From the NCBI GenBank assembly GCA_964506225.1, contig CAZDKH010000012.1, positions 1-51,351 of the forward strand: a stretch of 51,351 nucleotides of DNA. Reading direction: 5' to 3'. A program made the translations under genes and the position numbers. Under the pieces are notes generated by a model that worked only from the letters and a program-made list of their open reading frames with translations, did not search any database and was not told where the DNA came from. Positions 1 to 51,351 of the stretch are shown here, one piece after another (within the stretch, counting starts at the first letter, position 1; every line of letters starts with the position of its first letter). This DNA comes from an uncultured Gammaproteobacteria bacterium (lineage in GTDB: Bacteria; Patescibacteriota; Microgenomatia; UBA8517).

Positions 1-301
1 GCTGCTCCCAGTCTTTTTTCTTGGTCCATCTGGCTTTTCTTTTGTAGGGTTTTAAGCCATTTGCCTTCATTACCCTTCTGGCTCTTTTCTTGTTGATCCC
101 AAGCTCCAGAGCTATTCTTCTGTGACCATAGGCAGGATTTAGCTCCATAACCTTGATAATTTGATCCTTTAGAAGCTCATCTTTGACTACCTGTCTGCTG
201 TTTTGGTTGTACAGGTTTCTTCTGGAGATGCCCAAAGTGGAGGAGATAAGGGATTTCTTGATCTTTTTTAGTTTGACTTGGACTCTCTCAACGACCTCTC
301 T
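1..301 (-). CDS. IS3 transposase OrfB, N-terminal part (partial, reached by -1 frameshift)
   Basis: -1 frame is open to the window edge: REVVERVQ...NPAYGHRRIALELGINKKRARRVMKANGL, matching the IS3 OrfB YGxRRI/NxKRxxRxM pattern; absent from the ORF track. Confidence 0.85.
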
Positions 302-549
302 TTTTTTTTTGACTTCTCAAGCTCAAGAGAAAGTAATCCAATTATTTCCTTGAGCTGTTGATTTTCCTTTTTGAGCCTGATATGCTCCATCCAACTTACC
401 TGTCTTGTGGCTTTCCCCCGGAGCCAGTTGTAAATAGTCTTGGTACTCACTCCATATTTCTCAGACAAAGAAGGCACGCTTTCACCAGCCTTAACTTTAG
501 ATATGATTTCCTCTTTGACTTCTTTTGATATTCCTGCCAACTTAATCAC
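268..549 (-). CDS. IS3 transposase OrfA (HTH)
   Basis: HTH-like 'LSEKYGVSTKTIYNW' followed by coiled coil 'LKKENQQLK'; A10G slippery run near the 3' end. Confidence 0.85.
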   Translation of the reverse strand: MIKLAGISKEVKEEIISKVKAGESVPSLSEKYGVSTKTIYNWLRGKATRQVSWMEHIRLKKENQQLKEIIGLLSLELEKSKKKERSLRESKSN

Positions 550-811
550 CCCCTAATCAGTAAGACTCATATTAGACTCTGTGTGCATTTTAAGGGGTAC
601 ATGTCCTATAGTATCAAAACTTGGGGAAGAAGAAGTGCCCGCGAAGCGGACAAAAGCTGGCAAAGCCTGCTAAATTGTGCGCAGAAAAAATATGCAAGGC
701 CATCAGGACGAGCCAGAAATGGTGCGGCTGTCTGTAGCGGGCGGCAGCCGCTCCGCTTTGAAATACGTTCGAATTTGAACATATACAGAGCACTTAGCCG
801 CATGGATAAAT

Positions 812-1663
812 TTAATTTTTAAGGTTGTGGCTTTTTGGGGAGACTACAAATGGAATTTCTTCCCAATCTCGAAACTTTCTGATTTTGAGGTTTTTAGCCC
901 ATACAGCATCTAGGATTTTTGTATCAACCCCCATTTTCTTTGCTAAAGCTCTCAGGGCCAACAGGTCCTTGGGAAAACATTTTCCCCCAAATCCCCTTGC
1001 CGACGTTATATCCAAATGCGAATCGTATATTCTTTTGTCTGCGGTGACCATTTTTTTAACTTCCTCATATTTTATTCCCAGTTTTTCGCAAATCTCAAAC
1101 ATTTCATTTGCAAATATTACTTTAGTTGCTAAAAAGCAGTTTGCCATGTATTTGACCATTTCTGCAGTTGTTGGGTCTGTTAAAAAAATTGGAATTTTTG
1201 GCATTGTACTTTGGTAGATTGAGGATACTCTCCTTAAAACCAAGTCATTTTCCGCTCCAATAATAATTCTGTCGCTATTGACAAAGTCCTGCAGAAAGGA
1301 CCTCTCTCTTAGAAATTCAGGATTAAAACAAAAAAGATTATCTTTATACTTTGTGATATAGCCCTTGGTGGTACCAGGGATGACTGTTGACTTGATGATA
1401 ATGATTTTATCCGATTTTCTGGCGATTCTGACAATTTTTGCAATTGCTTCATCTATAATGGATAAATCTATTCCAGACTCGTCTTTTTTAATTGGGGTGG
1501 GAAGGCAGACAAAGATATAATCCGACTTTTGCACAACCTCTTTCAAAGACTCTGAAGGTTTAAATTTATCATACACATGAATTTCTTCTTTTGAAAAACC
1601 ATACTCAACAGCCTGTCCAACTATGCCATAACCGATTATGCCGATTCTAAATTTTCTTCGCAT
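812..1663 (-). CDS. UDP-glucose/GDP-mannose dehydrogenase family protein, short form
   Basis: GxGxxG, KSTVxPGT, FNPEFLRE and catalytic GFGGKCFPKD motifs. Confidence 0.9.
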   Translation of the reverse strand: MRRKFRIGIIGYGIVGQAVEYGFSKEEIHVYDKFKPSESLKEVVQKSDYIFVCLPTPIKKDESGIDLSIIDEAIAKIVRIARKSDKIIIIKSTVIPGTTKGYITKYKDNLFCFNPEFLRERSFLQDFVNSDRIIIGAENDLVLRRVSSIYQSTMPKIPIFLTDPTTAEMVKYMANCFLATKVIFANEMFEICEKLGIKYEEVKKMVTADKRIYDSHLDITSARGFGGKCFPKDLLALRALAKKMGVDTKILDAVWAKNLKIRKFRDWEEIPFVVSPKSHNLKN

Positions 1664-2230
1664 TTAATCAAAAATTGGCAAATTACCTAAGCTGATTGCG
1701 TTTTTCCATTTCTTGGGATGGTTGCCTTCCGTAAAGACACATGCCGTTAAAATTACTTTTCCTCCTGCTTTTTTAACGAGAGTCTTAAGGCCACTGATAG
1801 TTGATCCTGTTGAGACAACATCATCAACAAGGACTACGTTTTTGTTTTTGATAAGCTTTAAATCTTTGCCGTCCAGCCAAAGGGTTTGTGGTTTCCCTGT
1901 TGTTATCGACAAAACTTCGTACTTGAGAGCTCCTTTCATGTAGGGCTTTTTAATTTTTCTTGCAACCACATAGGGTATCTTAAGAATTCTTGAGAGTTCG
2001 TAGGCCAAGGGTATACTTTTGACTTCCGGAGTAACAAGAAGATTTGTATTTTTTGGTATTCTTTTCGCTAAATGAGCGGCAGCCCGTTCAACTATCTCCG
2101 TGTCCCCAAGGATATTAAAAATTGCAATTTTGAGGTTATCATTAACCTTAAAAATCGGCAAATCCCTTTTTAGTCCACAGATGTCCACTCTGTAAAACTT
2201 TTTACCCATTTTTTTGATTAATTTACCCAT
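1664..2230 (-). CDS. Type I phosphoribosyltransferase, adenine PRT-like
   Basis: PRPP-binding VLVDDVVSTGST; ARK motif; directly follows mtnP. Confidence 0.85.
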   Translation of the reverse strand: MGKLIKKMGKKFYRVDICGLKRDLPIFKVNDNLKIAIFNILGDTEIVERAAAHLAKRIPKNTNLLVTPEVKSIPLAYELSRILKIPYVVARKIKKPYMKGALKYEVLSITTGKPQTLWLDGKDLKLIKNKNVVLVDDVVSTGSTISGLKTLVKKAGGKVILTACVFTEGNHPKKWKNAISLGNLPIFD

Positions 2231-3052
2231 TTATTCAAGACGTGCGCTTTTTAGAGCACTTCTGCATTCACAATCGTTACTTTTATCAGGCCATTGCCTT
2301 AACATTTTAACCAAAAGCTTTTTAGCCTTTGTTATATTAGAATTAAAATTTTTAACTACTTCCTCAACTGTCACAGGCTTTATTTTAGTCCCGCCGGCAA
2401 CCCCGGCATCGTAATCTGTTACAAGGGCGATTGCACAGTAACAGATTTCAAGTTCACGGGCTAAAATTACCTCTGGATATTGAGTCATGTTCACAATGTC
2501 CCAGCCCATTTTTGAAAACCATTTGCTTTCGGCGCAGGAAGAGAATCTGGGGCCGTTGATTACGACAGAAGTACCCTTTTTGTGTATCGGAAAATTCATT
2601 TTTTTGGCAATTTTATAAACAAATTTTGACAATCTGGGGCAGTAAGGATAAGCTGCTGAAATATGGGTGACTAGAGGCCCTTGGTAGTAAGAGTCGGCTC
2701 GCCCGCTGGTTCTGTCTATAAACTGGTCAATAATCACAAAATCTCCTCTTTTAATTCTTTTTTGCAAAGAACCGCAAGCAGTGGTTGCGATGATTTCTTT
2801 TACTCCAAGCGATTTTAGCGCCCAAATATTTGCCCTGTAGTTAATTAAATGTGGAGGAATGTTGTGAGATTTATTATGGCGGGGAAGAAAGGCTACTTTT
2901 TTTCCCGATACGCTACCAATAGCAATTTTATCAGAGGGTGGACCAAAGGGGGTATCAATTTTTACTTCCACCAGATTTTCTGATAAATCGTAAAATCCTG
3001 ATCCACCGATGATAGCTATATCAGCCTGTTTTCTCACAGAATTATTATACAT
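2231..3052 (-). CDS. mtnP: S-methyl-5'-thioadenosine phosphorylase (true start may be GTG at 3037)
   Basis: IIGGSG, TPFG, LPRH, NYRANI, GPRF, NMT and VTDYD motifs. Confidence 0.92.
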   Translation of the reverse strand: MYNNSVRKQADIAIIGGSGFYDLSENLVEVKIDTPFGPPSDKIAIGSVSGKKVAFLPRHNKSHNIPPHLINYRANIWALKSLGVKEIIATTACGSLQKRIKRGDFVIIDQFIDRTSGRADSYYQGPLVTHISAAYPYCPRLSKFVYKIAKKMNFPIHKKGTSVVINGPRFSSCAESKWFSKMGWDIVNMTQYPEVILARELEICYCAIALVTDYDAGVAGGTKIKPVTVEEVVKNFNSNITKAKKLLVKMLRQWPDKSNDCECRSALKSARLE

Positions 3053-3065
3053 CTACATCTAGTGG

Positions 3066-3094
3066 TTGACTAAGAAGATTTTTTGTTTCAAGAT
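3066..3094 (+). promoter_or_regulatory. sigma70-type promoter for the riboswitch transcript
   Basis: TTGACT-17 nt-CAAGAT; predicted start near 3101 coincides with the aptamer 5' end. Confidence 0.5.
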
Positions 3095-3100
3095 TTGGGT

Positions 3101-3194
3101 TAGGTTGTGTTTAAGGAACACCGGTTGAATTCCGGGGCTGTGCCGCAACTGTAGAAGCCAGAAAACTAGCAGCCTTTAGTCCCGAGCAGGAAAT
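3101..3194 (+). promoter_or_regulatory. Compact cobalamin riboswitch with translational platform
   Basis: AAGGAA-CCGG(TTGAATT)CCGG-GCTGTGCCGCAACTGTA-GAAGCCAGA core; closing helix AGGTTG/CAGCCT; 3' hairpin TCC-CGAGCA-GGA just before the ATG. Confidence 0.85.
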
Positions 3195-3999
3195 ATGTCG
3201 TCGCATCCAGAAAGTCCTTATTTTACTACATTACGGTTTGTTGAAAGCTGGAGACAAGACCAGACTCGTCTTAAAGCTGAGCTTACTTCGTTGAATAAAG
3301 AGACCCACAGAATACCAGATGTTTACCATTTTCAAGTTGACGAAACTCTCATAGATCCGGAAACTGAAAGACCTATCTTTGATTTCATTGCCCCAGGTAT
3401 TGAATATGATATAGCAAAAAGACTAGAGAAGTGGGCCTTAGAAAATGATGAAGGAGTAGCTTTTTGGGTGAGTCCACGTCTTGAGGGCATTTATCCCTGT
3501 AACAAAATAATCATTCACACTATTTGTTATACCTTGGAAGGGAAGAAGGTTATTTTAAATAGTGCAATCTTGTTTGATGGGGAGTTGAGTAATCCGGAGG
3601 AACTAAGGAGAACTCTTTTTTTTGCACCTGACAACGATGAAACATTCTTAAGAATTCTTAATTGGATAGAAAATATATCCCACCAGAAGATTCAAAATAG
3701 ACATGGTAGACATGATTATAGAAGCGTTAGAGAACAGGCTAACTATTTTGCGAATCTAATTAGAACTGGCTATCCTGCTGACTTGGTTGTTTATGAAATG
3801 CAAAAAAGTGGCTTTCTTGGCCCAAACCCAGTCAGTTGTCCTTCTTTTTCCGGATTTTTGGGTTTTCGCTCAAAAATTCACATTTTTGAGGGCAAAAGAA
3901 TTCTTTGTTGCAGGTGTCCATTTTGCGGCAGGGAGGTGGCTGCAGAAATCTATGAGGGCAAAATTCACTGTCCCAATTGCGGACGTTCAAAACCATATG

Positions 4000-4007
<8 letters not shown>
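3195..4007 (+). CDS. Hypothetical soluble protein with C-terminal zinc ribbon
   Basis: 270-aa ORF with CPFC...CPNC at the C-terminus; no family recognised. Confidence 0.75.
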
Positions 4008-6622
<2,615 letters not shown>

Positions 6623-6645
<23 letters not shown>

Positions 6646-8317
6646 TTTCTTTAAGAATACCCTGCCTTTCTTTAAAACTTTTGATGAAGTTGGTAACTAC
6701 CTCTGTGAGTTTTTGCCAAGTCTCCTCATTTATATCTTTTGACTCGGCTATTTTTGTAAATAACTTTTTCTCTTTTTCTTTTATGAAACCAAGAAATTCT
6801 TTTTCTGCCCTTTGCACCAGTTCAAGAGGTATCTCATCAAGTGCACCAGATACTCCCAGAAAAATTGCCAAAACCTCATCAATTACATGCATTGGTTCAT
6901 ATTGGGGTTGCTTTAAGAGTTCTACTATTCTTTTTCCCCTTTCGATTTTTTGCTTTGTGACTGGATCAAGATCGGTTGTAAATTGCGCGAAGGTTGCCAG
7001 TTCCCAGTATTGTGAAAGATCAAGTCTAAGTCTGCCTGCCACTTTTTTCATTGCAGGTAACTGGGCCTTACCCCCGACACGCGAGACAGAAAGACCCACG
7101 TTTAATGCGGGTCTTATTCCTGAAAAGAATAAATCGCTTTCTAAATAGATTTGTCCATCGGTAATTGAAATAACGTTTGTCGGAATATAAGAGGAGACAT
7201 CACCTGATAATGTCTCAACTATTGGCAGAGCTGTTAGGGATCCGCCACCTTTTTCTTTGGCTAACTTGCACGCACGTTCTAAAAGCTTTGAATGAAGATA
7301 AAATATATCCCCCGGGTAAGCTTCTCTGCCCGATGGCCTTTTTAAAAGAAGAGAAATTTCACGATAAGCCCATGCATGTTTTGTGAGATCATCATAAATT
7401 ACCAGAACATCTTTCCCTTTTTCCATAAAATATTCTCCTATAGCTGTTGCAGAGTAGGGAGCCAGATATCTTAAACTTGCAGGATCTGAAGCTGAAGCCA
7501 CGACAACAACAGAGTTTTTTAGGACATCATACTCTTTTAACTTATTGATAACATGGGCAATTTTTGCTCTTTTCTGGCCTATAGCTACATAAATACAGAT
7601 AACCCCGCTGTCTTTTTGATTAATGATAGTATCAAGAGCAATGGCAGTTTTTCCAGTACTCCTGTCTCCTATAATAAGTTCCCTTTGACCTCGGCCTATG
7701 GGAATCATCGAATCAATAGCCTTGATTCCTGTTTGCAAAGGAACGCTGACTGGCTCCCTTTCTATAATCGATGGGGCAATTTTCTCAACAGGCATTAGTT
7801 TATCGGCTACTAAGGCCTCTTTTTCATCAAGGGGTGTACCCAAGGGGTCGATAATTCTTCCCAGAACTTTATCACTGACTCCGATTGATAAGATTTCGCC
7901 TGTTGAGATGGCCGTGTCTCCTTTGCGGAGAGTTTCAGACTTTCCCAAAATAATTGTTCCGAGTTTATCTTTTTCAAGGTTTAAAACAAGTCCATAAGTT
8001 TCATTGGAGAATTTGATAATCTCCCCATACATGGCGCCATCTAGACCATCTAGCCAAGCCACAGAGTCTCCGACGCTTATAATTCTGCCCTCATCAACCA
8101 GTTGTCTTTTTTGTCCTTCAAGTTCACCTGAAAGAGATAAATCCAAAGTTTTTGAGCCAATCTGAATTTTTAGTCCTCCCAAAAGACTGGGGTCCACTTT
8201 ATACTCTAAAACAAAGCTTTTACCTCCCAGAAAGGTGGCAATACTTTTTTTTACCCTTAGTCTTTCCTGAGAAGAAAGATTGGTGGCAGTAGTGACTAAA
8301 ACCTTACTTTTTCTCAT
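6623..8317 (-). CDS. atpA: F1 alpha subunit with N-terminal fused delta (OSCP) C-terminal domain
   Basis: GDRSTGKT and REAYPGD; first ~68 aa contain VDPSLLGGLKIQIGSKTLDLS, the delta signature. Confidence 0.95.
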
Positions 8318-8816
8318 TATTAAGCCTTAGTTGTTTTAAGCTTGCAATTGATGTATCGATTATTCTTTTTTGAATGTTTTTGGCCAGGTTTTTCTCTAGT
8401 ATCTTTCTTATCACTTCTTTTGCAATTTCATAAGCTTTTTTCTCAATTTCATTTTGTATGTTTTCTTTTTCTCTTTTTATCTCGTCTTGGGCGCTAGCAA
8501 TTATATTTCTGGCTTCATTTTCAGCTCTTTTTAGAATTTTTTTCCTTTCTTCCTCAGCCTCAGCTTTGGTTTTTTCCAAAAGTTCTTGGGATTTAAAACT
8601 TGCTTCTTCTAAAATTTGTTTTCTTGTTTTTTCAAGCTCCTCTTTTTGTTTTGCCAAAATCTCACGATCCTTTTCAATGTCCTCAATTTTTTGGCGCTTT
8701 TCTTTAATAGCGTTAATAATGGGTTTGTATAAGAACTTTTTAAGCAAAAAAACCAAAATACCAAAGTTTATTAACTGCACCAAAATTAAAGATGGATTTA
8801 TTCCTAATTTTTCCAT
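8304..8816 (-). CDS. atpF: Fo subunit b
   Basis: QLINFGILVFLLKKFLYKP membrane segment followed by charged coiled coil. Confidence 0.95.
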   Translation of the reverse strand: MEKLGINPSLILVQLINFGILVFLLKKFLYKPIINAIKEKRQKIEDIEKDREILAKQKEELEKTRKQILEEASFKSQELLEKTKAEAEEERKKILKRAENEARNIIASAQDEIKREKENIQNEIEKKAYEIAKEVIRKILEKNLAKNIQKRIIDTSIASLKQLRLNNEKK

Positions 8817-8824
8817 AGTTTTTA

Positions 8825-9049
<225 letters not shown>

Positions 9050-9793
9050 TTACGAAGTCACCTCCTTTTTGTCGTGTTTTTCTGTTGCCACAACTATAAA
9101 AATAAGTGTCAACATGGTAAACACTAAAGCTTGGATAAAACCCACAAAAATTTCAAGTATCAAAAATGGAATTGGAATAAAAACGGGAACCAGAAAAACC
9201 ATTACAGAAAGAAGTACCTCGCCCGCAAAAATATTACCAAATAGACGAAACGAAAAAGAGAGAGTTTTTGAGACTTCCGAGACAGCTTCCAAAAGACCAA
9301 CAAAAAAATTTATTGGATTTTTAATATTTATGAATTTTGACAAATAGCCTTTTAATCCGAGAAATTTAATCGAGTAGTATTGGGTAATCCCAACTGAGAA
9401 GAGAGCCAAAGATATGGTGGTATTTAAGTCAGCGTTTGGTCCTCGGAAAAGAGGCACCAAGACTTTTTCATGACCGATATTCTCCCAAATTCCAACCGAT
9501 CCGACCCCGGGTAAAAGACCAATCCAGTTACCAAGTATTATAAAAAGAAAAAAAGTAAAAAGAAAAGGAAAAAACCTGTCAGTGTTTTCACCTGCGATGG
9601 AATAGACAAGATTGTAAAATCCTTCAACTATGGTCTCAATGACGATGGGTATTTTTTTCCTCTTATTGATAAAAATTCCCAAAAAAAGGAGGATAAAACT
9701 GACAACAAAACCAGTCAGTAGGGAATTGGTTATCGGGACTGGACCAATGGAGGTTAAGGTTTCGGCAGCCACAGAAATATGTAGTTTGCTCAT
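9050..9793 (-). CDS. atpB: Fo subunit a
   Basis: SFRLFGNIFAGE and IQALVF. Confidence 0.97.
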   Translation of the reverse strand: MSKLHISVAAETLTSIGPVPITNSLLTGFVVSFILLFLGIFINKRKKIPIVIETIVEGFYNLVYSIAGENTDRFFPFLFTFFLFIILGNWIGLLPGVGSVGIWENIGHEKVLVPLFRGPNADLNTTISLALFSVGITQYYSIKFLGLKGYLSKFINIKNPINFFVGLLEAVSEVSKTLSFSFRLFGNIFAGEVLLSVMVFLVPVFIPIPFLILEIFVGFIQALVFTMLTLIFIVVATEKHDKKEVTS

Positions 9794-10020
9794 TTTTTGC
9801 TTCTTAATCTCCTTTCAGTTTTTATCCCCTGATAAATTGCAAAAAAGACACCCCCAACTATTCCAAGAATGATAAATAAAGGTTTGGTATTAAAATTCTT
9901 ATCAAGAAAAACCCCTAAAATTAAAAGTACTATGGGGAAAAACACAAGGGAAAATACAATATTTGTGGCTTCACTAAAGGCTTTGACAAGCTCGGCAAAA
10001 CTATCTGTTTTTTTGCTCAT
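9790..10020 (-). CDS. AtpZ/AtpI-family small membrane protein
   Basis: Two TM helices with GxxLDxxFxTxP; first gene of the atp operon. Confidence 0.8.
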   Translation of the reverse strand: MSKKTDSFAELVKAFSEATNIVFSLVFFPIVLLILGVFLDKNFNTKPLFIILGIVGGVFFAIYQGIKTERRLRSKK

Positions 10021-10058
10021 AAAAATTCCTCAATAAAAAAAAGAAGGTGGATTAATAG

Positions 10059-10087
10059 ATTTTATCCTCTTGCTTGAGTTTGGTCAA
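10059..10087 (-). promoter_or_regulatory. atp operon promoter
   Basis: TTGACC-17 nt-TAAAAT on the minus strand. Confidence 0.65.
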
Positions 10088-10123
10088 TAAGTTTGATATG
10101 GGTATTAATAAACGGAAAGAGTA

Positions 10124-10153
10124 TTGACAAAAAAGCACAAATGAGTTTAAAAT
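10124..10153 (+). promoter_or_regulatory. greA promoter
   Basis: TTGACA-18 nt-TAAAAT. Confidence 0.65.
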
Positions 10154-10258
10154 ACACATGCTTTGAAAAGCTATTAACTTATGGCATTTGATTTCCCTCT
10201 TATCTGTCTTTCTGAGCTTTGCATTGTCAAGATCAGTTAAGACGTGGGAGAGAAGGCT

Positions 10259-10288
10259 AAAAACTCTCCCCTTTAAGAGGGTTTTTTT
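10259..10288 (+). terminator. Intrinsic terminator/attenuator in the greA leader
   Basis: AAAAACTCTC/GAGGGTTTTT stem with T7 run, 9 nt before the greA ATG. Confidence 0.6.
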
Positions 10289-10297
10289 ATTGAAAAT

Positions 10298-10771
10298 ATG
10301 AACTTAATTCAAAGTAAAAAGGTACAAATATCCAAAGAAGGACTTGAGGCTCTTGAGAAAGAGCTTAGGGTTCTGGTGGATGAAAAAAGGCCTAAGTTAG
10401 TTGAGCGTCTTGAGCACGCCAGAAACCAGGGTGATTTGGCTGAAAACAGTGACTACACTGCTGCCCGAGATGAGCTGGAATTTTTAGACGGTAGGATTTC
10501 TGAGCTGGAAGAGGTTATAGATAACGCTGTAGTGGTTAATGGAAAGTCGGGAACTTCAACAGTAGCCTTTGGGACAAAAGTAACTCTTGCTGTTGATAAA
10601 AATGAAATAGTTTATGAAATAGTTGGAGCTTGGGAAGCAGATCCTCTTAAAAAAAGGATTTCTCATGAGTCGCCTTTGGGTCAGGCGCTTCTTGGCAAAA
10701 AGGTTGGGGATAAAGTAGAGATAGAAGCTCCGGCCGGCAAGATTGTCTACACTATAGTCAAGATAGACTGA
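10298..10771 (+). CDS. greA: Transcription elongation factor GreA
   Basis: GDLAENSDY and ISHESPLGQALLG. Confidence 0.97.
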   Translation: MNLIQSKKVQISKEGLEALEKELRVLVDEKRPKLVERLEHARNQGDLAENSDYTAARDELEFLDGRISELEEVIDNAVVVNGKSGTSTVAFGTKVTLAVDKNEIVYEIVGAWEADPLKKRISHESPLGQALLGKKVGDKVEIEAPAGKIVYTIVKID

Positions 10772-10797
10772 AATCTGCTAAACTTGGGATAAAATAA

Positions 10798-12258
10798 ATG
10801 GCAGGGGAAACTCTTGAGAAAATACGTGCTGATAGAATTAAAAAACTTGAGGAACTTCGCAAAAGGGGTATAAATCCTTATCCTTCAAAGCTTATTCAGA
10901 AAAATCAAAAAATTTCTGATATTCGTAAAAAAAGGGGCGATAATGTGACAGCGGCTGGAAGAATATGGGGTTGGCGAGAACATGGGGGAAGTATCTTTGC
11001 GGATTTAAAAGATGAAAGCGGTAAAATTCAAATCTTTTTCCAAAAGAAAAATTTAGCCAAAAGCTTTGAAAACCTGAAATTTTTGGATATTGGTGATTTT
11101 ATTTTGGTTTCTGGTAAGTGTTTTAAGACAGCCGCCGGAGAGTTGACTATTGATGTTGTTGAATTCCAGCTTTTAAGCAAAGCTCTACGCCCTCTTCCTT
11201 CTTCTTGGTATGGACTTCGTGATATTGAAGAGCGTTATAGGAAGCGTTACTTGGATTTACTAATAAATCCCGAAGCGAGAGGGGTTTTTGAAACCCGCAG
11301 AGATATAGTAAAGCTTCTCAGAAAATATCTTGATGATCACGGATTTTTGGAAGTGACTACCCCGGCACTTCAACCAATTTATGGAGGAGCAACAGCAAAG
11401 CCTTTTGTAACCCACCATAATGCCTTGAATATAGATCTTTACCTAAGGATTGCTGACGAGCTTTATCTAAAAAGGCTGATTGTGGGAGGATTTGAGAAAG
11501 TTTATGAGATAGCGGTTGATTTTCGCAATGAAGGAATTGACCGTTGGCACAACCCCGAGTTTGAGATGCTTGAGTTTTACTGGGCATATGCAAATTATCA
11601 GGATCTTATGGAAATGACCGAAGAAATGCTTTCTGAGATTGTTAAAAAAATTAAAGGTAGTTTCGAGGTTGAGTATAAAGGGAGAAAAGTAAGCTTTAAA
11701 CCTCCATGGAAACGTATTACTTTTAGAGATGCTATCCGTGCCGAAACCGGGCTAGATATTAACCAAATTACCTCTTTTGAGGCTCTTAACTCAGAGGCGA
11801 AAAAGAAAGATCTTAGTTTTGAAACAAAAGATGTTAGGGATTTAGCAACCGGTTTTGATGCACTTTACAAAACTTATGTCAGGCCAAATATTTTAGATGC
11901 GACTTTTATTATCGATAATCCTTACATAATGCGTCCCTTGGCAAAAAGAAAAGAAGAAGATCCAACTAAGGTTGAAAGTATTCAGTTGGTTGCGTCTGGT
12001 ATAGAGCTTGTCAACGCCTATACAGAACTTAACGACCCGGCTGATCAGCGGGAGCGCTGGCAGGAAGAAATGAAAAGAGCTAAAAAAGGTGCTGCCGAGT
12101 ATCAGGTTATAGATGAAGATTATATTGAGGCTTTGGAATATGGTATGCCCCCGACTGCGGGTTGGGGGATGGGTATTGAACGCTTGACAGTTATTCTAAC
12201 CAACCAGCAGACAGTTAAAGATACTATTCTTTTCCCGACCCTAAGACCGTCCGGCTAG
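10798..12258 (+). CDS. lysS: Lysyl-tRNA synthetase, class II
   Basis: YGGATAKPF, FRNEG, HNPEF, YGMPPTAGWGMGIER. Confidence 0.98.
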   Translation: MAGETLEKIRADRIKKLEELRKRGINPYPSKLIQKNQKISDIRKKRGDNVTAAGRIWGWREHGGSIFADLKDESGKIQIFFQKKNLAKSFENLKFLDIGDFILVSGKCFKTAAGELTIDVVEFQLLSKALRPLPSSWYGLRDIEERYRKRYLDLLINPEARGVFETRRDIVKLLRKYLDDHGFLEVTTPALQPIYGGATAKPFVTHHNALNIDLYLRIADELYLKRLIVGGFEKVYEIAVDFRNEGIDRWHNPEFEMLEFYWAYANYQDLMEMTEEMLSEIVKKIKGSFEVEYKGRKVSFKPPWKRITFRDAIRAETGLDINQITSFEALNSEAKKKDLSFETKDVRDLATGFDALYKTYVRPNILDATFIIDNPYIMRPLAKRKEEDPTKVESIQLVASGIELVNAYTELNDPADQRERWQEEMKRAKKGAAEYQVIDEDYIEALEYGMPPTAGWGMGIERLTVILTNQQTVKDTILFPTLRPSG

Positions 12259-12810
12259 CTTTTCTAATTCCCTGAAAAAAGGCTCAAGACTGCTTTTTTC
12301 GAGATATTTTTTGGCGTTTTCCCAGAACTCCTCGAATACTTCTCGAGGATAACCCTTTTTTTGATAGTCGTAGGCTTGTAAAACCATTTCAAGTTTATCC
12401 ACCAGCTTTAAGAATTTTGCTTCAGGAGTCTTTTGGTCATTAAACTCTTTTAAAAGATTTAAGTATCTGTTTTTATGAGGAATGTTTTTGAATAATTTTT
12501 CTAGCGTCTTTATTTCATCCTTGTGTTTAATGTTCTGCGAACCTATTATCCTTCTGCCTGATTCCCACTTAACATCACCAATACCAATTTCTCCAAGATC
12601 GTGTATTGTGTTCATTTCTAATAACTTTCTTTTGTCAAGCTTTTTATTGTTGTTTGCCAAAAACATGATAATAAGTCCCATCCTCCAAGTGTGTTCTGCA
12701 ACGGATTCTGGATTTTTTATCCCTTTTAGTATCCAGCCCGTCCTTTTAACTTCTTTTAGAAGGCCGGCTTTAGTTAACACTTTTATAATTTCTTGAATAT
12801 TTGTTCTCAT
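12241..12810 (-). CDS. HD-domain hydrolase, YfbR/HDDC2-like 5'-deoxynucleotidase
   Basis: KRTGW, ESVAEH, IHDLGE, DKLE. Confidence 0.88.
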   Translation of the reverse strand: MRTNIQEIIKVLTKAGLLKEVKRTGWILKGIKNPESVAEHTWRMGLIIMFLANNNKKLDKRKLLEMNTIHDLGEIGIGDVKWESGRRIIGSQNIKHKDEIKTLEKLFKNIPHKNRYLNLLKEFNDQKTPEAKFLKLVDKLEMVLQAYDYQKKGYPREVFEEFWENAKKYLEKSSLEPFFRELEKLAGRS

Positions 12811-13115
12811 AAGAGCAGTTTTTTAAATAGTTTAACTATTATTTGTTCTAGATTAGAAATTCTTTCTTCAAGTTGCGCCAGCTTCTTTTCATTGTAAGTT
12901 TTACTTTCTCGTTCTTCTTTACTCTCTTCAATAATCTGGGAAATGCTTACACCGGTAATTTTGGAAATCTCTGTCAAGGTGGGCATAGGCGGAATTGCTC
13001 TGCCTGTTTCATAAGCAGAGATTGTCTTATCGGATATACCCAATTTTTTGGCCAGGGATTTTTGGGATAAGCCTGACTGGATTCTGGCCTTTTTGATGTT
13101 TTCAAAGATTGTCAT
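12807..13115 (-). CDS. XRE-family HTH regulator
   Basis: LSQKSLAKKLGISDKTISAYETGRAIP. Confidence 0.92.
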   Translation of the reverse strand: MTIFENIKKARIQSGLSQKSLAKKLGISDKTISAYETGRAIPPMPTLTEISKITGVSISQIIEESKEERESKTYNEKKLAQLEERISNLEQIIVKLFKKLLL

Positions 13116-13220
13116 TTTTTAGCGAGACGTTTATTCTACGCTTATCTAATTCTATATGCAATTTCATTGACTCAAGTACAATTTAGTGATATATTAATCT
13201 AATTTCGTTAGACGGTATAA

Positions 13221-13382
13221 ATGCAATATAGACTTTTTATACATACTGAAAAAATTGAGATTATTACTCACGCCAAGGATGTCAAACATGCACTTCAAAT
13301 TTTCCGAAAAGTCTTAGAAAAAAGCGGAACCTCCCAGCTCTACTCAGATGAAAAGCTGTTAAAGTATATTACCAAACTTTGA
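13221..13382 (+). CDS. Small hypothetical protein, 53 aa (not in ORF track)
   Basis: MQYRLFIHTEKIEII...KYITKL; preceded by TTGACT-17-TATATT (13167-13195). Confidence 0.5.
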   Translation: MQYRLFIHTEKIEIITHAKDVKHALQIFRKVLEKSGTSQLYSDEKLLKYITKL

Positions 13383-13421
13383 CTTAATGTATTCGCTTTT
13401 GTATGTTAATATTGCCTTATT

Positions 13422-13985
13422 ATGACTCGCGAGGAAGCTCTTGCCCTTCTTGATAAACATTTAAAAACCTCAAATCTAAAAAGGCATTGTTTTGCGGTTG
13501 AGGCTGTTATGAGAGCGTTAGCCAGAAGATTTGACAAAGATGAAGAAAAGTGGGGACTGGTTGGCCTTTTGCATGACGGGGATTATGAAGAAACAAGAGA
13601 CACTCCTGAGTTTCACACAATAAAAATGGTTGAATGGTTGAAAAAAGAGGGTGTTACCGACAAAGAGGTCATTGGGGCTATCTTATCACACAATTTTGCC
13701 CACACGGGCCAAAACCCTCCAAAAAATCTTTTGGAGTGGTCTTTGTATTGCTGTGATGAATTGACAGGATTTATAGTTGCCTGTGCTCTTGTCAGGCCCG
13801 ATGCTTCTTTGGCTTCGGTTAATATAGAGTTTATGGAGAAAAAATGGAAAGAGAAATCTTTTGCCGCGGGGGTTAACAGACAACAAATTCAGGAGTGTGA
13901 GGGAAGACTTAAAATTCCACTTCGTGAGTTTATGCAAATTGCACTTTCTGCGATGCAGGGGATTTCCCAAGATTTGGGTTTGTGA
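13422..13985 (+). CDS. HDIG-domain metal-dependent hydrolase
   Basis: H...GLLHDGDYE, SH, DELTGFIVA, FAAGVNR. Confidence 0.9.
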   Translation: MTREEALALLDKHLKTSNLKRHCFAVEAVMRALARRFDKDEEKWGLVGLLHDGDYEETRDTPEFHTIKMVEWLKKEGVTDKEVIGAILSHNFAHTGQNPPKNLLEWSLYCCDELTGFIVACALVRPDASLASVNIEFMEKKWKEKSFAAGVNRQQIQECEGRLKIPLREFMQIALSAMQGISQDLGL

Positions 13986-13997
13986 TAAAATTGTCCA

Positions 13998-14137
13998 AAA
14001 GCGTTATTAGACAGAATCCAACTGTCGAGCTTCCCGAGGTAGCAATCGGGACGGGTTAGCCCGTAACAGCTTGAAATTAAGAATCAGTTGAGCTGGCACC
14101 TCCGAGATCTTCTTGGGCGCAACTTCACAAGAACTAA
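13998..14137 (+). promoter_or_regulatory. T-box riboswitch with ultrashort stem I and Ser (UCC) specifier
   Basis: GACAG-AAUCCAA-CUGUC stem I; stem IIA/B ACGGGUUAGCCCGUAACAGC; UGGCACC bulge at 14094-14100; extended -10 TGaTAAAAT at 13983-13991. Confidence 0.85.
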
Positions 14138-14782
14138 ATGGCAAAAATAATAATTATTCGCCACGCAGAATCAATAGCTAATACCTTGGGAATTTATCAG
14201 GGCCAGACTTATGACACTGGTTTATCTGACCTTGGCAAAAAGCAAGCTCAGGCCTTAGCTAAGAGACTTGCAAAAGAAAAAATTAACCGCATTCTTGCAA
14301 GCCCACTTAAAAGATCTCTTGAGACTGCATATGAGGTTGCAAGTGTAGTTGGTGTAAGTGTGAAGATAGAAAGAAAGCTAATTGAAACAAATCACGGTAA
14401 ATGGGAAGGAAAAGACAAAAGGTGGATACAAGCTAACTATCCGAATATTTTGACGACCTGGAAAGAAAGACCCCTGGAAGCTTTTTTCCCCGGAGGAGAG
14501 AAATTCATTCAAACGGTAGACAGGGTTGGCAAGTTTTTGGCAAGATCCCATTGGCAAGGTAACACATTAGTTATGACCCACGATAACATTGTGCGAATAA
14601 TAGTTTGTTTGGCCCAAGATCTTGATATTAACAAAATGTGGGAATTTGATCTTGAGCCGTCAGCGATCAATACCTTCAAAATAGAAGATATTAATGGTAC
14701 GAAAAAGATTAAGATAGTTAAACTTAATGAAACTTCCCATCTAAAAAATTTGCGTGCCAATTTGAGTTCCCACGCGTTATAA
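14138..14782 (+). CDS. Histidine phosphatase, probable metal-independent phosphoserine phosphatase (PspA/iPSP type)
   Basis: RHAES, YQG, SPLKR, ETNHG, TH, LNETSHL; lies between a Ser T-box and serS. Confidence 0.8.
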   Translation: MAKIIIIRHAESIANTLGIYQGQTYDTGLSDLGKKQAQALAKRLAKEKINRILASPLKRSLETAYEVASVVGVSVKIERKLIETNHGKWEGKDKRWIQANYPNILTTWKERPLEAFFPGGEKFIQTVDRVGKFLARSHWQGNTLVMTHDNIVRIIVCLAQDLDINKMWEFDLEPSAINTFKIEDINGTKKIKIVKLNETSHLKNLRANLSSHAL

Positions 14783-14789
14783 TAGAAAA

Positions 14790-16037
14790 ATGTTAGACAT
14801 TCAGTTTATTAGGGATAATCCTAAGGAGGTTAAAAAGGGTGTTGCCGCCAAGCAGTTTGACCCTAAATTAGTTGATAAGGTTTTGGAGCTTGATAAAAAG
14901 AGGCGTGACCTGGTTGCCAAAGTTGATGAGTTAAGAAGCCAAAGAAACAGACTAGCCCGAGAAAAAAGGATTAACGAGGGGAAACAAGTCAAAGAGAAAC
15001 TCCAAGGTATTGAGCCTCAGTTGGAGGAGGTCGAAAAAGAGTTTTTAGATATTTTGAATCAGATTCCTAACTTACCACTACCTCAAGTTCCAGTTGGTAA
15101 AAATGAAAAAGAAAATGTAGAAGTAAGGCGTTGGGGAACTCCGCGGGATTTTGGCAAAGATGGTTTTGAGCCTAAGGATCATTTGGAATTAGGGCAAAGT
15201 TTGGGGATTTTGGATTTTGAGACAGGGGCAAAGGTAGCCGGTTCGCAGTTTTATTATTTATATGGGGATGGAGCGCTTTTGGAGTTGGCGCTTGTGCAGT
15301 ATGCTTTTGAAGTTTTGCAGAAAGAAGGCTTTGAGCCTGTGATTACTCCTGATTTGGCAAAATCGCGATACTATCTGGGGACCGGCTATGCTCCTCGCGG
15401 AAAGGAAGCACAAACGTATGTTATTGAAGGCGAGGATTTGGGGCTTATTGCCACTGCCGAGGTAACTCTGGCCGGGAGACACGCCGATGAAATAATTCCC
15501 GAGGAGAAACTGCCCATAAAGTATATAGGTTATTCGCATTGTTTTAGACAGGAGGCCGGAGCTTATGGCAAATACTCAAAAGGGCTTTACAGGGTTCATC
15601 AATTTACAAAGGCCGAGATGTTTATCTTTTGCAAGCCAGAGGAGTCCGAAGCAATGCACGAGCATATATTGCAAATGGAGGAAAAAATTTATCAAAACTT
15701 GGGGCTTCCTTACCGAGTAGTTGAGATGTGCACGGCAGATTTAGGGGCAATGGCGGCCAGGAAATTTGATATTGAAGCATGGATGCCCAGCCGCAATGAT
15801 TATGGAGAGGTTACTTCGACCTCAAACTGTACTGATTATCAGGCAAGAAATTTGAATGTTAAACTCAAAAGAAAAAATGGCAAGACCGAGTATTTGCACA
15901 TGCTAAACGGCACAGCAATTGCAACTTCTAGAACTCCTCTTGCAATTTTGGAGAATTACCAGCAAAAAGATGGGACAATTATTATCCCCGATGTTTTGAG
16001 AAAGTGGATAGGGAAGGAGAAAATCACAAGGGGCTAG
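14790..16037 (+). CDS. serS: Seryl-tRNA synthetase
   Basis: MLDIQFIR, LIATAE, FRQEAG, RVHQF, SNCTDYQAR, LNGTA. Confidence 0.98.
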   Translation: MLDIQFIRDNPKEVKKGVAAKQFDPKLVDKVLELDKKRRDLVAKVDELRSQRNRLAREKRINEGKQVKEKLQGIEPQLEEVEKEFLDILNQIPNLPLPQVPVGKNEKENVEVRRWGTPRDFGKDGFEPKDHLELGQSLGILDFETGAKVAGSQFYYLYGDGALLELALVQYAFEVLQKEGFEPVITPDLAKSRYYLGTGYAPRGKEAQTYVIEGEDLGLIATAEVTLAGRHADEIIPEEKLPIKYIGYSHCFRQEAGAYGKYSKGLYRVHQFTKAEMFIFCKPEESEAMHEHILQMEEKIYQNLGLPYRVVEMCTADLGAMAARKFDIEAWMPSRNDYGEVTSTSNCTDYQARNLNVKLKRKNGKTEYLHMLNGTAIATSRTPLAILENYQQKDGTIIIPDVLRKWIGKEKITRG

Positions 16038-16269
16038 TTGTTTGGGAAGATTCCAGCTTTGTTATTCTATCTTCGTGATCCGAAATTTTGTGAGCAATAA
16101 TTGTTCTTTCTTCGCGTGAATCTCTTATTTCCTTTACAAATGCATCTAATTTATCAAAAATATCACTTTTTAATTGACTCAACGCCCTATTAAGATCAAG
16201 CTTAGTGACAAAAGTTTTTTCAAGTTCATTTATATCTTTTTGTGTTAGCATGTTTTGATTTAATGTCAT
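16024..16269 (-). CDS. Small coiled-coil hypothetical protein
   Basis: FVTKxDL...DHEDRITKLE pattern. Confidence 0.65.
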   Translation of the reverse strand: MTLNQNMLTQKDINELEKTFVTKLDLNRALSQLKSDIFDKLDAFVKEIRDSREERTIIAHKISDHEDRITKLESSQTTSPL

Positions 16270-16294
16270 GAAAAGTTAACTGTCAATTCCATGT

Positions 16295-17482
16295 TCAAGG
16301 TTTATAGTACTTTTTGTTCTTAATCTTTTCAGGTAACAAGCTTTCCTTTGTATAAGGCTCATAACCTTTTCCGTACCCTAAATCCTTCATGAGTTTTGTG
16401 GGTGCATTGCGGATTTGCAGGGGTATGGGGAGGTTTCCATACTTTTTAACATCCTCCAAAGCTCTCATATAGGCTTCATATGCGCTTCTGTCTTTTTTGG
16501 CTGTTGCCAGATATACGGTTCCTGCAGCCAAGTTTTCCTGACATTCTGGTAGCCCAACTTGCTGGCATGCTTGAAAGACTGCATTTGCTACAACTAAGGC
16601 TGTAGGGGAAGCAACATCTTCACTAGCAAACACCACCATCCTGCGAGCTATATACAGGGGATCTTGGCCTGCCTCGACCATGCGTGCTAGGTAATAAAGT
16701 GCTGCATCGACATTTGATGCACGCATTGATTTGATGAAAGCAGATATAATGTTGTAGTGTTCTTCGCCATGTTTGTCGAAGGTTAGCTGACGTCTTTGCA
16801 GAGCTTCTTCAATATCTCTTGTATTTAGTATTTTGTGTTTAGGATTTAGATTTTTGGCTATTTCTAAGACATTAAGAGCCACCCTAGCATCACCATTTGA
16901 GGATTCTATTAGGAACTTTTGAGCGTTTTTATCAAGGTTGATTTTTAATTCGCCAAGACCTTTTTTAATTATTTCCTTTAAGTCTTTTTCCGAAAGTTGA
17001 TTAAGTATCAAGACCCTGCAACGGCTCATTAAAGGCCCAATGACTTCAAATGAAGGGTTTTCAGTCGTGGCACCGATTAAAATTATTTCTCCGCGCTCAA
17101 CATGGGGCAAAAGTTTATCTTGCTGGGCTTTATTAAAACGATGAATCTCGTCTAAAAAAATAATAGGCACTAGGGAATAGGTGTTAGGCAATAGTTCTTT
17201 TTGGGATGTTTGTCTTATCACATTTTCGATATCTTTGGTTTTGGTGTTTACGGCTGAGAATTCGTAAAATTCTCTTTTTAGGTTATTTGCAATTATTTTT
17301 GCCAAGGTGGTCTTACCGCAACCAGGAGGACCCCAAAAAATAAGAGACGGAAAGAAGGAGGATTTTTGAGCGTTTTTAAGAAGTTTACTAATAATTCCAT
17401 TTTTACCTACAAGATGTTCCTGTCCCACAAACTCCCCAAGATTTTTTGGTCTAATTTTTTCAGGCAAGGGCACTTTATCCAT
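16295..17482 (-). CDS. rarA: Replication-associated recombination protein A (MgsA)
   Basis: [43 protein letters not shown]. Confidence 0.97.
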
Positions 17483-17556
17483 AGGTTTTTTATTATAATT
17501 CCAAATAAATCCCGAAGTAAAGACAGAATATTTAAAAATAATGTTAGAATCAATTC

Positions 17557-19377
17557 ATGAACCCCAAAATCACCATGGATAGAATTGGCCAAGTTATCTT
17601 TACTTTCAAGGAAGTAAGTAAAATCATGGCTCGCGTGAATAGAAGGCTTTTGCTTTTTGTCTTTTTTTTCAACGCACTTTCAGGATTTATAGTTATCCCC
17701 AGTCTTTATCTTGAAAAACTTATTTTAGATAAGTTAATAGGAGGTATTGGAAACCCCAACTGGAAGTTTGCGCTTTATACAGTCTCAATTTTAATTTTTT
17801 TAAGGCTTGTTCTTGAGCTTTTTAGAAATATTATCTCAAAGGTAAGTTCATTCCTAAGAAGGATGCTTTCAAGAACTTTTGATGCTGAGCTTGATATGCT
17901 GATGGCTAAAAAACTTTCTGAACTTGATATAGCAACAATCGAAAGCCCCTCTTTTAAGGATCGCTTCGATAAAATTCAAAGAGAGTCGGGCAGGCGAGCA
18001 TGGTCACTGATGATGCCCATCAGTGAACTTCCGAATTATCTGGTTGGTTTTGCCTCTGCTGTTGGCCTTTTGGTGTTCCTAAGTCCCCTAATTGCCATTG
18101 GTGTTGTTATTGTTTCCACGCCACAATTTCTGGTTGACTCAAAGTTTATCCGCAAGGAATATGAGCTTAATTCTTATCTTGCCCCACTTCATAGACTTTG
18201 GGGTTGGCTTAGTTATTTTTTGATAAGAAATAGAAATTTTATGGAACTTAAGGTACTGAATTTATCAACACATCTGTCTCTCAAATTGAGAAAAGTCCAG
18301 AAAGAAGTTTTGAACAAATATGTAGATCTTCATAAGAAAAGGGAGTTATCAAATTTTGGCAGTATCTTGCCCTTAACTTTTTTTGAGTTTTTGGTTTCAA
18401 TCTGGCTTGTGTTTTGGGTGTTGACACAAAAGATTACAGTTGGTTCCTTTCAGATGTATTTAAGGGCTTTTCGTTCTGCGCAGAGCAATTTATCTGATAT
18501 AGTTTCTGCAATCTTGGAAATTTATGAAAATTATATTTATGTTTCAGACTTAGTTTGGCTTTTAAATCTTGAACCAGTAATTGAAAATACCAAAAAAGGT
18601 AAAGTTTTGGAACCTGGGAAAAATTACTCATTATCTTTTAGGAATGTTTGGTTTAAGTACAAGAAAAAAGATCCATGGATTTTGAAAAATATAAATTTTT
18701 CTGTTTCTTTCGGTGAACGAATTGCAATTGTTGGTGAAAACGGAGCTGGTAAGTCGACTCTTATTAAGCTTATTGCAAGATTTTATGATCCGCAAAAAGG
18801 CGAAGTTCTTGTTGGGAAGGAAGATATAAGGCGTGTCAATCTTTTAAGTTGGCGAAGAAAACTTGCTATTCTTTTTCAAAAATTTGAGACTTATCCTTTT
18901 TCGGCAAAGGAATCCATTGGTTATGGAGACATAAAGAGGTTAAAAGAATTTTCCCAAATACAGAATGCTGCGATAAAAACTGGTATTAACGAGTTTATAG
19001 AAGCTCTTCCTAAAAGATATGATAACCCCTTGGCACCGGAATTTGAAAAGGGGGTAGATTTATCCATGGGTCAGTGGCAACGTCTTGGAATTTCAAGAAT
19101 GCTTTTTAGAAAGGATGCGGACATTATAATAATGGATGAGCCCACAAGTAATGTTGATCCAAATGCAGAAGAGGAAATATTTAATCAACTTTTAAAACAA
19201 GCTGAGGGGAAAATTTTGATTTTTGTTTCTCAGAGGTTCTCAACAGTCAGAAAAGCAGATAAAATTTATGTTATGAATAAAGGAAGATTTGTCGAAGAGG
19301 GGACCCACGAAAGTCTTATGGCTAAAAAGGGACTGTATTGGAGACTTTTTACTACTCAAGCAAAGGGTTATAGTTAA
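17557..19377 (+). CDS. ABC exporter, fused permease and ATPase
   Basis: N-terminal TM helices; GENGAGKST, LSMGQWQR, MDEPTS. Confidence 0.93.
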   Translation: MNPKITMDRIGQVIFTFKEVSKIMARVNRRLLLFVFFFNALSGFIVIPSLYLEKLILDKLIGGIGNPNWKFALYTVSILIFLRLVLELFRNIISKVSSFLRRMLSRTFDAELDMLMAKKLSELDIATIESPSFKDRFDKIQRESGRRAWSLMMPISELPNYLVGFASAVGLLVFLSPLIAIGVVIVSTPQFLVDSKFIRKEYELNSYLAPLHRLWGWLSYFLIRNRNFMELKVLNLSTHLSLKLRKVQKEVLNKYVDLHKKRELSNFGSILPLTFFEFLVSIWLVFWVLTQKITVGSFQMYLRAFRSAQSNLSDIVSAILEIYENYIYVSDLVWLLNLEPVIENTKKGKVLEPGKNYSLSFRNVWFKYKKKDPWILKNINFSVSFGERIAIVGENGAGKSTLIKLIARFYDPQKGEVLVGKEDIRRVNLLSWRRKLAILFQKFETYPFSAKESIGYGDIKRLKEFSQIQNAAIKTGINEFIEALPKRYDNPLAPEFEKGVDLSMGQWQRLGISRMLFRKDADIIIMDEPTSNVDPNAEEEIFNQLLKQAEGKILIFVSQRFSTVRKADKIYVMNKGRFVEEGTHESLMAKKGLYWRLFTTQAKGYS

Positions 19378-19394
19378 AATTTCTAATTATTCTG

Positions 19395-20039
19395 ATGTCT
19401 AATTTCACTAAGCTATTGACCGGGATGAAAATATTGGAAGAGGTTATTTCTCCTATCAACGGAAAGTTGACGGTGATTCGGGATTTGACCTTTGGGACTT
19501 ATATCCACGGTGGAGGAATTACCCAGTCTGGCGGGATTGCACAGTTAATCTGGAAAAAGCCCCTCGTGAGGCTTCAAAACTTTGAAATTCGAAATTGTTT
19601 AATTCTTGGTCTTGGAGGAGGGGGAATAGTAAGACTTATTAGAAAGAACTGGCCCAAGGTAAAAATTGTAGGTGTTGATATTGATCCGGTAATAGTGGAT
19701 TTAGGAAGAAAATATTTGGGTTTAGATAAAGAGGGTGTTGAAATAGTTATTGATGATGCCTATAACTTCGTAGCTAAAAAACCCCAACTTAAAAGTTGGG
19801 ATTTGGTTTGTGTTGATATTTATCTAGGCCAAGAATATCCAAGAAAATTTGAAGAAAGAAAGTTTATAGAGGGGGTCAAAAAAGTTCTTGGCAAAAATGG
19901 ATTTGCCGTTTTTAACCGTCTTTATTATGAAGAAAAAAGAATCCAGGCAGTAAGATTTTTGCATCTTTTAGAGAAAACCTTTTCAAAAGTAGATGTGGTG
20001 TACCCCAAAGCAAATATAATGTTTATTTGTTCTTCTTAG
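19395..20039 (+). CDS. SAM-dependent methyltransferase, spermidine synthase-like fold
   Basis: LILGLGGG, VDIDP, DDA, VD motifs. Confidence 0.8.
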   Translation: MSNFTKLLTGMKILEEVISPINGKLTVIRDLTFGTYIHGGGITQSGGIAQLIWKKPLVRLQNFEIRNCLILGLGGGGIVRLIRKNWPKVKIVGVDIDPVIVDLGRKYLGLDKEGVEIVIDDAYNFVAKKPQLKSWDLVCVDIYLGQEYPRKFEERKFIEGVKKVLGKNGFAVFNRLYYEEKRIQAVRFLHLLEKTFSKVDVVYPKANIMFICSS

Positions 20040-20082
20040 GTCTGCACCGGAAGCTCTAATTCTGGTAAAATAACACTGTTTT

Positions 20083-22788
20083 ATGTTAAGAAATATTTTC
20101 TCACGAATTTTGGATATCAATAGAAGGGAAGTTGAGAGACTTCAGAGGGTTGTCAAAAAAATCAATGAACTGGAGGGGGTTACTAAAAAGCTGAAGAATG
20201 AAGATTTTGCAAAAGAAACTGCCAAGCTCAAAGAAAGAATTCACCAAAAAGAGCCCCTAGAGAATATCCTTCCTATTGCTTTTGCTCTTGCGAGGGAGGC
20301 TTCATGGAGAGCAATAGGCTTGAGACCTTTCGATGTACAATTAATGGCTTCAGTGGCTCTTTTTGAAGGTAAAATTGCCGAGCAAAAAACCGGAGAAGGG
20401 AAAACTTTATCAGCAGTACCTGCTTTATATCTTCGAGCCCTAGTAGGTAAAGGAGCTCATCTTGTAACTGTTAATGATTATCTGGCAAGGCGTGACGCTG
20501 GCTGGAATGGTCCTATTTTTCATCTTCTTGGTCTTTCTGTCGGGTCAATAATTCAGGAGATGAAATCTTTTGTTTACGACCCTGAATACAACGACACTAG
20601 TCACGGAGATGAACGTTTGGCACACCTTAGACCAACTGAGCGCAGAGAAGCCTACAGAGCCGATATAACTTATGGAACGAATAATGAATTTGGTTTTGAT
20701 TATCTTCGGGATAATATGGTTGCCAGCAAAGAGGAAAAAGTGCAAAGAGGGCACTATTTTGCAATTGTTGATGAAGTGGACTCTGTTTTGATTGACGAGG
20801 CGCGAACACCCCTTATCATCTCAATGCCTGATACCGAACCTACTCAAAAATATTACAAATTTGCCGAGATAGTTGATAAGCTTGATTCACTTTCTGATTA
20901 TAAGATTGATGAAAAGTCAAAATCGGCTACGCTTACCGAACATGGTATCACCAAAGTAGAGAAAATTTTAGGTGTTGATAATCTTTATGAAAAGGACTTT
21001 GATGCTATTCATCATATTGAGAATGCACTAAGAGCAAGAACTCTTTATCTGAGAGACCGAGACTATGTCGTTAAGGATAATCAGGTAATTATAGTTGACG
21101 AGTTTACGGGAAGACTTATGTTTGGAAGACGTTGGAGTGATGGGCTGCATCAGGCTGTGGAGGCAAAAGAAAAAGTTCCCATTCAGCAGGAGAGTAAGAC
21201 CTTGGCCACTATTTCATTTCAAAATTACTTTAGGATGTATGAGGTCTTGTCTGGAATGACAGGTACCGCAGCTACCGAAGCAGAAGAATTTCGTAAGATC
21301 TACAAGCTTGACGTGGTTGTAATTCCTACCCATAAACCAATGATTCGTAAGGATTATCCCGATGTTGTTTATAAAACTGTTCGGGCAAAGTATGGGGCAA
21401 TTATAAGAGAGATAGAGGAAAAGTATAAAATCGGTCAACCCGTTCTTGTTGGTACAACTTCTATTGAAAAAAATGAAATTATTGACGCCTATTTAAAGCG
21501 CAAAGGAATTCCTCACAATGTTCTCAACGCCAAAAATCATGAAAAAGAAGCAATGATTATTGCTGATGCTGGCAAGCCAGGGGCTGTAACAGTCGCTACA
21601 AATATGGCAGGTAGAGGAGTTGATATAGTTTTGGGGGGAAGTCCTCCGGATAAACCTCAGGCTATGACTCGTGAGGAATATGAGAGGACTTTGGAGTATA
21701 AAAATTGGTTAAGACTGCACGAGAAGGTTATAAGAGCTGGCGGTTTACATGTTATTGGGACCGAGAGGCATGAGTCCCGCAGGATTGACAATCAACTCCG
21801 TGGCCGTTCGGGCCGGCAGGGAGACCCTGGTTCCTCGAGATTTTTTCTTTCCCTTGAGGATGACCTGATGAGAATTTTTGGTGGGGAGCAAATCAAAAAT
21901 TTGATGGACACTCTTAAGATTCCCGAGGATCAACCTATTGAGAATAAAATTGTAAGTCGGGCAATCGAGGGAGCTCAAGTTAAAGTTGAAGGATTTAATT
22001 TTGATATCAGAAAGAATTTGGTGGAGTTTGACGATGTTACTAATCAGCAAAGGCGAATTGTTTATAAATTAAGGGATCGAATTTTGGGTGCTGCAAATTT
22101 GAGAGAAGAGATTTTAGAAAAGCTTTCTAACCAAATAGAAGGTCTTCTTCTGACAAGTTGGTTTGATGACCAAAAGCCTGACTATGAAAAAATTCTGGTA
22201 GGGCTTCTTGAGATAGTTCCTTTTGACGATAATTCTCGCGAAGAACTCAAAAAAAGGCTTGGCAAAATCAAAAATCGTGATAAAGCAAAAGAGTTTCTTA
22301 ATAAGGTGATTCAAGACGTTTATAACGCTCGGGAGAAACAGGTCGGTGAAGAGATTATGAGAAAGATTGAAAAATACGCTTACCTTGGGGCAATTGACCA
22401 CCTTTGGATTGATCATATTGATATGATTGACGCTTTAAGAGAGGGTGTGAGGCTTAGGGCTTTTGGTCAGAAAGACCCCTTGGTGGAATTTAAAAATGAA
22501 GCATATGAGCTTTTTGAGGGCTTGATTGGGAGGATTGATGAGGAATTGGCTAGACGCATCTTTAGAATCGGAGTTGCACAAAGACCCCAAGAGATTCCGC
22601 TTGAGGAAGCTCGGACAAATGTTGATAGAGTTGACGCGATGGGTTTGGCCGCAGAAGACGCAGATACTACTGCTCAAATAGGTCAACCCCTAAAGGTTTC
22701 AAAACATAAGAAGATAGGTAGAAATGATCCCTGTTGGTGCGGCAGTGGCAAAAAGTGGAAAAAATGCCATTATCCCCAAGAGGGATAA
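20083..22788 (+). CDS. secA: Preprotein translocase SecA
   Basis: TGEGKT, DEVDS, ATNMAGRG, QLRGRSGRQGDPG, C-terminal GRNDPCWCGSGKKWKKCH. Confidence 0.99.
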   Translation: MLRNIFSRILDINRREVERLQRVVKKINELEGVTKKLKNEDFAKETAKLKERIHQKEPLENILPIAFALAREASWRAIGLRPFDVQLMASVALFEGKIAEQKTGEGKTLSAVPALYLRALVGKGAHLVTVNDYLARRDAGWNGPIFHLLGLSVGSIIQEMKSFVYDPEYNDTSHGDERLAHLRPTERREAYRADITYGTNNEFGFDYLRDNMVASKEEKVQRGHYFAIVDEVDSVLIDEARTPLIISMPDTEPTQKYYKFAEIVDKLDSLSDYKIDEKSKSATLTEHGITKVEKILGVDNLYEKDFDAIHHIENALRARTLYLRDRDYVVKDNQVIIVDEFTGRLMFGRRWSDGLHQAVEAKEKVPIQQESKTLATISFQNYFRMYEVLSGMTGTAATEAEEFRKIYKLDVVVIPTHKPMIRKDYPDVVYKTVRAKYGAIIREIEEKYKIGQPVLVGTTSIEKNEIIDAYLKRKGIPHNVLNAKNHEKEAMIIADAGKPGAVTVATNMAGRGVDIVLGGSPPDKPQAMTREEYERTLEYKNWLRLHEKVIRAGGLHVIGTERHESRRIDNQLRGRSGRQGDPGSSRFFLSLEDDLMRIFGGEQIKNLMDTLKIPEDQPIENKIVSRAIEGAQVKVEGFNFDIRKNLVEFDDVTNQQRRIVYKLRDRILGAANLREEILEKLSNQIEGLLLTSWFDDQKPDYEKILVGLLEIVPFDDNSREELKKRLGKIKNRDKAKEFLNKVIQDVYNAREKQVGEEIMRKIEKYAYLGAIDHLWIDHIDMIDALREGVRLRAFGQKDPLVEFKNEAYELFEGLIGRIDEELARRIFRIGVAQRPQEIPLEEARTNVDRVDAMGLAAEDADTTAQIGQPLKVSKHKKIGRNDPCWCGSGKKWKKCHYPQEG

Positions 22789-22813
22789 ATAAAAGGATTT
22801 GTGATTACTTCAA

Positions 22814-22834
22814 TGTACTAGTACGGTAATACAA
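22814..22834. repeat. Copy 1 of a 21-bp imperfect repeat with palindromic core GTACTAGTAC
   Basis: TGTACTAGTACGGTAATACAA; 19/21 identical to 31289-31309. Confidence 0.7.
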
Positions 22835-23249
22835 TATAGTTGGGAATTTTTGTAGAGACAGGGTTTTTTTAAAATGTGAATTTAGGAATTGGATTTGGGA
22901 ATAATTTTAGGGGCTCAACTTGGGTGCGTTTTTTAATACGGGAACCAGTCCGAGGGATTTCTGAGAATTTAATTAAAAAGGACGTTGAGGAAGAAAATTT
23001 ATTTTCTAGTCTGCTAAAGGAGGAGAAAATAGGACATTTTTGTTACAATACAGAAAAATTGAGGGAGATTGTCATGATATTAAACCTTCAAAAAATTAAT
23101 TACCCAATAAATATAGAGAAAAAAAGTTGTAATTTGTTAGAATTAAGAAAATAAATTAAAAAATGGGTTTATAATAAAACTTACCCGAGTTTTACTTTTT
23201 CCAAAATTCGGGAGATACTATTGAAATATAGCAGTTATTTGGTGAGGTA

Positions 23250-23837
23250 ATGATGGTTTTAACATTTTCAACAATGATGCCCTTGGGTACAAAGATGCCT
23301 GACTTTGAGCTAATGGACGTGGTAACGGGACAAAAAGTTTCACCAGCCCAATTTTCTGATAAACAGCTACTTTTGATAATGTTTATCTGTCGTCACTGTC
23401 CTTATGTACAGCATGTCAAGAAAGAACTTGTCAAACTAGCCAACGATTATAAAGATAAGGGAGTTGGTGTTATTGCAATAAGCTCCAATGACGCAGAAGC
23501 GTTCCCCGAGGATGCTCCTGAAAGTCTTAAAGAAATGGCCCTTCAGGAAGGGTTTCCTTTTCCTCTTCTTTACGATGAAATGCAGGACGTTGCCAAGGTT
23601 TTTACAGCAGCCTGCACACCCGACTTTTTTGTCTTTGATAGAGAAAGAAAGCTTGTTTACAGGGGGCAGCTGGACGATTCAAGGCCGGACAATGGCAAAC
23701 CAGTAACAGGTGCTGACCTTAGAGCAGCCCTCGACGCAGTTTTATCCAGGCTACCAGTTAATCAGGATCAAAAACCAAGTTCGGGATGTAACATCAAGTG
23801 GAAAGCCGGAAATGAGCCTGATTACTTTTTAAGATGA
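23250..23837 (+). CDS. Thioredoxin family protein (AhpC/TSA-like)
   Basis: CRHCPYV, ACTPDF, YRGQLDD, GCNIKW. Confidence 0.93.
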   Translation: MMVLTFSTMMPLGTKMPDFELMDVVTGQKVSPAQFSDKQLLLIMFICRHCPYVQHVKKELVKLANDYKDKGVGVIAISSNDAEAFPEDAPESLKEMALQEGFPFPLLYDEMQDVAKVFTAACTPDFFVFDRERKLVYRGQLDDSRPDNGKPVTGADLRAALDAVLSRLPVNQDQKPSSGCNIKWKAGNEPDYFLR

Positions 23838-23846
23838 TCTTTTAAG

Positions 23847-25112
23847 ATGATTAATGCCTTCGCAAATGCCCTCGAACAACTCAATAATGTTTTTCCTCTT
23901 CTAAAGAAAGACTACAAAGATAAAGAATTATTTAATAAAGCAATAGAGAGTTTACAAAAACCACAAAGAGTATTAAGAAAAAAACTCAGTATTATTATGG
24001 ATAGTGGTAGAAAGAAATCCTTTATGGCCTATCGTTCTCAATATAATAATACTCTGGGTCCTTATAAAGGAGGAATAAGGTTTCATCCCAACGTAACAGA
24101 AGATGAAGTTAAAGCACTCTCTCTTTGGATGACCATTAAAACTGCTGTAGTGGGTCTGCCTTATGGGGGAGCTAAAGGTGGAGTTGCCGTTAATCCAAAA
24201 CTTCTTTCACAAAACGAACTTCAAAAATTGTCAAAAGAATATGCAAGGTTTATCAGCCCATTTATCGGCCCATGGAAAGATGTGCCAGCGCCGGATGTGA
24301 ATACAGATGAGAAGGTAATGGCTTGGATGTTAGACGCTCATGAAAAAGAAATAGGGCAACACTCTCCAGCTTCTTTTACAGGAAAGCCTATTTCTCTTGG
24401 AGGATCTCAGGGTAGAACGGAAGCGACAGGGCTGGGTTGTTTTTATATTTTAGAGGTATTTTCTCAAAAAAGACACCTTCTTCCTTCAAAAACTACCCTT
24501 GCTGTTCAGGGCTTTGGAAATGTGGGCTATTGGTTTTGTCATTTTGCCGCTAAATCAGGATATAAGATTATCGCAGTATCGGATTCTAGTGGTGGTATTT
24601 ATGACAAAAAAGGATTAGACCCAGAAAATCTCCTTTTTCTTAAAGAGAAATATGGCTCTTTCAGGGAGGCTTGTGGACAAAAGAAAATAAATTTTATAAC
24701 AAATGAAGAATTAATAGCTTCAAAAGTTGATATCTTAGTTCCAGCTGCTTTGGAAAATTCAATCAATAAAGATAACTGTTTGACAATAAAGGCAAAAGTA
24801 GTTTTGGAGGAAGCAAACGGCCCAATTACGCCTGAAGCTGAAGAGGCGTTACTTAAAAAAAAGATAACAATTATTCCTGATGTTTTAGTAAACGCAGGCG
24901 GAGTGAGTGTTAGTTATTTTGAATGGGCGCAAAATTTGCAAGGGTATTCTTGGAGCAAAAGCGAGGTAAATAAAAAACTTAGAAATATTATGATTAAGGC
25001 ATTTTCCGAAGTATTTAATTTATCTCAAAGCAAAAGGATATCTCTAAGACAAGCCGCCTATATCCTTGCACTAAAAAGAATCATAAACTCCATAATTACC
25101 CGAGGAAACTAA
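23847..25112 (+). CDS. gdhA: Glu/Leu/Phe/Val dehydrogenase, likely glutamate dehydrogenase
   Basis: GPYKGGIRF, GGAKGG, DVPAPD, TGKP, QGFGNVG, NAGGVSVSYFEW. Confidence 0.9.
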   Translation: MINAFANALEQLNNVFPLLKKDYKDKELFNKAIESLQKPQRVLRKKLSIIMDSGRKKSFMAYRSQYNNTLGPYKGGIRFHPNVTEDEVKALSLWMTIKTAVVGLPYGGAKGGVAVNPKLLSQNELQKLSKEYARFISPFIGPWKDVPAPDVNTDEKVMAWMLDAHEKEIGQHSPASFTGKPISLGGSQGRTEATGLGCFYILEVFSQKRHLLPSKTTLAVQGFGNVGYWFCHFAAKSGYKIIAVSDSSGGIYDKKGLDPENLLFLKEKYGSFREACGQKKINFITNEELIASKVDILVPAALENSINKDNCLTIKAKVVLEEANGPITPEAEEALLKKKITIIPDVLVNAGGVSVSYFEWAQNLQGYSWSKSEVNKKLRNIMIKAFSEVFNLSQSKRISLRQAAYILALKRIINSIITRGN

Positions 25113-25117
25113 AGAAT

Positions 25118-26971
25118 ATGTGTGGTATTGCCGGCAAGATAGTTCTTAAGAAAGGTTGTGTTTATCAAAAAGAACTTTTTTTGATGTCCCAAAAAATTGC
25201 ACACAGAGGGCCGGATGACGAGGGCTTTTATATTTCCTCTGATAAAAGGGTTGGTCTTGCCTCAAGACGCTTGGCGGTAATTGATTTGACCAAAAACGGC
25301 CATCAACCCATGACATATCTAAATAGATATTGGATTACTTACAATGGGGAGATTTTTAACTTCGAGACAGAAAGAAAAAAAATGGAAAAAGAGGGTATTG
25401 TCTTTAAGTCTCGCACAGATACCGAGGTTATTTTGGCGCTTTACCACCGTTATAAAATAGGGTGTTTGAAATATCTTAGAGGTTTTTTTGCCTTTGCAAT
25501 CTACGACGCAAAAGATAAAACAGTTTTTTTGGCTAGAGATAGACTTGGGAAAAAACCACTTAAGTATTTTCATGACGGAAACGTTTTTCTTTTTGCTTCG
25601 GAAATTAAAGCCATACTCACCCAAAAGGAAGTTAAGAAAGAAATTGATTGGCAGGCAATTGACAACTATTTGACCTATGGTTATGTTCCCTCTCCAAATA
25701 CGGGATTTTTGGATATTTACAAACTTGAACCCGGCCATTTTTTGTGGATTGACCTTGCTAAAAAAACTCTTGTTAAAAAAAGATATTGGAAGTTGGATTT
25801 TAATCAAAAACAGAATCTTTCGGAAAATGAATGGATTAATACAATATTGTCTTTCTTGGAAGAATCAACAAAACTAAGAATGATATCCGATGTTCCCTTG
25901 GGAGCATTTCTTTCCGGAGGAGTTGATTCATCTGCGGTTGTGGCAACAATGGCTAATCTTTCTAAAAAACCCATCAAAACATTTACTATTGTATTCAAAG
26001 AGAATCGTTATGATGAAAGGTTGCACGCCAGAAGGATAGCCAAACTTTACAAAACCGAGCATCATGAGCTTTTAGCCGAGCCGAAGTCTTGCGATATCCT
26101 TCCCCAAATTGTTTATCGATATGAAGAACCTTTTGCTGACAGTAGTGCTCTTGTTACCTTTATGATTAGCGAGCTGGCTAAAAAATATGTAACGGTAATT
26201 CTAAATGGTGATGGTGGGGATGAAAATTTTGCCGGCTACATGCGGCATTGGAAAATAAAACGTGATCTTTTGTTTGAGAAGTACAAAAAAGGCATAAAGC
26301 TTGTTTTTCCTCTGAGATTATATGAACGAGCTAAAAAATACATAGAAAAATCCGCACTTCCCCTAAGTCATCGTTTTGTTACTTACAATATATTTTTGAC
26401 AAATGAGGAGAAAGAAAAACTTTGCACTCCATTTTTCAAAAGACAAATTTTTAATTTCAACTCCTATGACCTTTATGAGCTAAAATTCGTAGAATCTAAA
26501 GCCCAAGATCCTTGCGATAGGGGACTTTATGCTGATTTTTCCTATTGGTTGCCGGATGACCTTTTGGTAAAAATGGACATCGCGACTATGGCTAATTCGC
26601 TGGAGGGCAGATCACCGCTTCTTGATAGTAAATTTGTCGAAATGGCAGCTCAGATTCCTTATGAACTTAAAGTTAAAGGTTTTTGGAACAATAAATATAT
26701 CTTTAAAAAAGCACTTGAGAAAATTGTCCCCAAAGAAAATCTATATAGACCCAAACAGGGTTTTAGTATCCCCTTGTCATTGTGGTTTGATAGAGACCTA
26801 AGAGATTATTCTAAAAAGATTCTTTTGGGCAAAAAAGCTTTAAAAAGAGATATTTATAAAGAAGACGTTGTTCGCGAAATGCTCAAAAGACACTCTTCAA
26901 ACAATGATTTTGGACCTAAACTTTGGTCTTTGGTTTTTTTGGAGCTTTGGTTCCAAACCTATTTCGACTAA
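25118..26971 (+). CDS. asnB: Asparagine synthase (glutamine-hydrolysing) family amidotransferase
   Basis: MCGI N-terminus, HRGPD, LSGGVDSS, GDGGDE. Confidence 0.92.
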   Translation: MCGIAGKIVLKKGCVYQKELFLMSQKIAHRGPDDEGFYISSDKRVGLASRRLAVIDLTKNGHQPMTYLNRYWITYNGEIFNFETERKKMEKEGIVFKSRTDTEVILALYHRYKIGCLKYLRGFFAFAIYDAKDKTVFLARDRLGKKPLKYFHDGNVFLFASEIKAILTQKEVKKEIDWQAIDNYLTYGYVPSPNTGFLDIYKLEPGHFLWIDLAKKTLVKKRYWKLDFNQKQNLSENEWINTILSFLEESTKLRMISDVPLGAFLSGGVDSSAVVATMANLSKKPIKTFTIVFKENRYDERLHARRIAKLYKTEHHELLAEPKSCDILPQIVYRYEEPFADSSALVTFMISELAKKYVTVILNGDGGDENFAGYMRHWKIKRDLLFEKYKKGIKLVFPLRLYERAKKYIEKSALPLSHRFVTYNIFLTNEEKEKLCTPFFKRQIFNFNSYDLYELKFVESKAQDPCDRGLYADFSYWLPDDLLVKMDIATMANSLEGRSPLLDSKFVEMAAQIPYELKVKGFWNNKYIFKKALEKIVPKENLYRPKQGFSIPLSLWFDRDLRDYSKKILLGKKALKRDIYKEDVVREMLKRHSSNNDFGPKLWSLVFLELWFQTYFD

Positions 26972-26996
26972 AATTTTTTTATGATATAGTTTCAAG

Positions 26997-28178
26997 ATGG
27001 ATTCAAACAGATTCTCTTGGATTGATAAAGAATTACTAAGACTTAAAAAAGAGGGATTATACAGTCCACCCAAGGTTATTGAGGCTACAAAGGGGGTATA
27101 TATAAAAATTTCCGGCAGAAAACTAATTAACTTTTGTTCAAATAACTATCTAGGTCTTGCCGATGATAAAAGGTTAAAACTGGCGGTCAAAAAAGCGATT
27201 GATGAATTTGGTATTGGGCCGGCAGCAGTCAGGACAATTTCAGGAACGACTAAACTACACACAGATCTTGAAAGAAAGCTTGCGCAATTCAAAAAGGTTA
27301 ATAAAGTTCTTACTTTTCAAAGCGGATTTGCAGCAAATTTAGCTACCATACCGGCTATTGTGGGAGAAGGGGATATCATTTTTTCAGATGAATTAAATCA
27401 TGCAAGTATAATTGATGGTTGCAGGCTAAGTAAGGCAGAGATAACCCGTTTTTCCCACTGCGACTTTGTTGATCTTGAGAGAAAGTTGAAAAGACAAAAA
27501 AATTCAAAAAGAAAGTTAATTGTGACAGACGGCGTTTTTAGTATGGACGGAGACATTGCGCCTCTTCCTCATTTTGTAGACCTGACACAAAAGTATAACT
27601 GTATCTTAATGGTAGATGATGCCCATGGGGAGGGGGTTTTGGGAAAAAATGGTAGGGGGATTGTTGAATATTTTAATCTCCACGGAAAAGTTGATATCGA
27701 AGTTGGGACAATGAGTAAGGCTTTTGGGGTTGTCGGTGGCTATGTTGCAGGATCTGCTCAACTCATAGAATGGTTAACTCAAAGAGGTAGGCAATTTTTA
27801 TTTTCAAGCGCTATGACAATTGCGGATACTGCGGCTTGTTTGGAAGCCATCAAGATACTTGAAAAATCAGATAGTCTTATTAAAAAGTTGTGGAATAATA
27901 CAAACTATTTTAAAGAAAATATGCAAATTATGGGTTTTGATATTGGTAAAAGCCAAACACCTATCGTACCAGTGTTGCTTGGGGATGCAAAAAAAGCTTT
28001 TGAGTTTAGTAAACTGCTTTTTGAAAGAGGTGTTTTTGCAAAAGCGATTGGTTATCCAACGGTACCGCCGGGTAAAGCTCGCATAAGGGTGATTATCTCG
28101 GCAGCACACTCTAAAAGTGACTTAAATAAAGCACTGAGAGCTTTTGAAGAGGTTGGTAAAATATTCAAAGTGATATGA
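26997..28178 (+). CDS. kbl: Glycine C-acetyltransferase (2-amino-3-ketobutyrate CoA ligase)
   Basis: [35 protein letters not shown]; overlaps a tdh-like gene. Confidence 0.85.
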
Positions 28179-29185
28179 ATATTCTAATAACCGGAGTTTC
28201 TGGGGAAGTTGGTTTTAGCCTTGTTAATAAACTTTCTCAAAAAGCCAATCACAAGATATTTGGTTTGGATTTAAAACAGCCCGACAACAGAATCTTGTCG
28301 AAACTAACCTACTTTTTTCAGGGAAGCATCCTTGATAAAGCAATGGTAGAAGTCTCATTTGCAAAGTATGATTTTGATGTAATTTTTCATTTGGCCGCAA
28401 TTCTATCCACAAGTGCTGAAAAAAACCCAATGGAAGCTTACGACGTCAATGTAGGGGGGACGCTAAATCTTCTTGAGTCAACAACTGCATGGTCAATACG
28501 TCGAGAGAAAAGGATAAAGTTTATCTTTCCAAGCTCAATTGCTGTATATGGCTTGTCATCTCTGAGTGAAAAGAAAAAAGCCAAGAAAGTCAAAGAAAAC
28601 GAATTCACAAAACCGATAACCATGTATGGAATAAATAAACTTTTCTGTGAGCATTTCGGAGAATACTTTTCAAAAAACTATAGACTCTTGGATTCCCTTG
28701 ATAGATCTCACCTTGTTGATTTTCGGGCGATTCGCTTTCCTGGCTTAATCAGCGCGGACACAATCCCGACAGGAGGAACAAGTGATTATGGAGCAGAGAT
28801 GCTCCACTCTGCCGCTCAAAAGAAAGCTTATGTATGTTATGTTCGTCCTGACACACAAATTCCTTTTATGGTAATGCCGGATGCTGTGAAATCATTAATT
28901 AATCTTATGAAAACTCCGATAAATAATATTACTCAGAAAGTTTATAATGTGTCTGGTTTTAGTGTATCAGCAAAGGAAATCGAAAAAAAAGTTAAAAAAT
29001 TTTACTCAGACTTTACTATTACTTATGATAGTCAACCCCAAAGGCAATTGATAGTAGATAGTTGGCCTTTGGATATTGATGATTCAAAGGCTAAAAGAGA
29101 CTGGGGTTGGTCTTCCGACTATGATTTTGACAAGGCTTTTGATGAATATTTGATTCCTGCTATTAGCAAAAAGTATCAGGTCTAA
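28175..29185 (+). CDS. L-threonine 3-dehydrogenase, SDR/GalE-like type
   Basis: [32 protein letters not shown], RQxIVDSWP; coupled to kbl. Confidence 0.8.
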
Positions 29186-29186
29186 A

Positions 29187-30191
29187 GTGAAAAAGATATT
29201 AATTACTGGTCTTGGAGGGTATATAGGAAGTGTAGCTACCTATCTTTTCTTACAGAAAGGGTATGAAGTGGTTGGGATTGATAACTTCTCAACTGGTTGC
29301 GAGGCTCCTTTGAAACTTTTGCAAAAGAAATTTACGACAAGGAAACTTAGGTATTACAAACTTGACTTGAGAGAAAATATCTCTGAAGTTTTTCAAAAAG
29401 AAAAGAATTTTGACGCCGTTGTCCATTATGCGGCTTCTTGCTTGGTTGACGAGTCAATGGAAAACCCCGAAAAGTATTTCAGAAACAATGTTTGTGCAAG
29501 TCTAAATCTTATCTCAACAATGTTAGAAAACAACGTCAAAAAAATCGTTTTTTCATCAACCTGCGCAGTTTATGGAGAAAATAAATATATTCCAGTTGAC
29601 GAGAATCATCCAACCAATCCCACAAATCCTTATGGTCAGTCCAAGAAAATGGTTGAAGAAATAATTGAGTGGTTTGGAAAGCTTAAGGGTTTATCCTATG
29701 TTATTTTGAGATATTTTAATGTTTGCGGCGCAAGCGACGATGGTTTGATAGGGGATTCCAAAAAGCCCTCAACTCTTCTTGTCCAAAACGCTGTGCGTGG
29801 AGCTTTGGGTATTGCTCCTTTTTATCTGACTTGTCCCAAAGTTAAAACAAAAGACACTACTCCAATAAGAGACTATATAAATGTTGTCGATTTAAACGAG
29901 GCACACATCAAGGCTATAGAATATCTTTCAAAGAACAAAAAAAGCGAAATCATAAATCTTGGTACAGGTAGTGGGAATTCCGTGTTAGAAGTTGTTAAAA
30001 AAGTACAAGAAGTTACCGGAGTTATGTTTGATATAAAAAGGTCTGTTCCTAGGAGGGGAGAGTATGCCGAAATAGTAGCCTCAATCAAGAAGGCAAAAAG
30101 GATTCTTAATTGGCAGCCAAAACACTCTTTGGAAGACTCGGTAAGGTCGTTGATAATTTGGTATAAAAATCATCCTCAAGGTTGGGATTAA
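29187..30191 (+). CDS. galE: UDP-glucose 4-epimerase
   Basis: TGxxGYIGS, FSSTCAVYG, PYGQSK, LRYFNV, IRDYI. Confidence 0.93.
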   Translation: MKKILITGLGGYIGSVATYLFLQKGYEVVGIDNFSTGCEAPLKLLQKKFTTRKLRYYKLDLRENISEVFQKEKNFDAVVHYAASCLVDESMENPEKYFRNNVCASLNLISTMLENNVKKIVFSSTCAVYGENKYIPVDENHPTNPTNPYGQSKKMVEEIIEWFGKLKGLSYVILRYFNVCGASDDGLIGDSKKPSTLLVQNAVRGALGIAPFYLTCPKVKTKDTTPIRDYINVVDLNEAHIKAIEYLSKNKKSEIINLGTGSGNSVLEVVKKVQEVTGVMFDIKRSVPRRGEYAEIVASIKKAKRILNWQPKHSLEDSVRSLIIWYKNHPQGWD

Positions 30192-30206
30192 TTTGTATGG
30201 AAATTT

Positions 30207-31226
30207 TTACTTCTGATATTCTCTCAAAAGTTTTAGAAGCCTTTTTTTCACCTGATTAAACCTCCCATAAATAATTGTTCCACAAGCATTGATATGGCCC
30301 CCGCCGTTTCCTCCCATCTTTGTTAGTAGTTGAGGAAGATTGATTTTGTTGCGCAGGTTATTTCCTGTAGCTTTTATTTCGATAACTCCCTTTTCTTGTT
30401 CGTAAATAAGTATACCCCTATCGAAATTTTTGACTTTACCGGCCAATTCAAGTCTAAATACTGTTCTTAATTCTCTTAAGGCAAAATTATCAAATTTTTC
30501 TTTTTTAAATATTAAGTGCGGAACAAACAAAAAAATAGTTTTTAATTTAGAGTCATATTTGCAGTTATCCAGAGCAAAAGAGAGCATTTTTAAATAATTC
30601 TTTGATTTCGAAGCGTAAATTTTATCTATTATTTCTTGAAATTTTGCACCCTTTTTAATAAGTAGTGAAGCTATCTCGAAAGTTGTGGGAGTGAAATTCC
30701 ATTTAAAGTTTCCGGTGTCTTCGATAATTGCTGCATAAGCAAGAGTTGCAATTTTATCATCGATAAAAGAGCATGGGATTATTTTTTTAATGAGAATTTC
30801 GGCGGTAGCTGCCGCGCGGGGATCATGAATATGAACAACTCCAAGCTTTTCTTGTTGTAGGGCGTGGTGGTCAATGTGGATTCTTTTGTCGTAGAGGAGA
30901 ATATTTGGAGGATTATCATTTTTTTTATTTTCGTAGAATTGGGCCAAATTACTTCCGTCAACAAAAATCACAACGTCGAATAATTTTGTTTTAAAAAACT
31001 CCTTTGTGTTTCTAAATTCTATCTCATTAAAATAGGGTAAAAATTCAAAAATCTCTCTTAACTGGTTCTGAGGTTTTCCTGGAAAAACCAGCCTTACCTT
31101 TTTATTTAGCGATTCTAAATATTTTTTGAGTATTAGCCCCGTTCCTATAGAGTCACAATCAAGGGGATGGGAAGCAATAATTAAAAGCTTTTTTTCGCCC
31201 TTTATGTAGTTGTCAAATTTTTGCAT
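30207..31226 (-). CDS. DHH-family phosphoesterase (NrnA-like)
   Basis: HxxDxD, IDHH, DTGNF, GGGH. Confidence 0.9.
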   Translation of the reverse strand: MQKFDNYIKGEKKLLIIASHPLDCDSIGTGLILKKYLESLNKKVRLVFPGKPQNQLREIFEFLPYFNEIEFRNTKEFFKTKLFDVVIFVDGSNLAQFYENKKNDNPPNILLYDKRIHIDHHALQQEKLGVVHIHDPRAAATAEILIKKIIPCSFIDDKIATLAYAAIIEDTGNFKWNFTPTTFEIASLLIKKGAKFQEIIDKIYASKSKNYLKMLSFALDNCKYDSKLKTIFLFVPHLIFKKEKFDNFALRELRTVFRLELAGKVKNFDRGILIYEQEKGVIEIKATGNNLRNKINLPQLLTKMGGNGGGHINACGTIIYGRFNQVKKRLLKLLREYQK

Positions 31227-31282
31227 ATTGCTAATTTAATTCTCAGCAAACATTCTACCACACATTTACTAGATGCCTTAAA

Positions 31283-31309
31283 TATCACTGTACTAGTACA
31301 GTGATACAA
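31283..31309. repeat. Perfect 24-bp palindrome (31283-31306), also copy 2 of the 21-bp repeat
   Basis: TATCACTGTACTAGTACAGTGATA equals its own reverse complement. Confidence 0.85.
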
Positions 31310-31353
31310 ATTTTTAAAATTAGTGGGGTTAGTGGGGATGGAATAAGTTGTAA

Positions 31354-32565
31354 TTACTTTCTAATAAACAAAAGTGCGTTGGGGATGTTACGTCCCGGTC
31401 CGACTTTATATCCACCGCTCCAGAGCGCGGTTGATCCTCCATTGTCAAGATTAAGGGCATTTTGGATTCCCATTGCATGTAAAACCCGGGCCGATTCGGC
31501 AACAGTTGCATTATGAACTACGCCTATATAAACAGTTGAACCGGTTGCTCCGATAAAACTTCTATTGCCCTTTGACCCCTTTTTGGGGTCGTCGTCACCC
31601 CCGAAGGTAATACTGCCGTTTAGGACCAACAGGGGTTGATTGGCGATGACTGCATCCACCCCCGTGTCGCGTCCCCATTCCAAAGATCTTGTTATGAAAC
31701 GAGCAGAATTTCCCGAGAAAATAACCGCCGGGACGTTGCTATAGACGTTATTATCAGAGTTAAAATATGTTTTATTCTTGTTCATTAAAAGTGTGTCAAA
31801 AGAGTTTGTTTTTCCGGCACAACTTGGATAACTTGCAGGACAAAAGTAAGAGCCGTTGACTCCCGCAAATGCTCCATTTCTGCTAATATAATCAGCTAAC
31901 GCCAAAACCGGGCAGTTATCATGGCAGTCTGAATCAGAAGCAGTGTCAACAATTACTCTGGTTGAGTTTAAGTCTGCGGCAACAATACTAACCATAAATG
32001 ACCCAATCTCAGTTTGTACCCTCTGTCGTGAGTAACCAGAGCTGGGTGGTGTATTGGACGAAGCTATATTTTCAGGGATCTGGAATGAGGAGGTTATTTT
32101 TTGTGTTTCTTCTTTTATCTTTTGACTCAAGGAAGTTATTTTTGTAGAAGCTGATGCATAGTTTCTTTGTGCCAAAAGGTTTAAGGATTCGGCAAAAAGC
32201 TTGTCATAGTCTTGAGTGTTTTTACTAATTGATTTAAAGTCTAGAAGGTCTTCATAAATAGAAACCACATTTTTATAACCTTCGTTAATATTTTTTATTT
32301 CTTCTTCAAGTTCTTTGTTTTTTAGATATTGATCCTCGCTTTTTACCTTCTCAAGTTCGCTTAAGGTATTTTGTAAAATAGTGGATAAGCTGTTTTTTTC
32401 TGAAGTGAGTGCATCAAGTCTTGTTTTATAGACTAAAACCTCTTTTCTTGAAAAAAGGTATAAAAAGCTAGTGAATAGACTGAGTGCAGCAAAGGCGATA
32501 AAAAAAAGACCCTGTTTTAAATTTTTTTGGTATTTTTTTAATAAACCCAAGATTTTTTCTTTCAT
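31354..32565 (-). CDS. Membrane-anchored coiled-coil protein with phosphodiester glycosidase (NAGPA-like) domain
   Basis: N-terminal TM, coiled coil, VNGSYF and ALNLDNGGSTAL. Confidence 0.82.
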   Translation of the reverse strand: MKEKILGLLKKYQKNLKQGLFFIAFAALSLFTSFLYLFSRKEVLVYKTRLDALTSEKNSLSTILQNTLSELEKVKSEDQYLKNKELEEEIKNINEGYKNVVSIYEDLLDFKSISKNTQDYDKLFAESLNLLAQRNYASASTKITSLSQKIKEETQKITSSFQIPENIASSNTPPSSGYSRQRVQTEIGSFMVSIVAADLNSTRVIVDTASDSDCHDNCPVLALADYISRNGAFAGVNGSYFCPASYPSCAGKTNSFDTLLMNKNKTYFNSDNNVYSNVPAVIFSGNSARFITRSLEWGRDTGVDAVIANQPLLVLNGSITFGGDDDPKKGSKGNRSFIGATGSTVYIGVVHNATVAESARVLHAMGIQNALNLDNGGSTALWSGGYKVGPGRNIPNALLFIRK

Positions 32566-32645
32566 TTTTTGTTAATTCATTCTAGGCATAAATGCAGTTG
32601 AAATGTAAGAAGCAAATTACAAAGCAATTATGGTATCATTCAAGC

Positions 32646-35123
32646 ATGGGGGAGTTTATCTCTTGGCACTATTCTTCTGGACTTGATTATTATCTTCGAC
32701 AGTGGCTTTTTTTTATAGACTGGACTGTGCACTATTTTTCGTTACCTCTTCTTATGAAATCTTTATTTGCCCCTTGGAAACGCATGGTTATTTCTGATAA
32801 GACCCCGGGTTTTAATCCTTATTCTTATTTCCAAAAAGTGACTTTTAATTTAGTTTCAAGAATTGTTGGGGCGATGGCCAGAATAGCACTTTTCTCAGTT
32901 GGAGTTGTAATTTTGTTTTTGGCTTTTCCTATTGGTGGGCTTGGACTTTGGATTTGGTTAGTCCTTCCCATAGTAGGCTATCCCGCGTACCAGAACCATA
33001 AAGAGCGGTTAGAAGTTTTTATCAAGGAGCTTATTGACAGATTAGAGCGTGTCAAGGAGGATAATCTTCGTACTTTATTTACTAACGAGGCTGGAGAGTT
33101 TGTGTTGAAACGTCTTGGCCTTGTTCTAGAAAAGCTAACAAGCGGAGTTAACCCAAAATTGGTAAGAATTCCCCAAAAAGTTAAAACTTATCAAGATTTA
33201 GTAAGTGTATTTCTTAATGAAAATATTTGGTCGGATGAATTTTTTCGTAAAATTGGGATTGAGAAAGAAGACCTTTTGTGGGCCTGCTATTGGTGGGATC
33301 GAAGAAAAATTATTAAAAAAGGATTTGGTGATGGGAAATTTTATTTTGGAAGGCCGGGAATTGCACTTGAACTTTTGTTTGGTTACACGCCAAATCTTAA
33401 TCAGTACTCAGTAGATTTGGGTTTACCCCAGCCATACTCCCACAGGCTTATAGGCAGAGAAGAGATAGTTTCACGAATGGAGCGATCGCTTACCTCTGGT
33501 CACAGTGTAATAATTACTGGAAAGCCCGGGGTGGGTAAAAAGACAGTGGTTTTAGAATTCGCGTCTCGAGCAAGTAAGGGACAGCTTGGACCGGAAATGG
33601 CCTACAGGAGAGTGCTAGAACTTGATTACAATTCCTTATTATCAGAAACTCGTGACATCAACCTTAAAAAGACAAAATTTACCCAGATTTTAAATGAAGC
33701 AGCCAGTGCTGGAAATATAATTTTGGTTTTGCGTGATATCCATAGACTCATCAACCCTGAGGTTGAAGGATATGATTTTACTGATGTTTTTGAAGAATGT
33801 TTGGAAAAAAAGGAGTTAAAGGTAATAAGCATTATAAATAGCGTTGATTACGAGCGTTTTATAGCACCAAATTTAAGAATCAGAAAATATTTTGAAACCG
33901 TCGAGGTTGATCAACCAAGTAAAGAGGAGGCAATGAAAATTTTAATTGGAGCTTCCGATACTTGGGAAAATCTTAAGGGAGTTATTGTAACTGTTCCTGC
34001 CCTAAGAAAAATATTAGAAGGCAGTGACCGCTATATTACTGAGACCCCATTCCCTGAAAAAGCTCTAGAGTTATTGGATGCGCTTGTTATGTATCGAAAG
34101 CAAAAAGGTGGGGGAATGGTTAGTTCCGAAGATGTAAATATAATTATGTCCGAAAAAACAGGAATCTCCTTTGACAGACTTAGCCAAAAGGAAAAACACC
34201 ACCTTGAAAATTTAGAAGAGATAATTCACGAACGGCTAGTAAATCAGGATGTGGCGGTTTCTTTTATTGCCAGAAGCCTTCGTGCCAGAATGGTTAGCGC
34301 CACCAATCAAAATAGGCCAATTGGTTCTTTTTTGTTTTTAGGGCCAACGGGAGTGGGAAAAACCGAGACTGCCAAAGTACTTGCCCGAGTATATTATGGA
34401 AGCGAGAAAAGAATTTTGCGTTTTGATATGAGTGAATATGCAGGCAGTGAAGGTTTGAGCCGTCTTATCGGTTCGCAACAGCTAAATCAGCCCGGTGTTC
34501 TTACTACCTCAATCAAAAATCAGCCTGCAAGTTTACTTTTATTAGATGAAATCGAGAAAGCCCCGCGTGAGATTATTAATCTATTTTTAGCACTTTTAGA
34601 CGAAGGTATGATGACCGATGCCTTTGGAAGAAAGATTAACTGCAGACATCTTTTTGTAATTGGTACTTCAAATGCTGCTGCTGAGTATGTTAGGGAAGTT
34701 GTTTCAAGAGGAGTCAAGGGAGAAGAACTGCAGCAAAGTGTTATTAATTATGTCATGGAAAAGGGTCTTTTTTCCCCAGAATTTTTGAACCGTTTTGATG
34801 GAGTAGTAGTTTATGAGCCTCTGGGTATGCCGGAATTAACCAAGATAGCCAGAATTCTTCTTAGCGAACTTGCTTCCAACATAAAGTCAAAAAACATTTA
34901 CCTTGAAATAACTCCCTTGGTATGTCAAAAACTTGCCCAGGATGGTTATGATCCTGCTTTTGGTGCCCGTCCCATGAGAAGAATTGTAGATATTATTCTT
35001 GGTGATCTTTTAGGAAGAGCTATTTTGTCAGGGCAGATTAAAGAGGGTGATAGAATTAGGATTATTCCCGGAGTGAAACCTCAAGAGTATCACATAGAAA
35101 AAATTGAAGTTACAGCTTATTAA
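32646..35123 (+). CDS. ClpA/ClpB-like double AAA+ ATPase with N-terminal membrane segments (ORF track start 32592)
   Basis: GKPGVGKK and GPTGVGKTE, RFDMSEY, LDEIEKA, FGARPMRR; hydrophobic N-terminus; -10 box favours the ATG at 32646. Confidence 0.88.
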   Translation: MGEFISWHYSSGLDYYLRQWLFFIDWTVHYFSLPLLMKSLFAPWKRMVISDKTPGFNPYSYFQKVTFNLVSRIVGAMARIALFSVGVVILFLAFPIGGLGLWIWLVLPIVGYPAYQNHKERLEVFIKELIDRLERVKEDNLRTLFTNEAGEFVLKRLGLVLEKLTSGVNPKLVRIPQKVKTYQDLVSVFLNENIWSDEFFRKIGIEKEDLLWACYWWDRRKIIKKGFGDGKFYFGRPGIALELLFGYTPNLNQYSVDLGLPQPYSHRLIGREEIVSRMERSLTSGHSVIITGKPGVGKKTVVLEFASRASKGQLGPEMAYRRVLELDYNSLLSETRDINLKKTKFTQILNEAASAGNIILVLRDIHRLINPEVEGYDFTDVFEECLEKKELKVISIINSVDYERFIAPNLRIRKYFETVEVDQPSKEEAMKILIGASDTWENLKGVIVTVPALRKILEGSDRYITETPFPEKALELLDALVMYRKQKGGGMVSSEDVNIIMSEKTGISFDRLSQKEKHHLENLEEIIHERLVNQDVAVSFIARSLRARMVSATNQNRPIGSFLFLGPTGVGKTETAKVLARVYYGSEKRILRFDMSEYAGSEGLSRLIGSQQLNQPGVLTTSIKNQPASLLLLDEIEKAPREIINLFLALLDEGMMTDAFGRKINCRHLFVIGTSNAAAEYVREVVSRGVKGEELQQSVINYVMEKGLFSPEFLNRFDGVVVYEPLGMPELTKIARILLSELASNIKSKNIYLEITPLVCQKLAQDGYDPAFGARPMRRIVDIILGDLLGRAILSGQIKEGDRIRIIPGVKPQEYHIEKIEVTAY

Positions 35124-35227
35124 TAATTAAGGATATTTTCACGGAAATTTTATCTTCTTTTCAAAAAAGTAGTTATTTCTACTAAAGATTGACATTATAG
35201 GTATTATACATTTATACTGCTTTTTGT

Positions 35228-35845
35228 ATGACAGACGGATTTGGTACTACTCCTTCCACTCCCCAAAAAGAAGTGGGGTTTCCAGAGGTTGGTCCCAGCA
35301 AGAGTAAGTTTCCCAAGTGGTTACCCATTTTGCTTATTTTTGTGACCATAATTGTTCTTATTGTTGCAGCTTGGTTTATTCTTCAACCTCCCAAAGAGGG
35401 TGGCACTCTAACTCCTACCCCAACTCCTGCGCTGGGAGGAGAAACCTTCTCAGTTCCTACTCCAACTCCCACACCGACCATACAGCCTAAGAAACCTTCT
35501 ATACAAAGGTCTGAAGTGACTATTGAAATATTAAACGGCACAGGTATTCCCAAAGAAGCCAGTTTTCTTGAAGGAGAGCTTAAAAATATGGGTTATTCAG
35601 AGATTGAGACCGCAAATGCTCAAAAGCAAAATTACACTGCTACTGAAGTGACATTTGATTCTGATTTACCGGAGGAAGTTAGGACAGAAATTATCCAAAA
35701 ACTTCAAGACCTTTATAATAAGGTAGAAGTAAAAGAATACGACAAAGAAAAAGGCAAGGATATTCGCATTATCACTGGGGTTAGGAAAAGCGCTTCTAAC
35801 CTACCTACCGCCACACACTCACCCAGCCCTACTCCAACTCTCTAG
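35228..35845 (+). CDS. Membrane protein with LytR C-terminal domain and PT linker
   Basis: TM, TPTPTP, IEILNGTGIPKEA, DIRIITG. Confidence 0.85.
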   Translation: MTDGFGTTPSTPQKEVGFPEVGPSKSKFPKWLPILLIFVTIIVLIVAAWFILQPPKEGGTLTPTPTPALGGETFSVPTPTPTPTIQPKKPSIQRSEVTIEILNGTGIPKEASFLEGELKNMGYSEIETANAQKQNYTATEVTFDSDLPEEVRTEIIQKLQDLYNKVEVKEYDKEKGKDIRIITGVRKSASNLPTATHSPSPTPTL

Positions 35846-35866
35846 AAAAAGGGGTAAAATAATAGT

Positions 35867-36331
35867 GTGAATGCGGTTGATATAAGAGATATTTTGAATA
35901 AGAATTTTCAATTATTCGAAATTAGGGGAATAGTCTTTGCGCCCAATCTTGTTCAGGCTGTACTTATTGTACTTTTGTTATTTGCGCTGGTGATGACTCT
36001 GGCAAGACTAAGGCATATGTATGTTAAATGGTCTTTTAAGGCTGCTTATGCTTTTATCTTTATCGGTTTTTTATTAGCACTTATATTGGAAGGATTTCTT
36101 TTGTTGGGAGGAAGGACAATCTTAAGTAGTATTATAGGTTGGAAAAATCCGCCCGAACCCCTTGAGAAGGTACTTGACGTCAGCAGAGAAAAGATGGTTA
36201 AGGTCTTGCAAATCGAGAAAGAAATTCCCCAGTCAAATGCTATCTATCTTGATGCCGAAGATTTTGTTAATCTCTTTGAGAAGTTAGAAGATAAGGAGGC
36301 TTCTCGGGCAAAAGAACTAATCTGTAAGTAA
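35867..36331 (+). CDS. Hypothetical membrane protein
   Basis: Two hydrophobic helices. Confidence 0.7.
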   Translation: MNAVDIRDILNKNFQLFEIRGIVFAPNLVQAVLIVLLLFALVMTLARLRHMYVKWSFKAAYAFIFIGFLLALILEGFLLLGGRTILSSIIGWKNPPEPLEKVLDVSREKMVKVLQIEKEIPQSNAIYLDAEDFVNLFEKLEDKEASRAKELICK

Positions 36332-36343
36332 GTTTGCTATACT

Positions 36344-37432
36344 TTGGGTGTGCAAGTGAGAGAATTCCAAACAAAATTAAAAAGACTTTCTGGTCAGATA
36401 GAAGAAGTCAAAAAGAGTTTAAGATTTGATTCTAAAAAAGACGAGCTTAAAAGTCTAGAGGAGGTAGTGGCCAGCCCAACTTTTTGGCAGGACCAGGAAA
36501 AAGCAAAAGAGTTAATGCAACGCATTGGTGCTCTAAGGGAGGAAATAGCTACATTTGAAAAGTTGCAATCTGATTTATCTTCTTTGCTTGAACTTGCAGA
36601 AGAAAAAGAGTTTATAGGTGAGCTTGACTCAGAAATCATCAAGATTGAGGCGAGACTTAAGGAATTTCAAAAAAAAACCTATTTGTCAGGTGTATATGAT
36701 AGCAAAAACGCGATAGTTTCAATTCATGCAGGACAAGGTGGGGTTGAGGCGATGGATTGGGTAAGTATTCTTTTTCGAATGTACTTGCGTTTTTGTGAAA
36801 AGAGAAAGTGGGGGGTTCAAATCTTGGATGAAACTCCCGGAGAGGAGGCTGGATTAAAAAGTGTAGTCTTTAAAATAAGTGGAATGTGTGCATATGGTTA
36901 TCTGAAAAATGAGGCTGGTACCCACAGATTAGTCCGACAGTCCCCCTTCAATGCAGATAGATTAAGACAGACATCTTTTGCACTTGTCGAGGTTTTGCCT
37001 GAATTGGAGGAGGTTGACCTTCCTGATATTAAAATTAACGAGGATGATCTTGAATGGCAATTTTTCCGTGCTTCTTCACAGGGCGGACAGAATGTGCAGA
37101 AAGTTTCAACTGCCGTCAGACTTAGCCACAAGCCCACAGGCATTGTGGTTACTGCCCAGTCGGAGCGTTTTCAAGAACAAAACAGAAAAATTGCCCTTAA
37201 TCTTCTTCGAGCGAAACTTTGGGCTAGAAAACAAGAAGAAACACAAAAGACCAAAAGGCTACTTAAGGGAGAGTATCGTCCAGCAACATGGGGAACACAA
37301 ATTCGCTCTTATGTTTTACACCCCTATAAAATGGTCAAAGACTTAAGAACAGGAGTTGAAACTTCAAATACCGAGGCTGTTTTGGATGGAGAATTGGATG
37401 AATTTATCGAAGCAGAGTTGAGAATGTTGTAA
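36344..37432 (+). CDS. prfB: Peptide chain release factor 2, no programmed frameshift (start possibly GTG 36350)
   Basis: SPF and GGQ motifs, RSYVLHPY; continuous frame. Confidence 0.97.
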   Translation: MGVQVREFQTKLKRLSGQIEEVKKSLRFDSKKDELKSLEEVVASPTFWQDQEKAKELMQRIGALREEIATFEKLQSDLSSLLELAEEKEFIGELDSEIIKIEARLKEFQKKTYLSGVYDSKNAIVSIHAGQGGVEAMDWVSILFRMYLRFCEKRKWGVQILDETPGEEAGLKSVVFKISGMCAYGYLKNEAGTHRLVRQSPFNADRLRQTSFALVEVLPELEEVDLPDIKINEDDLEWQFFRASSQGGQNVQKVSTAVRLSHKPTGIVVTAQSERFQEQNRKIALNLLRAKLWARKQEETQKTKRLLKGEYRPATWGTQIRSYVLHPYKMVKDLRTGVETSNTEAVLDGELDEFIEAELRML

Positions 37433-37454
37433 AACTAATGTTATATTTAAGGGT

Positions 37455-37946
37455 ATGGAAAATCTAAACCAAGTTTTACCCCAAGAACAACCTAAACTAT
37501 CTCAGCCGTTGCCTTCAGTTGTCAAAAAGTTTCCGAAGCCCAACTTTAAAAATGTTATCTTTACTGCTTTGTTATCTTTTTTAGTAGTCTGTGCCGGCAC
37601 ACTAACTGGCTATTTTCTGGCTGGCGCCAAGTCCGAAGGTTCATCTTTCACCAAGGTGAATAGTCTTCTGCCAACAAGGCAAGGTGGTTCAAAAGAGCAA
37701 GGAGTGGCAGATGAGGGAGTTTTTAAAGATTCAGCTCAAGGAGTTTTGGAAGAGGGGGGAATTGAAGGGGAAGGAACTCATCATTTAGTTCGTGACGGGG
37801 GTCCTTCTCAATATGTTTATCTTACTTCTACCGTTATTGATCTTCAAAGTTTTGTGGGTAAAAAAGTAGAAGTATTTGGAGAAAGTTTGGCTGGTAAAAA
37901 AGCAGGCTGGCTTATGGATGTTGGCAAAATCAAAGTACTCGAATAA
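37455..37946 (+). CDS. Hypothetical single-pass membrane protein, possible OB-fold C-terminus
   Basis: TM followed by YLTSTVIDLQSFVGKKVEVFG. Confidence 0.7.
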   Translation: MENLNQVLPQEQPKLSQPLPSVVKKFPKPNFKNVIFTALLSFLVVCAGTLTGYFLAGAKSEGSSFTKVNSLLPTRQGGSKEQGVADEGVFKDSAQGVLEEGGIEGEGTHHLVRDGGPSQYVYLTSTVIDLQSFVGKKVEVFGESLAGKKAGWLMDVGKIKVLE

Positions 37947-38002
37947 ATAATTGTTCTTCCTGTGAGAATCTGTTAATCTTTTTGTATACCTTCATTTGTA
38001 TC

Positions 38003-38695
38003 ATGGTGGAGTTTATAAAAGTAAGTAAAAGTTTTGGAGCGATTAAGGCGCTTGATGACGTTTCTTTTAAAGTTGAAGATGGTGAGTTTGTATTCATAGT
38101 AGGGCCAACAGGCAGCGGAAAAACTACTCTTTTGAGGCTTCTTTTGGGAGAGTTTAGACCTTCAAGTGGAACTATTATGTTTAATAATCAAGATATCACC
38201 AAAATCAAGACCCGAGATTTACCAAAATTGCGCAAAAAGATTGGAGTTGTTTTTCAGGACTTTAAACTTCTTTCCGAAAGAACTATTCGTGAAAATGTGG
38301 AGATACCTTTGGCCATACACTCGGTCGAAACCAATAAATGGGAAGAGCGCCTCAAAACAGTCTTAGAGCTGGTTGGACTTTCTGATAGGGCAGATTTATT
38401 TCCTTCTCAACTTTCGGGTGGAGAGATTCAAAGAGCAGCTATTGCCCGTGCCTTGATTGTTAACCCTGATCTTATATTTGCAGATGAGCCCACGGGGAAT
38501 CTTGACTGGGAGACAGCTGAGGGTATTATGACTATCTTTCGCAAAATCAACGAGCAGGGAAAAACTGTCATTATTTCATCACACCACAAGGATTTAATTG
38601 CTAAAATAGGTAAAAGAGTACTCACGCTTAAGGAAGGAAAAATTATTTCGGATACAAAAATGACTGGAAAAACTAGAAAAGAAAAACAAAAATGA
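38003..38695 (+). CDS. ftsE: Cell division ATP-binding protein FtsE (ORF track start 37982)
   Basis: GPTGSGKTT, VVFQDFKLL, LSGGE, ADEPTGNLD; precedes ftsX. Confidence 0.9.
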   Translation: MVEFIKVSKSFGAIKALDDVSFKVEDGEFVFIVGPTGSGKTTLLRLLLGEFRPSSGTIMFNNQDITKIKTRDLPKLRKKIGVVFQDFKLLSERTIRENVEIPLAIHSVETNKWEERLKTVLELVGLSDRADLFPSQLSGGEIQRAAIARALIVNPDLIFADEPTGNLDWETAEGIMTIFRKINEQGKTVIISSHHKDLIAKIGKRVLTLKEGKIISDTKMTGKTRKEKQK

Positions 38696-39612
38696 TTAGA
38701 CTTCATCTGACAACTGCTCTTAGAAACTTGAGGCGTTCGCCTTTTCAGGCGCTAGCTGCAATTTCCGTTTTGACAATTACCTTTTTTGTGGCAACAATTC
38801 TTTCTCTTATAATTTATTCTTCGAACCAGCTTTTGAATTATTTTGCGACTCGTCCGCAAATTATTGCCTTTATTAAAAGTGATGCAACAGAGGAGGAAAT
38901 TAAATCCTTTAGAGAAAAAATTGAAAATGACAAAAGAATTAAAAACCTTGATTATGTGACTAAAGAAGAAGCACTTGAAATTTATAAGAATGCGACAAGT
39001 GATAATCCTCTTTTGGCGGAGCTTGTAGACCCTTCAATCTTTCCTGCTAGTCTTGAATTCTCGGTTACCGATCTTGAGTTTGCCGATGAAATAATTAAGG
39101 AGGTAAAGTCTGAAAAAATTGTTGAAACAGTTGGTTTTACTGCCAGTATAGGAAAAGAAGAGTCTTTAGGGGGAGTTGTAGAAAAACTACGCAGCATCAC
39201 CACCTATATCCGAGTAGGAGGAGTAATTAGTGTTGCGGTTTTAGGATTGACTTCATTTCTAGTCTTAACCGTGGTTATTGGTATGAGAATAGCCGCGCGT
39301 AAAGAAGAAATCGAAATTTTAAGCCTTTTGGGGGCAACACCCGGTTTTATCCGTCTTCCAGTCATGATTGAGGCTTTTAGTTATTCCTTTTTGGGTGTAT
39401 TGGTTGGATGGGTGGCAGCCTTTATCCTTATACTCTATCTAACTCCGTCTATTGTTAATTACTTTGGAGACATTCCAGTGGTTCCCCGAGAAACTGGTAA
39501 TTTTTTTGCTCTTTTGGGGATAATTCTTTTGCTGGAGATGGTTTCTGGCTTCATAATATCCTTTGTTGGGGGTTTTCTAGCAATTGCCAGAGCGCACAGG
39601 GCAAGAAGATGA
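38692..39612 (+). CDS. ftsX: Cell division permease FtsX
   Basis: TM-extracellular domain-3TM; RKEEIEILSLLGATPGFIRLP. Confidence 0.92.
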   Translation: MIRLHLTTALRNLRRSPFQALAAISVLTITFFVATILSLIIYSSNQLLNYFATRPQIIAFIKSDATEEEIKSFREKIENDKRIKNLDYVTKEEALEIYKNATSDNPLLAELVDPSIFPASLEFSVTDLEFADEIIKEVKSEKIVETVGFTASIGKEESLGGVVEKLRSITTYIRVGGVISVAVLGLTSFLVLTVVIGMRIAARKEEIEILSLLGATPGFIRLPVMIEAFSYSFLGVLVGWVAAFILILYLTPSIVNYFGDIPVVPRETGNFFALLGIILLLEMVSGFIISFVGGFLAIARAHRARR

Positions 39613-40757
39613 TAAGAAAGTGGAAAGAAGCTTTGCTATTATTGGCTCTTGTCTTTTGGGTAAAGGCAGTTTTGAATTTTAATAATTCTTCTGTCTTTGC
39701 CCAATCAAATGAAGAAAAACTCCAAGAGCTTAATCGGCAGATACAAGAATACCAAAGTCAAATTGCAAAACTCCAAGGCCAAGCAAATACCCTCTCAAAT
39801 CAAATAGCGCAGTTTGATGCACAAATACGCTTAACAGAGCTTAAGATCAGTCAAACAGAAGAGAAGATTATTCTTCTATCTGGAAGAATCGAGCAACTCA
39901 AATTATCGCTTAATTCTCTTTCAAGTGCATTTTCGTCAAGAGTGGTGGAGACTTATAAAATGACAAGGTTGGAGGACCATGCGTTTATCCTGACCTCCAC
40001 AAAAGATTTGGTAAAAGCTGTCTCGCGATTTCATTATCTAAAGATTATACAGGAGGCAGATCACAGTCTAATAAAAAGATTGCTTCAAGCTCAAAATACT
40101 TATGAGGACCAAAAGTTAAACCTAGAGGATCTCAAAACAGAGCTTGATAAACAGAAGAAGTCTCTTGATATCCAAAAAGCGGCAAAAGCACAACTTCTTA
40201 CGCTAACCAGGAATGACGAAAAGAGGTATCAAACTCTTTTAGCTCAAGCGCGGGCTGAGCTTGAAGCTATTCAGGCTATTATTGCCGGCCGTGGAGAGGA
40301 GACAGAAGTGGGAAGAGTAAACGAAGGGGATCGCATCGCAAGTATAATTCCGACTGCATCCGCATGCTCAAATGGGGCACATCTTCATTTTGAGGTTGTG
40401 AAAGATCGTGTCCATCAAAACCCTGCCAGCTTTTTAATACCCAAAGATGTTATTTGGGATAATGCCCCCGACTCTCCTTTTAGTTTTTCCGGCAGCTGGC
40501 AGTGGCCTATAAATGATCCGGTTAGAATTACTCAGGGTTATGGAATGACTTATTATGCCAATAATCTAAAGTATTACGGCGGCAACCCACATACAGGGTT
40601 AGACATGGTTAATGACAATAAAGATTACACTGTGAAAGCAGTGAAAAATGGTGTTTTATATCGAGGTGCTATAGGCTGTGGCGGGGGGACATTAAGATAT
40701 GTAAGAGTTCGACAAGACGACGGTTATGATACCTACTACCTGCACATAAGTTATTGA
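39609..40757 (+). CDS. Secreted coiled-coil murein hydrolase with circularly permuted M23 domain
   Basis: Signal peptide, PcsB/EnvC-like coiled coil, then HLHFEV before HTGLD and terminal YLH. Confidence 0.82.
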   Translation: MIRKWKEALLLLALVFWVKAVLNFNNSSVFAQSNEEKLQELNRQIQEYQSQIAKLQGQANTLSNQIAQFDAQIRLTELKISQTEEKIILLSGRIEQLKLSLNSLSSAFSSRVVETYKMTRLEDHAFILTSTKDLVKAVSRFHYLKIIQEADHSLIKRLLQAQNTYEDQKLNLEDLKTELDKQKKSLDIQKAAKAQLLTLTRNDEKRYQTLLAQARAELEAIQAIIAGRGEETEVGRVNEGDRIASIIPTASACSNGAHLHFEVVKDRVHQNPASFLIPKDVIWDNAPDSPFSFSGSWQWPINDPVRITQGYGMTYYANNLKYYGGNPHTGLDMVNDNKDYTVKAVKNGVLYRGAIGCGGGTLRYVRVRQDDGYDTYYLHISY

Positions 40758-40767
40758 CATTGAAAAG

Positions 40768-41640
40768 ATGAGGAAAATTTTTATTTGTTTACCTTTTTTA
40801 CTCGTATTTATATGTCCTTCTATCGTCGCTGCACAAGTTGTCATAAATGAATTTAGCTCAAATTCTAGTCCTGACTGGGTAGAGGTTTATAATAAATCTG
40901 AGGATGAAATTGACCTTTCAAATTACACTCTTTCAGACAGCTCTGCTTCAGGGAACACCAAAAACTTTTCTTGTATTTTAAAGCCCAAAGGATTTTATGT
41001 GGTTGAGTGGAGTAATAAACTTGATAACGCAGGGGATATCATCTATTTGAAGAAAGATGGATCAATTGTTGATTGTGTCAGTTACGGAGATGGTAATGGA
41101 AAATTATGTGATGGAGCCGAGAGTGTAAATTTACCTGCTCCTGAAGTTGGGCAATCTGGTGCAAGAAAGGCAGACGGCGAGAATAATTGGCTGATAAGTG
41201 AGCAAACTAAAGGCTATTCAAATATTGTTTCTCAAAAGCCGGAAGAAGTACCGACTTGTGTTTTACCAACTCCCACTCCAACCCAAGCTTTAACTCCTAC
41301 CCCAACGCCAACCCTTACTCCGAAACCAACCGTCACCCCCACACCAACATCCAACCCCAAGACAACACTTACCCCAACACCAAGGGCAACCCCCACACCA
41401 ACTCTTAAGGCAGGAAGAGAACAAGAAGAGCTTGTTTTGGGGGGCAGGAGTTTTTTAACTCCAACCCCCCCAGCAGGTGAACAATCTGAAAGTGGCTCGC
41501 CCAAAACCACGACAATTGCTGCAGTTTTGATTGTTTTAGGGGGAGGTTTAGCTTTGTTTTCAGCTTATTTATTTTTCAAAAAGTATTTAGCTGATTATAA
41601 TAAGGCAGATGACAAAATTGGAAGTTTCCTCAAGGATTAG
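40768..41640 (+). CDS. Lamin-tail-domain surface protein with PT linker and C-terminal TM anchor
   Basis: VVINEF...DWVEVYN...LDNAGDIIYL, (PT)n, VLG, TM. Confidence 0.85.
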   Translation: MRKIFICLPFLLVFICPSIVAAQVVINEFSSNSSPDWVEVYNKSEDEIDLSNYTLSDSSASGNTKNFSCILKPKGFYVVEWSNKLDNAGDIIYLKKDGSIVDCVSYGDGNGKLCDGAESVNLPAPEVGQSGARKADGENNWLISEQTKGYSNIVSQKPEEVPTCVLPTPTPTQALTPTPTPTLTPKPTVTPTPTSNPKTTLTPTPRATPTPTLKAGREQEELVLGGRSFLTPTPPAGEQSESGSPKTTTIAAVLIVLGGGLALFSAYLFFKKYLADYNKADDKIGSFLKD

Positions 41641-42046
41641 AAAATTTCTGCGTTTCTGGCTACCTGTTGTGATGTGGGCAGCTATAATTTTTGTTTTTTC
41701 AAGCCGGCCAACAGCAAGGACTTCAGAAATCCACTGGCAGGATTTTGTTGTCAAAAAAACTGCCCATATTATCTTATTTGGAGTACTTTGTCTTCTTTTA
41801 TATCGTGCACTCAGACAGGAGGGAATTGAAAAGAAAAACTCTGGACTTTATGCAGTAGTTATTACTTTTATGTATGCAGTAAGTGATGAGCTGCATCAAT
41901 CATTCACTCCGGGCAGGGAACCGACCTTTCGAGATATTATCTTTGATACAATAGGGGCATTGTCAGCTATTTATCTCATATGGAATACATTACCAAAACT
42001 GCCGCTGAGACTCAAAAAATTGGCGAAAGACTTTCAGCTTCTTTAA
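41609..42046 (+). CDS. VanZ-family membrane protein
   Basis: KKTAH, YAVSDELHQSFTPGR, DIIFD. Confidence 0.92.
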   Translation: MTKLEVSSRIRKFLRFWLPVVMWAAIIFVFSSRPTARTSEIHWQDFVVKKTAHIILFGVLCLLLYRALRQEGIEKKNSGLYAVVITFMYAVSDELHQSFTPGREPTFRDIIFDTIGALSAIYLIWNTLPKLPLRLKKLAKDFQLL

Positions 42047-42396
42047 AGGGTGGCGAGATAATTGCCCTCAAGGGAGCTCTTGGAGCTGGCAAGACTACTT
42101 TTATCCAAGGAATTGCCAGGGGGCTTGGTATTAAAAAAAGAATAATTTCACCCACCTTTATTATTGTTAGAACCTACAGGGTAGGCAAAATTAATTTTTA
42201 TCATGTTGATCTTTATCGTCTGGAAGGAAATTTAGAGCGAGAAATAGAAAACCTTGGTCTAAAAGATTTCTGGGGCAGGCCAGAAAATATAACAGTCATT
42301 GAATGGGCTGAAAAAATAAAAAGGCATCTACCCCCCGGGACTATTTGGATTAAATTTAAGTACTTAAGTCAAGACAAAAGACAGATAACTTGGTAA
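41980..42396 (+). CDS. tsaE: t6A biosynthesis ATPase TsaE
   Basis: LGAGKTT, SPTF, HVDLYR, IEW. Confidence 0.96.
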   Translation: MEYITKTAAETQKIGERLSASLKGGEIIALKGALGAGKTTFIQGIARGLGIKKRIISPTFIIVRTYRVGKINFYHVDLYRLEGNLEREIENLGLKDFWGRPENITVIEWAEKIKRHLPPGTIWIKFKYLSQDKRQITW

Positions 42397-42406
42397 TTCT
42401 GAAGTT

Positions 42407-42712
42407 ATGAAACTTTATATAGACACGTCTGACAGAGAGAAAATAATAGTTGGTCTTGATGAAAAAAGAATTGTCGCCAAAGCCAAAAAGGAGAAGTCCC
42501 AGCTTTTATTAAAGCTAATTCAAAAAATCATAAAAGACAGTGGTAAAAAATTTTCAGATATTTCTGAGGTTGAAGTGGTTAGAGGTCCCGGGTCATTTAC
42601 GGGTTTGCGTGTGGGAATTACCGTTGCAAACACAATCGCCTGGGTGCTCAAAATTCCAATCAACGGCCAAGATGTCCAAAAAAATGGGCCAATTGAACCG
42701 GTATACGAGTAA
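42407..42712 (+). CDS. tsaB: Short TsaB (N-terminal domain only)
   Basis: IDTS and GPGSFTGLRVG; 101 aa. Confidence 0.9.
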   Translation: MKLYIDTSDREKIIVGLDEKRIVAKAKKEKSQLLLKLIQKIIKDSGKKFSDISEVEVVRGPGSFTGLRVGITVANTIAWVLKIPINGQDVQKNGPIEPVYE

Positions 42713-43295
42713 GTTTTTTTTGAAGATTGTAAAATTTTTAGGCAATTTTTTTATTTTTCTTTCTTTATTTTTGCTTTTTTTGATTTTTGGTCCTGTTTCA
42801 GTGCAAGAAGTAAATTACCAAACAAGGCAAATTTTAAATATAAACCCTCCTCTTGCTCCCACCAACACAGATTTTTCAATTTTGATACCCAAGATTACCG
42901 CTAGCGCGCCCATTATTGCTCAGACAGATCCATTTGATAAAGAAAAGTATACTTCTGCTCTCAAAAAAGGGGTTGCTCACGCACAAGGTTCTGCCCTGCC
43001 CGGCCAGCCGGGAAACGTCTATCTTTTTGCTCATTCTACAGATAGTTTTTATAACGTTGGTAAATACAATGCAGTTTTTTATTTAATTGGCAAATTGGAA
43101 AAAAAAGATAAAATATACATTTACTATAAGAGTATTAAATATACATATGAAGTAACCGATAAGGCAATAGTTAATCCAGAGGAAACTAAATACCTGAATC
43201 GATTAAGTGAAGAAAATACTTTAACTTTGCAGACTTGTTATCCACCCGGGACGACTTTTAAACGTTTGATTGTTATAGCAAAGGAAATTTACTAA
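42684..43295 (+). CDS. Sortase (start uncertain; ORF track 42540)
   Basis: N-terminal TM, IPKI, PGQPGNVYLFAHS, LTLQTCYPPG...KR (His-Cys-Arg triad). Confidence 0.92.
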   Translation: MGQLNRYTSKFFLKIVKFLGNFFIFLSLFLLFLIFGPVSVQEVNYQTRQILNINPPLAPTNTDFSILIPKITASAPIIAQTDPFDKEKYTSALKKGVAHAQGSALPGQPGNVYLFAHSTDSFYNVGKYNAVFYLIGKLEKKDKIYIYYKSIKYTYEVTDKAIVNPEETKYLNRLSEENTLTLQTCYPPGTTFKRLIVIAKEIY

Positions 43296-43340
43296 AGGAC
43301 TTGACTTAGTGGTCTTAATAAAATATAATCGGGCGAATTT

Positions 43341-46300
43341 ATGAAGAAAATTCTTTCTTTGTTTTTGATTTTTATCCTTCTTGCCCAACTTTTTATTTCC
43401 CCCTTGAGAATATATGCTCAAGTGCAAGAAGAAATAATTTCTACTTTTTCTTCGGATGCTCCGGTAGCCAATGAAGGGGAAAAACAGTTTTCAACTAAGG
43501 AACTTACTCCCTTTGTCACAACCGACAAACCAGAATACTATCCTGATGAAACTGTAGTTATAAATGGTGCAAATTTTCCGGTTAACTTAGAACTTTCCCT
43601 TAAGGTTATTTGGCCGGATGGGGAATTTCGAGACTCCACTGGGGTTCAGGGCAGTACTAATCAGGTCAAAACTGATGCAAATGGAAATTTTATATTTTCT
43701 TATGATTTAAGAGGAGAGGGACAAGAAGGAGATTATAAAGTTCAGGTTTTGATGGGGACAGAAGTTTTGTCCGAGACTTCATTTAAAGATTGTAAAAGAC
43801 CCCCCCAGCCGGTGGTTTGTCCTGACGGCAATGTTAAATATGAAGTGAGTGAAGCAAGATATGAATATACAGACGGTTCCGCCACTGTTACTATTTATCC
43901 CTCAAGCAGGGGGAGCAAGAACTCCGCTTCCTGGCAGGCGGCAGAGGGTTATGAGATTGTTGGTGTTTGTCTCAAAATCGGCGGCCCGGGTGGAGGAAGT
44001 TTAAAAAATGGTCTCACGGATGGCGGAGGACCCTTTGACTATGATATTTCTCATGTTGTGATAACAACACGTCCTATTGAACAAACTTACAATCCGGCAA
44101 TTAATATTCAAAAATCCGGTCCAGTTTGGGCAGAAAAAGGTGAAATAATTACATTTTTTTATGAAGTCAGAAATATCGGTGATGTCGAGCTTTCAAATGT
44201 CAATATAGAAGATAATAAGTGCCAAACAGTGACTTATGAGTCAGGTGATGATGGGGATGGTCTTTTGGAACTTGGGGAAGTTTGGAATTTCATATGTAGC
44301 TCCAATATTTCCTGGACTTTCCCATACCCTTATACCAATGAGGCCACAGTAGAAGGCTCTTGGCAGCAAATAAAAGTTAGTGATTCTGATTCTTTCGCGC
44401 TTTACCCTTTTGTGCTTCGCAAAAACGTTCTTTTATACTGGGAAGGTTATAATATTGAGTACGACGATCCACAAACTCCCTTTGATATCCAACTTAAAAA
44501 GAATGGACAGGTTCTTGCAACGCTTGAAATTAGTGAAGAGGACAGCCAAAATCTTTGGTTAAGTGAAGGAGGTTACAAGTTTTGCGAAGTAGACCTTCCG
44601 GCTGGTTATCTTCCCGCCTATGAGTGTATAAGTTACCAAACTGGGGAGGGTTATCCAGATTGGACGTATTTAAATGTGGTCACATTTGATTTGGCGGTTG
44701 AAAAAAGTGCTCCCGCGAACGCTCGTGAGGGAGATATTATAATTTACACCTATAAATTGACAAACTCTGGGCCGGCTGCGGTTAGCCCACTTATTAGTGA
44801 TGATAAATGCTCTCCTATAAATTATCTTTCCGGAGATGATGGAGATGGCAAGATTGAGCCGGGTGAAGAGTGGCTTTATAATTGTTCCTATCAGATTCCT
44901 GAGGGTACTGCCGGGACAAAGATTGAAAACAGGGTTGCTGTCAGGGATGAAGAAGGTGAAGGTAGGCCAAATTACTGGTGGCTTGGTGGAGATAGAGATT
45001 TATCCAATAATTCAGATACGGCCGAGGTTGAAATTTTAGCCAAAGAAGAGCCAGAAGTAAGACTTACTCTTTCAAAATCAAATAATCTAAGTGGGGAAAT
45101 TGCGGTGCCCACAACAGTTACCTTTGAGATTAGGGTTACAAATGAGGGTGGAGTTAAACTTACCAATGTGATTGTCAAAGACGCCCAGCCGGGTGGTTTT
45201 TCTTATGTTCCCAACTCCTCAAAACTTGACGGGAATCCGATAACAGACCCAACCTTAAATAGTGGAGTTTTACAATGGACAATAGGGGATTTAGTGGCTG
45301 GGGAATCAAAGACTCTTTCCTATTCGGTCGAAATTTCGCAGGAAGTGGTGGTAGGAACACATAAAAATATTGCAGTGGCGATGGGGTATACCCAAGACAG
45401 ATATTGTGATTTGGCTGACGAGTCATTTGTGGATGCGCTTATTGGTGTTCAGGCGGCATGTGATGTGGTTGAGAGTAGGCAGATAGAAAGCAATCTTGCT
45501 GAATCTAGTATAAACATCGTGCGATCCTTGACTTATGGCGGCAATATTCCGGCGCCCCAAGTCCTGGGAGCGGCAACCCAGTTGCCTGCAACTGGTGGTG
45601 ATACAGGGTTTACTTTCTTGGCTATAAGCTTGGGTTTTTTGGGAATTGTTCTAAGAATAGGAGCTTATATCTATGAAAAAAGAAATCATCTCAAGCTAGT
45701 TAAAAAATTTGCGAAAAAGTTTGCATTTTCTTTCACGGTTTTACTATTCCTTCTTGTTTTTGGTGGGAGAGAAATTTTAGCAGTTTCTCCAAGAATAACA
45801 ATTTCCTCTCTTCCCGAGTATCTTACAACTGATAGCTTTAAGATTTCATATTCGGCTCTTGCTGATGACCCATCAACTATTAGGGTTAGGTTTTATGTCA
45901 GGGGTGAGGGAGAAAGTTATCAGGAATTTGGCAGTGAGCTTACGGGAAGTTCTGGTTGGATTCAGGTAACGGGTAATGAGATTAGGCAGCAGAAAAAATA
46001 CTATTTCAAAGCCGAGATGACAAGTTCAAATGGAAACGCTTCAGCGGAGACAAGCACTATATACGACGTATCGGGCCCCTCCCCTGTGCAGAATTACAAA
46101 AAAGAAAGAGTGGAGCCTTCGGTTTATAAAATCTCATGGAAAAATCCGGGAGATTCAGATTTCTCAAGAGTGTTTATCTACAGGGGTGACACGCCGGGCT
46201 TTGAGGCAGATGGTTCACATAAAATTGGCGAGCGAGGTGGTGCAGCCGATCAGGAAATGTTTTTTGAAGACATTGGCCTTGACGCAGGAAAAGAGTACTT

Positions 46301-46637
46301 TTATGCCTTAAGAGCAGTTGATAAAGCTGGGAATTCTTCGTCATTGGTTGGGGACGCCCCGGAGGCAATTTATATAACTGAAACCCCCTCTTATCAAAAA
46401 GAAGAAGGAACCGGCGGCCTAATTTTACCCAAAACAGGAGAGACCTTGGGTGAAGAAGATAAAGAAGATTCTCTTAAAGAACCTCAGGAAGAAGAAGTTA
46501 GTGAAGTTTCGGGCGGAGATTCTGATAAGGCAATGACTCCCTTGTCTAAATTAATTTTGGGTGTTGGGATTATTATAGTTGCCTACGCAGGGTACAAGCT
46601 TTTCCTCTCCGAAAAGCCAAAAACAAAAAAGAAGTAA
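43341..46637 (+). CDS. Large surface protein: DUF11-like Ig repeats, internal LPATG+TM, second signal-like segment, Fn3-like module, C-terminal TM
   Basis: Signal peptide; repeats like 'IQKSGP...GEIITFFYEVRNIG'; LPATG at 45582-45596; YFYALRAVDKAGN; promoter TTGACT-17-TATAAT just upstream. Confidence 0.85.
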   Translation: MKKILSLFLIFILLAQLFISPLRIYAQVQEEIISTFSSDAPVANEGEKQFSTKELTPFVTTDKPEYYPDETVVINGANFPVNLELSLKVIWPDGEFRDSTGVQGSTNQVKTDANGNFIFSYDLRGEGQEGDYKVQVLMGTEVLSETSFKDCKRPPQPVVCPDGNVKYEVSEARYEYTDGSATVTIYPSSRGSKNSASWQAAEGYEIVGVCLKIGGPGGGSLKNGLTDGGGPFDYDISHVVITTRPIEQTYNPAINIQKSGPVWAEKGEIITFFYEVRNIGDVELSNVNIEDNKCQTVTYESGDDGDGLLELGEVWNFICSSNISWTFPYPYTNEATVEGSWQQIKVSDSDSFALYPFVLRKNVLLYWEGYNIEYDDPQTPFDIQLKKNGQVLATLEISEEDSQNLWLSEGGYKFCEVDLPAGYLPAYECISYQTGEGYPDWTYLNVVTFDLAVEKSAPANAREGDIIIYTYKLTNSGPAAVSPLISDDKCSPINYLSGDDGDGKIEPGEEWLYNCSYQIPEGTAGTKIENRVAVRDEEGEGRPNYWWLGGDRDLSNNSDTAEVEILAKEEPEVRLTLSKSNNLSGEIAVPTTVTFEIRVTNEGGVKLTNVIVKDAQPGGFSYVPNSSKLDGNPITDPTLNSGVLQWTIGDLVAGESKTLSYSVEISQEVVVGTHKNIAVAMGYTQDRYCDLADESFVDALIGVQAACDVVESRQIESNLAESSINIVRSLTYGGNIPAPQVLGAATQLPATGGDTGFTFLAISLGFLGIVLRIGAYIYEKRNHLKLVKKFAKKFAFSFTVLLFLLVFGGREILAVSPRITISSLPEYLTTDSFKISYSALADDPSTIRVRFYVRGEGESYQEFGSELTGSSGWIQVTGNEIRQQKKYYFKAEMTSSNGNASAETSTIYDVSGPSPVQNYKKERVEPSVYKISWKNPGDSDFSRVFIYRGDTPGFEADGSHKIGERGGAADQEMFFEDIGLDAGKEYFYALRAVDKAGNSSSLVGDAPEAIYITETPSYQKEEGTGGLILPKTGETLGEEDKEDSLKEPQEEEVSEVSGGDSDKAMTPLSKLILGVGIIIVAYAGYKLFLSEKPKTKKK

Positions 46638-46953
46638 CTTGATAATATTTAAGCTTTTATTACTCCATTTGTGAAAAACAGGTACAAAAACCCATAAGTA
46701 TAAAGAATTTTTATTAGACTAGTAAGAAAAAAATTACTCACTAATATAACATGCTGCAAATATATAAGACTTTCTAATTTACTTATTGACATCCCTATAA
46801 TAATTTGTCTATAGTGAGTTTAGATTATTTTGACCCTAGCTAAATAAAATGATGGTTATACTAGGGATACACAAACTTAAGCCGCAGGATTACCGATAAA
46901 AAGGGTTGCGACTTTTTTTGTGTAGAAAAAAGGGAAAGGAGGTGAAGAGAATT

Positions 46954-47421
46954 ATGGTTAAGAAATTATTAGCAGCGGCTGGAGCAGGAGCCATGCTTTT
47001 GAGCCTTGCAGTCCCAGCATTTGCTTGGACGACTTGGACAACCCAACCGAAAACAGAAGCAACTGTAAATAACAGTGCTTATGTCAAAAATTTTGTAGAC
47101 ACCTATGCTGGATCAGGAGGAAACTCCGTTTTCGGCTTGTTTACCAAGGGTGTTATTAAGACTGGTGATGCATTTGCCTATACTGATGTTGCAAACACCG
47201 TCAATATGAATATGCTTGATTGTGATTGTTACGACAAGCTCACCATCAACAACACCGCTACTGTCAAAAACTATGTTGATACAACTGCAAAAACTGGGAA
47301 AAACTCAGTAAGCGGCAGTTGGGTGCACGGTTTTATCAAAACAGGTGCGGCAGATGCATATTCGCTTGTTGATAACGTGGTTAATACCAATATGCTAGGT
47401 GTTGTAGCAGACGCAGAGTAA
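46954..47421 (+). CDS. Small secreted two-repeat Asn/Thr/Gly protein, 155 aa, candidate fibre subunit (ORF track start 46906)
   Basis: AAAGGAGGTGA SD 8 nt before ATG 46954; signal peptide ending AVPAFA; two ~53-aa repeats joined by DCDC. Confidence 0.8.
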   Translation: MVKKLLAAAGAGAMLLSLAVPAFAWTTWTTQPKTEATVNNSAYVKNFVDTYAGSGGNSVFGLFTKGVIKTGDAFAYTDVANTVNMNMLDCDCYDKLTINNTATVKNYVDTTAKTGKNSVSGSWVHGFIKTGAADAYSLVDNVVNTNMLGVVADAE

Positions 47422-47434
47422 TTTTTTTTGAAAC

Positions 47435-47480
47435 TTGTCCTCGGGAGGGGGGACCATCACCCCCCTCCCAAAAGGGACAA
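47435..47480 (+). terminator. Strong GC hairpin without U-tract (3' stabiliser or partial terminator)
   Basis: GGGAGGGGGG/CCCCCCTCCC stem extended by TTGTCC/GGACAA. Confidence 0.6.
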
Positions 47481-47529
47481 GGCTAGTGAAAAGCTAGTGA
47501 ATAGTAAAAAGTAATAACTAAATAAGTAA

Positions 47530-49647
47530 ATGAAAAAAATAAGAAAAATAATTGCCATCTTTATAATTTCAATTTTTCTTTTTGAAAGAACTGCTTTTAG
47601 TGTGGTTTTGGCAGATGAAATTACCCAGCAGTCTGAACAGGAATCTTGGGAAGAAACTAACCCAACCGAAACCCCACCACATGAAGAAACTGACAACGTT
47701 GTAATTACAAATGAGGCAGAGTTAGAGGATAATATAGCCACCCAAACCCAAACAGGAGAAAACGAAATCTTGGAGGTTACTCCTACACCCACCCCGCCAG
47801 TGGATGACTTAAAAGAGAATCAAGGAATAACAGACAAGGTAGCTGAAAATGAGCAGGAAGGTGCTCAGGAAATTAACCCAGCACCGACTGGGGTGCCGGC
47901 TGTTCAAGGGTCAACGATTGAAACACAGGATGCCGTGAGCGTTGTGGCGGTATCAAACGACGTAAATACCACAATTGCCAATTCCGAGGTTCTTCAGCAC
48001 ACACTGAATATATTTTTTGAACATGAAGGGGATATTAACCTTTCTGACACTTCTTTTTTCCAAAAAGCCAGAGAAATTTTTGATTCTGCAAGCGAGAATA
48101 CCGTTATTAATGTTAAAGTCTTGAAAGGTGGAAATTGGGCATTTATTGAAAATGATATAGTCTCAACGGCAGCAACCGGCGGAAACAAAGTAAGCTCAGA
48201 GAGTGCGAGCATCCAAACAGGAAACGCCTACTCAATTGCCTCGCTTTTTAACAAGGTTAATACAACAATTGTTGACTCAAAACTTTATGTTGTTACGATT
48301 AATATTTTTGGCGTGTCGGAAGGTAATATCATTTTACCCGAAGATTTGGGCCAAGGCAGCTCAGGCTGTTGCGGAGGCTCGGTGGAGGTTACAAGTGGCG
48401 CGGAAGTAACCAATAATGTCACAAGCACAGCTTTAAGTGGAGATAATGAGGTGGAGTTGGGTGAAAAAGATAAGGAAGGTCAGGCAGAAATAGTTACAGG
48501 AAGTTCAAAAAGCATAGTTAATATCTTAAATATCATTAACCAAAACATAATAGGAACGTTTTTTTATTTTCTAAACATCAACAATCTGGGTACTTGGCTC
48601 GGAAGCTTTTTGGGGATTGGAGGTTACACTGCGGAACCCGATGCTAGCGGCAATTACAGATTAAGCTTTTTAGGGTTCTCGCAAGAAGGTCAAGAGTGTA
48701 ATGATTGTTTTGATGGAGTTGAAATTAACAATTCGGCCACAGTTATTAATAATATTGCCTCTACCGCCTCCACCGGGGAAAATAAGGCCTACTCCTCCCA
48801 AGCACAAATTTATACCGGTAACGCAACAAGTGTGGTTTCCCTGGTCAATATAATCAACACGACCATTATTGACTCTTTTGGCTTTATCGGCTTTATAAAT
48901 ATCTTTGGGGCTCTTAAGGGTGATATCGGAGGAGCAAGCGCTTTTGTTTCTTCATATAAGGAGAACTATGATCAGGATTCTGGGCAGCAAAACCAAGGTG
49001 GTCCAGGCATTATGGAGACGGGAGGTCAGCTTTCGGTAACCCAATACAACAATATAAACGATTATGTCTTTCCGGGAGATACGGTTACCTTTTTTGTAAC
49101 TATTAAAAACAATGGTACAGGAAAAGTTTATGACGCGAAATTAAAATTGGGTCTGATTGATGCTGCAGGACAGGATTTGGGTGGAGCCATTTTCAATCTT
49201 GGGGACATTCAGGTTGGCAAGGGGGTAAAGCTGACAACGGGCCTTGTTCTTTCCAAAAATGCTCTCCCCGGCACTTATATCGCCCGAGCCATTGCCTACG
49301 CTAGCGTGGGGCCTTTTGGTGAGACAATCAGTGCTTTTGCGGACAGCAGTGTAGTAATCTCGGGGGTTTCAAAACTTGTCAGTAATATAAGCATTATTCC
49401 CAAGGCGGAAGCAGCGGTGCCGCTTGGAGATACCGAGGTTTTGGGAGCTGTTGAAGAAGGCGCGGCAACCAATTTACAAACCAAGATGCTCGCGATTTTT
49501 TTGGGGCTTTTATCCGTTTATCTGCCTCTTAAGGGTTATCAAAAAAGAAAAAGACTTCTTCTTTTTTACGAAAACGCAAAACCTCTTATTAATGGAGTTA
49601 TTGCTCCAATAAAGACATTGCAGGCAAGAATTACCTCCCTTTTGTGA
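47530..49647 (+). CDS. Secreted protein with four copies of the same repeat, an Ig-like domain and a C-terminal membrane anchor
   Basis: Signal peptide; 'TG.N...I.TG.A.S...N.VNTTI' repeats; PGDTVTFFVTIKNNGTG; EVLGA then TM and basic tail. Confidence 0.82.
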   Translation: MKKIRKIIAIFIISIFLFERTAFSVVLADEITQQSEQESWEETNPTETPPHEETDNVVITNEAELEDNIATQTQTGENEILEVTPTPTPPVDDLKENQGITDKVAENEQEGAQEINPAPTGVPAVQGSTIETQDAVSVVAVSNDVNTTIANSEVLQHTLNIFFEHEGDINLSDTSFFQKAREIFDSASENTVINVKVLKGGNWAFIENDIVSTAATGGNKVSSESASIQTGNAYSIASLFNKVNTTIVDSKLYVVTINIFGVSEGNIILPEDLGQGSSGCCGGSVEVTSGAEVTNNVTSTALSGDNEVELGEKDKEGQAEIVTGSSKSIVNILNIINQNIIGTFFYFLNINNLGTWLGSFLGIGGYTAEPDASGNYRLSFLGFSQEGQECNDCFDGVEINNSATVINNIASTASTGENKAYSSQAQIYTGNATSVVSLVNIINTTIIDSFGFIGFINIFGALKGDIGGASAFVSSYKENYDQDSGQQNQGGPGIMETGGQLSVTQYNNINDYVFPGDTVTFFVTIKNNGTGKVYDAKLKLGLIDAAGQDLGGAIFNLGDIQVGKGVKLTTGLVLSKNALPGTYIARAIAYASVGPFGETISAFADSSVVISGVSKLVSNISIIPKAEAAVPLGDTEVLGAVEEGAATNLQTKMLAIFLGLLSVYLPLKGYQKRKRLLLFYENAKPLINGVIAPIKTLQARITSLL

Positions 49648-49704
49648 TAGTATAAAAACAATTGACTATCTTGCTTCTTTGCCTCTTGCTGCTACAATTT
49701 AAAT

Positions 49705-49827
49705 ATGCAGATTTTGAAAGATTTTTTTTCAAGTTTTTTGGGAAAATTTATCTTCTTTTGGATTATCGCAGGATTGCTTCTGATTATTGGTATTATAATT
49801 TTCATAATCCAAGTCAGCCTTGCTTAG
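49705..49827 (+). CDS. 40-aa single-TM small protein (not in ORF track)
   Basis: MQILKDFFSSFLGKFIFFWIIAGLLLIIGIIIFIIQVSLA; TGcTACAAT 6 nt before the ATG. Confidence 0.55.
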   Translation: MQILKDFFSSFLGKFIFFWIIAGLLLIIGIIIFIIQVSLA

Positions 49828-49851
49828 GGGGTTATTCTTAGGTTAAGATGT

Positions 49852-50745
49852 TTGAGTATGAAACTTGCCGTTTCTTTTTATCACTATTTTTTACCTCACG
49901 AGTCAAATAATTTTAAGGCAAGGGTTTTACAACCCTTTTTTTTAATTGTAATTCTTTCTTTTGTTATTTCTCTGCAGATAATTTTACGTCTTTTACCCGC
50001 CTCGGGTGTGAAAATTTTGGGTTATGCGGCTTACATTTCGCCGGAGGAAATTGTCAGACTGACAAACGAGGAGAGGGTTAAACACGGTCTTGAAGCACTG
50101 AAAATGAATACAGTTTTGTCGCAGGCCGCACTGGCCAAGGGCACGGATATGTTAAATAAAGATTACTGGGCGCACACTGCACCGGACGGTACGGAACCTT
50201 GGAAATTTTTTCTTGATTTTGGATACAGATATCGCTTTGCCGGAGAAAATCTGGCGCGGGATTTTTCAAATCCTGCCGACGTCGTCTCAGCATGGATGGC
50301 TTCTCCCACCCACAAAGAAAATATTCTTTCTGACAAATATCAAGAGATAGGTGTAGCAGTTGTAGAGGGTGATATGGGAGGAGTGGATACCACTCTTGTT
50401 GTCCAGTTATTTGGCACAAAACTATCTGAAGCTCCTCGTATTGCCCCTATTGCTGCAGCAAAGGGGGAGGAAAAGAGTTTATCAACACCGCTTGTGGTTG
50501 AGGAGCCAGAAACACAAGTCTCTTATCAGGCTCCAATTGAGGTTGTTCGTGTCTCGCCTTTTAATATTTCAAAGATAATTTCTCTTGGCTTAACCTTGTT
50601 TTTGGTCACCCTCCTTGTGGTTGATTTTGTTGTGGTGGCCAGACAAAAGGTCAGAAGAGTTGGAGGAAGGGTATTCGCCCATTTAGCTTTCTTGGGAATG
50701 ATTTTGGCCATTCTTATTATTGCCAAAGAGGGTAATATTTTATAA
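49852..50745 (+). CDS. CAP/SCP-domain membrane protein
   Basis: LTNEER, YWAH, AGENLA, WMASPTHKENIL. Confidence 0.92.
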   Translation: MSMKLAVSFYHYFLPHESNNFKARVLQPFFLIVILSFVISLQIILRLLPASGVKILGYAAYISPEEIVRLTNEERVKHGLEALKMNTVLSQAALAKGTDMLNKDYWAHTAPDGTEPWKFFLDFGYRYRFAGENLARDFSNPADVVSAWMASPTHKENILSDKYQEIGVAVVEGDMGGVDTTLVVQLFGTKLSEAPRIAPIAAAKGEEKSLSTPLVVEEPETQVSYQAPIEVVRVSPFNISKIISLGLTLFLVTLLVVDFVVVARQKVRRVGGRVFAHLAFLGMILAILIIAKEGNIL

Positions 50746-50749
50746 AGAG

Positions 50750-51013
50750 ATGTTTCAAAAAATTGCTAAAGATTTACCACATTTTTTAAGCCTTTTTGGG
50801 GTGCTTTTTGCAGGATTTTTAGTTTTTGTTTTGTTTTCCTATGATAGGAAATTTCAGATGTTTGCCCTGCTTGCGACTGCCAGCGGCTACTTTACTTGGG
50901 GCGTGGTACACCACATAATCCACAAAGACCTAAGCCTTTTTGTGATAATTGAATATGCAATTTTCGCGCTTTTGGGTATTGCTGCAGTTTTATCTGTTAT
51001 TTTGACTTTTTGA
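50750..51013 (+). CDS. Small three-TM hypothetical protein (ORF track start 50720)
   Basis: Hydrophobic; YFTWGVVHH...EY. Confidence 0.7.
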   Translation: MFQKIAKDLPHFLSLFGVLFAGFLVFVLFSYDRKFQMFALLATASGYFTWGVVHHIIHKDLSLFVIIEYAIFALLGIAAVLSVILTF

Positions 51014-51211
51014 ATTACTTTATAGGGTGTTCAGTAAAAACCCTAATTGGAGTTTTAAATTCAAATCGTTCTCTTGGTTATTTATCTCCATTCTTCCTTT
51101 TAAATCTCTTTGGGTTGTTCTTAGTAAAATTAGTTCCTTAAAGAACATGTATCAAGAAATATCTATAAGGAAATCTGCATATCTCAAATTTCTTAAGATT
51201 CTATTAAGGAA

Positions 51212-51351
51212 TTACGGCAATACCTCCTTCCATAGGGTTTTTTGTTTGGTAAGGGAGGGAGGATAAAGGGCAATAAGCTCAGGAGCAAATTCAAAAACTT
51301 CAGAAGGTGTGTTTTGATTGTCTGCTCCTAAGTCTCTACCAAGTCTTAATC
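51212..51351 (-). CDS. Possible 3' end of a gene entering from beyond the window
   Basis: Open frame ...LGRDLGADNQNTPSEVFEFAPELIALYPPSLTKQKTLWKEVLP* ending at 51212. Confidence 0.35.
   Translation of the reverse strand, partial: LRLGRDLGADNQNTPSEVFEFAPELIALYPPSLTKQKTLWKEVLP

Follow-up and report, generated by a model that had tools for sequence, protein, structure and literature searches.

The classical targets of OFF-type cobalamin riboswitches include B12-independent isozymes, and the CblC/MMACHC proteins are corrinoid-processing chaperones. BtuM is described as binding B12 with a cysteine as axial ligand (PMC6072759), and DUF4430 as the domain found at the C-terminus of B12 binders of the transcobalamin type (PMC4350170). 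A kissing loop between L5 and L13 is presented as a feature of all classes of cobalamin riboswitch (Chan 2020, PMC7367189), and our criteria for the Cbl-IIa type, namely a loop-capped P6, no P6 hairpin extension and a bulged J1/3, follow that account. Cobalamin kissing loops are stated always to leave one or more nucleotides unpaired on their L13 side, with the ribosome binding site in L13, and linkers of 0-4 nt in env8 are reported to give no regulation (Polaski 2016, PMC5028336).

We analyzed a stretch of 51,351 nucleotides, hereafter the window, from an assembly of the Patescibacteriota that spans 597 kb and is 85% complete, together with the genomes of 61 relatives. A reading made from the sequence alone (the sequence-only reading) had placed a compact cobalamin riboswitch before the gene of an uncharacterized protein, here called X. 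Our literature search returned nothing on X, nor on cobalamin riboswitches in Patescibacteria or the candidate phyla radiation, and nothing relevant on ribonucleotide reductase and B12 in Patescibacteria. All window features for which positions are given below lie on the plus strand.

A cobalamin riboswitch of Cbl-II architecture

At Rfam gathering cut-offs the whole window gave no match. In a permissive scan of positions 2950-3350, the AdoCbl-II model RF01689 matched 3102-3175 on the plus strand over its full length (model positions 1-81) with 30.8 bits and an E value of 2e-5, below its gathering cut-off of 36.5; this was its sole match in the assembly (E 7.2e-6). The Cobalamin model RF00174 reached 25.9 bits at 3088-3188, below its cut-off of 31.5. 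Model R1, a covariance model made from the switches of nine relatives with the window excluded, matched the window at one site only, 3102-3200 on the plus strand, with 83.3 bits (E 1.8e-17). Since R1 was built without the window and matches there alone, the site is, by this comparison, more than chance. The covariance-model check thus came out in the riboswitch's favor as regards the full-length sub-threshold matches and R1, but both Rfam cut-offs were missed. The core positions of the window switch all match those of relatives' switches that score above the Rfam cut-off. On the evidence of these comparisons the window RNA belongs to the cobalamin riboswitch class (clan CL00101) and has Cbl-II architecture; the Rfam thresholds miss a well-conserved, lineage-specific branch of these riboswitches. 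A single-sequence fold of the switch RNA had no extra stability relative to shuffles (z +0.74), and the 11-mer CCCGAGCAGGA, with one match, is by itself no rarity, since it was matched at one mismatch or fewer in 30 of 100 shuffles.

The sequence elements quoted in the sequence-only reading are all where it had put them, with GGAA at 3115-3118, CCGG-UUGAAUU-CCGG at 3121-3135, GCCGCAACUGUA at 3142-3153 and AAGCCAGA at 3156-3163. The aptamer (3102-3175), supported by the matches to RF01689, RF00174 and R1 and by helix covariation, consists of P1 (3102-3107/3170-3175), P2 (3109-3111/3164-3166), P4 (3121-3124/3132-3135) with a T-loop-like L4 (3125-3131), P5 (3139-3140/3146-3147) and P6 (3149-3151/3159-3161), the last capped by the 7-nt loop L6 (3152-3158). 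The description of the switch as compact is borne out by this loop-capped P6 and by the absence of the P7-P11 extension. L5, UGCCG at 3141-3145, is the aptamer half of the proposed kissing loop; it is followed, after P1, by the 4-nt linker J1/13 (UUAG, 3176-3179), whose length differs among relatives, and by the regulatory hairpin P13/L13 (UCC-CGAGCA-GGA, 3180-3191), in which L13 occupies 3183-3188 and A3185 is proposed to be unpaired. The only Shine-Dalgarno sequence, AGGA at 3188-3191, lies within the 3' half of this hairpin. A leader scan revealed no terminator between the aptamer and the ATG, and the promoter scan, under its criteria, listed no plus-strand promoter 5' of the aptamer; by eye, a weak candidate -35 hexamer, TTGACT, can be placed at 3066-3071, followed after a 17-nt spacer by a weak CAAGAT.

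With the Cbl-IIa riboswitches (env8HyCbl type, RF01689) the window switch shares the four-way junction of P3-P6, the T-loop-like L4, a P6 with a simple loop cap and no P7-P11 extension, a ribosome binding site in P13/L13 and, as proposed here, both translational control and an L5-L13 kissing loop in which one nucleotide of L13 stays unpaired. It differs from them in its sub-threshold score, in a lineage-specific 5' side, GUGUUUAAGGAA, in the register of P2 and in its 4-nt linker, and its J1/3 equivalent departs from the Rfam consensus. The kissing loop would consist of five Watson-Crick pairs with a single bulged A, whereas that of env8 is described with two unpaired purines and an A-G pair (PMC5028336). 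Some orthologous switches have a hairpin inserted in L6, which gives them a Cbl-IIb- or Cbl-I-like look, and the ligand preference, hydroxo- or methylcobalamin (HyCbl/MeCbl) as against AdoCbl, is consequently not to be read from the architecture.

The secondary structure was supported by comparison of 44 distinct related sequences (alignment A5), in an alignment that was itself fitted to the model. Paired cells made up 93.7% of the total, compared with 78.1% in shuffles, and 20 of 27 helix pairs were altered on both sides; P1, P4, P5, P6 and P13 each have such pairs. The covariation score was 0.402 against 0.130 in shuffles, a value that 0 of 500 shuffles reached, and controls with slid alignments stayed at or below 0.134. 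All three pairs of the P13 stem change on both sides (UCC/GGA, UCU/AGA and UUU/AAA).

At L5, GUGCCGC is identical in nearly all of 48 aligned matches, and the exact CGAGCA is found 3' of 32 of 42 riboswitch matches, the variants of L13 (CGCGCA, CGUGCA and CGUAGCA) differing at the proposed bulge, which is accordingly A, C, U or UA. The kissing-loop cells of A5 are 96.6% paired in columns that are otherwise almost invariant. In one switch a G-C pair of the kissing loop is replaced by A-U, through a change of G to A in L5 and of C to U in L13; in another, that of G022, L5 reads UUUCG, a change without compensation. Because the columns vary so little, support for the kissing loop consists of the one compensatory change and analogy, and the claim that UGCCG in L5 pairs with CG(A)GCA in L13 over the only Shine-Dalgarno sequence receives comparative backing to that extent. 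The 4-nt J1/13 linker falls in the env8 range for which no regulation is reported, which counts against switching.

The switch, gene X and B12 use among relatives

RF01689 found matches in 36 of the 61 relatives, 12 of them above its cut-off, and RF00174 in 32, 15 above cut-off, so that one model or the other gave a switch match in 40. The gene 3' of 42 switch matches (a count that excludes G060, at 22.6 bits, and G013:C19) was an ORF of the X family in 34 cases and a DUF4430 gene in five; the remaining three matches reached the end of the contig. Three more public loci have the switch directly 5' of X, and two identical sequences (G006 and L029) have a promoter immediately 5' of X and no aptamer. 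The linkage between the switch and gene X is conserved. Homologues do keep the switch, and since homologous switches stand before orthologues of X, it is not an orphaned one. Among the relatives no gene stands under direct B12 control more often than X, which is also the only such gene found in this assembly; as its protein is of no known family, it is the obvious first candidate for testing.

Furthermore, the same riboswitch type with the same CGAGCA hairpin precedes a DUF4430-DUF6580 operon, and in three genomes (G029, G036 and G022) the order is switch-DUF4430-DUF6580-switch-X. In contrast to X, which is soluble and matches no family, the products of this operon belong to known Pfam families and have signal or membrane segments. 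They form a probable uptake system, composed of a probable corrinoid binder and a small membrane protein. Since the lineage also places the switch before this operon, the regulon is not wholly exotic. DUF6580, on which a literature search gave nothing, was found in 17 of the 61 relatives; it occurs in 7 of the 38 genomes that have X and in 10 of the 23 that do not (Fisher p 0.044, with relatives that are not independent).

The only B12-use gene found in this 85%-complete assembly is that of a B12-binding radical SAM protein. NrdJ, whose presence the sequence-only reading had proposed to check, was not found in it, nor were NrdD, PduO, DUF4430 or DUF6580. CobS and CobD were likewise not found in the assembly, in agreement with the earlier view that the lineage does not make B12. 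Among the relatives, the ribonucleotide reductase (RNR) large chain NrdJ is present in 56 of 61 and the PduO adenosyltransferase in 54, with the class I small subunit NrdB in two. FecCD (BtuC-type permeases) scored above cut-off in four relatives and CbiQ (the ECF T component) in one. From these gene contents, most relatives appear to have no RNR type other than NrdJ, most lack canonical B12 importers, and their synthesis of DNA precursors appears to depend on imported B12.

X adjoins nrdJ-pduO in two genomes and uptake genes in three. One of the former (G058) has the order nrdR-nrdJ-pduO-switch-X, with 571 bits for TIGR02504 and 143 bits for TIGR00636, and in the other (G015) X and pduO-nrdJ-nrdR converge. 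The search found no X in 23 of the 61 relatives, and as most of these keep NrdJ and PduO, B12 use in itself does not require X.

Sequence family and predicted structure of X

The ORF of X (3195-4007) starts with the ATG at 3195 and codes for 270 amino acids with a pI of 6.3. Its family is acidic, with a median pI of 5.6, has 690 representatives and is, within the sampling, confined to a single class of Patescibacteria. Profile A1 has a limited sensitivity and detected X in only 22 of the 61 relatives, and the six long forms (G055, G058, G009, G026, G053 and G015) are tied to the family only by a blastp cluster and by weak matches to profiles.

As the sequence-only reading had stated, X resembles no known B12 family. 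Pfam at E≤0.1 gave three sub-threshold zinc-finger families only and NCBIfam no family; both databases gave nothing relevant for 8-10 divergent members, and the profiles of PF02310, PduO/EutT (PF01923), MMACHC, DUF4430 and DUF6580 did not match X. The absence of a transmembrane segment was also upheld, the maximum Kyte-Doolittle mean over 19 residues being 0.92.

The AlphaFold2 (AF2) model of X in the window had a pLDDT of 84.8, and a second confident model from the family had 86.8. They suggest a PAS-like alpha/beta core at residues ~23-161 (3261-3677) that contains the invariant E36, W91-x-S93-P94, K104 and R138. A five-stranded antiparallel sheet with flanking helices (residues ~40-140) aligns to many domains of the PAS/LOV/Cache type, and in a wide VIA-align search the best scores, Z 5.1 for the window protein and 6.2 for the G038 orthologue (rmsd 3.5 Å over 90 residues), were all to PAS-like structures, at a Z below the tool's level for more than a common arrangement. 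The Foldseek comparison with the PDB that had been suggested yielded no structural relative at E≤1e-3 for either model, X had no match to PAS in Pfam, and scores in the ESM Atlas search stayed at or below 0.83, within the chance range. Neither profiles, Foldseek nor VIA-align gave sequence or convincing fold likeness to known B12-binding or -processing proteins. The invariant W-x-S-P, Glu and Arg of X are not known as PAS signatures.

Over 159 proteins of the family, C215 is conserved in 159, E36 and R138 in 158 each and S93 in 157. The Cys215 codon (3837-3839) starts a flexible loop of low confidence, with pLDDT below 50 at residues 219-236. The C-terminal part has a zinc-ribbon-type CxxC-x14-CxxC motif (3915-3980) formed by C241, C244, C259 and C262, which are invariant in alignment A2; the two CxxC knuckles, within the 8-14 residues of separation expected of a zinc ribbon, are carried on a beta ribbon with model strands at 235-267. 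A profile search of the PDB matched this part of X only, to eL43/L37Ae zinc ribbons (E 1.5e-4).

Possible roles of X in B12 starvation

The reading that we prefer, and to which we would give about an even chance, is that 3102-3191 is a functional translational cobalamin riboswitch and X a soluble cytoplasmic B12-starvation protein that captures or processes corrinoid. With corrinoid bound, L5 would pair with L13, leaving A3185 out, and the L13 hairpin holding the only Shine-Dalgarno sequence would block the ribosome at the ATG; with the ligand absent, the kissing loop would open and the 270-residue X would be made. We infer, from the analogy of solved cobalamin riboswitches, that the switch works in the OFF direction, and because X would be made without ligand under this mechanism, it would be a B12-starvation protein. 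X probably captures or processes scarce imported corrinoid, for which the thiolate of its invariant cysteine is a possible cobalt ligand, and would hand it to the adenosyltransferase PduO and to NrdJ, the AdoCbl-dependent reductase, on which the lineage depends. A putative new B12-linked function, as the sequence-only reading proposed, is plausible; for its companion idea, a cue for host contact, we found no evidence.

BtuM and the CblC/MMACHC-type chaperones provide a functional analogy only, drawn from the placing of the invariant cysteine, in a mobile loop beside a pocket domain, and from the proposed expression of X when B12 is scarce; we found no likeness of X to them in sequence or fold, and X is not a membrane protein. 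The invariant set of Glu, Ser, Lys, Arg and Cys is equally suggestive of an enzyme with another substrate and counts against a corrinoid role. A bolder version, which we hold to be possible but doubtful, makes X the founder of a new class of proteins that capture or process corrinoids in the cytoplasm, with a PAS-like pocket, a metal ribbon and an invariant cysteine thiolate that ligates the cobalt, and the key B12-starvation response of NrdJ-dependent candidate phyla radiation bacteria without the known B12 importers. If true, it would explain how ultra-small cells secure a cofactor required for DNA synthesis.

Other functions for X were considered. That it is an adenosyltransferase was ruled out by the presence of PduO in 54 of 61 relatives and next to X in G058, and that it is a transporter by the lack of a transmembrane segment, only 3 of 159 family proteins exceeding a Kyte-Doolittle value of 1.6. 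Nor does the B12-binding radical SAM enzyme account for the switch, since PF02310 occurs in 7 of the 40 genomes that gave a switch match and in 10 of the 21 that gave none.

An unlikely alternative, but the best of the remainder, is that X acts as a B12-independent bypass or backup in the logic of metE, nrdAB or nrdDG, which would furnish or save the lacking product, for example by deoxynucleotide salvage, when B12 is scarce and NrdJ or the B12-radical-SAM enzyme stalls. Isozymes of this kind are classical targets of OFF-type switches, the invariants of X look catalytic, and a bypass would suit cells whose sole RNR type is apparently NrdJ. In the window X adjoins genes of nucleoside salvage, which encode a PNP/MTAP-family phosphorylase and a PRTase, but these neighbors are divergent and lack conservation (TIM, VIT1 or T4SS-like genes take their place in other relatives), and elsewhere X stands beside uptake genes or nrdJ-pduO. 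Furthermore, a PAS-like protein of this size with no P-loop and no family match has no features of an RNR or a known salvage enzyme.

X could also be a regulator or checkpoint, in which a PAS-like sensor and a zinc ribbon that binds nucleic acid or a partner tune replication, nrdJ expression or growth at B12 shortage; we regard this as somewhat less probable again. Sensors typically have a PAS-like fold, the ribbon is like the RNA- or DNA-contacting zinc ribbons of eL43, RPA12 and Fpg, and X is monocistronic and without a conserved partner. However, the acidity of the family is unusual for a nucleic-acid binder, no helix-turn-helix (HTH) or output domain was found with Pfam or NCBIfam, the weak fold matches (Z≤6.2) may reflect a mere common arrangement, and riboswitch control would make a second sensor redundant. 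That the RNA only resembles a riboswitch, through decay or by chance, and has no regulatory role, with X constitutive, is highly improbable: sub-threshold Rfam scores, an unremarkable fold energy and the close relative G006 without any aptamer would fit it, but the single R1 site, core positions shared with above-cut-off relatives, strong covariation and the conserved Shine-Dalgarno hairpin speak against it.

Five X-family proteins from metagenomes have N-terminal extensions (CRNR or CAATV) that result from reading through the switch; where the Rfam thresholds miss the switch, annotators mis-call such extensions.

The riboswitch and its counterparts in relatives

Every element quoted by the sequence-only reading was found in the window: positions 3102-3175 (+) form an aptamer-like stretch, the hairpin UCC-CGAGCA-GGA occupies 3180-3191 (+), and the open reading frame of a 270-aa protein, X, runs from the ATG at 3195 to 4007 (+). 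At gathering cut-offs, the Rfam scan of the full 51,351 bases returned no RNA family of any kind. A permissive scan of 2950-3350 matched AdoCbl-II (RF01689) to the aptamer-like stretch over its full length (model positions 1-81, E 2e-5), scoring 30.8 bits where the cut-off is 36.5. The window site was the sole match in its own assembly, G000 (597 kb, 15 contigs, 85% complete), both for RF01689 (E 7.2e-6) and for Cobalamin RF00174 (25.9 bits against 31.5). The proposed cobalamin riboswitch was thus recovered as a full-length match, but under the cut-off of both Rfam models. Because of these scores, and because the minimum-free-energy fold of 3053-3210 was not better than shuffles (z +0.74), the window RNA on its own is sub-threshold but suggestive.

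We surveyed 61 genomes, G000 and 60 relatives from the same family, order and class; these are not independent, so that the genome counts are descriptive and carry no statistical tests. RF01689 matched in 36 genomes (12 above cut-off) and RF00174 in 32 (15 above), together 40, and one relative, G034, carries one more switch undetected by both scans. The relatives' switch sequences are strikingly similar to one another. A covariance model, R1, was trained on nine compact switches from eight relatives' genomes, the window being excluded, with a structure set by hand that spans the aptamer and helix P13. It found a single window site, 3102-3200 (+), at 83.3 bits (E 1.8e-17), and 48 matches over 48 sources. 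In the 44 distinct rows of their alignment, 93.7% of cells formed base pairs, compared with 78.1% in shuffles, and 20 of the 27 base pairs showed changes on both sides. The covariation score was 0.402 against 0.130 for shuffles, a value reached by 0 of 500 shuffles, in a test biased in favour of R1's nested helices, to which the alignment was fitted; sliding the pairing partners by 1-3 columns gave at most 0.134. The secondary structure is well supported on this alignment. The RNA belongs to a known class, within which it forms a lineage-specific branch that the Rfam thresholds miss.

Expression platform and mechanism

The kissing-loop pairs were left out of R1. Loop L5 reads UGCCG in nearly all 48 aligned matches and, as the sequence-only reading proposed, complements CG-GCA of loop L13 once the middle A is skipped. 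The exact CGAGCA lies downstream of 32 of 42 examined switches, in almost every case within (U)CC-CGAGCA-GG(A) and a few nucleotides 5' of the start codon, in a P13 stem that covaries (UCC/GGA, UCU/AGA, UUU/AAA). The skipped position is the variable one (C in G058, U in G050, UA in G055, all relatives' genomes). In the G036 switch 5' of a DUF4430 gene, G to A in L5 is accompanied by a compensatory C to U in L13; G022, with UUUCG against the ordinary CGAGCA, is an uncompensated exception. This picture agrees with that of the Cbl-IIa riboswitch env8 and its clan: according to two publications (PMC5028336, PMC7367189), all Cbl riboswitch classes have the L5-L13 kissing loop, its L13 side always retains one or more unpaired nucleotides, and L13 holds the ribosome-binding sequence.

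A terminator scan found none in the leader, and therefore a translational OFF switch is the likely mechanism: a corrinoid would stabilise L5-L13 docking, and the docked loops would hide the SD and turn translation off. The OFF direction we infer by analogy. A caution is that the linker of the window switch is 4 nt long, and env8 variants with 0-4-nt linkers failed to regulate (PMC5028336). The window switch resembles Cbl-IIa, whose preferred ligands are HyCbl and MeCbl, in having P6 capped by a loop; because some orthologous switches bear a hairpin insertion in L6, a similar ligand preference here is only a possibility. A variant platform occurs at L015 1910-2130 (- strand; G034), L044 (G027), L067 (G046) and L051 (G020), loci in relatives where a longer hairpin, CCCGA(C/G)CCC...GGG(G)CUCC, stands between the aptamer and the SD; the G034 switch has an additional P6 extension of about 70 nt.

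Genes behind the switch and B12 metabolism

Most of the switches lie before homologues of X, a point raised by the sequence-only reading: of the 42, 34 are followed by an ORF that blastp places in the X cluster (28 clear, six long forms backed by weak profile matches alone), five by a gene whose product, about 140 aa long, carries DUF4430 and a membrane anchor, and three by a contig edge. X is monocistronic, with no conserved downstream partner. The order is nrdR-nrdJ-pduO-switch-X in G058 (TIGR02504, 571 bits; TIGR00636, 143 bits), X is convergent with pduO-nrdJ-nrdR in G015, and G029, G036 and G022 share switch-DUF4430-DUF6580-switch-X. In the latter (L099, G029:C73; L114, G036:C1; L117, G022:C28) the riboswitch-controlled operon encodes, besides the DUF4430 protein with its membrane anchor, a protein of about 190 aa with DUF6580. 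Neither the PDB nor NCBIfam gave a match for the DUF6580 protein, a candidate transporter of corrinoids in these CPR bacteria; at G010:C1:195613-196113 its gene adjoins pduO and three nrdJ-like genes.

In G006 (L004 2320-2420, - strand, G006:C16), in a region identical to public record L029 (3930-4000), the aptamer is absent and X is preceded by a TTGACA-17-TAAAAT promoter. Between this promoter and X, CCCAUAGCGGGAAACAUG looks like what is left of the P13 hairpin. Of all orthologues, the G006 protein is closest to X (376 bits); the title of L029, Gammaproteobacteria, probably reflects a mislabelled bin. In G017 (L104 6124-9834), G035 and G055, a conserved trio (TraG-like P-loop ATPase, unknown 246-aa protein, PrgI and CarboxypepD_reg protein) lies upstream of switch-X in divergent orientation, a type IV secretion or conjugation-like module. 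Five database gene calls in the X family (P0064, P0119, P0074, P0027, P0031) start too early and translate the riboswitch, whose conserved GUGCCGCAAC(C/U)GU reads as the initial CRNR or CAATV.

Among the 61 genomes, the RNR large chain (PF02867) occurs in 56, PduO adenosyltransferase (PF01923) in 54, the B12-binding domain (PF02310) and DUF6580 (PF20221) in 17 each, and the class I small subunit (PF00268) in two; FecCD and CbiQ exceeded cut-off in four and one. All three relatives' RNRs checked passed the NrdJ model, and PF02310 presence does not follow switch presence. The suggested search for nrdJ came back empty in the 85%-complete G000, where no RNR of any class, NrdD, PduO, DUF4430, DUF6580, CobS or CobD was found. 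One absent contig could explain the missing RNR, NrdD and PduO, because 15% of markers are lacking and nrdJ and pduO are usually adjacent. The sole B12-linked enzyme gene found in G000 encodes a 560-aa B12-binding radical SAM protein (PF02310 and PF04055; G000:C8:13174-14856, locus L091 1384-3066).

Protein X and its possible role

The X family is uncharacterised: Pfam and NCBIfam scans assigned X to no family, no TM segment was found in it, and a literature search found no publications on the family. A word-indexed search gave nine homologues (42-54% identity), and searching 1.84 billion representatives with a profile gave 690 at E<=1e-3, of which 474 reached E<=1e-10. Over 401 genomes sampled across the phylum, the profile, which overlooks the most divergent members, matched seven, all within the window's class; titles of related public records name Patescibacteria or Microgenomates, and one Gammaproteobacteria. 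Counted over 159 family proteins, E36 (158), W91 (149), S93 (157), P94 (153), K/R104 (155), R138 (158), C215 (159) and the four ribbon cysteines (152-158) are all but invariant. AlphaFold models of X (pLDDT 84.8, pTM 0.75) and its G038 orthologue (86.8, 0.80) concordantly predict an alpha/beta core, a helical layer and a small ribbon, with a low-confidence loop beginning at the invariant cysteine. Foldseek gave no match at E<=1e-3 with either model. VIA-align listed almost exclusively PAS/LOV/Cache domains (best Z 5.1 for X, 6.2 for G038), a resemblance that possibly reflects nothing beyond a common arrangement. In a profile search of the PDB, the ribbon was the one part of X with a match, to eL43/L37Ae (E 1.5e-4).

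By riboswitch logic, X would be needed when B12 is scarce. We give about even chances to corrinoid capture or processing, which is favoured because X adjoins uptake genes and nrdJ-pduO, because its predicted fold is of a pocket type with the invariant cysteine on a putatively mobile loop, because these genomes mostly lack canonical importers, and because BtuM is a precedent for a Cys-ligated corrinoid (PMC6072759). Against this role, X is unlike every known B12 protein, searches of 23 of 61 relatives found no X, and its invariant residues look catalytic. That X provides a B12-independent bypass seems unlikely, and a starvation regulator a little less probable still, the family being acidic (median pI 5.6), which argues mildly against a nucleic-acid binder. 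For the earlier idea of a cue for host contact we found no evidence. It is a realistic possibility that X represents a new kind of B12 protein.

Elsewhere in the window, ORF translations suggest an F-type ATP synthase operon convergent to X at 4000-9046 (-), with genes for epsilon, beta, gamma, an alpha-delta fusion-like protein of 564 aa, b and c. A 93-aa ORF at 268-549 (-), whose N-terminus is helix-turn-helix-like and whose C-terminus is coiled, resembles an IS3-type transposase OrfA.

Follow-up and report, generated by a model that had tools for sequence, protein, structure and literature searches.

A probable serine-specific T-box riboswitch of extremely reduced build in the leader of a pspA-like–serS operon of a Patescibacterium

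A miniature T-box precedes a seryl-tRNA synthetase operon

T-boxes are the textbook RNAs that sense which tRNA is present and whether it is charged. In a window of 51,351 nucleotides (the whole stretch of DNA analyzed, contig CAZDKH010000012.1) from a Patescibacterium of the Microgenomates, positions 13998–14123 very probably form the leader of a pspA-like–serS operon, a T-box riboswitch for serine whose build is extremely reduced (Table 1). Homology to T-boxes was established with three covariance models (R1, R2, and R3), each of which matches this segment. R1 was seeded from a two-sequence alignment with a structure written by hand; its reading of stem III as the antiterminator in two homologs (L039 and L051) was wrong and was put right in R2. 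MAFFT alignments of the first homologs misaligned stems I and II and were not used for structure. R3, which excludes the window's own sequence and was trained on 54 homologs, all from other genomes, recovers the segment with 109.5 bits (E = 1.2e-24 under the shortened calibration used for all our covariance-model E-values), the runner-up on either strand of the whole window scoring 9.3 bits.

A first-pass annotation made from the letters alone had proposed a minimal serine T-box with an ultrashort stem I outside Actinobacteria. All the elements it listed lie in or adjoin the segments assigned to them, and the leader as a whole scores well above chance with R3. The T-box identity is borne out by the leave-one-out match, the covariation described below, and the joint tracking of specifier, UGGN, and downstream gene, and the host is indeed a Patescibacterium rather than an actinobacterium. 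The 5-bp stem I with its 7-nt specifier loop is likewise found where it had been placed, and the shortened stem II and the missing stem III are both evident in the sequence.

The Rfam search that it had suggested gives a different picture for the window copy. No Rfam family reaches its gathering score anywhere in the window, and at E ≤ 10 the 351 nt of 13900–14250 return two chance snoRNA-like matches and no T-box family (RF00230), whose one match in the host genome is a 9.4-bit chance hit elsewhere. None of 20 serine-type loci is found by RF00230 at E ≤ 1. Among 20 non-serine members, 10 are matched at exactly the same places as by our models (30.9–53.8 bits, E from 5e-9 to 4e-3, all below the gathering threshold of 93 bits), and the alignment of the best of these (L088) leaves out stem III and the distal portion of stem I. 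The Rfam silence on the window copy, along with a minimum-free-energy z-score of just −1.81 for the region, is what might be expected of chance hairpins or some other intergenic RNA. That reading is already contradicted by the comparative data, namely the leave-one-out match, covariation in every helix, the tracking of specifier and UGGN with the downstream gene, and the Rfam T-box matches on sister members, and we accord it next to no probability.

Table 1. Features of the leader and its surroundings in the window
Feature	Position	Strand	Basis or remark
Promoter-like site TTCCCA, 16-nt spacer, TAAAAT, with TGn before the −10	13964..13991	+	Consensus scan, 9/12 matches; predicted
T-box leader, aptamer plus discriminator (antiterminator-type) domain, 126 nt	13998..14123	+	R1, R2, and R3 matches
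Stem I module	14000..14031	+	Sequence; family pairing
Stem I base helix AGC/GCU, 3 bp	14000-14002 with 14029-14031	+	Complementary in 80/96 members vs mean of 54 with shuffled partners
K-turn-like internal loop, 5' GUUAUUA, 3' GA	3' GA at 14027-14028	+	Sequence
Stem I, 5 bp GACAG/CUGUC	14010-14014 with 14022-14026	+	7-nt loop AAUCCAA
Specifier UCC (Ser), then AA	14017..14019	+	Same loop position in all 33 serine-type homologs
Minimal stem II, 6 bp UCCCGA/UCGGGA	14032-14037 with 14046-14051	+	Loop GGUAGCAA 14038-14045
Stem IIA hairpin CGGG/CCCG, loop UUAG, then UAACAGC	14052-14055 with 14060-14063	+	Helix 3, 94% paired
F-box-like tail CCGUAACAGC with IIA hairpin	14052..14070	+	F-box comparison
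Predicted competitor hairpin CAGCUUGA/UUGAGCUG	14067..14095	+	Predicted; window copy only
Conserved purine-rich AAAUUAAG between IIA/B and T-box sequence	14074..14081	+	Motif or near variant in 57/96 members
Discriminator (antiterminator-type) fold	14087..14123	+	Isolated fold −8.6 kcal/mol
Helix A1	14087-14093 with 14117-14123	+	A.G mismatch at 14091/14119
7-nt bulge UGGCACC between A1 and A2	14094-14100	+	UGGC at 14094-14097
Helix A2	14102-14105 with 14113-14116	+	Family covariation
Alternative hairpin UUCUUG/CAAGAA	14110-14115 with 14128-14133 (14110..14133)	+	−3.8 kcal/mol in isolation; 12-nt loop
PspA-like histidine-phosphatase-superfamily gene (putative phosphoserine phosphatase), first operon gene	14138..14782	+	Pfam His_Phos_1, 4e-44
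serS (seryl-tRNA synthetase)	14790..16037	+	TIGR00414, 483 bits, above cut-off; 7 nt after phosphatase gene

Structure and covariation across the homologs

The structure is observed across an alignment of 96 homologs with 24 modeled pairs. Paired states occupy 89.7% of its cells, as against 54.1% when partners are shuffled (0/500 shuffles equal the observed value) and 32–46% when partners are slid, and 23/24 pairs change on both sides, in keeping with the covariation check on collected homologs that the first-pass annotation had put forward; the alignment was fitted to the model structure, so that these counts lean towards it. Both-sided changes occur in 5/5 pairs of stem I (96.2% paired), 6/6 of stem II (88.9%), and 9/9 of helices 4 and 5, corresponding to A1 and A2 (83.9% and 89.1%, respectively). 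As covariance models cannot represent pseudoknots, the counts for the IIA/B element cover only the IIA hairpin. The K-turn-like loop of the window copy is non-canonical: leading into the stem, its 5' strand reads UUA instead of the UGA of most members. The linker from IIA to A1 measures 23 nt and contains no stem III.

Similar reductions are seen in other members. The loop of stem I does not exceed 10 nt in 91/96 members, the IIA-to-A1 linker spans at most 30 nt in 89/96, and the stem II domain is confined to 24 nt or fewer in 36/96, of which 27 have a loop of the form RGU...AA or UGU...AA; longer versions of stem II with internal loops occur in some relatives. We considered whether the GGUAGCAA loop might be a remnant S-turn: the GUA-type strand lies 5' here, while the Rfam consensus has GAA 5' and AGUA 3', and because the strand order is thus reversed the idea is unsupported as stated.

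Operon context and amino acid specificity

The element probably lies at the start of a transcription unit, as suggested by the promoter-like site ending 6 nt before its conserved start; a −10-like hexamer is found 3–12 nt before the element in 47/96 members, as against 68/1920 random positions. The sequencing runs listed as carrying this sequence are two of DNA, one of which may be its source, and none of RNA. The host genome is very small and reduced, and its assembly is 85% complete. Downstream, 14 nt separate the end of the leader (14123) from the AUG (14138) of the first operon gene, whose best NCBIfam match is PspA (NF045917, 142.6 bits, below the 350-bit cut-off). In 19/20 homologous loci serS follows the PspA-like gene. 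Given the serine specifier, we predict that the PspA-like histidine phosphatase is a serine-supply enzyme.

The specifier, the UGGN, and the downstream gene (named from NCBIfam matches of cluster representatives) change together across the 96 homologs. The triplet tracks the gene in 30 members for Ser, 21 for Ile, nine for Val, four for Asp, one for Ala, and six for Asn, the rest being ambiguous or unparsed. Thus, UCC with UGGC was parsed upstream of 19 PspA-like, 10 serS, and one SerB-like gene, AUC upstream of 21 ileS genes (with UGGU parsed in 16), GUC with UGGU upstream of nine valS genes, GAC with UGGC upstream of four aspS genes, and GCC with UGGU upstream of a single alaS. The six members with an Asn specifier precede AspRS genes, and three of the Asn-type members display UGGU against the expected UGGC. 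The serine specificity claimed by the first-pass annotation is sustained by these comparisons: UCC holds the same loop position in 33/33 homologs upstream of PspA-like, serS, or SerB-like genes, and both UCC and UGGC, the loss of which it had named as refuting evidence, are kept in 32/33.

The cognate tRNAs are observed in relatives. A G occupies the discriminator position in 9/9 tRNA-Ser genes retrieved from three of these (G010, G072, and G012), and two of the three, G010 and G072, encode tRNA-Ser(GGA) and also carry a UCC/UGGC element. The host's own cognate tRNA is unseen because its 85%-complete assembly has no tRNA-Ser gene.

How the leader works is inferred from the mechanism established for T-boxes and from the comparisons above; this goes for tRNA binding, for the direction in which expression responds, and for the step that is controlled. 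The anticodon of uncharged tRNA-Ser(GGA) would pair with the UCC in the terminal loop of stem I, and this codon-anticodon helix would be braced by IIA/B together with the diminutive stem II, the elbow-binding platform being absent. The unacylated 3' terminus of the tRNA (G73-C-C-A) would then pair with the UGGC of the 7-nt bulge, thereby stabilizing A1 and A2, a pairing that should be impossible for a charged tRNA.

Diversity of expression platforms in the family

Judged from sequence matches, the family of miniature T-boxes occurs through the class and phylum of the host, and its clear specificities number at least six (Ser, Ile, Val, Asp, Asn, and Ala). Hence, the novelty that had been proposed stands with regard to both the serine specificity and the host lineage, but not as a lone case, for the window copy is one member of a class- and phylum-wide family. 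Literature searches yielded no description of T-boxes in the Patescibacteria lineage, with the proviso that the supplements of TBDB (PMC7778990) could still list such sequences.

Terminator-like hairpins follow 53/96 members, including 49 with an ultrashort stem I, and 42 of the 53 overlap A1 by at least 3 nt; the class is therefore not 'translational' as a whole. In the relatives G036, G010, and G012, the terminator begins at the last 3–4 nt of A1 (AAC...). The folded platforms of G001 and G034 pair ACCUCC with GGAGGU, sequestering the Shine-Dalgarno (SD) sequence.

Output of the window copy

We do not think that the window copy acts on transcription termination: the stretch from 13998 to the AUG at 14138 has neither a U-tract nor a terminator-like site, and the folded leader offers no favored alternative pairing for the 3' strand of A1. 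For Rho (TIGR00767), the 85%-complete assembly gives two sub-cut-off matches only, of 40 and 30 bits against a cut-off of 509 bits. There is also no SD upstream of 14138, in a genome lacking SD enrichment (50/376 long ORFs vs 16% in an internal control). With no terminator, no use of SDs, and A1 ending 14 nt before the AUG, our best guess is that the copy acts on SD-independent translation initiation or on the fate of the mRNA; as for initiation-level control of some kind, we consider the chances evenly balanced.

The first-pass annotation had proposed a more specific version of translational control, in which the UUCUUG/CAAGAA hairpin serves as a sequestrator that blocks the initiation region when the tRNA is charged or absent. 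The lack of a U-tract and the perfect complementarity of the two hexamers on which it drew are both real. The hairpin and A2 are mutually exclusive, as the 5' arm of the former shares three nucleotides with the 3' strand of the latter; when the hairpin is imposed, the fraction of −12 to +3 predicted to be unpaired falls from 0.74 to 0.49, and the lack of both a terminator and an above-cut-off Rho match would also suit a sequestrator. However, the hairpin does not cover the initiation region as had been thought, since it ends 4 nt before the AUG, and there is no SD to hide. Its ensemble probability is about 0.003, and imposing it carries a penalty of 3.7 kcal/mol, as the extended A2 hairpin is favored over it. 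By eye, no equivalent hairpin is seen in the nearest terminator-less analog, G022 (L044), and the genome-wide lack of SD enrichment also speaks against this mode. Furthermore, the only run with the full DNA is labeled a hot-spring metagenome, and should the host grow hot, a hairpin of 6 bp, four of them A-U, would be still less plausible. Accordingly, translational control through this hairpin is not upheld, and we judge a sequestrator of this kind to be unlikely.

In the predicted free RNA, the leader instead favors the competitor hairpin, which captures the 5' strand of A1 along with the UG of the UGGC. Its pair probabilities are 0.61–0.91 in the unconstrained ensemble, which it dominates to the exclusion of A1 (probability 0.002), and forcing A1 costs 4.1 kcal/mol, a gap small enough for ligand binding to cover. 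One could hence envisage the tRNA remodeling the RNA such that its stability or processing, rather than ribosome access, is altered. Yet, the hairpin is absent from the predicted fold of G022, its 5' arm occupies part of the conserved F-box tail, which is expected to be engaged in the IIA/B pseudoknot, and no nuclease site or other readout is evident; we see such an output, itself drawn from predicted folds, as distinctly improbable.

It may also be asked whether the aptamer has outlived its expression platform, i.e., whether the terminator of a terminator-bearing ancestor was deleted, leaving either tRNA binding without regulation or a constitutive operon. In the close relatives G036, G010, and G012, the terminator grows out of the AAC at the end of A1, while the window copy has the AAC, 14 A-rich nucleotides, and the AUG; the host genome is very reduced; and predicted accessibility of the start region is almost equal in the two states (0.74 free vs 0.81 with the antiterminator forced). 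No expression-off alternative structure is evident in the predicted folds of the window copy. Terminator-less leaders folded free or with UGGN held unpaired show no consistent difference in start-site accessibility, a result that we read neither way. Against a lost platform, the window copy is among the best-scoring members under the model that excludes it (109.5 bits), which argues for continued selection on the aptamer and A1/A2. A1 also shows a compensatory change between the window copy (G-C at position 4) and G022 (A-U), which shares its terminator-less, SD-less layout. Moreover, a spacing of 12–14 nt between A1 and the confirmed start recurs in L044, L114, L115, and L126, and looks like design rather than decay. 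Loss of the platform is an unlikely explanation in our estimation. A by-hand pairing of the 3' strand of A1 with codons 8–10 (4–5 bp in the window copy, G022, and L114/L126, with a stronger helix in L115) was set aside as too weak and too dependent on related sequences.

Taking the window copy and its relatives together, we tentatively put forward a broader reading, to which we give somewhat less than even chances. These elements would form a phylum-wide class of the smallest natural T-boxes in the Patescibacteria (CPR), about 115–150 nt long, with a 5–6-bp stem I, often a 6-bp stem II with an RGUnnnAA loop, no stem III, and at least six clear specificities. Over half of them would drive intrinsic terminators without the elbow-binding platform, and those of SD-less genomes would exert SD-independent control of initiation. 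If true, co-transcriptional capture of tRNA would work without the platform held to be generally required for transcriptional T-boxes, and the T-boxes of SD-less genomes, ending 12–14 nt before the start codon, would use an SD-independent route not known to be described for any T-box. The family also provides a naturally minimal scaffold, about 126 nt in length, on which structural studies and the engineering of tRNA-responsive switches could build.

Comparison with known T-box systems

T-boxes with an ultrashort stem I that act translationally were reportedly described by Sherwood et al. in 2015 for actinobacterial ileS. They rely on stem II and IIA/B, as the window copy probably does, and share with it C as the third codon position and a UGGN bulge that separates A1 from A2. 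According to passages of a review (PMC7583486), the ileS T-boxes of M. smegmatis, M. tuberculosis, and N. farcinica likewise have a short stem I without the elbow-binding platform, and the F-box of N. farcinica is CCGUCA as against CCGUAA in the window copy, a comparison that bears on the near-identical IIA/B sequence suggested by the first-pass annotation and is limited to the F-box quoted there. The stem II of the actinobacterial versions is a domain of about 70 nt with a mid-stem S-turn, whereas that of the window copy is a 6-bp hairpin with the GGUAGCAA loop; the window copy also differs in having no stem III, no SD, and no sequestrator that we could find. Versions that sequester an SD, as in actinobacterial ileS, occur in the relatives G001 and G034. 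As a family, the elements further depart from the actinobacterial ones in their Patescibacteria hosts, in serving Ser plus Ile, Val, Asp, Asn, and Ala, and in having terminator-like hairpins in 53/96 members.

Two generalizations found in passages of the same review (PMC7583486) bear on these differences, namely that transcriptional T-boxes as a rule depend on the elbow-binding platform of a long stem I, and that short-stem-I forms are mostly actinobacterial and translational. The present family breaks both, as it belongs to another deep-branching phylum with tiny genomes and serves many amino acids, and its 49 ultrashort-stem-I members with terminator-like hairpins count against a requirement for the platform. 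Homology-based annotation has overlooked this CPR regulatory layer: on the account in part of the TBDB paper (PMC7778990), the class II model was run only on Actinobacteria and on class I matches with a truncated stem I, a search design that would miss these elements just as the Rfam gathering score does. Serine T-boxes on serS and serine-synthesis genes are themselves known, as noted in part of PMC8002221.

The glyQS elements are the smallest of the well-studied T-boxes, and they and the present family are reduced in opposite ways: in glyQS the long stem I and its platform remain and stem II is gone, whereas the family retains a stem II but has lost the long stem I, and stem III as well. In passages of PMC7583486, the glyQS versions are described as having dropped a whole domain, with no stem II domain left, a reduction explained by their G+C-rich codon. 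The specifiers UCC, AUC, GUC, AAC, and GAC of the present family are not all G+C-rich. With the canonical, transcriptional class I T-boxes of Firmicutes (RF00230), among them leaders of serS and of serine-biosynthesis genes that use UCC as specifier, the window copy shares the same logic and a similar core, comprising the specifier with its following purine, a K-turn-like GA region at the base of stem I, an F-box-like sequence, the UGGN, and A1/A2, but packs it into about 126 nt against 219 positions in RF00230, lacking both stem III and the roughly 70 nt of distal stem I that include the platform.

Comparative detection of a miniature T-box family

Standard annotation passes over the leader at 13998-14123 (+): no Rfam family reached its gathering score in the window, and the Rfam T-box model RF00230 had no match even at E<=10 in the 351 nt searched around the leader, whose region has a fold z-score of -1.81. 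BLASTN searches of the region against 60 relatives recovered seven clear homologues which, read by eye, displayed the same parts with compensatory changes. A covariance model seeded with the window's copy and one homologue, with a hand-written structure, was iterated to a second version (R2) that found one copy in the host genome and 49 places in 41 of the 139 genomes of the order, where matches were confined to the window's own family (40/124 genomes versus 0/11 and 0/3 in two other families). R2 also matched 41 of 151 genomes evenly sampled from the class and 15 of 151 from the phylum, with 11 of the latter 15 coming from the 143 genomes sampled outside that class. Its successor R3, meant as an unbiased test, was rebuilt from 54 matches in other genomes with the window's copy left out; its score for 13998-14123 was 109.5 bits (E 1.2e-24), against 9.3 and 7.8 bits for the next matches in the window, where it found no second T-box-like element. 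We take this comparative evidence as decisive that the leader is real beyond chance.

The RF00230 search proposed in the first-pass annotation, though empty for the window's copy, did recover sister members: its matches coincide exactly with the family elements in 10 of 20 non-serine loci (30.9-53.8 bits, E 5e-9 to 4e-3, all below the gathering score of 93 bits). Aligned to that model, the best match (L088) lacks the entire stem III and roughly 70 nt of distal stem I. None of 20 serine-type loci was matched at E<=1, a failure probably explained by a T-box sequence (GCUGGCACCUCC) that differs from the consensus. In another genome of the class (G264), a 287-nt RF00230 match just below gathering (89.6 bits; C15:9182-9468) occurs together with five short-form matches, and long and miniature T-boxes seem to coexist there.

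Specifier, bulge and regulated gene

With the triplet read at the 3' side of the stem I loop and gene names taken from NCBIfam matches of sequence-cluster representatives, the specifier, the fourth base of the UGGN bulge, and the downstream gene change together. UCC with UGGC precedes 19 PspA-like genes, 10 serS, one SerB-like phosphatase, and one locus without an ORF; AUC precedes 21 ileS (16 with UGGU, the bulge pattern being unmatched inside the hit in five); GUC with UGGU, nine valS; GAC with UGGC, four aspS; GCC with UGGU, alaS; and AAC, six AspRS genes of non-discriminating or bacterial type (three UGGC, three UGGU). The rest of the 96 sequences were unparsed or ambiguous under this simple rule. 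Every clear specifier codon has C at its third position; a 'C rule' for such codons is described in the review PMC7583486.

Among the 33 elements before PspA-like, serS, or SerB-like genes, UCC stands at the same loop position in all 33 (three were parsed as UUC by the simple rule because the following base is C) and UGGC in 32. The first-pass annotation had staked its serine assignment on these two motifs persisting in homologues, and both are conserved. Relatives do encode the cognate tRNA: tRNA-Ser(GGA) was found in two carriers of UCC/UGGC elements (G010 and G072), and position 73 is G in 9/9 tRNA-Ser genes fetched from relatives. No tRNA-Ser is among the 23 tRNAs called by ARAGORN in the window's own 85%-complete assembly. 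Separately, the ARAGORN tRNA-Thr(UGU) at L165 (G072:C1:53046-53176) is, at 92 nt, unusually long for a tRNA-Thr and may reflect an insertion or intron, or a miscall.

The elements also appear to open transcription units: a -10-like hexamer precedes 47/96 members by 3-12 nt, versus 68/1920 random positions. Four lines, namely this placement, the concerted change of specifier, bulge, and gene, the cognate tRNA, and recognition of sister members by RF00230, identify the elements as T-boxes. From sequence comparison, we regard the window's element as a genuine serine T-box of reduced build that belongs to a large family covering many specificities.

Beyond serine, Asn-type (AAC) elements lie upstream of aspartate aminotransferase and AspRS genes (L094 and L103 in G063 and G028; L083, L088, L091, L093, L104, L125, L143), three of them with UGGU in place of UGGC. 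The AspRS genes score best as non-discriminating or bacterial aspS, which would fit synthesis of Asn-tRNA via Asp-tRNA(Asn). L128 (G177:C30), which lies upstream of a BshB/LmbE-like deacetylase gene and combines a UUUGCAU loop (UGC, Cys) with a UGGA bulge, may represent a cysteine T-box for a gene of thiol metabolism. L123, L124, L129, L131, and L135 precede a gene for a CsaA/Trbp111-like tRNA-binding protein of about 115 aa; their specifiers are ambiguous or Pro-like, with UGGU in four and the bulge unparsed in L129.

Architecture and covariation

All elements listed by the first-pass annotation were located in the sequence (Table), and the window's 126-nt copy has every part in minimal form relative to the family.

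Table. Coordinates of the serine T-box leader and its surroundings
Feature	Position	Detail	Basis
Class II lysyl-tRNA synthetase-type gene	10798-12258 (+)	neighbour	
HD/HDIG-domain ORF	13422-13985	upstream of leader	
Small hairpin (CCCAAGATTTGGG) with T-rich tail	13966-13978	3' end of HD-domain gene; overlaps -35-like hexamer of promoter-like site	
Promoter-like site	ends 6 nt upstream of 13998	TTCCCA, 16-nt spacer, TGn-TAAAAT	
Base helix	14000-14002 with 14029-14031		sequence
Stem I	14010-14014 with 14022-14026	loop AAUCCAA	sequence
Specifier UCC	14017-14019	within stem I loop	
GA	14027-14028		sequence
Stem II	14032-14037 with 14046-14051	loop GGUAGCAA	
IIA hairpin	14052-14055 with 14060-14063	then UAACAGC	
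Conserved AAAUUAAG	14074-14081		sequence
A1 (discriminator helix)	14087-14093 with 14117-14123		sequence
Bulge UGGCACC	14094-14100		sequence
A2 (discriminator helix)	14102-14105 with 14113-14116		sequence
AUG of phosphatase ORF	14138		
Histidine-phosphatase-superfamily ORF, PspA-like	14138-14782	best NCBIfam match phosphoserine phosphatase PspA, 142.6 bits (cut-off 350)	
serS	14790-16037	starts 7 nt past phosphatase ORF	
MgsA/RarA-type AAA+ ATPase gene	16295-17482 (-)	neighbour	

The collection of homologues that had been called for yielded a 96-sequence alignment in which standard pairs fill 89.7% of cells (54.1% with shuffled partners, none of 500 shuffles equalling the observed value; 32-46% with partners slid by 1-3 columns); changes occur on both sides in 23/24 pairs and covariation at every pair of stem I, stem II, A1, and A2, counts to be read with caution, since the sequences had been aligned to fit the structure of the model. 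A helix outside that structure, the base helix beneath stem I, is complementary in 80/96 members (shuffled partners: mean 54, maximum 60). The stem I loop is <=10 nt in 91/96 members, with a small distal hairpin kept in G098, G148, and G010. The stem II domain is <=24 nt in 36/96, 27 of these 36 having a loop of the type RGU...AA or UGU...AA; the remaining members have a longer stem II, with internal loops resembling the GAA/AGUA S-turn consensus of the RF00230 alignment. Between IIA and A1 the linker measures <=30 nt in 89/96 members, too short to accommodate stem III.

Expression platforms and the output of the window's copy

A transcriptional T-box needs mutual exclusion of terminator and antiterminator. 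In 53/96 members the stretch from T-box to ORF holds a hairpin with a folding energy of -6.5 kcal/mol or lower and a U-run after it; 49 of these 53 have an ultrashort stem I, and in 42/53 the hairpin's 5' arm overlaps the 3' strand of A1 by at least 3 nt. In G097 (L080), 126 nt separate the serine T-box from the PspA-like gene and hold a long A/U-rich hairpin with an interrupted U-run, which this rule did not count. In G001 and G034, a folded platform pairs the T-box ACCUCC with a GGAGGU Shine-Dalgarno (SD) site.

The window's copy has neither a terminator-like hairpin, none being found from the leader to the AUG, nor an SD-sequestering platform. SD enrichment is absent in its genome (GGAG, GAGG, or AGGA within -20..-4 of 50/376 long ORFs, 13%, versus 16% at an internal control position), as is any Rho match above cut-off. 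GGAGG is present upstream of the same gene in relatives G001, G034, G102, and G148. In the predicted fold of 13998-14175, the 5' strand of A1 is taken up by a competitor hairpin at 14067-14095 (P 0.6-0.9); A1 itself reaches P 0.002 in the free ensemble, at a price of 4.1 kcal/mol when forced. We consider a relic expression platform unlikely: A1 shows a compensatory G-C to A-U change against G022, the nearest analogue with the same layout, and L044, L114, L115, and L126 likewise place a confirmed start codon 12-14 nt beyond A1, two points that speak for continuing selection on the discriminator domain in this layout. The first-pass annotation had instead proposed translational control through a UUCUUG/CAAGAA hairpin over the initiation region. 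Forcing this hairpin does lower the unpaired fraction of the start region to 0.49 (0.74 free, 0.81 with the antiterminator forced), leaving it mostly open in every state; its predicted P is 0.003, forcing it costs 3.7 kcal/mol, and G022 has an equivalent of neither it nor the competitor, so that its role as the control is quite improbable. On the platform, folding, and selection evidence together, the output would most plausibly lie at SD-independent initiation or in the fate of the mRNA, initiation itself being given about an even chance.

Genomic context and serine supply

The leader occupies a 152-nt intergenic gap between the HD/HDIG-domain and phosphatase ORFs in a genome of 597 kb (15 contigs, the window being C12; 85% complete, ~38% G+C). 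Relatives of the downstream gene sit in MAGs of Candidatus Woesebacteria, Gottesmanbacteria, Collierbacteria, Amesbacteria, Microgenomates, or Patescibacteria, which makes the host a Microgenomates-type CPR bacterium. The order PspA-like gene then serS holds in 19/20 loci, the 20th being interrupted by a contig end. In other lineages the serine-type leader lies directly upstream of serS or of a HAD-type SerB-like phosphatase, which supports the PspA-like enzyme having a part in serine supply. Alongside this phosphatase, the 85%-complete genome has no SerC-type aminotransferase above cut-off and, by domain search, no 2-hydroxyacid dehydrogenase.

Comparison with known T-boxes

In the full texts searched (openly available main articles), we found no paper on a T-box in the Candidate Phyla Radiation, candidate phyla, Patescibacteria, Microgenomates, or Saccharibacteria, and could find no described T-box from this lineage; broader queries brought up unrelated papers only. 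The first-pass claim of a new host lineage and specificity survives as a serine T-box in CPR, but the element is not a lone one. In PMC7778990, the TBDB class II model is applied only to Actinobacteria and to class-I matches with truncated stem I. The review PMC7583486 describes translational T-boxes as mostly actinobacterial, with intermediate or ultrashort stem I, a long stem I being generally required by transcriptional ones; for the translational forms it holds the IIA/B pseudoknot and stem II, with its S-turn, to be indispensable. In the stem II loop of the window's copy the strand order of GGUAGCAA is opposite to that of the S-turn consensus (GAA/AGUA), and our guess is that it could form tandem sheared purine pairs offering adenines to the codon-anticodon minor groove.
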